Source: a virus (taxonomy: Duplodnaviria; Caudoviricetes). Taken from it: DNA of 35,430 nucleotides. Of the stretch, positions 1 to 35,430 are shown in pieces; position 1 is the stretch's first letter, and each line of letters opens with the position of its first letter. The notes below the pieces were generated by a model that saw nothing but the letters and a program-made list of their open reading frames with translations, did not search any database and was not told the DNA's origin. The position numbers were made by a program, and so were the translations under genes. The DNA is taken from the IMG/VR virus record IMGVR_UViG_3300025816_000041, positions 1 through 35,430 of that record, one strand, 5' to 3'.

Positions 1-90
1 GCTCAACAGCAGAATGCAGAGATCGGACGCTTGGGTGCGGCTCCCGCAGCAATGGGCTCCGTTGACACTCAAAACCTAGGAGAATCCTAA
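1..90 (+). CDS. C-terminal fragment of probable portal protein (partial)
   Basis: Frame 1 is open from the window edge (AQQQNAEIGRLGAAPAAMGSVDTQNLGES*). Its TAA overlaps the next ATG (TAATG). Portal identity is inferred only from position between terL (window end) and scaffold/capsid. Confidence 0.5.
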   Translation, partial: AQQQNAEIGRLGAAPAAMGSVDTQNLGES

Positions 91-311
91 TGGCTATTAA
101 GCAAACAGACAGTCTCAGTGAAGCAGTATTGTTTCTATCTAAGTACGAGCAGTACCAGTACATCATTGATTTTATCAAGGAGTGCAGGGAAACTAAATTC
201 CATCTTTTAGAAAAAAGTTTGGATGCCAGTGAGCGTGCTGATGCCAAGATAATTGGTGGAATGATAGAGGATGACTACTTGCTGAAAATTTTATCCCCAG
301 AAAAAAATTAA
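90..311 (+). CDS. Small hypothetical protein following the portal
   Basis: 73-aa ORF coupled to the upstream ORF by a TAATG overlap; head-module position. Confidence 0.7.
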   Translation: MAIKQTDSLSEAVLFLSKYEQYQYIIDFIKECRETKFHLLEKSLDASERADAKIIGGMIEDDYLLKILSPEKN

Positions 312-329
312 CTAACACAACCAAAACTA

Positions 330-1031
330 ATGAAGAAAAAAATTATTTCCGCAGGAATTAAAGCAGCCACCAAAGCATACAAAAAAGCAGCAGCCAAAAA
401 TGTAGTGAAGCCCGTTCGCACCACAAAGGCTAAAGCAAAGGCCGCAAAGCCCGTTCGCACCACAAATGCTAAACCAAGGGTAGCTAAAGTAAAATTAACA
501 AAGACCCAGCTAAAGCAAATGCAGGATCTTCATAAATCGGTAAAAGCGGGGGTAGCTAAACGCACCGCAAAAGCCAAAGCCAAAGCCAAAGCCACCAATG
601 TACTAAAGCCAAAGGCAAATGCATTTAAGGGCGTTCAGTCCGCTGGTGCAGTAAAAAATGCTCCAGTCCGAGCAGCACGAGCCGCACGTGGCAATAAGAT
701 ACTTGCGGGAACCGCAGGGGCTCTTGGGGCAGCAGTGGTATATAATAAGAATAAATCCTCTTCCAGAGCAGCCGCTAGTCCAGCGGCAGTTGCCCCGAAG
801 AAAAAACCCACAAATGTAGTGATGCCCCGAAAGGCAGCACCCAAGAAAGCAGCACCCAAGAAGGCAGCACCCAAGAAGGCAGCACCCAAGGCAAAATCAA
901 AACCCCGTGCAGCTAGCTTTACTCCAACCGCAAAAAGAACACCCCTAAGTGTTTCCAAGGGAAAGAAAAAAGTCGGATACGTAAAATCCAATCGTTCGGG
1001 GCGTGGAGGTTTACGCACCCGTGGTCGCTAA
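330..1031 (+). CDS. Histone H1-like Lys/Ala/Pro-rich basic protein 1
   Basis: 233 aa, extremely K/A/R-rich and almost free of acidic residues; KAAPK tandem repeats; one Gly/Ala hydrophobic stretch (ILAGTAGALGAAVVY). Confidence 0.75.
   Translation: MKKKIISAGIKAATKAYKKAAAKNVVKPVRTTKAKAKAAKPVRTTNAKPRVAKVKLTKTQLKQMQDLHKSVKAGVAKRTAKAKAKAKATNVLKPKANAFKGVQSAGAVKNAPVRAARAARGNKILAGTAGALGAAVVYNKNKSSSRAAASPAAVAPKKKPTNVVMPRKAAPKKAAPKKAAPKKAAPKAKSKPRAASFTPTAKRTPLSVSKGKKKVGYVKSNRSGRGGLRTRGR
831..890 (+). repeat. 15-bp tandem repeat x4 (AAGGCAGCACCCAAG) encoding KAAPK
   Basis: Directly visible in the sequence. Confidence 0.9.
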
Positions 1032-1048
1032 TTTAGCAGAATAATACA

Positions 1049-1960
1049 ATGAAGAAAAAAGCAATAAGTGCAATCGTAAAGGGTGTTCAAAAAGTAGCTA
1101 AGGCATCCGCTAAGAAGAAGGCAGCAGCCGCCGTGAAGAAAGTGTCCTCTGGTGCAAAAACAACAGCCAAGACCAAGAATGTTCGATCCAAAATTGGTTT
1201 AGATAGAAAAGCAGTTTTAAGGGAGGGATTTGATCCAGCAAAATCAGCGGCAGCCAAGGCAAAGGGCGTAAAGGTTACACCAATTAAGAAAGCCCTAACA
1301 CCCGCTCAAAGAAAAGCCAATGATGCCGCAGCTAAGGCTGGTAAACGAGTATCGGCTAACCCCAAGGTAGCTAAGAAAGCAGCTAAAAAGGTAGCTAAGA
1401 AAGCAGCTAAAAAGGTAGCTAAGAAAGCACCAGTCAAAAAGGTGGCTAAAAAAGCACCAGTCAAAAAGGCAGCAGCTAAAAAAGCACCAACTAAAAGGGT
1501 AGCAGCCAAGAAAGTGCCCAAGAAGACAGCACCCAAGGGGCCAAAGCAGGGACCCAAGACAGCAGCGGAGTCCGTAAAGGGAAAGCCATTGCAGGGACCA
1601 TCTAACTACAAGGGTAGCTTTTTTAAGAACAAAGAAAGTGCACTCAATAAGTCCAAATCTAAGTTCATGAACTCCAAGGGCAGGGGCAAAGCCAAGTCTA
1701 AATCTGGGGAATCCGCACGCCAAGCTGGATATAGAGCTGGTCGGGCAAGTGTAGGTGGAAAAGCAGCCAAGAAGGTCAAGAAGGGTGCGGGCAAAGTTCT
1801 GAAGTCCCGCATAACGCAGGGTGTCGGTGCTGGATATGCAGGTGCAAAAATGGGTAGTAGGGGTAATGGGGGATCAAGTAATCCTCAATCAAGCAAATAC
1901 TTTACGGAAGCCGAACTACAAGCCGCAAAAGCTCGTGTAAGAGCAAATCGAAACCGTTAA
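1049..1960 (+). CDS. Histone H1-like Lys/Ala-rich basic protein 2
   Basis: 303 aa with KKAAKKVA/KKAPVKK repeats. Its N-terminus (MKKKAISAIVK) resembles that of the upstream protein (MKKKIISAGIK). Confidence 0.75.
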   Translation: MKKKAISAIVKGVQKVAKASAKKKAAAAVKKVSSGAKTTAKTKNVRSKIGLDRKAVLREGFDPAKSAAAKAKGVKVTPIKKALTPAQRKANDAAAKAGKRVSANPKVAKKAAKKVAKKAAKKVAKKAPVKKVAKKAPVKKAAAKKAPTKRVAAKKVPKKTAPKGPKQGPKTAAESVKGKPLQGPSNYKGSFFKNKESALNKSKSKFMNSKGRGKAKSKSGESARQAGYRAGRASVGGKAAKKVKKGAGKVLKSRITQGVGAGYAGAKMGSRGNGGSSNPQSSKYFTEAELQAAKARVRANRNR

Positions 1961-1970
1961 AATAGCCCCG

Positions 1971-1979
1971 TGCTATAAT
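1971..1979 (+). promoter_or_regulatory. Extended -10 promoter element (TGCTATAAT) upstream of scaffold/capsid genes
   Basis: Perfect TGnTATAAT in an intergenic gap; identical TGCTATAATA at 13911. Confidence 0.65.
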
Positions 1980-2008
1980 ACTTTCATCGCCGTACTGCGG
2001 GCGTAAAA

Positions 2009-3130
2009 ATGCAGATTAGTGTTATGGATCAAACCGAAAATGTGGGTAACGATACAGCCCCTACAGAAGAAGTATCGACAGTCGAACAAGCCAAACCGCA
2101 AACGCTGGACGAAATTCGTCAAGCAAGAGTGGAAAAGCTATCACCAACGCAGGAACAGCCAGAGGAATCTGAGCCAGTTGCAGAGGAAGAAGCTACAGAG
2201 GATGCATCCGAAGTAGAAGAAGCCGAAGAAACTGAATCAGAGGAAACTACTGAAGAAGCGGAGGGAGGCGAAGGCGTTCTTTCACAGATTGATTGGGATG
2301 AGTTGGATGATGACTCTCGTTCACAGATCGCTATACAGGCCATGGAAGTTTTGCCACCCGAAAAATTGGGTGAGCTAGCTAAGAAAATGGGCAGTGGTAG
2401 TGGTAAGCGAATTGGAGAATTAACCTCTCAAATCAAGGAACTCAAAAGCGAGTTAGAAAGTAAAAGTGCTGCACTATCAAGCAGCTTGGATACTGTCATC
2501 GCTCCAACAAATGCATTAGCAACGGTCACTACAGAAGACGAGCTAGAAAGCATTGAGAAGGAGACGAAAAACAATATCCGTTTTTACCAGAACTGGTTAG
2601 CTGGAGACGATGATACATTTGAACACAAGGGCAGTGAATACACTCGCTCGGACATTGTTCAGTATATTAGTAGTCTACAGGATAGATACGATGATCTGCC
2701 AAAGCAGCGTAAGTATTTAAAACGACTAGAAAAAGCTAACAAAGACGCAGAGGAGTTAAACTCCAAAGCCAAAGATGAGTTTACTTGGTTAGAGGATGAT
2801 GAATCAGAAACCAATTTAGAATACAGGAAGATGGTTTCCTCGGAGGACATGGCTATTGTTGCCAAGGTTGCCCCAGCGTTGGCTGCTAAACTGAAATATC
2901 AGTTGGCTCACGCTGCGACAAACATGGTAAAGCCCACTGTAAACCGCAAGAAGAAGATAATCATTCCTCGTAAACTACCAAAGAATGCACTGAGTGGCAA
3001 TACAGCCAGTAACTCACGGCAGACAGTGGAGTCCAATCAAATGAAAAAGCTAAAGGAAGCGGCTGGAAAAGGAAATTTAATGGCAGCACGCCAGATCCGA
3101 CAACTACAAATTAACTCTCGTTACAAATAA
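2009..3130 (+). CDS. Capsid scaffolding protein (putative)
   Basis: Very acidic N-terminus, coiled-coil middle and basic C-terminus, immediately upstream of the major capsid gene. Start may be 2024. Confidence 0.7.
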   Translation: MQISVMDQTENVGNDTAPTEEVSTVEQAKPQTLDEIRQARVEKLSPTQEQPEESEPVAEEEATEDASEVEEAEETESEETTEEAEGGEGVLSQIDWDELDDDSRSQIAIQAMEVLPPEKLGELAKKMGSGSGKRIGELTSQIKELKSELESKSAALSSSLDTVIAPTNALATVTTEDELESIEKETKNNIRFYQNWLAGDDDTFEHKGSEYTRSDIVQYISSLQDRYDDLPKQRKYLKRLEKANKDAEELNSKAKDEFTWLEDDESETNLEYRKMVSSEDMAIVAKVAPALAAKLKYQLAHAATNMVKPTVNRKKKIIIPRKLPKNALSGNTASNSRQTVESNQMKKLKEAAGKGNLMAARQIRQLQINSRYK

Positions 3131-3161
3131 ACAAAAACAACTCAAATAATTATCTAATATC

Positions 3162-4208
3162 ATGACAGATTTTGATGCTTCATTCCGTTCTACACCACCA
3201 ACTGGTTCTGGTGTAGGCAACCGCGAACAATTGTTGGACCTAACAACTGTTCTTTCTCCTCGCCAAGCTCCCGTTTACGGACTGCTCCCAAAACAAGCTG
3301 CTACCGCAGACCTCGTTGAGTGGACTGTAGATGACCTTCGGGATCCTGCTGCTGGCAACGCCGTTATTGAAGGTGCTGATGTTGGTACAACTGGGGGCGA
3401 CGAGTTCGTTGGTCAGTTTGACAACCTCAGTCGCTTGAACAATCGTCTTCAGCACTTCCGTGATACATTCCGTGTTTCTAAGAAACAGGAAATCATGGAT
3501 TCCGTTACTCCAGTTCGTATCCAAGAAGCCGAAGAAAAAGCTACTTCTCAAGTCCTACGTGACATTGAAGCATCTATTTGCTCGGACAACGGTGCTGTTA
3601 CTGGTTCTGGAACTGCTGCTGGTAAACTTCGTGGCCTCGGTGTCTGGCTTGACCCAACTCTCGAAGCGGGTGCTGGAACACAATCCACTGATGATGTAAC
3701 TGAAGTTCCAGATGCATTCAAGACACAAGCTGGTGCAGTTCTAGCCGACAATGCATTGGAGCTAACTGAAGCCCGTTTCAACGGAATGCTTACAAGCATC
3801 TTTGAAGAAACTGGTGAGCAGCAAGACATGATCCTTGTAGCTGGTACACAAGTACGTAACTCCATCATTGATGGCTTTACTCGTGTTCAAGCTGGCACAG
3901 GTAACGGTGGTGGTAACACTACTGTCTTCAATCAGGGTGATGGCACAGATGTCAGCTACAATGTTGAAATCTTCCAAGGCCCCTATGGTGTCGTGAAGAT
4001 CATCTCTGCGAATCCCAAGTGCTTGCCAGATCAGAAGCGTGCTTACCTCCTCGATCCTTCGCTCCTTGGTTGGGCAGAAGGACTGAGCATGGGTTCCACA
4101 ATGCTCGAAGATCAAGGTGGCGGTCCTCGTGGTTACATCGACGCAATGGGTACTCTTTGCGTTAAGGGCTGCAACGGCCTCGGTAAGATCACTGACTTCG
4201 CAGTCTAG
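3162..4208 (+). CDS. Major capsid protein (SU10-MCP/DUF5309-like)
   Basis: NREQLLD..SP..P...EW..D.L N-terminal motif; N..Q.F...F.VS, RDIE and R.L.G motifs; 348 aa; followed by a strong terminator. Confidence 0.85.
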   Translation: MTDFDASFRSTPPTGSGVGNREQLLDLTTVLSPRQAPVYGLLPKQAATADLVEWTVDDLRDPAAGNAVIEGADVGTTGGDEFVGQFDNLSRLNNRLQHFRDTFRVSKKQEIMDSVTPVRIQEAEEKATSQVLRDIEASICSDNGAVTGSGTAAGKLRGLGVWLDPTLEAGAGTQSTDDVTEVPDAFKTQAGAVLADNALELTEARFNGMLTSIFEETGEQQDMILVAGTQVRNSIIDGFTRVQAGTGNGGGNTTVFNQGDGTDVSYNVEIFQGPYGVVKIISANPKCLPDQKRAYLLDPSLLGWAEGLSMGSTMLEDQGGGPRGYIDAMGTLCVKGCNGLGKITDFAV

Positions 4209-4223
4209 TTCTATTGACAATTC

Positions 4224-4264
4224 TGGGGAAGGGAGGTAACATCCCTCTCTTCCCCATTTTTTTT
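4224..4264 (+). terminator. Intrinsic terminator after the capsid gene
   Basis: Hairpin TGGGGAAGGGAGG...CCCTCTCTTCCCCA followed by T8. Confidence 0.85.
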
Positions 4265-4267
4265 ATT

Positions 4268-4573
4268 ATGTCAAACTTACCATCAGAAGAAGAACTATTT
4301 GCTGATCAATTTCGTATGCTCGAAAAGCAAGCGAAGGCCATCTTTAATCCAAAGATGCAGGAAAAGCGAATGCAGGGGGCTAGGAAATCAGCTTCTCAAT
4401 TCAAGGGCAAAGAGCATCCGATCTTCGGTAAGCACATCGGTAGTGTTCCAATGAACGAATACTACGCATTGAACAAAAAGTACGGAGTGGGGTTCTCAAA
4501 TGATGATGACTTCCTGAAGTATTTAAACAATAAGGTTCTCCTGCCAAATGGCATGGCGGCCAATAAATTTTAA
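4268..4573 (+). CDS. Hypothetical head-module protein (~101 aa)
   Basis: ATG at 4268 preferred because the TTG start at 4214 would run through the terminator; TAATG coupling to the next gene. Confidence 0.7.
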   Translation: MSNLPSEEELFADQFRMLEKQAKAIFNPKMQEKRMQGARKSASQFKGKEHPIFGKHIGSVPMNEYYALNKKYGVGFSNDDDFLKYLNNKVLLPNGMAANKF

Positions 4574-5274
4574 TGGCACTTACAAACGATACATACCTTA
4601 ACCTAAAGGATCTGACATTCGCACTAATTGGTCGTGAATACGCAGAGGGAACGGCTTCCCTAAATCGTTTGAAGTCCCTATGGAACTACGCAGCTAAGAA
4701 AGCGTACAACCAAACAAATTACTGGGAACGCTTTTTAGTTTTCGGTGAAGCACGATTAATTGCAAACGGCAATCAAGTGCCACAGAGTGAAGTAAACAAG
4801 GATGACATTGGTACGTATCTACGTATCTACAAGGATGACCCAGATGTATCCCGCGGAACAGAGTACGACTTTATGGTCAACTCAAACGGAGCTACGATAA
4901 CTGGTGCTGGTGGTATTCCTCAAAGTGGACTATACTTGGATCCCCTAGATAATGGTCTGTATCTACAGCCAAACAATTCCGAGGATCCAGTAGAAGTTTT
5001 TGTTTCCTACAAGAAGGCATACAACCCCAACTACGGGTTTTCTGGTCAAGACGAAGAGGTTCCAGCCGAGCTACTTCCGTATATGGCTCACCTAGCTGCC
5101 TACACTTGGCAACGCAGTGTTGATCAGAACTCAGACGAGGCTAACTTCAGCCTGTCGCTGGCACTTGTTAATTCAATTCTAGAGGACGAGCTAGCTAAGA
5201 TATCAGATCAGAATATAGCTAACTCTTATCTAGTTAAGAAAATCCGAACAAATTACAACCAACTAATCATATAA
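4573..5274 (+). CDS. Putative head-tail adaptor / tail tubular protein
   Basis: 233 aa, post-capsid position, helical N- and C-termini (TY..LK.., VP.EL..Y) typical of podovirus adaptors. Confidence 0.5.
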   Translation: MALTNDTYLNLKDLTFALIGREYAEGTASLNRLKSLWNYAAKKAYNQTNYWERFLVFGEARLIANGNQVPQSEVNKDDIGTYLRIYKDDPDVSRGTEYDFMVNSNGATITGAGGIPQSGLYLDPLDNGLYLQPNNSEDPVEVFVSYKKAYNPNYGFSGQDEEVPAELLPYMAHLAAYTWQRSVDQNSDEANFSLSLALVNSILEDELAKISDQNIANSYLVKKIRTNYNQLII

Positions 5275-5278
5275 CATC

Positions 5279-5530
5279 ATGTCAACACCCGCATACACAG
5301 AACAAAGCCTAGGCAAACGAGGCAGCGAAGTAATCACAGGAGCAGCTCCCGTAGGTAACTGGGCTATTATCGTAGCTGGACCCCAAGGAGCTACAGTTAG
5401 TGCAATTACTTGCTCAAACAAAGTCAACGCAGTTGCACTGCAAACTACACTGCCCGCTGGCTACACTAGCTACGGCAACTTCACGGCTATCACAGTCACT
5501 GCTGGATCCATCGAAGCATACAACGCTTAA
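5279..5530 (+). CDS. Small beta-rich virion protein
   Basis: 83 aa with a C-terminal G.FTAIT...GS..AY motif common in small phage structural proteins. Confidence 0.65.
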   Translation: MSTPAYTEQSLGKRGSEVITGAAPVGNWAIIVAGPQGATVSAITCSNKVNAVALQTTLPAGYTSYGNFTAITVTAGSIEAYNA

Positions 5531-5534
5531 TCCA

Positions 5535-5618
5535 GTGCAAGCTACACTATCAATTGGTTTGGATACTAGCAACACTACGGTTGTTGTGTCCCAGAATGTA
5601 ACCCCACCAGCACCCTAA
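5535..5618 (+). CDS. Possible 27-aa peptide in frame with the downstream fibre gene
   Basis: GTG-start ORF MQATLSIGLDTSNTTVVVSQNVTPPAP fills the intergenic gap and ends TAA GTA ATG(5622). Confidence 0.35.
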   Translation: MQATLSIGLDTSNTTVVVSQNVTPPAP

Positions 5619-5621
5619 GTA

Positions 5622-7148
5622 ATGCCAACTAATACTCAAGTTTCCTCTGATATAGATACACTTCTTCGACTACCGTCAAAGGTAGCTGTTCAAGATTACT
5701 TGGGTGTTGATGACAATGCTACTGGAGTTGCCGCTAACGCAGCCGCAATCCTACTAAAGGCTCCCATCGATGATGCTACATTTACTGGGACAACTACAAT
5801 TCCCTCTGCTGACATTACAACTGCGGATTTCAATTCTGCTGGTAATACTGGTGGAGAGCTCAGTTGGAACAATCAAGAAAAGACACTGGACCTTGTTACT
5901 GGAGCGAACACAACTATTCAGGTTGGTCAAGAGCTGGTACTGTATGCTGTAAACAAATCTGGTGCAACAATACCCAACGGAAGTGTTGTCTCAATAGGCG
6001 GTTCTCAAGGAAACAAGCCAACCATTGTTTTATCCCAAGCGGATACTGTAGTAAATGCACGTAAAACAATTGGTATTACAACTGAATCCATTTCTAACAA
6101 TTCTAGTGGTTTTGTCACACTAAACGGAAAAGTTAGAGACTTAGTTCTGGACGACGGCACATACACTGAGGGCGAAGTAGTTTACTTGAGCAGCACTCTT
6201 GCTGGGGGTATTACAAACGTTCAGCCAGACATAAGTGTTGAGCTTGGTCACGTTTTAGCAGTTAGCAATGGGGGCAACACAAGCGGAGTGCTTGAGGTTC
6301 AGGTTAATAATGAATCAGCGGTGCATGAGCTTGAGCAGGAACTAAGTGAACAAATAACAGAAAATTATAATGAAATTGAGTTGAACAGGAACTCAATAAC
6401 TTCTTTAAATGACAAAGTTGATGAATTATATCCAGTTTATCCATACACAACTTCAATTGCTGGTGGAATAGGTTCAATTAAAAACCTTCGGGACGCTGAT
6501 TTGAACTCTGGTTATCGTTTAGATACTGCAATAACAAGTGTTACTTTAGGGTCTAATTGCAAATCACTAGGATCGCAGACTTTTCAAGGATGTGATTCTT
6601 TGGTGGAATTTTATTATCATAACTCAACCGCTGGAACAATCGGTGATATGTGTTTTGAAAATTGCATTAAATATGGTCAAGGCATTAACGCTGGTGGCAA
6701 TGGTTTTACATTGGGCAGAAACATTACTGCAATTGGAAATTCATCTTACCGAGGTTGCACATCACTAAAGACAGTTCGTTTATCAGATTACGACCTTGCC
6801 GCAGTTGGTCGCTTTACTTTTGAAGGATGCACTGCATTAGAAGAGTTTACATTTCCACAGCAAACTGGTGGTTCTCAAAACATTTTTACAGTAGTTTCTG
6901 AATCTGTTTTAAGAAACTGCACAGCATTAACGCAAATTGAAATACCAAGTACCGTTACTGAAATCCAAGCTGCTGTATTCCGTGATTGCACAGCATTGTC
7001 CTCAATTAGATGCTATGCAACGGAAGCACCAACTTTAGTCGGAGTAAATCAATTTTTGAATGTTAATACTACAACCATTAACGTTCCAGTAAATTCAACA
7101 GGCTATGGCACTACATACGCTGGTTTAACGGTCAATTATATCTTATAA
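5622..7148 (+). CDS. Fibre/virion appendage protein with C-terminal BspA-type (LRR_5) leucine-rich repeats
   Basis: Repeats such as SLGSQTFQGCDSL, AIGNSSYRGCTSL and IPSTVTEIQAAVFRDCTALSSI; N-terminal KAPIDDATFTGT fibre motif; central coiled coil. Confidence 0.75.
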   Translation: MPTNTQVSSDIDTLLRLPSKVAVQDYLGVDDNATGVAANAAAILLKAPIDDATFTGTTTIPSADITTADFNSAGNTGGELSWNNQEKTLDLVTGANTTIQVGQELVLYAVNKSGATIPNGSVVSIGGSQGNKPTIVLSQADTVVNARKTIGITTESISNNSSGFVTLNGKVRDLVLDDGTYTEGEVVYLSSTLAGGITNVQPDISVELGHVLAVSNGGNTSGVLEVQVNNESAVHELEQELSEQITENYNEIELNRNSITSLNDKVDELYPVYPYTTSIAGGIGSIKNLRDADLNSGYRLDTAITSVTLGSNCKSLGSQTFQGCDSLVEFYYHNSTAGTIGDMCFENCIKYGQGINAGGNGFTLGRNITAIGNSSYRGCTSLKTVRLSDYDLAAVGRFTFEGCTALEEFTFPQQTGGSQNIFTVVSESVLRNCTALTQIEIPSTVTEIQAAVFRDCTALSSIRCYATEAPTLVGVNQFLNVNTTTINVPVNSTGYGTTYAGLTVNYIL

Positions 7149-7327
7149 TGAACGATCAAATTCTAGAGAATATTATTTTTAAATCACTCATTGGAATGAG
7201 TGGCTTTATAGCTACATTTGAATTGAACCATATAAACGAAATTCTAGGGGCATTGGTGGGATTAGCTACCTTAATATACATGACTGCATCCGCAGTAAAA
7301 GTAATCAGGGAACTCAGAGACAAATAA
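7148..7327 (+). CDS. Small membrane protein, holin-like (59 aa; not in ORF track)
   Basis: MNDQILENIIFKSLIGMSGFIATFELNHINEILGALVGLATLIYMTASAVKVIRELRDK; TAATG overlap with the upstream stop; hydrophobic segments and a charged C-terminal tail. Confidence 0.6.
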   Translation: MNDQILENIIFKSLIGMSGFIATFELNHINEILGALVGLATLIYMTASAVKVIRELRDK

Positions 7328-7330
7328 CAT

Positions 7331-7726
7331 ATGACACCAGAATTATTAGCAATGCTAGGCGGGGGAGTAAGTGGCTTCGTCATGAAGATGATCGCGGCAC
7401 AGGCTGATAATCAAGCACGTCTTTTTGAGCGTATGATCGCTCGTCAGACAGTAGCGGATAAATCAGCGGATAAGGCAGCAGCACGGGGTGGTGTATATAT
7501 GCGTCGTGCAATTACGGCGGCAGTTATCTTTGCTATTGTAATAGCCCCATTTGTCTTCGCATTCACGGACATAGGTGTTAGTATTCAATCGGAATCCAAA
7601 GGCTTTCTAGGGCTATTCAAGCGTCTAGAATGGTCCACTGTACAGGGTTTTGTTATACTACCAGAGATCCGCCAAACAGCATTGGCAATTGTTGGATTTT
7701 ATTTCGGTTCATCACAGGTTAAATAA
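7331..7726 (+). CDS. Membrane protein, putative holin
   Basis: Three hydrophobic segments and a C-terminal IVGFYFGS motif typical of 3-TM phage holin-like proteins. Confidence 0.6.
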   Translation: MTPELLAMLGGGVSGFVMKMIAAQADNQARLFERMIARQTVADKSADKAAARGGVYMRRAITAAVIFAIVIAPFVFAFTDIGVSIQSESKGFLGLFKRLEWSTVQGFVILPEIRQTALAIVGFYFGSSQVK

Positions 7727-7965
7727 TGAGGAAGGTTCACAAGAGCACTAAAGGTGGTCTTACTGCCGCAGGTAGAGCCCACTTCAAGAGAAAGACTGGA
7801 GCTAATTTAAAAGCCCCAGTTACTGAGTCCAACCCAACTGGTAAAAAGAAAGCCAGAAAGAAATCATTCTGTGCTAGAATGTCTGGTGTAAAGGGGCCAA
7901 TGAAGGATTCCAAGGGTAAGCCCACACGCAAGGCACTGGCACTACGCAGGTGGAAATGTCAATAA
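7726..7965 (+). CDS. Conserved basic phage protein (DUF6321-like)
   Basis: GGLTAAGR..LKAPV..RKKSFCARM..LRRWKC motif set. Confidence 0.7.
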   Translation: MRKVHKSTKGGLTAAGRAHFKRKTGANLKAPVTESNPTGKKKARKKSFCARMSGVKGPMKDSKGKPTRKALALRRWKCQ

Positions 7966-7978
7966 AAATTAAATAAAT

Positions 7979-10276
7979 ATGTCTACAACAACAATTACTG
8001 GAACAATTCACGGAGTCAATAATGCGGCTCTTGCTAACAAATGGATTAACTTTCGACTTGCTCAGCTTGGCACGGATGCAGTTGCATCAGTTACGGTGGC
8101 AGAAAGTGTGGACTCCGTTCAAACGGATGCTAATGGTAATTTCTCAATTGATGTATGGAACAATGGTGACAGTGGGACAACAAGCTTACTTGAGATTGCT
8201 GTAGAGGGTTCTGATACTCAATATGTTGTTATGCCCAAGGATGTAGCTAGCATTGAGCTATGGGATTTAATTGAAAATTATCAAGCAGAGGGCAACACTT
8301 CTCAAGTCCCCGTTGTATCCGACCTATTTCTTCGTAAGTCAACTAACTTAGGAGATGTACCCAACAAGCTTCTTGCTAGTCAAAATCTTAATCTTGAAAT
8401 TGGAACCGATGTTCAAGCACACAGCTCAATTTTGGACGCAACTGACGCAATCTTTACAGTATCCAAGGATGCTGCAATATCAGAAAACACAACAAAGACC
8501 GCAACCAACGAAGGGAACATCGCAACTAATGCAGCGGCCATTGCTCTTAACACGGCAAAAGTTGGCATCACGACAACTCAAGCGAATGCCATTGTAGCTA
8601 ACACTGCTAAGGTTAGCAATGCCACTCATACTGGTGACGTTACGGGGGATACTGCATTAACCATTGCTGACGATACGGTTACGGTAGCAAAAATATCTGC
8701 ATCAGGAACTCCAAATGCAACAACCTTTCTTTCGGGTGCTGGTACTTGGTCGATACCAGCGGGTGGTGGTGGTAGTGGCAGTGGCGATATGTTAGCTGCG
8801 GTCTATGACCCTCAAGGGGTTCAGAGCAATGCATTTGATATGGCAAACATGGACGAATCCATTAGTGCTAAAATTTTAACACAATCAGAGCGAAACCTAA
8901 TTTCTCAGATCCCAGCAAACACAGCCAAGACTGGCATCACTCAGGCTCAAGCGGATGCTATTGTATCTAATACAAACAAGATTCCAAATGCTTCAACAAC
9001 TGGAACGCCCAGTACAACAACGTTTCTTAACGGAGCCAATCAGTGGGCAACGCCAGTAGGACTTGGTGGCGATATGCTTTCCTCGGTGTATGACCCAAAC
9101 GCCCTTGCCGTCAATGCCTTTGACATGGACAACATGGTCGAGGGAACAGATACTAAAATTCTAACATCAGCAGAGCGAGCTGAAATCATAGCAAACACGA
9201 ACAAAGTTGGCATTACGACCGAACAAAACAATGCTATTGTAGCTAACACTGCTAAGGTCACAAACGCTACTCATACTGGTGACGTTACGGGGGATACCAT
9301 ATTAACCATTGCCGACGATGCTGTAGACATTCCAATGCTTTCGGCAACTGGAACTCCAAGTGCAACAACATTCCTCCGTGGAGATAATCAGTGGGCAACG
9401 CCCGCTGGTGGCAGTGGTGGCGATGTAGCTACGGACACTATTTGGCAAGCGGCTGGTGATTTAGTTGTGGGTCAGGGCAATGATGCGGCTGGTCGATTAC
9501 CTATTGGTGCAAATAATCAAGTGCTAAAAAGCAATGGAACTTCCGTGTTTTGGGGTGATGGAACCACGAGCAATGCGTTTATAGATTCCAGAGTAGTAAT
9601 TGATTTAATGAATACCGAGCGATGGGGTATCAATAAGAGCTCTACAGCCAACGAGTATTTTGTGCCAACTTGGGATAAGCCATACTACGAAATGCGTACA
9701 AAAATACCAGCTCAGTATTCGGGTTCAGCTATCTACACAGCTATAAGGTCAAATTTTTCAACTAACCCCACAAGCACGCTCGCTAGTACGATTGACTGGG
9801 ATCGTCCATTAGGAATATCAATGGAAATTCAGTATAATAATCCTTTTACTCTTAATGATGAAATTTTTGTTGGAATAGGTCTTGGTACTACTACCAATCC
9901 ATACACTATAGGCCCCTCAGTCGCGGACCCAATTTTTAATGCTGGAATTGCTTTCTCAATAAAAAATCGAGCTCTGAGCATTATTACAGCGGATGCTGCA
10001 CTTTCAATTGGCACATCTAATATTGGGCTGCCTTGGGGCAATGTAGCCAATCCATCCAGTAAAAACTTTGCTCTCGTTTCAGATGGAAATGGAGTTGTTA
10101 GTGTATATGTAGATGGAGCTCTTTTTGGATCAAGAAACGTTACTGTTCCATCTGGAACTAGTTCAAACGCTGAAACAACTTGCATGATCTCAGTAAATGG
10201 CTATGAGAACAATGAACCATCGGGCACTAGAACCGCAAAAGTATTTGTAACAAATATTAAGAAATTCGTAGGATAA
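7979..10276 (+). CDS. Tail fibre protein with modular internal repeats
   Basis: Repeated NTAKV.NATHTGDVTG, GTP..TTFL.G..W..P and GDML..VYDP modules; beta-rich C-terminal domain. Confidence 0.75.
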   Translation: MSTTTITGTIHGVNNAALANKWINFRLAQLGTDAVASVTVAESVDSVQTDANGNFSIDVWNNGDSGTTSLLEIAVEGSDTQYVVMPKDVASIELWDLIENYQAEGNTSQVPVVSDLFLRKSTNLGDVPNKLLASQNLNLEIGTDVQAHSSILDATDAIFTVSKDAAISENTTKTATNEGNIATNAAAIALNTAKVGITTTQANAIVANTAKVSNATHTGDVTGDTALTIADDTVTVAKISASGTPNATTFLSGAGTWSIPAGGGGSGSGDMLAAVYDPQGVQSNAFDMANMDESISAKILTQSERNLISQIPANTAKTGITQAQADAIVSNTNKIPNASTTGTPSTTTFLNGANQWATPVGLGGDMLSSVYDPNALAVNAFDMDNMVEGTDTKILTSAERAEIIANTNKVGITTEQNNAIVANTAKVTNATHTGDVTGDTILTIADDAVDIPMLSATGTPSATTFLRGDNQWATPAGGSGGDVATDTIWQAAGDLVVGQGNDAAGRLPIGANNQVLKSNGTSVFWGDGTTSNAFIDSRVVIDLMNTERWGINKSSTANEYFVPTWDKPYYEMRTKIPAQYSGSAIYTAIRSNFSTNPTSTLASTIDWDRPLGISMEIQYNNPFTLNDEIFVGIGLGTTTNPYTIGPSVADPIFNAGIAFSIKNRALSIITADAALSIGTSNIGLPWGNVANPSSKNFALVSDGNGVVSVYVDGALFGSRNVTVPSGTSSNAETTCMISVNGYENNEPSGTRTAKVFVTNIKKFVG
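8591..9319 (+). repeat. ~84-bp imperfect direct repeat within the fibre gene (8591-8674 and 9236-9319)
   Basis: ATTGTAGCTAACACTGCTAAGGT...ACTCATACTGGTGACGTTACGGGGGATAC...ATTAACCATTGC occurs twice. Confidence 0.85.
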
Positions 10277-10284
10277 TTTATAAT

Positions 10285-12561
10285 ATGAGCTTAGGAAATA
10301 CTAGCATACACCAGAGTAGTGAAATACCAGAAATCACAAAGCTACCAAATGGTCGCATTCGTGTAGTTCGTAGGTTTGTAAAGTTCACTAGGGAAGATGT
10401 AGATAATGTAAACTTGGGCTCCCTTATGGGGGACTTTGGTGACTTGGATACAACTGGTGAACAAGTAGAGAATCAGGGGTATGCTAATTGCCGACTCATC
10501 GAGGTAGAGGTCGAGACATCCACGAAGAGATCCGCTGGAACTGATAGCAGCAGTTCAGTCCTAGTGCAGACCTACGAGACGCTCACCAGTGAATTTGTTG
10601 AGACAACTGATCCCACTGTCTCCTATACGGAGAGCGGGCTAAAAAAAATAACCAATGTGTCCCGTGCTGTTTCTGGCACTGTTAGTTCCAATGTAATTGG
10701 TGTGACGCAATTAATTACTGGTGAATTTCTAGCTAGCTCCAACATAGAAGACAACACAGCATTTGCAGAACTCACTGAAATTTATCTGGAGGCAGGTATA
10801 TTGTCAGAGACACTGGACAATGTGAGCTCACAGAAAGCTAAGGTCATTGAGACCATCGGTGAAGATCCAGCTACCCCAGCGGGCTATGTGTTGGCCAAAA
10901 AACAGGAAAGCGATTTTGAAGGATTTCAGACCAATCAATTTACATTTTTAAAAAGTAATGTAGAATTATCAAGAACTAATGATAAGGTTGGAAGTCAGCT
11001 ATCTATTACAATTGAGCAGTTTGATGGAACTCCAGCAACTCCAGCTAACTACAAGTTAGCTAACGAACAGATTAGCGATGTGCAAGGAATACCCACTAAG
11101 CGGTTTACATTCCTAAAGCCAAATATCCTAAGTGAAGAAGAGGATAAGGTTGGTTCTCAAAAATCTATTACAATAGAAGCATTTGACCAAGTTCCAGTAA
11201 CCCCCAATGGATACCAATTAGCTAACGAACGAGTATCCGATGTTGCGGGTATTCCTACGCGGCGATACACTTTTCTAAAGCCATCAGTTCTAAGCAATTC
11301 CAAGGACAATGTTGGTTCGCAGAAGGCCATTACAATAGAAGCATTTGGTGAAGTTCCAGTAACTCCATCTGGATACCAACTGGCCGACGAACGGGTGTCA
11401 GAGGTTGAAGGAATACCCACTAAGCGATTTACGTTTCTAAAACCATCAATACTGAGCAAATCTGAGGATAAGGTTGGTTCTCAAAAATCTATTATAATAG
11501 AAGCATTCGGAGAGACACCAGCAACACCATCGGGAGGATATGTATTGGCTAGTAATACTGTATCTAGCTTTGAGGGGATCAAAACAAATCGATTTATATT
11601 CCTAAAGCCAAGCGTCCTGTCTAGGGTAATCCAGAGAAATAATAACGGTAGATTAATCATCGAAGCCGTAGAAGCCTTCAATAAAGTGCCTACAGCACAA
11701 ACTTCTGGTGCAGTTCAAATTGGAACTGACGAAAGTAATGTTGATGGCATTCCAACAAAGAGATATACTTTTGCCAAGGGAGAGGGACAAATATCAGTGG
11801 AGAAGGGTCCTGCCCCAGCTCAACTATCTAATTGCACCCAAGTCACTGTTACTTCAATTGGAACTGCGGTTACTCCAACTGGCGTACTTATCTCTGAATC
11901 CGAGACTCAAAGCGATGGATATATTACATACGTAAAAACCGCAATTCAGGGAACCATTGTTGGCACAAAGCAAACGTACAAGGATGTTGTGGATGTTGTG
12001 GATGCTGGAACGGTTAATTGCACTAGTGTTGCAAAGAGCGTTGGAGGTATAAGTGGAACAATAGCAGTTACAAAAGTTACGCCCCCAAGGAATAAAACCC
12101 TAGCGGCAACCGTTACGGTAGAAATAGTAACATCTCCTCCCAATACACTAACACGGGCTTACGACTTGGGTGAAATAAGTTGCTCAGTTACATCCATTTC
12201 AATGTCCGAAAACTATCGAGGCACTGATGTGTTTACGACAGCAAGTGGCAACACTAGATTCTCTGGTCAACGAAAGACAGCGGATATGTCGGCTCGCATT
12301 AGCACTTACCCCAATTGCTATTTAACAAATTCAAGTAGCTTTGGCTCGTTTTCCTACGTATCATCCTATGAGAATGGTTCAACTGCTCCAAATATTCTAT
12401 TGACATTGCCCCAATACAGTAGAACCAATACATTTGCCGACGGAAATGGATCAACATCGGCCAACTACTCCACTACGGGTGTGGTTAGGAGAGAAAGTAG
12501 ACCTATCCTCAATGCATTAAATGGAACTACTTACTATGAAGTGATAACTTGGAGTGTATAA
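10285..12561 (+). CDS. Putative tail/virion protein with six ~54-aa tandem repeats
   Basis: Repeat consensus LS...DKVGSQKSITIEAF...P.TP.GY.LA.E.VS.V.GIPTKRFTFLKP; located in the tail module. Confidence 0.65.
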   Translation: MSLGNTSIHQSSEIPEITKLPNGRIRVVRRFVKFTREDVDNVNLGSLMGDFGDLDTTGEQVENQGYANCRLIEVEVETSTKRSAGTDSSSSVLVQTYETLTSEFVETTDPTVSYTESGLKKITNVSRAVSGTVSSNVIGVTQLITGEFLASSNIEDNTAFAELTEIYLEAGILSETLDNVSSQKAKVIETIGEDPATPAGYVLAKKQESDFEGFQTNQFTFLKSNVELSRTNDKVGSQLSITIEQFDGTPATPANYKLANEQISDVQGIPTKRFTFLKPNILSEEEDKVGSQKSITIEAFDQVPVTPNGYQLANERVSDVAGIPTRRYTFLKPSVLSNSKDNVGSQKAITIEAFGEVPVTPSGYQLADERVSEVEGIPTKRFTFLKPSILSKSEDKVGSQKSIIIEAFGETPATPSGGYVLASNTVSSFEGIKTNRFIFLKPSVLSRVIQRNNNGRLIIEAVEAFNKVPTAQTSGAVQIGTDESNVDGIPTKRYTFAKGEGQISVEKGPAPAQLSNCTQVTVTSIGTAVTPTGVLISESETQSDGYITYVKTAIQGTIVGTKQTYKDVVDVVDAGTVNCTSVAKSVGGISGTIAVTKVTPPRNKTLAATVTVEIVTSPPNTLTRAYDLGEISCSVTSISMSENYRGTDVFTTASGNTRFSGQRKTADMSARISTYPNCYLTNSSSFGSFSYVSSYENGSTAPNILLTLPQYSRTNTFADGNGSTSANYSTTGVVRRESRPILNALNGTTYYEVITWSV

Positions 12562-13285
12562 TATGGATAACGATAACTTTTACTCTAATCCTAGAAAACC
12601 CATGTTACCTTGGGCATCATTTGATACTGAAGAAATTTTGGCGGGTGGCGAAATGCAATTTGATGGTGATAGTCCATCCCAAAGTGAGCAAACTGGGGGT
12701 GGTGGTGGAGATATAGGCGGTGAAAATCAGTTCATGATGACAATTAATGGAACACAGGCCACTGATCTTGATCCAGAGGGGCAGCCAATTCCATCCGCAG
12801 TTTTTTCCTTTAGAGTGTTAGCGGGGACTGTAACATTCCAAGGAGATGAATTTGATGGTGAGCTAACACAACCCGTAGAAGCATACGGACCAGAGAATGT
12901 TGAGTTTCCAGCGGGTTCAGCCACTGAACTTTACTTTTGTTATTGCAAAGTAACATTTTCAAGAGACCCACAAAACCCTAATTCAAGAATTACTGAAATT
13001 GACGAAACTGAAATTATATTTGGTCGTGCTGCAGAAGTAACTGCAGCATTAGATATGTGGAGCGGGACCAAAGAGAATCCAATATATATATTTAAAATTG
13101 GATACCTTTCCGTTACGCAGGATGGACCCTCACGAAGATTCGTGTATGCCATGGTTTTACACGTTGGACCGTTTAATTACAACTCAGAGGTTCTACCAAT
13201 TGAGCTCCAAGTAATAGTAGATGAGGACGGAACGAACGTGGTAAAAACATTAAAACTAAAAGGAAATCTTGAAGATGCCAGCTAA
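12554..13285 (+). CDS. Hypothetical acidic tail-module protein
   Basis: 243-aa ORF packed between tail genes; ATG at 12563 is an alternative start. Confidence 0.65.
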   Translation: MYNMDNDNFYSNPRKPMLPWASFDTEEILAGGEMQFDGDSPSQSEQTGGGGGDIGGENQFMMTINGTQATDLDPEGQPIPSAVFSFRVLAGTVTFQGDEFDGELTQPVEAYGPENVEFPAGSATELYFCYCKVTFSRDPQNPNSRITEIDETEIIFGRAAEVTAALDMWSGTKENPIYIFKIGYLSVTQDGPSRRFVYAMVLHVGPFNYNSEVLPIELQVIVDEDGTNVVKTLKLKGNLEDAS

Positions 13286-13895
13286 CCCTGTGTTAAGAGC
13301 TGGTCCCTGTGCTGGTACTAGCATTGCAAATGCCTTTGTGGACTATCCAACTCCATTCAGTGACAGCATTGCTGCAGATCCAAGCCCCCCATTGGGATTG
13401 ATATGGCCAGTGAATGCGGCAAAATATCACTGGGACGTAGAGGGAACTGATGACCCTAAACCCAGCAATAAATGGAGAGCTTCTAAGTGGGACTTCCGTA
13501 CTAGCCTAGGTGAGACTGGTAAAAGAAAAATAGTCCCCATGACTAGCTCAACTCAATTTACATTCTCAAGGAGCTCACCGCCCTCATCTCCCGCTGGTGG
13601 AGCGTTTTTATCATTTAAATATCAAGCAGCAGTTGATTTTACATTTACAGTAGAATGGACGGCATCACTAACCAATAGCCCAAATCGAATTGACTTTGAT
13701 ATTAAGCTAGAGGATGAGAATGGGCAAGATCAAATTCTATTTGAAACACAAGTTGAAAAACCCACTGGGAGTGATAGTGGAACCTTTGTAGCTACCTTGC
13801 CAGCTACCGTAAATCCCCGTAAATTTTTAATAGCAATGTCCGCTGGGGGAACTGGAACGTTTACAGTTAAATTTCCAGACTTACCAGCATCCTAA
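13275..13895 (+). CDS. Hypothetical tail-module protein
   Basis: ~206-aa beta-rich ORF overlapping the upstream stop; ATG at 13275. Confidence 0.65.
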   Translation: MPANPVLRAGPCAGTSIANAFVDYPTPFSDSIAADPSPPLGLIWPVNAAKYHWDVEGTDDPKPSNKWRASKWDFRTSLGETGKRKIVPMTSSTQFTFSRSSPPSSPAGGAFLSFKYQAAVDFTFTVEWTASLTNSPNRIDFDIKLEDENGQDQILFETQVEKPTGSDSGTFVATLPATVNPRKFLIAMSAGGTGTFTVKFPDLPAS

Positions 13896-13910
13896 CACTT
13901 AAACTCCGTA

Positions 13911-13919
13911 TGCTATAAT
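13911..13919 (+). promoter_or_regulatory. Extended -10 promoter element (TGCTATAAT) upstream of internal virion genes
   Basis: Identical to the element at 1971; 11 nt before ATG 13931. Confidence 0.65.
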
Positions 13920-13930
13920 AGCAAAATATT

Positions 13931-15808
13931 ATGTCAACTTTCTCATATCAAGGCGATCCCACTCAATACGGCAATAACAACAGATCCCTACCTAGGGATC
14001 AGGAGAATCTACGTCAGGCTGCCGCTGCTAATCAAGGCAACGAAGAGGGGGCGGGGATACAAGGTGCTGCCGAACGGACTGGAAACTTAGTTGATATAGC
14101 TTCCTACGGGAACCTTCTAAATAAGGGTGTAGATATGTTTTCAAAGTACAATCCAAAAGCCCTACTCCAATCGGCGGGTGCTGTAAATAGTGCAGACGGG
14201 AATGTTATGAAGCTTGGTAGATCCCTTATTCGCGGAACCCTTGGTACGGGAAAGGGTCCCAGTGGTAAGATGCCCAAGGTGGCGGGCTTGGCTACAGTTG
14301 GAAATATAGGAAGTGAAGTCTTCAGGGCTTTCGATAAAGAGGAACGCTCTGGCTTCGAAGCACTGGGCGAAGGCATCGGCCAGTGGGGTGCGGACTGGTG
14401 GTACGGTGATACAAGTCAAAAAGCAATGACCCCCCAAGAGCTTGAGGCGATACGTGGTGGAAAAAATCCAAACAAACCAATCACCGAGACCGTAAACAAT
14501 ACTAGCACTGCACCGTTCAATCCGAGTACTGGCTACGGGGGTTCTAGTGAAGTGGTTACTGGCTATGAGTCAATGAAACCCAAATCACAGGAGGAGCTAG
14601 CTGCGGCAGCCAATGAGGACTACGCATCACAATTTGAAGGAGCCTACCAGAATAAGGATGGAAGCTATACTGGCCTAACAACAGCGGGCAAATCGCAGTC
14701 AATGACTCCAGAGCAATACGCCTCGTATGCTGAGCAGCAAAGGCTTGGCTTAAACAATCCATATGCATTACCCATGGGGGACTACACTTCAGTAGCTGGA
14801 ACCCAAGGATTTGTCCAACAGCCATTGAACTATAGACCCCCTGTGCCGCCAGCACCGATAGCAACGCAAGCAACGCAAGCAACGCAAGCACCGCAAACTA
14901 GCCCTCAAATAGAAGCTCAGGGCAACTTTGCGGAAGCACGGGACAGTGGGACTATAACCCCAGATAAGATTCGTGCCGCCGAGGAGTATGCTGCATCCAT
15001 GGGCAGAGAATTTGATCCAGAAATGGGATACACTAGCGAGTTTGATCCAAGTATCCTAGCTAAATACAATGCTGAAAGGAATGCTAGTCAGCAGGGAGGT
15101 CAGCAGGGAGGTCAGTATGGCGGTCAACAGAATATCCAACAAGCTCAGGGTCGTTCTAGCTACGCAACTGAATCCGCAGCCAGAGAGGCTCGTATGGACG
15201 CAAGACCAGATTTTGGTTCAGCACAGATGCGTAATTCGGATGGCAAGATGGTAACAGCAACAAAGGAAACTAGAGCACAGCGTGACGTAGAAAAGGGACT
15301 CAAACAAGAAGCTAGGGCGGCTGGATATACACCAGCACAGACTCGCACTTATGTTGCAGACCAGATGCGAGAGCGTTCTGAATCAACCAGTGATCGTGAC
15401 TTTGAGCTAAAGCTAAGGGAACAGAACTTCAATCAAGGGGAGGCTAACTTAGCTAAAACCCTAAAGGGACTACAGGAGGGGACCGACGTTGAGGAGGAGG
15501 ATTACTTTGGTATAATTTCAGGACTAGGGGATTTGGGTGTCGGTATTGACACCGAGACTGGGAACCTTACTTATATGAAAGATCGTGAGGGATGGTTTAG
15601 ATTTGGCGAGGAGGAGGTGAATCTTACACCAGACTCGGAGCTATATGATAAGATAATGCAGATGGAGGGTGGTGCAGCATTCCTAGCACCCCCAAAGTAC
15701 GTAGTAGAGCTGTTGAAGACAGCAAAGGAGGGGGATTCAATCCTATCGGAGGATGGAACAGGAAGAGTATACCAAGTAAAGAATGGCAAACTAGTTCAAA
15801 TAAAGTAA
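13931..15808 (+). CDS. Putative internal virion / DNA ejection protein
   Basis: 625 aa, low-complexity Q/A/G-rich and helical, directly before the giant virion protein as in podovirus ejectosome modules. Confidence 0.55.
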   Translation: MSTFSYQGDPTQYGNNNRSLPRDQENLRQAAAANQGNEEGAGIQGAAERTGNLVDIASYGNLLNKGVDMFSKYNPKALLQSAGAVNSADGNVMKLGRSLIRGTLGTGKGPSGKMPKVAGLATVGNIGSEVFRAFDKEERSGFEALGEGIGQWGADWWYGDTSQKAMTPQELEAIRGGKNPNKPITETVNNTSTAPFNPSTGYGGSSEVVTGYESMKPKSQEELAAAANEDYASQFEGAYQNKDGSYTGLTTAGKSQSMTPEQYASYAEQQRLGLNNPYALPMGDYTSVAGTQGFVQQPLNYRPPVPPAPIATQATQATQAPQTSPQIEAQGNFAEARDSGTITPDKIRAAEEYAASMGREFDPEMGYTSEFDPSILAKYNAERNASQQGGQQGGQYGGQQNIQQAQGRSSYATESAAREARMDARPDFGSAQMRNSDGKMVTATKETRAQRDVEKGLKQEARAAGYTPAQTRTYVADQMRERSESTSDRDFELKLREQNFNQGEANLAKTLKGLQEGTDVEEEDYFGIISGLGDLGVGIDTETGNLTYMKDREGWFRFGEEEVNLTPDSELYDKIMQMEGGAAFLAPPKYVVELLKTAKEGDSILSEDGTGRVYQVKNGKLVQIK

Positions 15809-15817
15809 AGATTATAT

Positions 15818-18800
15818 ATGGCTAATAAGGCGAGAATAATTTCTGAGGAAGAGCTTAATGAGTTGTATCCAAAAAACGAATCCAAGTCGAAAAACAGTGC
15901 TAGAATAATCTCTGAGCAAGAACTTGAGGATTATACCAGAACCAAGAGCCTATCGGAATTAAACGAAACTGCCACCATCGGAGATTACCTTCGTGCAGTG
16001 CCAGCTACGGGTGTTGACATTGCTGCGGGTGCAGCAGAGGGCGTTGCGTCAGCCATCGGTGAGTTCACTGGGGATTATGATCTAGCTAGGAGCATTTCTG
16101 AAACTCGCACGGATATAAATGATGCGATCATGGGTGATGCACCAGATTCCGTGAAGAGTGACTTTGCCTATAAGGTTGCGTCTGGATTGGGCAGTACAAT
16201 CCCCTACTTGGGTGCTGCACTTTTAGCCAGAAAACCATCATTGCTAGCCAAGGTTGGTGCTAATGGTTTCTTCTTGGCATCCGCTGGTCAACAGGTTCGT
16301 GATGATTATTTGGGGACGCAGGGCGTTACATCGGAGACAGCCACAGATGAGCAGATGTCCGAGAGCAATAAGGTTGGTGCTATTGGTGCTATCCCCATTG
16401 CAATGGCAGAAAAGCTTGGTGCTGGAGTTATTCTAGGTGCATTCAAAGGCGGGGCTATCCCTGCGGGTCAGGTAATGCAACGCATTTCTCAGTATGCTAT
16501 GGCGGGTGCTGGTGAAGCAGCTACGGAAGTTGCTCAGTCGGGTATCATTAATAGCATAGCTAGCTACGTTGGTAAGTATGATCCAGAGCGTCCCATCACG
16601 CAGGGAATGGCAGAGTCCGCATTGATTGGTTTCCTAGTTGGTGGTGGTGTAAATGCTGGTATTGATACAGTAGAGCGAGCTGTTACCCAAGCGGACAGAC
16701 TGCAAGCGGGCGTTAAGGACGGAAGTATCAACGCAAAGGATGTTATAGATGAGGACATCGGTAGCAAGTTTGCGGCAATTGCAATGGAGAATGATGGTGT
16801 GCCAGAAGCCGATGGGTATCGGGAAGCACAAATCACCGATCCCAAGGGTATGTCTAACTTTATATCCAAGACACTCACACCCCTTAGCCAAAGGCTGGGT
16901 CGAGCTGGCAAAGAAGTTGTTCGTGAGTTTCGTAGGTACGAGATGAATACTGGACTAAAGCTAAAGGAGTTCAAGGATGCAACATCTCCCTTTAGTAAGA
17001 AAATGCTTGAGCTCAAGAAGAAGAGCCCAGAGGATTACAAAATACTTTCACAGGCACTAGCTAATGCCAATGAACTATCTGCACCCCTGCCCAGTAGTGT
17101 TCAAAAAGACCTAGAGCAGAAAGCACAGCTTCAGCCAGAGGTCACGCGATCCGCTAGTGAGCAATTGCTGGACACTACCAATGAAAATGCACAAACCATC
17201 AATGAGCAGATCGGGTTGGCACGCAAGGCACTTGAGTCCTCTGGTCTGAAGACTAGGATTCAAGTTGTTGAGTCTGGTAACTCTTATTACGATCCAAGCA
17301 CCAATACAATAGCTATTAGTGCCACTGAAGCGGATACAACAACCGTTGCACACGAATATTTTCATGCCGTACTAGGGCAAGCCGTAAAGACCGATGTAGA
17401 ATTGCAGAGCATGACTCGCAATATGTTTGATAGTGTCATTCGTGCTACTGTATCTGGATCATCTATCAACGAGCAGCTAAAGGGATTTGTTTCTCAGTAT
17501 GATTCCAATGTGCAGAACGAAGAGTTTCTGGCACAGACAGTTGGCGAGCTAGCTAGCCAGTACGAGACGCTGGACGTAAACACAAGGACACGTATTAAGG
17601 TCTGGATAAACCAAGTGATGCAGAAGCTAGGTGTGTCCAGTGTATTTAAGGAGGCTGAAACGGATGCAGAAGTTATTGATCAGCTAAATGCATTTGCTAG
17701 GTTCTCTGGCAGTGCAGAGGGTCTTACTGGAGTTATGAGTTCATCTCAAGCGAGCCAGCTATCCAATGGGGAAATAACTGGGATGGGCTCGCCAGTTCGT
17801 GGCACTAGGTTCCAGCAAGCGGACTATAGTGAGATGCAGGACAACATTTTTCCAGACAAGCCATTACCATTGTCACTTATAACAAAGAAGAACAAGATAG
17901 ATATAAGTGCCATCATGGATGACGTTATTAACAACAATAAGAGGGTAGCATTCTTTGCTGCGGATCAGTTGGGCGTTGGAAAAAATGGAGACTTTGATCT
18001 GGATGGGGGACCATCATTCGCCTTCACCAAGAAGGGCGTTTTTTGGATGAGCGGAAGCAAGGACAAGTTAGATAACTCTACGGCAATGAATAAGTATGCC
18101 GAGGAATCCGACTACATATTTGTTTTTTCTGGAAGTGCTACAATGCACACCTTCAATAAAAGCGTATTCAATGGATTTGCCAAGTCAATGAAATCCAAGT
18201 ATAAAACTTACGATGCTTTTAGGGATGCATTCATTGAGGGTATTGGCAGTAATCCCAATAAGGAGGCGAAAGCTGTAATAGATAATTTAAATAGATACAA
18301 ATCCTTTGATTCCTTCAGGGACGAAGGGGATGGATCCCCTCCACCCAGAAAAGGACTACTAAATTACATTGATAAGTTTTCACAAAAAACCAATGACACT
18401 CCCACTAGGCAGTTTCTTCGTGGATTAAACTTAGACTTAGATTCACTTAGGGATAATTTTTATAAAGAAAACGATTACGGATGGCTGGACTTAATGGTGG
18501 TCGGAAAACCCAAGGGTAAAACGAAAAAGGGCGACTTCCACAGCACATACGCAGATCAATTCATGGGGGAAACTCTTGGAGTTCCCGATAAGAAAGTTAA
18601 TCTCAAGGATCTACTATCCGTCGATGAGTATAACAAGTTGATCTCAAAGTTTGTAGCGGACAGGAAAAGAAAAGCACTAAAGGATAAGTCAGAGGCTTTT
18701 ACTGAGGATGCAATTGAGAAGCGGATGGCTAAATATAAGCAGGAGGTCTCTCAGCTTAAGAGAATTGCCAATGATCCACAGGCACAGGCAGATAGGATAC

Positions 18801-21541
18801 AGCAGAAGGAACTGGACTTCATTGCAAAAATGGAGTACACCACTGAGCGGGAGGAGAGTGATCGTCAAGCAGCCGAAGAGCCCCAGTCATCCTTGGCTGA
18901 CAAAATTAACTACAATGCGGGTGGAATGAAATCCTATGACGCAAGTCAATTAAGGAGCCTAAACCCCCAGCAGGTAGCCAGTGCCATATCTAGGAAGAAG
19001 CCAGTTAAGATTGCTAAAGCAAAGCCAGCTACACCAGAGCAAATTAAGTCTGGAGCTAAAGCAGCACGCAAGAGTCAGTTAGATAGGTCAACTGCATCAG
19101 TTAATTTTAGAAAGTGGATGGGCAAGGGTCAATTAATTCATGATGACGGTGAGCCCATGGTATTGTACCACGGCACGAAGGGAGAGTTCGATGAGTTTAC
19201 TTCCAAGAAAAATTTAGACCAAGATTCGTCTACACCAAACTGGCTGTACTTTGCAACGAACCCACAGCTAGCTGAGCAGATGGCCGCTCATAAAACTGGC
19301 TACAGAGACGGTAAGGATGCGGACGATAGACTGCAAAAATACTACGAGGAATTTAGTCAGCAAGATAAGAAGGTGGATTACGGAGAGCTCGACAACAATC
19401 TATCCAGATTAACAAGGGAGGATGGCTACGTAAAAGAAAGGACTGGAGTCCTCCCCGAAACATTTGAAAGAAACTTTGCATTGAGCATAATGCCCGTGTA
19501 TCTAAATGCTAAGAATGTTTGGGATCCAACAAACCCAGATCACGTAAGTAAGCTAATGGCTAAGCTTCGTAAGAACAAAGAGTGGGAAGGTGACTACGGC
19601 TATACCCAAGAGGAAATAGCTTCTGGTGAGTTTAGGTTCATCGAGAACGCGATAACCACAAAGGCACTTAGTGACCTTGGGTTTGATGGTGCAATGCTGA
19701 TGGAGACCAAGGCAGATGGCCTAAGCACTATAGCAATTTGGGACAAAAATGGGGTAAAGTCAGCCACTGGGAACAATGGTGAGTATAGCTTAAAGGATAA
19801 TAACATTCGCCGCCAGAAACCCAGAACAGCAAGTGACGAGGAGATGGCACGCGGGCTGTCCAATGATGGTATGAGAATCTTGCAGAAGTATGGCATGACC
19901 GAGGACTATAAGGGCGTTCGCAGTGTACTTGATCGAATCAAGGGTGAGTATGAGGATTTGGGTTTAGACAAGAACTTCATTGAGAATTATTTCCCAAGGT
20001 TAGTCCAAGATTTAAATGGACTCAAAGCTTCCTACGGTCAGAAGACTGGTATTGTTGACCAAGAGATTCGACGCTACGAGAAGACAACGGGGCAAACCCT
20101 ATCGGACATTGAGCGTCAAATGATGTTTGAGAAGCTAGCTAGATCCAATATGTATCGCAGTGGCTTGAGTGCTCCAAGCAACATGAAGGAGCGGATTACG
20201 GACTTTATCGATGAGCCCCAAATGAAATACTACGCTGATCCAGAAGTAGCATTAGATAACTACATAGATAAGATGGTTAATGCCATCGAGACAAAGAGGC
20301 TCATTGGGGACTCTGCGTCTGGCAAGACACAGGGTGCTGATCCAGTGGCTGGTAGGTTGGGTGAGGTTATGGACAAGATGGCCAGTGAGGGAAGGCTGCG
20401 GGACGATCAGATTAACCTCATTCGGGGTGCTATAGATGCACGATTCGGGAGCCACGGTGCTCAGTATGGATTTATTAAGGGAGCCAAGAACATGGGCTAC
20501 CTAGCTACGATGGGTAATGTGGGATCAACTCTCACTCAGTTGGGTGACTTTTACTTTACGATGGTTCAGAATGGCTTGATCCCCACGGTGGAAGCCGCAC
20601 TGGGACGCAAGGATCTTACAGTTGAGGACTTGGGCATAGCCAAGAATATGGTTGAGATTGATAGCAAGCAGGGTGGTGGTATGTTCTCCAATAGCGTGAA
20701 TAATGTCTTTAAATGGACGGGTTTAACGGCAATGGATCGCCTTGCTAAGAACACAAACATTAATGCCACGCACAAAGTTCTAACCAAGGGTGCTAAAGCT
20801 GGACAGAACACCAATAGCTACAAGAAAACCCTAGCTAGGCTCAAGAGGGTGCAGGGAAATGATGCATACAAGACAATAGCTGACCTAAAAAATGGTGTAA
20901 AGAGTGAGTACGTTATCGAGGCTATATACAATAATCTTGCTGATGTAGCACCCATATCTCTTACCGAGATGCCAGAAGCCTATGCGGGAAATCCAAACCT
21001 TCGCATTATGTATAGCCTAAAGTCCTATACCATTAAGCAGTTTAACTTTGTTCGTGAGCGAGTATGGACAAAGTTAATGCAGGGCATTGCCACCAAAAAT
21101 CCAAAGATGATTGGAGAGGCATCCACTGATATGATGAAAATCTTAGCCTTTTCTACCCTAGCTAATGGTAGCTCAGATGTTCTTAAGTCGATTATATTCA
21201 ACCGAGAGATCGATGAGGAGGACTTCATGTGGAATACACTCCTAAGAATCTTTGGCATTACCAAGTACACAACTGTTCAAGTTAGAAAAGAGGGTCTTGG
21301 TACGGCTGCACTGAAAACAATTGCACCACCCCAATTCGGGATGATGAGTGATGTATTCAAGGATGCACAGGAGATGGAGAGAATCCAAGATATGCGTAGC
21401 GTTAAGTACGTGCCATTCGTTGGTAAGCTATACTATTGGGCAGAGGGTCGCGGTGTTGAGATCGAGGAAAAGTTATCTCGACTCAGAGAAAAACCGTTGT
21501 ATCAGGAGGTAACTTATCCCGATCCACCGAGACAGAAGTAG
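15818..21541 (+). CDS. Giant internal virion (polyvalent) protein with zincin-like metallopeptidase and ADP-ribosyltransferase-like domains
   Basis: 1907 aa; N-terminal Gly/Ala-rich helices (GEAATE..Q); VAHEYFH...EEFLA at ~17345-17535; PMVLYHGT..F..F...YFAT...IMPVYL...GFDG...VKSATGNNGEY at ~19150-19790. Confidence 0.75.
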   Translation: MANKARIISEEELNELYPKNESKSKNSARIISEQELEDYTRTKSLSELNETATIGDYLRAVPATGVDIAAGAAEGVASAIGEFTGDYDLARSISETRTDINDAIMGDAPDSVKSDFAYKVASGLGSTIPYLGAALLARKPSLLAKVGANGFFLASAGQQVRDDYLGTQGVTSETATDEQMSESNKVGAIGAIPIAMAEKLGAGVILGAFKGGAIPAGQVMQRISQYAMAGAGEAATEVAQSGIINSIASYVGKYDPERPITQGMAESALIGFLVGGGVNAGIDTVERAVTQADRLQAGVKDGSINAKDVIDEDIGSKFAAIAMENDGVPEADGYREAQITDPKGMSNFISKTLTPLSQRLGRAGKEVVREFRRYEMNTGLKLKEFKDATSPFSKKMLELKKKSPEDYKILSQALANANELSAPLPSSVQKDLEQKAQLQPEVTRSASEQLLDTTNENAQTINEQIGLARKALESSGLKTRIQVVESGNSYYDPSTNTIAISATEADTTTVAHEYFHAVLGQAVKTDVELQSMTRNMFDSVIRATVSGSSINEQLKGFVSQYDSNVQNEEFLAQTVGELASQYETLDVNTRTRIKVWINQVMQKLGVSSVFKEAETDAEVIDQLNAFARFSGSAEGLTGVMSSSQASQLSNGEITGMGSPVRGTRFQQADYSEMQDNIFPDKPLPLSLITKKNKIDISAIMDDVINNNKRVAFFAADQLGVGKNGDFDLDGGPSFAFTKKGVFWMSGSKDKLDNSTAMNKYAEESDYIFVFSGSATMHTFNKSVFNGFAKSMKSKYKTYDAFRDAFIEGIGSNPNKEAKAVIDNLNRYKSFDSFRDEGDGSPPPRKGLLNYIDKFSQKTNDTPTRQFLRGLNLDLDSLRDNFYKENDYGWLDLMVVGKPKGKTKKGDFHSTYADQFMGETLGVPDKKVNLKDLLSVDEYNKLISKFVADRKRKALKDKSEAFTEDAIEKRMAKYKQEVSQLKRIANDPQAQADRIQQKELDFIAKMEYTTEREESDRQAAEEPQSSLADKINYNAGGMKSYDASQLRSLNPQQVASAISRKKPVKIAKAKPATPEQIKSGAKAARKSQLDRSTASVNFRKWMGKGQLIHDDGEPMVLYHGTKGEFDEFTSKKNLDQDSSTPNWLYFATNPQLAEQMAAHKTGYRDGKDADDRLQKYYEEFSQQDKKVDYGELDNNLSRLTREDGYVKERTGVLPETFERNFALSIMPVYLNAKNVWDPTNPDHVSKLMAKLRKNKEWEGDYGYTQEEIASGEFRFIENAITTKALSDLGFDGAMLMETKADGLSTIAIWDKNGVKSATGNNGEYSLKDNNIRRQKPRTASDEEMARGLSNDGMRILQKYGMTEDYKGVRSVLDRIKGEYEDLGLDKNFIENYFPRLVQDLNGLKASYGQKTGIVDQEIRRYEKTTGQTLSDIERQMMFEKLARSNMYRSGLSAPSNMKERITDFIDEPQMKYYADPEVALDNYIDKMVNAIETKRLIGDSASGKTQGADPVAGRLGEVMDKMASEGRLRDDQINLIRGAIDARFGSHGAQYGFIKGAKNMGYLATMGNVGSTLTQLGDFYFTMVQNGLIPTVEAALGRKDLTVEDLGIAKNMVEIDSKQGGGMFSNSVNNVFKWTGLTAMDRLAKNTNINATHKVLTKGAKAGQNTNSYKKTLARLKRVQGNDAYKTIADLKNGVKSEYVIEAIYNNLADVAPISLTEMPEAYAGNPNLRIMYSLKSYTIKQFNFVRERVWTKLMQGIATKNPKMIGEASTDMMKILAFSTLANGSSDVLKSIIFNREIDEEDFMWNTLLRIFGITKYTTVQVRKEGLGTAALKTIAPPQFGMMSDVFKDAQEMERIQDMRSVKYVPFVGKLYYWAEGRGVEIEEKLSRLREKPLYQEVTYPDPPRQK

Positions 21542-22040
21542 AGTCCGACGCATTCTTGCTAACTAATATATAGGGTATCTTGTATAGGTCATCTGGATGA
21601 ATCTTGGATAGTAGGTCATCCCTGCCGTATTTCTTTCTTGAGTACATCTTATACATACAAGCTTTGGGGGAGCTAACATGAGCATCCTTATCTACCAAGC
21701 TATCTACTAGTTTGATCAAATCCTCCTTGCATACAATCTGAAACTCATCCCTTCGCTCAAAAGCAAAGTGGGTGGCTTTCCCGTATAGCCAGCCAGCCTT
21801 CCCCGATATGCCCTTGAACTCAATCCACAGGGTTTCTGGGTCTTTTATGGACTTAACATCTACGTCCATTGATACGTTACAACGGAAGTCTATGTGGTCA
21901 AACTGCCCATTGTGCACTCCAGTTAGCTCAATGTTTGAGCCAAAGAAACCATCTATGGATTTCTTGAAGTTACTTTCAGCGGTTGCCCCCTGCTCGCTGG
22001 CTCTGCCAGTTCTATCCATTTCGTTTCTATATGATTTCAT
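21483..22040 (-). CDS. PD-(D/E)xK-like nuclease-fold protein
   Basis: G..AE..F, HIDF...DVK and W.E...GWL motifs. Confidence 0.6.
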   Translation of the reverse strand: MKSYRNEMDRTGRASEQGATAESNFKKSIDGFFGSNIELTGVHNGQFDHIDFRCNVSMDVDVKSIKDPETLWIEFKGISGKAGWLYGKATHFAFERRDEFQIVCKEDLIKLVDSLVDKDAHVSSPKACMYKMYSRKKYGRDDLLSKIHPDDLYKIPYILVSKNASDSTSVSVDRDKLPPDTTVFL

Positions 22041-22043
22041 TTG

Positions 22044-22083
22044 AAAAATGCCTCCCCACCTAGTATTAGCTAAGTGAGGAGGT
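22044..22083 (-). terminator. Terminator-like hairpin immediately upstream of the nuclease gene
   Basis: Minus strand CCTCCTCACTTAG-CTAATA-CTAGGTGGGGAGG (13 bp; its two U.G pairs work only on this strand), then CATTTTT. Confidence 0.6.
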
Positions 22084-22092
22084 TGTGTTTTC

Positions 22093-22166
22093 TCATCGGA
22101 TTTAATAAAGGAGGGAGAGAACGAAAACCCACCTTGCCAAAGATTGCTCGCTTGGCTTACCGATAA
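22093..22166 (-). ncRNA. Candidate three-way-junction structured RNA
   Basis: Outer stem TTATCGG/CCGATGA encloses hairpins GCCAAG/CTTTGGC and AAGGTGGG/CCCTCCTT; intergenic. Confidence 0.35.
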
Positions 22167-22167
22167 A

Positions 22168-22392
22168 CTATTTATTCCTAGAACGGTTTACTGCTTTTGA
22201 TTGAATACGGAGATTTCCACGTGAGGTGTTGCGGGGGTTGCGGTCTTTGTGATCGATGTCCTTTCCTAGTAGTTTCATTTTTCCGACGGCTTTCACCATC
22301 TTCCGTCTGGACTTCTTTCGGGCATCGTTACGCTTTCGCTGTTCGGGCTTGCTCTGGTAGTTATCGTATTCTTTTCTATAGTTTCTAGGCAT
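22168..22392 (-). CDS. Small HNH endonuclease-family protein
   Basis: DIDHKDRNPRN....NL......NR motif; basic N-terminus. Confidence 0.75.
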   Translation of the reverse strand: MPRNYRKEYDNYQSKPEQRKRNDARKKSRRKMVKAVGKMKLLGKDIDHKDRNPRNTSRGNLRIQSKAVNRSRNK

Positions 22393-22398
22393 TGTTAA

Positions 22399-22407
22399 AT
22401 TATAACA
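22399..22407 (-). promoter_or_regulatory. Extended -10 element (TGTTATAAT), positioned for a leaderless transcript
   Basis: TATAAT lies 6 nt before the ATG at 22392. Confidence 0.55.
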
Positions 22408-22439
22408 TGGATTGTTTATATTCCATGGATTTTGTCAAG

Positions 22440-22637
22440 CTATTCCTTCTCTATGCTATCAACTAGAACACGCTCCTGTAGTCTAGCTATCTTCTTCTTG
22501 AGCCCCTCAATGTCCTTATTTAGTTCCTCGTTTTGCTTACTTAAAACATCGCAGGATCTAGTCATTGCATTGAGTCCACGAACTAGAACGGATTCTGTGT
22601 CTGGCTTAAATATTTGAACTGGTTTTTTATCGGTCAT
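22440..22637 (-). CDS. Hypothetical coiled-coil protein
   Basis: 65 aa with a heptad pattern; ATGA overlap with the upstream ORF. Confidence 0.65.
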   Translation of the reverse strand: MTDKKPVQIFKPDTESVLVRGLNAMTRSCDVLSKQNEELNKDIEGLKKKIARLQERVLVDSIEKE

Positions 22638-22789
22638 AGTGAGTTTGTTGGTTCCTTATTTAGTGCGGCTATTGCCTGTTTTAGTTGGTTGTTCTCCTCC
22701 TGTAGTCGAAGGTTCTCATTCTTAATGTAGGCGAAGTCCTCCTTTATTGCAAGAAGTATATCGCTTAGTTCTCTTATTGTTGTTACCAT
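22634..22789 (-). CDS. Hypothetical coiled-coil protein (51 aa; not in ORF track)
   Basis: MVTTIRELSDILLAIKEDFAYIKNENLRLQEENNQLKQAIAALNKEPTNSL; A/C-rich leader; ATGA coupling to the next gene. Confidence 0.6.
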   Translation of the reverse strand: MVTTIRELSDILLAIKEDFAYIKNENLRLQEENNQLKQAIAALNKEPTNSL

Positions 22790-22861
22790 AGGTGTTTTGG
22801 TTGTGATTTATACGTGATTCACTCTATATCTTTTGTTCCTCTGTTGGTTTAATATAGAGGG

Positions 22862-23128
22862 ATGAAAATACTATTACTCGTCCTATCTACCCTAATTCCA
22901 TCAATTTCATTAGCCGATCCAGCAGTAAAAATTTTATGCGATCACGGGCTAACGCACTCCGTCGCAAAAGTTAAAACGCTTTACGCAAATGTTGGGGATC
23001 ATATTTTTTATAAGGAGACAAAGGCATCCAACGGGATGCTGTTGCTCACTGATGGAGGAGTTGATAAGTTCAAAGAAGGTGAAGTAAGTAATCGTGTGGT
23101 AGTTGCGGTTGTAAAGAATTATTCATAG
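22862..23128 (+). CDS. Small exported protein with signal peptide, opposite strand to its neighbours
   Basis: MKILLLVLSTLIPSISLA/D signal-peptide pattern; fills the gap between minus-strand genes. Confidence 0.55.
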   Translation: MKILLLVLSTLIPSISLADPAVKILCDHGLTHSVAKVKTLYANVGDHIFYKETKASNGMLLLTDGGVDKFKEGEVSNRVVVAVVKNYS

Positions 23129-23146
23129 GAATGTCCATAGTGATCG

Positions 23147-24463
23147 CTACTGAAAGCGTCCGATGTGATTGATAAACTTGAAGCGTCCCTTTAGATCACG
23201 CTCGCCCTCTCGGTTCTTGGCTACGTTGTAGTCCATCTCTAGGTAGCTAACCCCATTTGGATCAATGGTTCTACAAGTGTCAATGTCACCACCCTTTGGC
23301 CACATCAGTAGAGCTATGTCCGCGTCATTCTCAATATCCCCAGAGTCCTTTAGGTCGTAGAGAACTAGCCCAGAATCCCGCATAGCACCAGTCCTGTTAA
23401 TCTGAGCTAAGAGAATTACGGCTACGTCCAACTCCATTGCCATCTGCTTAACGCCGTGTGATGCCTGTGAGATGCCCTCATGCTTACTCATCTTTGGGTT
23501 GAATGGTATTAGTTGCAAGTAATCCACCACGATAATTTTTATGTCGTGCTTTCTTTTGAGTGACCTAGCCTTCGAGCGAAGATCGTCGATACCACGGACA
23601 TGGTGAACAGTGTAAATTGGAGCCTCACCAATCTTATCAATAGCGTTGTCCACTAGGGTGGATTCGTGGGGAGTAATAGTCTTATCTACATATTTCTTTA
23701 GATTAACAGCGGAGCAGGTTTGAGTCATCCTCTTGGTTAATTGCTCTGCTGGCATCTCAAAACTAAAGATAGCTGATGGTATGTTACTCGATATAGAGTT
23801 CCTAAGAACAAAGTTCAAAGCCAACTGGGATTTTCCACATGAAGTTGGTGCGGCTATAACGCACACTTCTCCCTGTGCGATGCCGCCCTCATCGAGCTTG
23901 TCATCCAAGTGCGGTATACCAGTGGATATTTTCTTTGATACGTAAGTCCCGTCACTAATGCTATGTAGCCTCTTCTTTAGATCGCAAGCCGCAGTGGACA
24001 ATGTGTTGTCGGATTCTTTACTTGAATCCATAATTTTACGAATTTCTGCCTCAGTCTTTGAAGCTACGTCAGTGGAGTCCACGTTTTCATTCAAGGATTC
24101 CAACTGCATTCTATAGTGCCTAGATAATTGCCTAGCCCTGCTCTTACCTAGAACAATTTTTGCAGCAGCACGCCCAGCCAGCGGAGTGCACGGGGAGTCC
24201 ATTAGTGTCATAATACGAATAACACCACCCACATCATCCAGCATATTATTACTGCGAAGCTGGTTAGCTACGTTTACCTCATTTACTTCATCATTATTGT
24301 TAATAACTTTGCCAATGCTACTGAATATAGCCGAGTTCTTCCCACTGGAGAAGTCATCCTTGGTTATAATATCCGATAGCTCATCGTATAATGATCCATC
24401 TGATTCTGATATGCAGCTTGCTAATACGGATTCCTCTGCCTCGATTGCGTTTAGTTCGTTCAT
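23147..24463 (-). CDS. dnaB: Replicative DNA helicase DnaB
   Basis: EAEESVL N-terminus, Walker A AAPTSCGKS, FSFEM, VVDYLQL, LAQINR, LKDSGDIENDAD, KNREG. Confidence 0.95.
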   Translation of the reverse strand: MNELNAIEAEESVLASCISESDGSLYDELSDIITKDDFSSGKNSAIFSSIGKVINNNDEVNEVNVANQLRSNNMLDDVGGVIRIMTLMDSPCTPLAGRAAAKIVLGKSRARQLSRHYRMQLESLNENVDSTDVASKTEAEIRKIMDSSKESDNTLSTAACDLKKRLHSISDGTYVSKKISTGIPHLDDKLDEGGIAQGEVCVIAAPTSCGKSQLALNFVLRNSISSNIPSAIFSFEMPAEQLTKRMTQTCSAVNLKKYVDKTITPHESTLVDNAIDKIGEAPIYTVHHVRGIDDLRSKARSLKRKHDIKIIVVDYLQLIPFNPKMSKHEGISQASHGVKQMAMELDVAVILLAQINRTGAMRDSGLVLYDLKDSGDIENDADIALLMWPKGGDIDTCRTIDPNGVSYLEMDYNVAKNREGERDLKGRFKFINHIGRFQ

Positions 24464-24491
24464 GGTATTTTATTGGGGTTTAGTTTTATAA

Positions 24492-24806
24492 CTATTTGTT
24501 TTTATATTTATTCCTTATTTGTCTGATTGCTGAAATGGATACCTTTAAATGATCCGATAGTAGTGCCGCTGGAATATCAATGCTCTTTTCAATTATGTTA
24601 CGAGTTTTTTCTGAGATTTTTGAGTATGGTCTGTAGTTGGATTGTATGTAATCCTCAACACAGATCTCCTGTATTAACCCAGTGCGTTTTGCACGTATGA
24701 TATCCCTGCGTGCCATCTTCCAGAAGTTCTTGCGGATATCCTTATCACCGTCCTCCGAGAACTCTCTGTCGTATGCTTCCCTGTAGTTATCAATGTAATC
24801 CTTCAT
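24492..24806 (-). CDS. Hypothetical protein, possible C-terminal HTH (104 aa)
   Basis: Start taken at MKDYIDNY (ATG 24806), just after the upstream stop; C-terminal AALLSDHLKVSISAIRQIR looks HTH-like. Confidence 0.6.
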   Translation of the reverse strand: MKDYIDNYREAYDREFSEDGDKDIRKNFWKMARRDIIRAKRTGLIQEICVEDYIQSNYRPYSKISEKTRNIIEKSIDIPAALLSDHLKVSISAIRQIRNKYKNK

Positions 24807-24807
24807 A

Positions 24808-25167
24808 TTAAATGTCGTTAAGTTCCTCTGGTAATAGTCCCAAGTCAATCCTTCTTTTTGTTTCCTGCCAGCAAGCGATGTTCCAAAGAACAGCACCGAA
24901 GTGATCCTCGTCTGTCTTTTGATCACACAATGCCCATAGGTGTCGGTTTGCGGCATCACAGTATCGTGAGAGCGGAATGCCCTTCTGCCAGTTATCCCTG
25001 CCGTATTTAATAGCTCCGTCCTCAAAGCGTTTAGCTAGGGATTTAAGAGCACACGTTGGGATTAGGGATGGAAGTCCTTTGCCCATCATTGCGTCCCTAA
25101 CTGCACCTGTATTAAAGTTTGTCATTTTACCACTTGATGGTAATGTAGATATATCTGATGAAATCAT
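24808..25167 (-). CDS. dATP/dGTP diphosphohydrolase domain protein (DUF5664-like)
   Basis: F.TGAVRD...GK....LIP, GA.KYG..NWQKGIP, RHL and EDH..A..WN motifs. Confidence 0.8.
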   Translation of the reverse strand: MISSDISTLPSSGKMTNFNTGAVRDAMMGKGLPSLIPTCALKSLAKRFEDGAIKYGRDNWQKGIPLSRYCDAANRHLWALCDQKTDEDHFGAVLWNIACWQETKRRIDLGLLPEELNDI

Positions 25168-25193
25168 TATTCTTTATATTTAATTGTTGTTGT

Positions 25194-25228
25194 AAAAAGG
25201 GGCGGGGAATACCAAAACCCCGCCCCTT
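25194..25228 (-). terminator. Intrinsic terminator
   Basis: AAGGGGCGGGG/CCCCGCCCCTT stem with a minus-strand T5 tract. Confidence 0.75.
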
Positions 25229-25258
25229 AGTTACTACGCCTCTACTACCCCTAGCAGA

Positions 25259-25480
25259 TTATTCAAAGGGTGATTCGCTAGCTACAGCCTCCTTGGGCTC
25301 CTTTAGCTTAACTGAAAGCGAATAGAACGGAACACCCGCCTTGGATTCCTTCTTCCAAGCGTTGATGTAATATTCAGTGCCGCCCACATCGATTGTGCCA
25401 CCCAAGTCTGGATGGGTTTCAGTTTTCTTGCGGTCGTTTTTAAACATAGCTCCGCGATTTGTGTTATCGTATTTTTCCAT
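25259..25480 (-). CDS. Small putative ssDNA-binding-like protein (DUF736-like)
   Basis: YDNTNRG..FKN..K....PD..G.I...G..Y....W motif; acidic/aromatic SPFE tail; adjacent to ERF. Confidence 0.6.
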   Translation of the reverse strand: MEKYDNTNRGAMFKNDRKKTETHPDLGGTIDVGGTEYYINAWKKESKAGVPFYSLSVKLKEPKEAVASESPFE

Positions 25481-25492
25481 TTTTCTAGTTCC

Positions 25493-25936
25493 CTATATTA
25501 GGTTGTTGTTTGTAGCTGCCTTGCTGGTAGCTTGAGAGTCTTTTCCGTGCTTGTTTGTAGCATCCGCGTCTTTACAGTCGTCGATACAAAGCAGTCCATT
25601 GAGAGCATACTTTCGAGCATAGGATGAGGAGCTACCAGTAATTTGGCTTTCGTCCATACCTTTTTTTGTTTCTGCTTCACGAGCAAACCCCACGGAGTCA
25701 GCGATTCTTGTGCCGTCGCTCAATAACATTGCAATCGATTTTACATATACACGACCCTCAATGCTTACGACATCATCGCTAACAATTAACGCACAATTGT
25801 GCTTTTTAAGTAAAGGCTTTACAGCCTCTAAAATATCTTCGGCACTGCGGTATGCGTAGTTGCCAAAGTTATTGCGTTGTCCCTTGGGAGCTTTTAACTC
25901 CGTTTGGATTTCTGATAGTATGTTTTTATTTTCCAT
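25493..25936 (-). CDS. erf: ERF-family single-strand annealing protein
   Basis: IQ.ELKAPKGQ.N.FG.Y.YRSAEDILEAVKPLL and Q.TGS.SSYARKYAL.GL..IDD.KDAD. Confidence 0.9.
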   Translation of the reverse strand: MENKNILSEIQTELKAPKGQRNNFGNYAYRSAEDILEAVKPLLKKHNCALIVSDDVVSIEGRVYVKSIAMLLSDGTRIADSVGFAREAETKKGMDESQITGSSSSYARKYALNGLLCIDDCKDADATNKHGKDSQATSKAATNNNLI

Positions 25937-26366
25937 TAGTAATAAGTTTACGATATAAAGATGTTCTCTGTTTTGAGTTAGTGCAAGCTTTTATTTCACT
26001 TTTTTTCGCTTTTAGCATTTTTAATGCAAACACCTGATCCTCAAGAACTAAGCGATTAAACCTAGACGCTAATTGCTTTAATCCCACTGGATGAAGGTAA
26101 TCTGTATCACCTTGATCCAAGTAATCCGCAATGTTTCTTAGCACTTCCGATAAGCTCAATTCGGAGCTTGTGCCGAAGCGTCTAAAGCTATTCTCAACAC
26201 GACCCAAGAAGGTGTTGCCCTCCATTGATATAACTCCGCGAACCATACCACTCACATGATTGTGATCCACACAGGGATTAAAGCATCCAGTCTTCATCAC
26301 TGGACACTCCTTTGGTAGATTCTCGTTTCGGTATTGGGCTAATTGGGAATGCTTTAGATACTTCAT
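25926..26366 (-). CDS. Endonuclease VII-like Holliday junction resolvase
   Basis: CVDHNH.SG.VRGV.....N..LG.VEN and YL......HP motifs. Confidence 0.8.
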   Translation of the reverse strand: MKYLKHSQLAQYRNENLPKECPVMKTGCFNPCVDHNHVSGMVRGVISMEGNTFLGRVENSFRRFGTSSELSLSEVLRNIADYLDQGDTDYLHPVGLKQLASRFNRLVLEDQVFALKMLKAKKSEIKACTNSKQRTSLYRKLITNGK

Positions 26367-26547
26367 GTTTTTCTATATCGGTTATTGTTATGATTAGGTT
26401 ACGCTTAGTCGCCATAGTAGTTTCTTTGCCTTTTCTGGCTTTGCCAAAAGCAAACTTGATGGCGTTCGCCTCCGAGTTAGCTATCTTCCAAGTCCCGTGA
26501 ACAAAGTCCCTACCGAACTCCCTATACTTTATTAGATAAGCTTTCAC
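26278..26547 (-). CDS. Hypothetical protein
   Basis: Fills the gap between exonuclease and endo VII; GTG at 26547 overlaps the upstream TAG; 3' end overlaps endo VII by 89 bp. Confidence 0.5.
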   Translation of the reverse strand: MKAYLIKYREFGRDFVHGTWKIANSEANAIKFAFGKARKGKETTMATKRNLIITITDIEKHEVSKAFPISPIPKRESTKGVSSDEDWML

Positions 26548-27302
26548 TAGACATTCATGAAGTCCATCCAATATAATTCGGAGGTTAGCTTGAAGCGTTC
26601 AATGCCCTTCTGCATTTGCTTCCAAGTCCACTCCTTGTGATAATGCTTCTTGGATCTAATATCCACGCACACACTCATGATTGTAGGTAGATACTCTAAG
26701 TCCCACATCCTAGCTAGCATCCAACTCTCGATAGCTAGCTGAGTGCAGTCCTTCTTCTCGTAGAACTTACCACCACGACCCTTGCAGTCACGGCACTTGT
26801 AGTCAGCCATGAAATACTTACCATCAGTTAGCTTGCCAATGAAGTCCACTGAGCCAGCAACCTTAATCTCTTCGTCCCAAGTAATTAACTCACTGGCTAC
26901 GGGTTCGATTCGTTCACCGTTAATGTATTTAATGAAGGGTTCAGCCCACTCATCCCATTCGGAGTTCATCTTGGGTTTCTTGTTAGCTATAATAGCATTC
27001 GTGTGATCCTCCAATCGACCATGAACGGTTGTCCCGAACTCAGAGGATGTTATCTCTTCACCGTCAATGGGAGAAATACGCATACCATACTTACGTGTTT
27101 CAATCTCTCGCTGACTAGCATCGGGAAATTCCCTAGCTAGCTTAATGTATTGCTCTGGAGACCAGATGCCATCCAAAAATGGATCCTTGATAATACCCAT
27201 GACAGTTGTCACCGATGGATAAGCACCGATTTTCTTGGCTTGTGATGGTGTTGCGGCTTTCGTTAGAAAGGGTTCGTTGTCGCAGTTGTAGAAATGGCTC
27301 AT
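26547..27302 (-). CDS. PD-(D/E)xK exonuclease (lambda-exo/Cas4-like fold)
   Basis: PSVTT, GT.VH..LE, E........AGSVD......DYK and QLA motifs; near ERF. Confidence 0.8.
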   Translation of the reverse strand: MSHFYNCDNEPFLTKAATPSQAKKIGAYPSVTTVMGIIKDPFLDGIWSPEQYIKLAREFPDASQREIETRKYGMRISPIDGEEITSSEFGTTVHGRLEDHTNAIIANKKPKMNSEWDEWAEPFIKYINGERIEPVASELITWDEEIKVAGSVDFIGKLTDGKYFMADYKCRDCKGRGGKFYEKKDCTQLAIESWMLARMWDLEYLPTIMSVCVDIRSKKHYHKEWTWKQMQKGIERFKLTSELYWMDFMNV

Positions 27303-27304
27303 AA

Positions 27305-27745
27305 TTAGAAGGGTGCTATATTTATTGTATTATTATTGTATACTGGTATTGGTGTTGCAGTTTTGTTATGGGTTGTTGCAGTTTTGTTACTGGCTTTTAC
27401 AGATTTGTAAACGGCTTTTGTCCATCTCTTATCCTGCTTCACTTCATTCAGTATGCTAGTAGAAAGGCTATACCAACGAGTTTTGTCGTAAGCCATTCGA
27501 TTAAATGAGTCGCTAACCAATACGGATTGCTTCTCAAGGTTCTTAAGGGTTCTCCATATCTGCATATCGGAGAAGAATGGAAAGATTGAACGCCAACCCT
27601 CTCTGGAGTTGAACGTCCAATGTTTTCCCTTGTGATAGTTTCTTCCATCTTTTTCGTTCAGTAGAACGTAGTAGATAATTTTATGCAGAATTATTGCCTC
27701 CTTAAGTCCATACTTTGCAGCGTGGTCTTCCTCGAATGCAAGCAT
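27305..27745 (-). CDS. Phage replication initiator (winged-helix replisome-organiser type)
   Basis: A.KYGL.EAIIL..I.Y....N....W..NS...W...FPF.S...I.R.L..LE.......N....D.T.WY; 21-bp repeats in the 3' end. Confidence 0.75.
   Translation of the reverse strand: MLAFEEDHAAKYGLKEAIILHKIIYYVLLNEKDGRNYHKGKHWTFNSREGWRSIFPFFSDMQIWRTLKNLEKQSVLVSDSFNRMAYDKTRWYSLSTSILNEVKQDKRWTKAVYKSVKASNKTATTHNKTATPIPVYNNNTINIAPF
27353..27394. repeat. Iteron-like 21-bp tandem repeat (TGTTGCAGTTTTGTTA core x2) next to an AT-rich tract; candidate origin
   Basis: Repeats inside the initiator gene adjacent to AT-rich 27318-27342, the layout of lambda O-type origins. Confidence 0.55.
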
Positions 27746-27750
27746 GGTAA

Positions 27751-28134
27751 TTATCCCAATAACTCCTTCATGTCCATGATGAACTCAAGACCCTCAAGCA
27801 CTGACCGCCTGTCCTCGTATGGGTAGGATGAGATAATCAATGACGTTGCATCGTTGTAGAACTCTACAACCGCATCGCCCTCTGATGGATGACCAATGAT
27901 ATCCCAAGAGATGTTTTCATTGATCATAAAGTCCAGAATGTCAGACTTGCTTCGCTCCTTGGGAGTTTCAATCTCTTCGGGTTCAAGTTTCTCCCGTAGC
28001 TCATCCCTAAGAATATACTTTTCGCCCTGCAATAGATGACCAAAGTATTGCTCTTTGATGCAGTTATTTTTTCCAATTGCAATTACAATTGTTTCTGGGT
28101 GGTGGAATACCCCGTGTGTTTTTTCGTGTATCAT
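27751..28134 (-). CDS. Hypothetical protein
   Basis: 127-aa ORF with an A/C-rich leader directly downstream of the mini-tmRNA. Confidence 0.7.
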   Translation of the reverse strand: MIHEKTHGVFHHPETIVIAIGKNNCIKEQYFGHLLQGEKYILRDELREKLEPEEIETPKERSKSDILDFMINENISWDIIGHPSEGDAVVEFYNDATSLIISSYPYEDRRSVLEGLEFIMDMKELLG

Positions 28135-28156
28135 ATTTTTATTGGTTGGTTGGTTA

Positions 28157-28223
28157 TGGTGGAGGTGGGAGGAGTTGAACCCCCGTGTCCTAGATAATCT
28201 AGGATCGAAACCCTTTCACCCCC
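28157..28223 (-). ncRNA. Mini-tmRNA: tRNA-like domain only (67 nt)
   Basis: GGGGGTG-AAAGGGTTTCGA-TCCTAGA TTA TCTAGGA-CAC-GGGGG TTCAACT CCTCC-CACCTCC-ACCA: 7-bp acceptor stem with G3.U70 and A73, stemless tmRNA-type D-loop, T-arm and encoded CCA. Confidence 0.85.
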
Positions 28224-28234
28224 TTCAGTGCATG

Positions 28235-28262
28235 AGATTGCAGATATGTAATAGGGTGTCAA
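28235..28262 (-). promoter_or_regulatory. Possible sigma70 promoter for the mini-tmRNA and replication genes
   Basis: Perfect TTGACA (28257-28262), 16-nt spacer, weak -10 CAATCT; would initiate a few nt before G1. Confidence 0.45.
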
Positions 28263-28337
28263 ATGTTTTTTTATAAAATGTTAGGAGCGGAGTTTGTCCA
28301 TAGTAGTGCATTGCCGTCCGAAGGAAATTTTTGGCAC

Positions 28338-28368
28338 AAAAAAAGCCCGCACCCCGAAGGATGCGAGC
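28338..28368 (-). terminator. Intrinsic terminator closing the early operon
   Basis: GCTCGCATCC-TTCG-GGGTGCGGGC followed by T7 on the minus strand. Confidence 0.9.
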
Positions 28369-28402
28369 TGAGTTTTTTCCATTTTGGAAACAGTTGAGAT
28401 GA

Positions 28403-28729
28403 TTACCACCGTGCTCCGTCTGAATACTGATCCGAATTGCAACCCTCGCACAATCCGCAATGGAATACGTCAGGGCTGTCGCAGAACTCACAAGTCTCAG
28501 GCTCCTTAAGCGTAGCTACGGTAGCTAGCTCGTGAATCTTCAGCATATCTATCGCCAAGTCTTCGATGAGCTCCCAGATGCCATGGGGCTCCCAGTCTTC
28601 AAATGGTTGCCACCTGTTGTCTCGGATGAAGTCCGTCACCTCTTGCTCGTCTAACTCGAAAAAGTCCAATGGTAGCTCTTCGGTTAGGTAGAATTTTGAT
28701 GCTCTTATATATGCTTGTATTTTATTCAT
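28403..28729 (-). CDS. Hypothetical acidic protein with C-terminal CxxC/CxxCxxC metal-binding motif
   Basis: CEFC....HCGLCEGC; AATACC-ATG leader. Confidence 0.7.
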   Translation of the reverse strand: MNKIQAYIRASKFYLTEELPLDFFELDEQEVTDFIRDNRWQPFEDWEPHGIWELIEDLAIDMLKIHELATVATLKEPETCEFCDSPDVFHCGLCEGCNSDQYSDGARW

Positions 28730-28749
28730 GGTATTGATTTGGTTATGTG

Positions 28750-28944
28750 TTAAGATCGAGACTCGAGGTAGTCTTCAATGGCATACTCAATTGTGTCCCA
28801 GCAGATGCCTACGTTGGCATCCATTCCGTCTTCAAGTATGACCATCACCTCGTCGGCTTGATCCTCCGTTAGTTTAATGCCCATTTGATCCTGTGCGCGG
28901 GCGATGACATCGTTAGTTTCCCAAGTTATGGTTATTGTTTTCAT
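28750..28944 (-). CDS. Small conserved phage early protein
   Basis: 64 aa; W...DV.......LT..QA.EV........GI.WD.I pattern. Confidence 0.7.
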   Translation of the reverse strand: MKTITITWETNDVIARAQDQMGIKLTEDQADEVMVILEDGMDANVGICWDTIEYAIEDYLESRS

Positions 28945-28981
28945 ATGTGTATGTGTTTATGTGTTTATTGGTTGGTGTTGG

Positions 28982-29380
28982 TTAGTTGACGGGTATTTCG
29001 TGTATATAGCCGTCATTGTCCTCAACAGACAGGGTGATGCGAGATATGTGCATGAAGCCGTCCTCTTGCCAGCAGTCAATCCCTTCCATCCAGAGTTCGA
29101 TGAAGGTTGTCTGGTCGAACAGGTCTGCGGCAGTTAGATCGAATTTGCATTCACTGAAGGTTTCCGTGTCGGGTGCGTCTTCATCAAAAAGAAGTCTAAT
29201 GACATTCTTGTTATCATCGTTGAGCGGTTGAATTACACGGGTAGGATCAGTCACATATGATCGACCACTTGGTTTGTGCTCTAGGTGTAGTCCACCTAGG
29301 TTTAAGTCAGCCTTTGATACGTCCTTTAGGTTGAAGTTTATGTCAACGTGCAGGAGTTTGATTCCGTCTATATTTTTCAT
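28982..29380 (-). CDS. Hypothetical protein
   Basis: 132-aa ORF with AATACC-ATG leader. Confidence 0.7.
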   Translation of the reverse strand: MKNIDGIKLLHVDINFNLKDVSKADLNLGGLHLEHKPSGRSYVTDPTRVIQPLNDDNKNVIRLLFDEDAPDTETFSECKFDLTAADLFDQTTFIELWMEGIDCWQEDGFMHISRITLSVEDNDGYIHEIPVN

Positions 29381-29411
29381 GGTATTTATTTGGTTGGTTG
29401 GTGTTGGTTAA

Positions 29412-29717
29412 TGGTATTGTAGCTAGCTAGCTACTACCAACTATCACCATTGTCTGGTAGGTGGTCGAAGTGATTGTGAGCATCCCTGTAGCCTTCTTCA
29501 GCTTGAGGATAAGCTGCCTTTGCTTGTTCAACAGTGTCATACATATCCATGAATTGCTTCATGGTCTGACCCTCAAGCACTGACCCCTTCGGGTATTCCC
29601 CGAATTGATAAACGCTGAATTGACCGTATTGGTTTTTTTCGATTGTGGTTTCCATTTTATTAAAGGCGGTTTTACTGATCCGCAAACAGTTTGGTATTGT
29701 AGCTAGCTAGCTAGCTA
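29412..29717. repeat. 22-bp direct repeat TGGTATTGTAGCTAGCTAGCTA (29412-29433 and 29692-29713)
   Basis: Both copies are intergenic, directly after stop codons of minus-strand genes. Confidence 0.85.
29434..29655 (-). CDS. Hypothetical protein (73 aa)
   Basis: ATG at 29655 (METTIEKNQ) preferred over the TTG start. Confidence 0.7.
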   Translation of the reverse strand: METTIEKNQYGQFSVYQFGEYPKGSVLEGQTMKQFMDMYDTVEQAKAAYPQAEEGYRDAHNHFDHLPDNGDSW

Positions 29718-29718
29718 T

Positions 29719-30156
29719 CTATCTGTAGAAAATGTGGCGACCGATAACGACCGTCACTGTCATGTGCTTTGCCCAGTAGGGCTCGCAGTAATTTGCATGG
29801 TAGTGATCTGCTCCCAGCGTGTGGTTCGTCACCTCGGATGCAACGATCACCTTGGCTGATCTCCACCTCGGATGTCTCTGGGCTATAGCTATTCCTCTAG
29901 CCAAGTCCATAGTGTTCCAACATGAGAACTGCTTGTATTCCAAGCACACATCCCATGGCGTTAGGCTACGCTTGAGTGATCGATTGATGATCACCTCATG
30001 CACTGCTTCCATTGACCCGCTGGCATATTCGCCACCAGCCTCCAAGATGAGGGTAGCGGCGACGATGTCCGATGGCGTTTGACCTCTACCCGCCGCCACG
30101 AAGGCGACGAGCATGATCAAGATGTATGTTATGACTTCCATTATTCTGTAGTTCAT
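29719..30156 (-). CDS. Cell wall hydrolase, SleB/Hydrolase_2 family
   Basis: EAGGE...M.AV..VI.NR, QFSCWN, GA.HYHA....P.WA and IGRHIFY motifs; N-terminal hydrophobic anchor/signal. Confidence 0.85.
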   Translation of the reverse strand: MNYRIMEVITYILIMLVAFVAAGRGQTPSDIVAATLILEAGGEYASGSMEAVHEVIINRSLKRSLTPWDVCLEYKQFSCWNTMDLARGIAIAQRHPRWRSAKVIVASEVTNHTLGADHYHANYCEPYWAKHMTVTVVIGRHIFYR

Positions 30157-30161
30157 AATGA

Positions 30162-31664
30162 TTAGTCCTTGAGGATTTCACGGAGCAGACGCTGGGCTAG
30201 CTCATTGGCATCACTTGCGATCACACTGCGACCGAAGTGACCATCCATCCGCTTGCGACCCGCTTCGAGAGCATACTGACAGGGCTCGATGTAAGCCGCG
30301 ATAGCATTGATACCCATGTTGCGATAGCTCTTGGTATCGATGTCGTTATCACGTAGATAGCTATCAGTGAATACAACAGTTGTGGTGGATGCCTTGATCT
30401 TGGCGATGTGCGTCTTCATGCACGCCATGATGCCCTCGCCATTGCCAGACGGAAAGCGATCATTGACCCACTTGTCGGTATCATCCTTGCGAACCACATA
30501 GCTCTTGCATTTGTGATTGAATGAGCACGACAGGATTAGGTTGAGATCGATCAACTGCCTTTTAGCTAGCTCACGAAATGCTAGCACGAACTCACGACCA
30601 CCATGCAATGCCCATGCATCACGCATGGAACCACTCATGTCAACGATCATGGTCACGCTACGCTTGCCATTGCTACGCTTGCGATTGATGAATGCACGAT
30701 CACTGCCGCACATCGCCGCATTAGCGTGCAAGCGTGTTCCATTGCACGCTAGGCGATTGCGAGTGACCCTAGCTGACTGAACGATGCTCTTCATGCATCG
30801 AGCGATGCGACCAACTTGCTGACCATTGATAGGCAACTCCTTAGAATACCATTGCTCTTTAGGTGTGTGCTGGGAATCAGCCTTCATCTTGTCCAGACCA
30901 GTTGGATTGATCATTGGCTGGTCGGACTGCTTCTCATCAGACTTACCATTGATCATTGAGTCCGAATACTTTGGATTGATCTCTTTACCGAATAGCTCCA
31001 CCCACTCCTGCACGATGGGTATTAAGCATTGGCTAGTCAGTGCATCGCACGCTCTGCGATAGAATTTAAGGATGACCAAGCGTGTTAGGCGATCCTTACC
31101 CTTGACCGTGACCTTCTCAGTTCCCACCCACTTTGGAACATATGCACTGGCTTGCTTTTTGATGCCAGCTTCATTGGTTTTGATTGCCCATAGTAACGCC
31201 GATGCAGAGTTATATGCCGCATCCACATCTTGGTAGTTGACCCATCTGAATGCACCATCGCCATCCTTGCGTGTAGCACTGGCGTATTCGATGCGGATAT
31301 CCTCGAATAGATTCCACAAGCGATACGGTAGGTTGCGTGCTTCAAGTTGATCAGCTACGTCACTGTCTCGGCAGGTTAGTCTACCGTGCTCTGTCTCATG
31401 TCGGATGACCAGCTCGACAAACTTCTTAAGCTTGGCATCGTTGGCTTTCGTCGATGAGTTGCAGATGGTGTTCAGCTTAGTTCCCACCTTGATGACGTGC
31501 TTGTCGCGTTGGAATGACCAGTTTGCTGTTGGCACGCTGTCATCGATGCTGATGGTGCAACGCTTACCAGTTGCGTTCACCATGCGAGTGAGAACTCCAC
31601 CCTTCTGTCTGCCTACAACCTTACGCTTGCAGGTGCTTATTGCTTTTTTGATTATTGTTTTCAT
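30162..31664 (-). CDS. vWA-domain protein with N-terminal HExxH metallopeptidase-like domain (CobT-like partner)
   Basis: RHETEH...WNLFEDIRIE; MIDAS motif VDMSGSM...VFTD. Confidence 0.8.
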   Translation of the reverse strand: MKTIIKKAISTCKRKVVGRQKGGVLTRMVNATGKRCTISIDDSVPTANWSFQRDKHVIKVGTKLNTICNSSTKANDAKLKKFVELVIRHETEHGRLTCRDSDVADQLEARNLPYRLWNLFEDIRIEYASATRKDGDGAFRWVNYQDVDAAYNSASALLWAIKTNEAGIKKQASAYVPKWVGTEKVTVKGKDRLTRLVILKFYRRACDALTSQCLIPIVQEWVELFGKEINPKYSDSMINGKSDEKQSDQPMINPTGLDKMKADSQHTPKEQWYSKELPINGQQVGRIARCMKSIVQSARVTRNRLACNGTRLHANAAMCGSDRAFINRKRSNGKRSVTMIVDMSGSMRDAWALHGGREFVLAFRELAKRQLIDLNLILSCSFNHKCKSYVVRKDDTDKWVNDRFPSGNGEGIMACMKTHIAKIKASTTTVVFTDSYLRDNDIDTKSYRNMGINAIAAYIEPCQYALEAGRKRMDGHFGRSVIASDANELAQRLLREILKD

Positions 31665-31704
31665 TTTTTTTATATATGCTTTGATTTGTTAGTTAATTGA
31701 TTAG

Positions 31705-33003
31705 CTACGCTAGCATTGTAGCTAGCTCGGCGACACCATTGATGGAATCCAGTGTGACATCACCAGTATCTGAGTCCCATGCTTTGAGACCATCGAGACC
31801 ATTGGCACACATCCACATCAGCACGCTCGCCCCAGTGTTGTCACTGCTATGAGTGCATGCTGTTTCAAGGTTGCGGATGTCCAAGGATGTCAGCAGTTGT
31901 CCGCTGGCTTTCATCTCCCGACTGCGTTCCATTGCCATTGCAAATCGACCACCCAGATCAGCCGCATCAGTGATACCAAACTTGGTAGCTACGCTGGTAG
32001 CTATGTTGGCGACCATGGCTGAATCGAATTGCACGTGCTTGAACAGGAATCGTGATCTGAATGCTTCTGGTGGAATCACTTCGCATAGGTTAGTTGCACA
32101 AATGATATGCAGATTGTCCATATCACAGGTCAGAGTTTCAAGCACACCTTTGTCATTGTGCTTGGTCGTTAGCTTATAGCGTTTGATGCCATCCGCATCT
32201 GGCTGTGGTGCTAGGAAATCCAGCATTTTCTCCATGACCTTGGGCGATAAGCGGAAGACTTCATCCAAAAAGAATAGCACGCTCTCACCTTTACTGGCTA
32301 ATCGCACTGCGTTAGCTAGCTTGCCATCTGATACGATGAAACCATTGCCATCTTCTCTGGGTGTCGCACCACCAATGATCTCATGCCATTCGTCCATGTC
32401 ATCAGAGCATCCATGTGTGATACAATGATCGTATGATTGCCCCAGCAGTGAGATGCTGTAGCTTTTACCATAGCTAGGTGGTGCTGAGATGCACACCTTG
32501 GTTGGATTCGCTGATCCACTATCGTAATATGGCTGGATCAATTCCAGTATGGGATTATTGCCAGATGCCACAGCCACAGCCAATGGTAGTCTGCTGGATG
32601 TCCCACCCTTCATTGCGTCCGCAATCTTGTCCAGTGTATCAGCCAAGGGCGACAGTGCATCCACTTGATTCTGCATTTTTTCTAGGCTTGGCGACACATC
32701 GTTAGCAATTGCGTCCTGCACTGCATCGCGGACTTTATCCATGTCTACGGATGCTGATCTACCTCCCAGTAAATCCTGCAATGCACGTAGCGTGTCCTCT
32801 GCCTCTGTCGATGCTGGTGCTGGTGCTGGTGCTGGTGCTGGTGTGCTATCACCCATGACAGCCACAGGATCACCACCCAAATCAGTGACCCACTGTTTGA
32901 GTTGTGCTTGGGACGCATCTGCTATCTGGCGACCAGTTATGCCCAGTGTGCTGGATGCGTTGTTGCTTGTTAGGTATTGGCGTAGTTTTGTATTGTTATT
33001 CAT
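31705..33003 (-). CDS. MoxR/CbbQ/CobS-type AAA+ ATPase
   Basis: Walker A APPSYGKS, Walker B FFLDE, sensor ATN, arginine finger AFRSRF; (AP)n linker and coiled coil in the N-terminus; adjacent to the vWA gene. Confidence 0.85.
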   Translation of the reverse strand: MNNNTKLRQYLTSNNASSTLGITGRQIADASQAQLKQWVTDLGGDPVAVMGDSTPAPAPAPAPASTEAEDTLRALQDLLGGRSASVDMDKVRDAVQDAIANDVSPSLEKMQNQVDALSPLADTLDKIADAMKGGTSSRLPLAVAVASGNNPILELIQPYYDSGSANPTKVCISAPPSYGKSYSISLLGQSYDHCITHGCSDDMDEWHEIIGGATPREDGNGFIVSDGKLANAVRLASKGESVLFFLDEVFRLSPKVMEKMLDFLAPQPDADGIKRYKLTTKHNDKGVLETLTCDMDNLHIICATNLCEVIPPEAFRSRFLFKHVQFDSAMVANIATSVATKFGITDAADLGGRFAMAMERSREMKASGQLLTSLDIRNLETACTHSSDNTGASVLMWMCANGLDGLKAWDSDTGDVTLDSINGVAELATMLA

Positions 33004-33038
33004 ATCGTTATCTATTGGTATTTTTGTTAGTTGCTGAT

Positions 33039-33089
33039 GGTCTCATCAGTGACAGAGATACTGCCAGACGCACTCAGTGCGTTTCGACC
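33039..33089 (-). ncRNA. Hammerhead ribozyme, type II, GUC cleavage site
   Basis: GGTC-GAA-ACGCAC TGA GTGCGT-C^-TGGCAG TATCT CTGTCA-CTGATGA-GACC: complete core, all three stems paired, canonical G10.1-C11.1. Confidence 0.9.
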
Positions 33090-33091
33090 TG

Positions 33092-33262
33092 TTAATCATT
33101 TTTGTATGTTTCTCCATCGATAGACCAAGTGCATGAGACTGGGCATTTGAAGTGTTTTCTCATTGTCTTCTGCATGAGCAGTGCATCTTCCACTGAGTGG
33201 AACCAGATTGAGAATACATTACCGCTTTCACCTTGTCGTTGTGCTGAGTATAAGAATTTCAT
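33092..33262 (-). CDS. 56-aa protein flanked by two hammerhead ribozymes (not in ORF track)
   Basis: MKFLYSAQRQGESGNVFSIWFHSVEDALLMQKTMRKHFKCPVSCTWSIDGETYKND; shares its leader and start context with the AAA+ gene. Confidence 0.75.
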   Translation of the reverse strand: MKFLYSAQRQGESGNVFSIWFHSVEDALLMQKTMRKHFKCPVSCTWSIDGETYKND

Positions 33263-33294
33263 ATCGTTATCTATTGGTATTTTTGTTAGTTGGC

Positions 33295-33354
33295 TAGATC
33301 ATCAGACCAGTGGAGCCACTCACTGGTTACGCATCTCCGAAATGCGTTTCACTA
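33295..33354 (-). ncRNA. Hammerhead ribozyme, type II variant, GUA cleavage site
   Basis: TAGT-GAA-ACGCATTT CGG AGATGCGT-A^-ACCAGTG AGTGGCTC CACTGGT-CTGATGA-TCTA: core intact, stems I and III strong, stem II short with U.U at 10.1/11.1. Confidence 0.75.
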
Positions 33355-33360
33355 TTTGTC

Positions 33361-33622
33361 GATGGATTCCAACACCATCCTCCGTGCTTTGCTGGTCTTG
33401 GCTGGATGTGGTCATGGCATACTCTGCTAGACATCCGCTTCTCAACTCTGCACTTCTCAGTCGGCACTCGCATTTCTCAATGGTCAAAGTGGGAACTTCG
33501 CTTTCCCGATCACTCAATGAGCTTGGGTAGGAGTTGCGATTTCCTATGAATCAGAGTAGCGTGAGCCACCCTCGATTGCCACCGTAATGACAACCTAACT
33601 AAAGAACAGACTGCATTCAATC
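33361..33622 (-). ncRNA. Candidate multi-hairpin structured leader RNA
   Basis: Consecutive stems GATTG/CAGTC, GGTTGTCA/TGGCAATC, AGGGTGGC/GCTACTCT, TAGGA/TCCTA, GGGAA/TTCCC, GGATGT/ACATCC and GATGG/CCATC, several with G.U pairs favouring the minus strand. Confidence 0.45.
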
Positions 33623-33755
33623 AGCTGTAGCTAGATATGGCGATCATTATTTTCACTTTTTTTCATGCCCATCCATACCGCACTGGCACTGGGCTGGAGC
33701 GAATGCGTAGTTAAAGTGACAGTTATATTGAGCCCAAAGTGACACCATAAAGACG

Positions 33756-33800
33756 GGTAGATAGCTAGGTAGATAGCTAGGTAGATAGACAGGTAGATAG
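33756..33800. repeat. 12-bp tandem repeat GGTAGATAGCTA x3.75
   Basis: Directly visible in the divergent intergenic region. Confidence 0.85.
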
Positions 33801-33993
33801 TGGATGGTGTGCTGTGATACATTTCCACACTGCTACCAATATATCCCACTCATACAGTGACCAAGCACGCTTCTCTCAGTCTAATCACGTAGCATTTGTA
33901 GCTAGCTACGTAGCACCAAGATGTCCATAGTATTGGTATACAACGACTTACGAAATCTTGACGCTTAGGCATGGACGCAGTGGCACACTAGAC

Positions 33994-34060
33994 GGGGGGA
34001 GGGGGTTCAACAAAGTTCGTTCGAATTTTATCTTATATATATAAGACACCCCACAAAAAA
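33994..34060. other. Candidate packaging/terminus signal: G-tract, 16-bp palindrome, C/A tracts
   Basis: GGGGGGAGGGGG ... TCTTATATATATAAGA (34031-34046) ... CCCCACAAAAAA, upstream of terS at the strand switch. Confidence 0.35.
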
Positions 34061-34161
34061 TTCCAAAGCTCATACCGCATTCAACTTGACACCCAGAGTA
34101 ACATTGGACTCCATAGGGAAGTGATAACTTCCCAGAGCCCCCTCTTTATTTGTATATTGTA

Positions 34162-34253
34162 TGTATACTGGTATAGGTGTTGCAAATTTGCAATGGGTTA
34201 TTGCAAAAATGCAATAGGGTCCAGAGGGTCCTGTTGCAAAAATGAAATAGGGT
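34162..34253. repeat. Three TTGCAAnnnTGnAAT(A)GGGT repeats; homologous to the initiator gene 3' end
   Basis: 34162-34205 matches 27337-27380 at 38/44 positions by manual alignment. Confidence 0.75.
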
Positions 34254-34826
34254 ATGGATAATAACAAAGAAAAAGACGCACTGATGCAAAGCATCTCCAA
34301 TGCTATCGTAGAGATACAGAGGGAGAAGGAAGTGCATAAGACCAAGAGTCTGTCTAGACATAATCCAGAGAAGGTAGCTAAGATACTGTATCTACACGCA
34401 CTGGGTTGCTCGCAGACGAATATGATCCGCAAGCACGGTATCTCTAGGAGCACTATTGTGCAGGTGCTAGTTGATTACTCGGATCACACAAACTCCTTTA
34501 GGGAGCTAGGGGGACAGCTTTCCGCTAGGAGTTACGTCAACCTAGAGTCCCTAGAGGAGGATGTCATTGATGGCCTAAGAGTAAAGCTCGACAATGGGTA
34601 CGAGCCAGAGTTCAAGGACCTAAAGGAAATCTCAATTGCTAAAGCAAACTCCCAGAGGCAAGCAATGACAGCCAGAGGCGAGGCATCCCATGTGCTGGAT
34701 GTGAAGCAGGTGTATACAATAGATGACTTCAATGATACCCTAATTGCAGCTAGGGATAGAATTGAAAAGTTAAAGAAAGTGGAGGTAATTGAAGTGACCG
34801 AGGAGGCGGAAGTGTCCGATAAATAA
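34254..34826 (+). CDS. Terminase small subunit (putative)
   Basis: N-terminal HTH-like segment (GCSQTNMIRKHGISRSTI) and helical body; its stop abuts the terL ATG. Confidence 0.65.
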   Translation: MDNNKEKDALMQSISNAIVEIQREKEVHKTKSLSRHNPEKVAKILYLHALGCSQTNMIRKHGISRSTIVQVLVDYSDHTNSFRELGGQLSARSYVNLESLEEDVIDGLRVKLDNGYEPEFKDLKEISIAKANSQRQAMTARGEASHVLDVKQVYTIDDFNDTLIAARDRIEKLKKVEVIEVTEEAEVSDK

Positions 34827-35430
34827 ATGGAACTAGTATTCACACCGCACCCTCTAGTAGAGACCCCTACGGACGAGGAGATACTTATCCTAGGGCAGAG
34901 TGACCCCAGTGTCCTTGAAGAGCTTCACAGAGCACGTGAGGGGCTTATACGGGCATCACAGGAGGATCCCCTTAGACACGGATTTGACTTAGATGGTTGG
35001 GCAAGGATTCGGGACGGTGTACGGGATTACAATGAAGTGCTAGCATTGGGTGGAAATCGCAGTGGTAAAACCACGGGGTGTGCCAAGCTAGTGATGGAGG
35101 CCGTGACACAGAACAATGACGGTCATGTTGTGTGCTTCTCACAGAATGCAGATACATCCATTAAGGTGCAGCAAGCGGCGATATGGGATATGATGCCCAA
35201 GGAGTTCAAAAAGAAGACCAAGAGCATTGAGGGCTACATTAACTTCTCTATGCAGAATGGCTTTACTGCATCCTCCTTCATCTTCCCAGATACTAGGACT
35301 CGCGTGGACTTCAAGACGTACACGCAGTTCAGCAACAACCAGACTATCCTAGAGGGCTTCCAGTTTGGATTCAAGGGCAATCCAGAGTTGAATATCGGCA
35401 GTTGGCTTGACGAATATCTGGGTGATGCGG
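34827..35430 (+). CDS. terL: Terminase large subunit, N-terminal ATPase domain (partial; not in ORF track)
   Basis: MELVFTPHP...LGGNRSGKT (Walker A)...SWLDE (Walker B); open to the window end. Confidence 0.9.
   Translation, partial: MELVFTPHPLVETPTDEEILILGQSDPSVLEELHRAREGLIRASQEDPLRHGFDLDGWARIRDGVRDYNEVLALGGNRSGKTTGCAKLVMEAVTQNNDGHVVCFSQNADTSIKVQQAAIWDMMPKEFKKKTKSIEGYINFSMQNGFTASSFIFPDTRTRVDFKTYTQFSNNQTILEGFQFGFKGNPELNIGSWLDEYLGDA

What the first reader, a model, noticed from the sequence alone, without database searches (positions are those of the whole stretch)
32999..33354. Repeated 'hammerhead + identical leader + ORF' cassette at the head of the early operon
Seen: two type-II hammerheads (33295-33354, cleaving after GUA at 33328; 33039-33089, cleaving after GUC at 33067). 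Their stems have unrelated sequences but the same topology. Each is followed within a few nt by a perfect 35-nt repeat containing the start codon, giving processed leaders of 65 and 63 nt for the 56-aa ORF and the AAA+ ATPase. Established: hammerhead cleavage leaves 5'-OH and 2',3'-cyclic phosphate ends, and 5'-OH ends are poor substrates for 5'-monophosphate-dependent RNases. Inference: the phage self-processes its first polycistronic transcript into standardised, stabilised mRNAs, a natural counterpart of ribozyme insulators and a host-independent analogue of RNase III processing of T7 early RNA.
Basis: partly seen in the sequence, partly recalled or inferred. Interest (0 to 1): 0.85.

Follow-up and report, generated by a model that had tools for sequence, protein, structure and literature searches.

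The report
Hammerhead-bordered swappable phage early genes
Two hammerhead ribozyme sequences precede this phage's first early genes, and its relatives carry one to three of them around interchangeable small genes; they likely cut the first message into independently translated pieces, a layout already reported in other phages.

Summary
Two type II hammerheads lie on the minus strand (predicted cuts 33328/33327 and 33067/33066), each followed by the same 35-nt leader. The first passes Rfam's cut-off; Rfam misses the second, but its stems covary across relatives. All 38 family loci with enough upstream DNA have a hammerhead 58-75 nt before the AAA+ start. The 56-aa gene plus second hammerhead is an optional cassette: arrays hold 0-2 such units from 8 ORF families, and identical AAA+ proteins carry different arrays. 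The leader identity is not conserved, so it is probably a recombination footprint; the spacing is what is standardised. Best reading: self-cleaving insulators that also serve as recombination joints for accessory genes. Cleavage and stabilisation were not shown; public RNA data were uninformative and the host is unknown. Clustered phage hammerheads and the processing idea date from 2011, and this scan has noted similar arrays on other DNA. Extras: a covarying leader RNA starting with a boxA-like motif, and a conserved tail that can pair with the catalytic core.

The parts
33615..33643 (-). Putative sigma-70-type early promoter; weak match here and placed only by alignment to relatives with clearer -35/-10 boxes
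   Evidence: positional alignment; not reported by the consensus scan
33601..33607 (-). boxA-like GTTCTTT near the predicted transcript start; present in 32 of 38 loci, the other 6 being truncated upstream
   Evidence: consensus GYTCTTTAANA from PMC5725501
33351..33607 (-). About 260-nt leader, likely non-coding; its 3' half has covarying helices, a kink-turn-like module (33465-33491, motif recalled) and a GUUGGA-loop hairpin (33361-33379). It would be released as a 280-nt fragment by HH1
   Evidence: no Rfam hit; MFE z-score +0.65, against unusual stability
33288..33354 (-). HH1: type II hammerhead, U10.1-U11.1 stem II start, 5-bp pseudoknot (33314-33318 with 33291-33295); predicted cut 33328/33327
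   Evidence: U-U start known in natural hammerheads
33258..33292 (-). 35-nt leader and start codon, copy 1
33092..33262 (-). 56-aa cassette ORF of unknown function, optional in relatives
33034..33089 (-). HH2: type II hammerhead with 4-bp stem II, U at position 1.7, and an AUCAG tail (33034-33038) complementary to the CUGAU core; predicted cut 33067/33066
32999..33033 (-). 35-nt leader and start codon, copy 2
31705..33003 (-). AAA+ ATPase, the fixed anchor gene of the array
   Evidence: Pfam PF00004 22.1 bits vs cut-off 21.2; homologues named MoxR-like
30162..31664 (-). 500-aa protein, likely VWA-domain partner of the ATPase
   Evidence: ESM Atlas feature neighbours; no Pfam, PHROG or NCBIfam hit
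28344..28369 (-). Intrinsic-terminator-like hairpin, likely end of the early operon
25493..25936 (-). Erf-like ssDNA annealing protein, candidate for short-homology recombination
26547..27302 (-). Exonuclease, candidate partner of Erf

Best explanation
The head of this phage's early operon is a variable array of small genes, each bordered by hammerhead ribozyme sequences that likely cut the transcript into independently translated units and likely serve as recombination joints for swapping those genes. Shown by sequence: both ribozymes, their fixed spacing, and the gain, loss and exchange of ORF-plus-hammerhead units among relatives. Inferred: each cut leaves the upstream gene a short 3' end closed by the stem III hairpin, and gives the next gene a 5'-OH end with one or two hairpins ahead of an unstructured A-rich initiation region. 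Expression of a gene would then not depend on what lies upstream, as with the RiboJ insulator. Inferred: the repeated leader and ribozyme give 25-60 nt of homology on which the phage's Erf and exonuclease act between co-infecting genomes. Untested: cleavage itself, and whether the 5'-OH end lengthens or shortens mRNA life.
For: 38 of 38 loci with at least 94 nt upstream have a sense-strand hammerhead before AAA+ (41 examined, 3 too short). Cut-to-AUG is 58-75 nt in 64 of 64, and the upstream stop lies 3-11 nt before GAAA in 25 of 26. In 31 distinct HH2-type sequences 99.2% of 492 cells pair and 12 of 16 pairs change on both sides; slid controls pair at 52% or less. 12 array layouts occur among 32 loci, identical AAA+ proteins carry different arrays, and ORF families cross deep clades. 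Stem III and stem I types reassort. One run holds both cassette-less and three-hammerhead forms. In unrelated phages 101 of 127 such hammerheads have a stop 3-12 nt upstream, against 6.8% at random positions. Comparable prophage arrays cleave in vitro and in E. coli (PMC3088659 section 6).
Against: No cleavage or transcription was shown here. Contigs from RNA libraries bridge the HH1 cut site, and in one study also cover the DNA between the divergent operons, so they may be DNA or uncut RNA. The predicted most stable fold of HH2 is the inactive core-pairing hairpin (-20.3 vs -17.7 kcal/mol, tertiary contacts not counted). One array has a leader and ORF with no hammerhead (L069). The syntenic phage C75C1 has no hammerhead. 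4 of 18 consensus hammerheads tested in 2011 were inactive. Loci are related and partly redundant, so counts are not independent events.
Confidence: 0.6

Rival explanations
1. Cleavage marks early messages for rapid decay or sets unequal half-lives, so that early expression is a short pulse.
For: The glmS ribozyme's 5'-OH product is degraded by RNase J1 (PMC3328962 passage). Differing stabilities are an open proposal (PMC6765202). The host's nucleases are unknown.
Against: Each 3' product begins with a hairpin flush with the 5' end, and HH2's product can form a second one; terminal hairpins are linked to higher mRNA levels for RiboJ.
Confidence: 0.15
2. The first hammerhead frees the first gene from a boxA-tethered Nus antitermination loop, as RNase III does for lambda N; later hammerheads are copies that keep each start site free.
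For: GTTCTTT lies just after the -10 box in 32 of 38 loci, 242-363 nt before the first cut, with a structured leader between. Nus complexes at boxA repress translation over a distance, and lambda nutL lies about 200 nt before N (PMC5725501; relief by RNase III from a cited title and recall).
Against: The window does not match the full GYTCTTTAANA consensus; the motif sits at about +1 and could be a promoter element; no N-like protein was identified; it does not by itself explain internal hammerheads.
Confidence: 0.12
3. The hammerhead-plus-leader unit is a mobile repeat that spreads by recombination; cleavage is tolerated but not selected.
For: Leaders are more alike within than between arrays (0.84 vs 0.69); ribozyme parts reassort; C75C1 lacks them.
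Against: Core bases are invariant while stems covary; 12 of 32 loci keep a single hammerhead with no cassette; the model finds only these two in the window.
Confidence: 0.08
4. Tandem cuts release the cassette RNA, which is ligated into a circle or used as a mobile RNA intermediate, as in retrozymes.
For: The 261-nt fragment would have 5'-OH and cyclic-phosphate ends (established chemistry). One contig shows a 'goes back 260' joint.
Against: That joint runs 33289 to 33030 and fits the three-hammerhead DNA variant seen in L049/L061; a circle would join 33067 to 33327. No reverse transcriptase among 30 proteins scanned. No circles were detected for prophage arrays in 2011.
Confidence: 0.05

Closest known systems
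Clustered hammerheads flanking single genes in prophages and phages (Perreault et al. 2011, PMC3088659)
   Same: Type II hammerheads flank individual, non-constant genes; processing into single-gene mRNAs was proposed; a halovirus hammerhead lies just before the first early gene with its 5' end mapped.
   Different: Here a whole family is compared, showing fixed spacing, exchange of ORF-plus-ribozyme units among near-identical genomes, and a structured leader upstream. The sections I read do not treat the ribozymes as recombination joints.
Rfam Hammerhead_II (RF02276)
   Same: HH1 passes the gathering score and has the loop I/3'-tail pseudoknot.
   Different: HH2 is a 4-bp-stem-II subtype with U1.7 and no pseudoknot that the model did not detect; Rfam's gathering mode found no hammerhead in 20 family loci.
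PeSL mobile regulatory cassettes of T4-like phages (Arbiol et al. 2010, PMC2839356; abstract only)
   Same: Repeated expression signals flank non-essential ORFs in variable regions and mediate modular shuffling.
   Different: PeSLs are promoter-terminator units acting at transcription; here the repeat is a ribozyme plus translation start under one upstream promoter.
RiboJ insulator (PMC6206723)
   Same: Ribozyme plus hairpin ahead of the ribosome site gives a uniform 5' end.
   Different: RiboJ is synthetic and placed after a promoter; these are natural, intercistronic, and their effect is unmeasured.
Lambda pL leader (nutL, RNase III site, N) and T7 early RNase III processing (T7 recalled)
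   Same: The early transcript is cut in its leader or between genes; lambda has boxA about 200 nt before the first gene.
   Different: Those use a host enzyme and leave 5'-phosphate ends; no N homologue is identified here.

Membership tests
Type II hammerhead ribozyme | Core CUGANGA, GAAA and NUH in type II order with stems I and III closed | tested here: met
   Both elements; core columns invariant
Type II hammerhead ribozyme | Stem II pairs 5' and 3' flanks | tested here: met
   HH2 4 bp, 100% paired in 31 sequences with 2 of 4 pairs covarying; HH1 U-U then 3 bp, U-U start known
Type II hammerhead ribozyme | [quoted passage not shown] | tested here: inconclusive
   HH1 type: 4-6 bp pseudoknot possible in 13 of 13 distinct sequences but nearly invariant. 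HH2 type: U1.7 in 140 of 142 and A before stem II in 141 of 142, fitting the U1.7-A contact described; not shown structurally
Type II hammerhead ribozyme | Site-specific self-cleavage | not testable with these tools
   Only assembled contigs were available
Rfam RF02276 | Score at or above gathering threshold 37, HH1 | tested here: met
   44.1 bits
Rfam RF02276 | Score at or above gathering threshold 37, HH2 | tested here: not met
   No hit at E<=5
Clustered phage hammerheads | Two or more sense-strand hammerheads flanking single, variable genes in a phage operon | tested here: met
PeSL mobile regulatory cassettes | Repeat contains a sigma-70 promoter and a terminator stem-loop | tested here: not met
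   No promoter- or terminator-like site within 32999-33354
PeSL mobile regulatory cassettes | Gene gains and losses bounded by the repeat | tested here: met
Integron-like cassette array | Site-specific integrase in the genome | tested here: not met
   None among 30 proteins scanned against PHROGs, which include every ORF of 300 aa or more
Retrozyme or circular RNA element | Cut-site-to-cut-site circular junction | tested here: inconclusive
   Not seen in contigs of 5 runs, which drop rare forms
boxA/nut antitermination site | GYTCTTTAANA consensus | tested here: inconclusive
   7-nt core conserved, tail variable and not matching in the window
boxA/nut antitermination site | NusB/NusE binding | not testable with these tools
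   Needs a binding assay

The most novel reading that the evidence does not exclude
An all-RNA control system for a phage accessory-gene array. A boxA-led structured leader recruits host Nus factors and the first hammerhead replaces RNase III in freeing the first gene. Each internal hammerhead is a switch: its AUCAG tail can lock the catalytic core, so cutting is tuned by the ribosome terminating 3-11 nt upstream. The same unit works as a recombinase-free cassette joint.
Probability: 0.15. Interest if true: 0.75.

Novelty: new member of a known kind. Interest (0 to 1): 0.43.

Why it matters
[quoted passage not shown] This family supplies near-identical genomes with one, two or three hammerheads and tight spacing rules, which makes the insulator, stability and shuffling hypotheses directly testable. 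It also points to a common hammerhead subtype that Rfam's standard mode overlooks (about 360 viral stretches estimated for one stem II sequence alone). The basic arrangement is not new.

Tried and rejected
RNA evidence: 5 of 8 listed runs held part of the stretch, all as contigs. Four runs of one study cover genes and the intergenic DNA alike, so DNA carry-over is likely. One run of a second study gave one contig over the leader and HH1 only, bridging the cut; the uncovered parts are no evidence. No start or end pile-ups can be read from contigs. RNA circle reading of the 'goes back' joint: rejected (fits the three-hammerhead variant). Host: no AAA+ relative in GTDB contigs or cultured phages; the tmRNA-like 5' motif hit two unrelated MAGs; the closest annotated phage, C75C1, has no host and no paper was found. 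Function of the 56-aa ORF: no Pfam, PHROG, NCBIfam or homologue hit; Atlas hits below 0.9. Other cassette ORFs: 2 of 9 had weak hits to unknown-function PHROGs. Pseudoknot for HH2: none conserved. A short reading frame from the AUG inside the core: frame and stop differ between relatives (read), dropped. Leader RNA outside the family: one motif gave 14 loci, 11 of them contigs already fetched by AAA+ homology and 3 with the same leader; of 119 hits to a second motif, 10 had the inner hairpin and the 8 with a downstream hammerhead are family-type sequences. More hammerheads in the window: none by descriptor or custom model.

Full report
Observation. The window is a near-complete phage genome with head, terminase, DnaB, Erf and exonuclease genes. 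A type II hammerhead descriptor gives exactly two hits, both on the minus strand, with cleavage nucleotides at 33328 and 33067; 60 simulated windows gave 4 hits in total. HH1 passes RF02276 at 44.1 bits (cut-off 37) with permissive filters but not in the whole-window gathering run. HH2 has no Rfam hit. The 35-nt repeat is exact, and the leaders are 65 and 63 nt. HH1 starts stem II with a U-U pair, known from natural hammerheads (PMC3088659 passage), and can form a 5-bp pseudoknot; 13 of 13 distinct sequences of this subtype can form 4-6 bp. HH2 has a 4-bp stem II and a U at position 1.7.

Relatives. AAA+ searches of viral and metagenome contigs gave loci at 47-100% identity. I analysed the window and 40 loci, dropping re-fetches of the same contig, the window's own record and loci whose gene starts at the contig edge. 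Three had under 70 nt upstream and no hammerhead. All 38 others have one directly before the AAA+ gene; they form 34 distinct arrays. Some are near-identical, so counts are not independent. For 31 distinct HH2-type sequences, 99.2% of 492 cells pair and 12 of 16 pairs change on both sides. No shuffle of 500 reached the covariation score, and slid controls pair at 52% or less; relatedness inflates the shuffle test. Rfam's gathering mode found no hammerhead in 20 of these loci.

The unit is a cassette. Among 32 loci whose operon head is present, 12 have a single hammerhead and 20 have one or two extra ORF-plus-hammerhead units, in 12 layouts. The ORFs fall into 8 families, with no functional match among 9 representatives. 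L003 and L049 have identical AAA+ proteins but different arrays, L012 and L063 differ in cassette at zero branch length, and five families occur in well-separated clades. Stem III and stem I types occur in mixed combinations. One sequencing run holds a cassette-less joint (33021 to 33280) and the three-hammerhead form side by side. Spacing is fixed: 58-75 nt from cut to AUG in 64 of 64, and 3-11 nt from the upstream stop to GAAA in 25 of 26. The exception, L069, has a leader and ORF with no ribozyme. Leader sequence is not fixed: 63-100% within arrays, mean 0.84 over 29 pairs against 0.69 over 874 between-array pairs. A-rich, G-poor starts are common across the window's genes. The perfect repeat is therefore best read as a recent recombination footprint (inference).

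The layout is general. A pattern for HH2's stem II and core returned 124 viral loci from 22 of 64 parts of the collection, with about 360 stretches estimated (full flanks were fetched for 80 loci only). They hold 142 distinct hammerheads, 10 in family-related loci. Outside the family, 101 of 127 have a stop 3-12 nt upstream against 6.8% at random positions, and 20 of 104 loci hold two or more. U1.7 occurs in 140 of 142 and an A before stem II in 141 of 142, fitting the U1.7-A Hoogsteen contact described in PMC11875169 (passages).

Two further features. First, all 31 HH2-type sequences carry UCAG within 10 nt after the core. In HH2 this gives a 6-bp hairpin with the core, predicted 2.6 kcal/mol more stable than the active secondary structure, tertiary contacts not counted. 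Outside the family AUCAG follows stem II in 12 of 130, against 0.32 in shuffles (maximum 3 of 2000 shuffles); two of the 12 resemble the family. It may be a second 5' hairpin after cleavage or an attenuator before it. Second, a leader of about 220-340 nt lies before the first hammerhead and starts with GTTCTTT just after the -10 box in 32 of 38 loci; the six others are truncated within 405 nt. Its 3' half has covarying helices: 21 of 42 predicted pairs change on both sides in 11 sequences, which represent only two or three lineages. Against this, the window's leader folds no better than shuffles (z +0.65). It has no Rfam match and appears confined to the family. The motif matches the boxA core but not the full consensus (PMC5725501 passages).

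Mechanism. Most likely the ribozymes cut co-transcriptionally, releasing the leader RNA, a 261-nt one-gene message and a polycistron running from AAA+ to the terminator-like site at 28344-28369. Each start site would then sit behind a hairpin-capped 5' end and be independent of upstream sequence, so any small gene can be inserted. The repeats would supply homology for Erf-type recombination. These steps are inferred. Stabilisation is plausible (RiboJ raises mRNA about twofold; PMC6206723 passages) but not general, since RNase J1 degrades the 5'-OH glmS product (PMC3328962 passages). That 5'-OH ends activate RNase E poorly, and T7 early RNase III processing, are recalled. The host is unknown. 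RNA-library contigs gave no evidence for or against cleavage. The syntenic phage C75C1 lacks hammerheads.

Prior art. PMC3088659 (section 6, first part of the Discussion and passages read; supplements not read) reports clustered hammerheads flanking variable prophage genes, proposes processing into single-gene mRNAs, shows cleavage in vitro and in E. coli, and cites a halovirus early 5' end mapped at a hammerhead. PMC6765202 (passages) calls the purpose unresolved. PMC2839356 (abstract) describes shuffling by promoter-terminator repeats. PMC13725137 (abstract and passages) links self-cleavage to translation in eukaryotic RNA viruses. Searches listed no paper on hammerheads as recombination joints in phage arrays or on the core-pairing tail; the library lacks most subscription papers. 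Earlier notes of this scan describe similar arrays on other genomes; none matched this sequence or genome.

Verdict. Real and well conserved; a new member of a known kind, with unusually clear comparative evidence of cassette exchange. Interest 0.43.

Noticed in passing
window 28157-28223 (-): A 67-nt tmRNA/tRNA-like element ending in CCA, without the tag-coding part, sits between a promoter-like sequence and the first gene of the second (replication) operon; also in L034, L042 and L044. It may be a second RNA processing signal at an operon head, cut by host tRNA nucleases.
   Followed up: partly
L042:744-812: Hybrid hammerhead with an internal-type stem III and a head-type stem I and pseudoknot; a third, truncated hammerhead lies at the contig edge.
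   Followed up: partly
L069:2050-2300: A cassette ORF preceded by the family leader but no hammerhead.
   Followed up: partly
L207 1660-1975; L060 2686-2904; L042 468-743: Cassette ORFs include an apparent fusion of two families (L207), a MORN-like repeat protein and a glycine-rich hydrophobic protein (both judged by eye).
   Followed up: no
window 330-1960 (+): Two ORFs with lysine/alanine-rich KKAAPK-type repeats, reminiscent of histone-like DNA-binding tails (likeness recalled; no Pfam hit).
   Followed up: no
window 29412-29433, 29692-29713, 33756-33800: Repeated AGCT-rich intergenic motifs: a perfect 22-nt pair ahead of two later early genes, and short tandem repeats upstream of the promoter.
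   Followed up: no
L080-L203: Many unrelated phages carry the same hammerhead subtype with Shine-Dalgarno-type leaders, sometimes repeated within an array (L146, L153, L154, L159, L168).
   Followed up: partly
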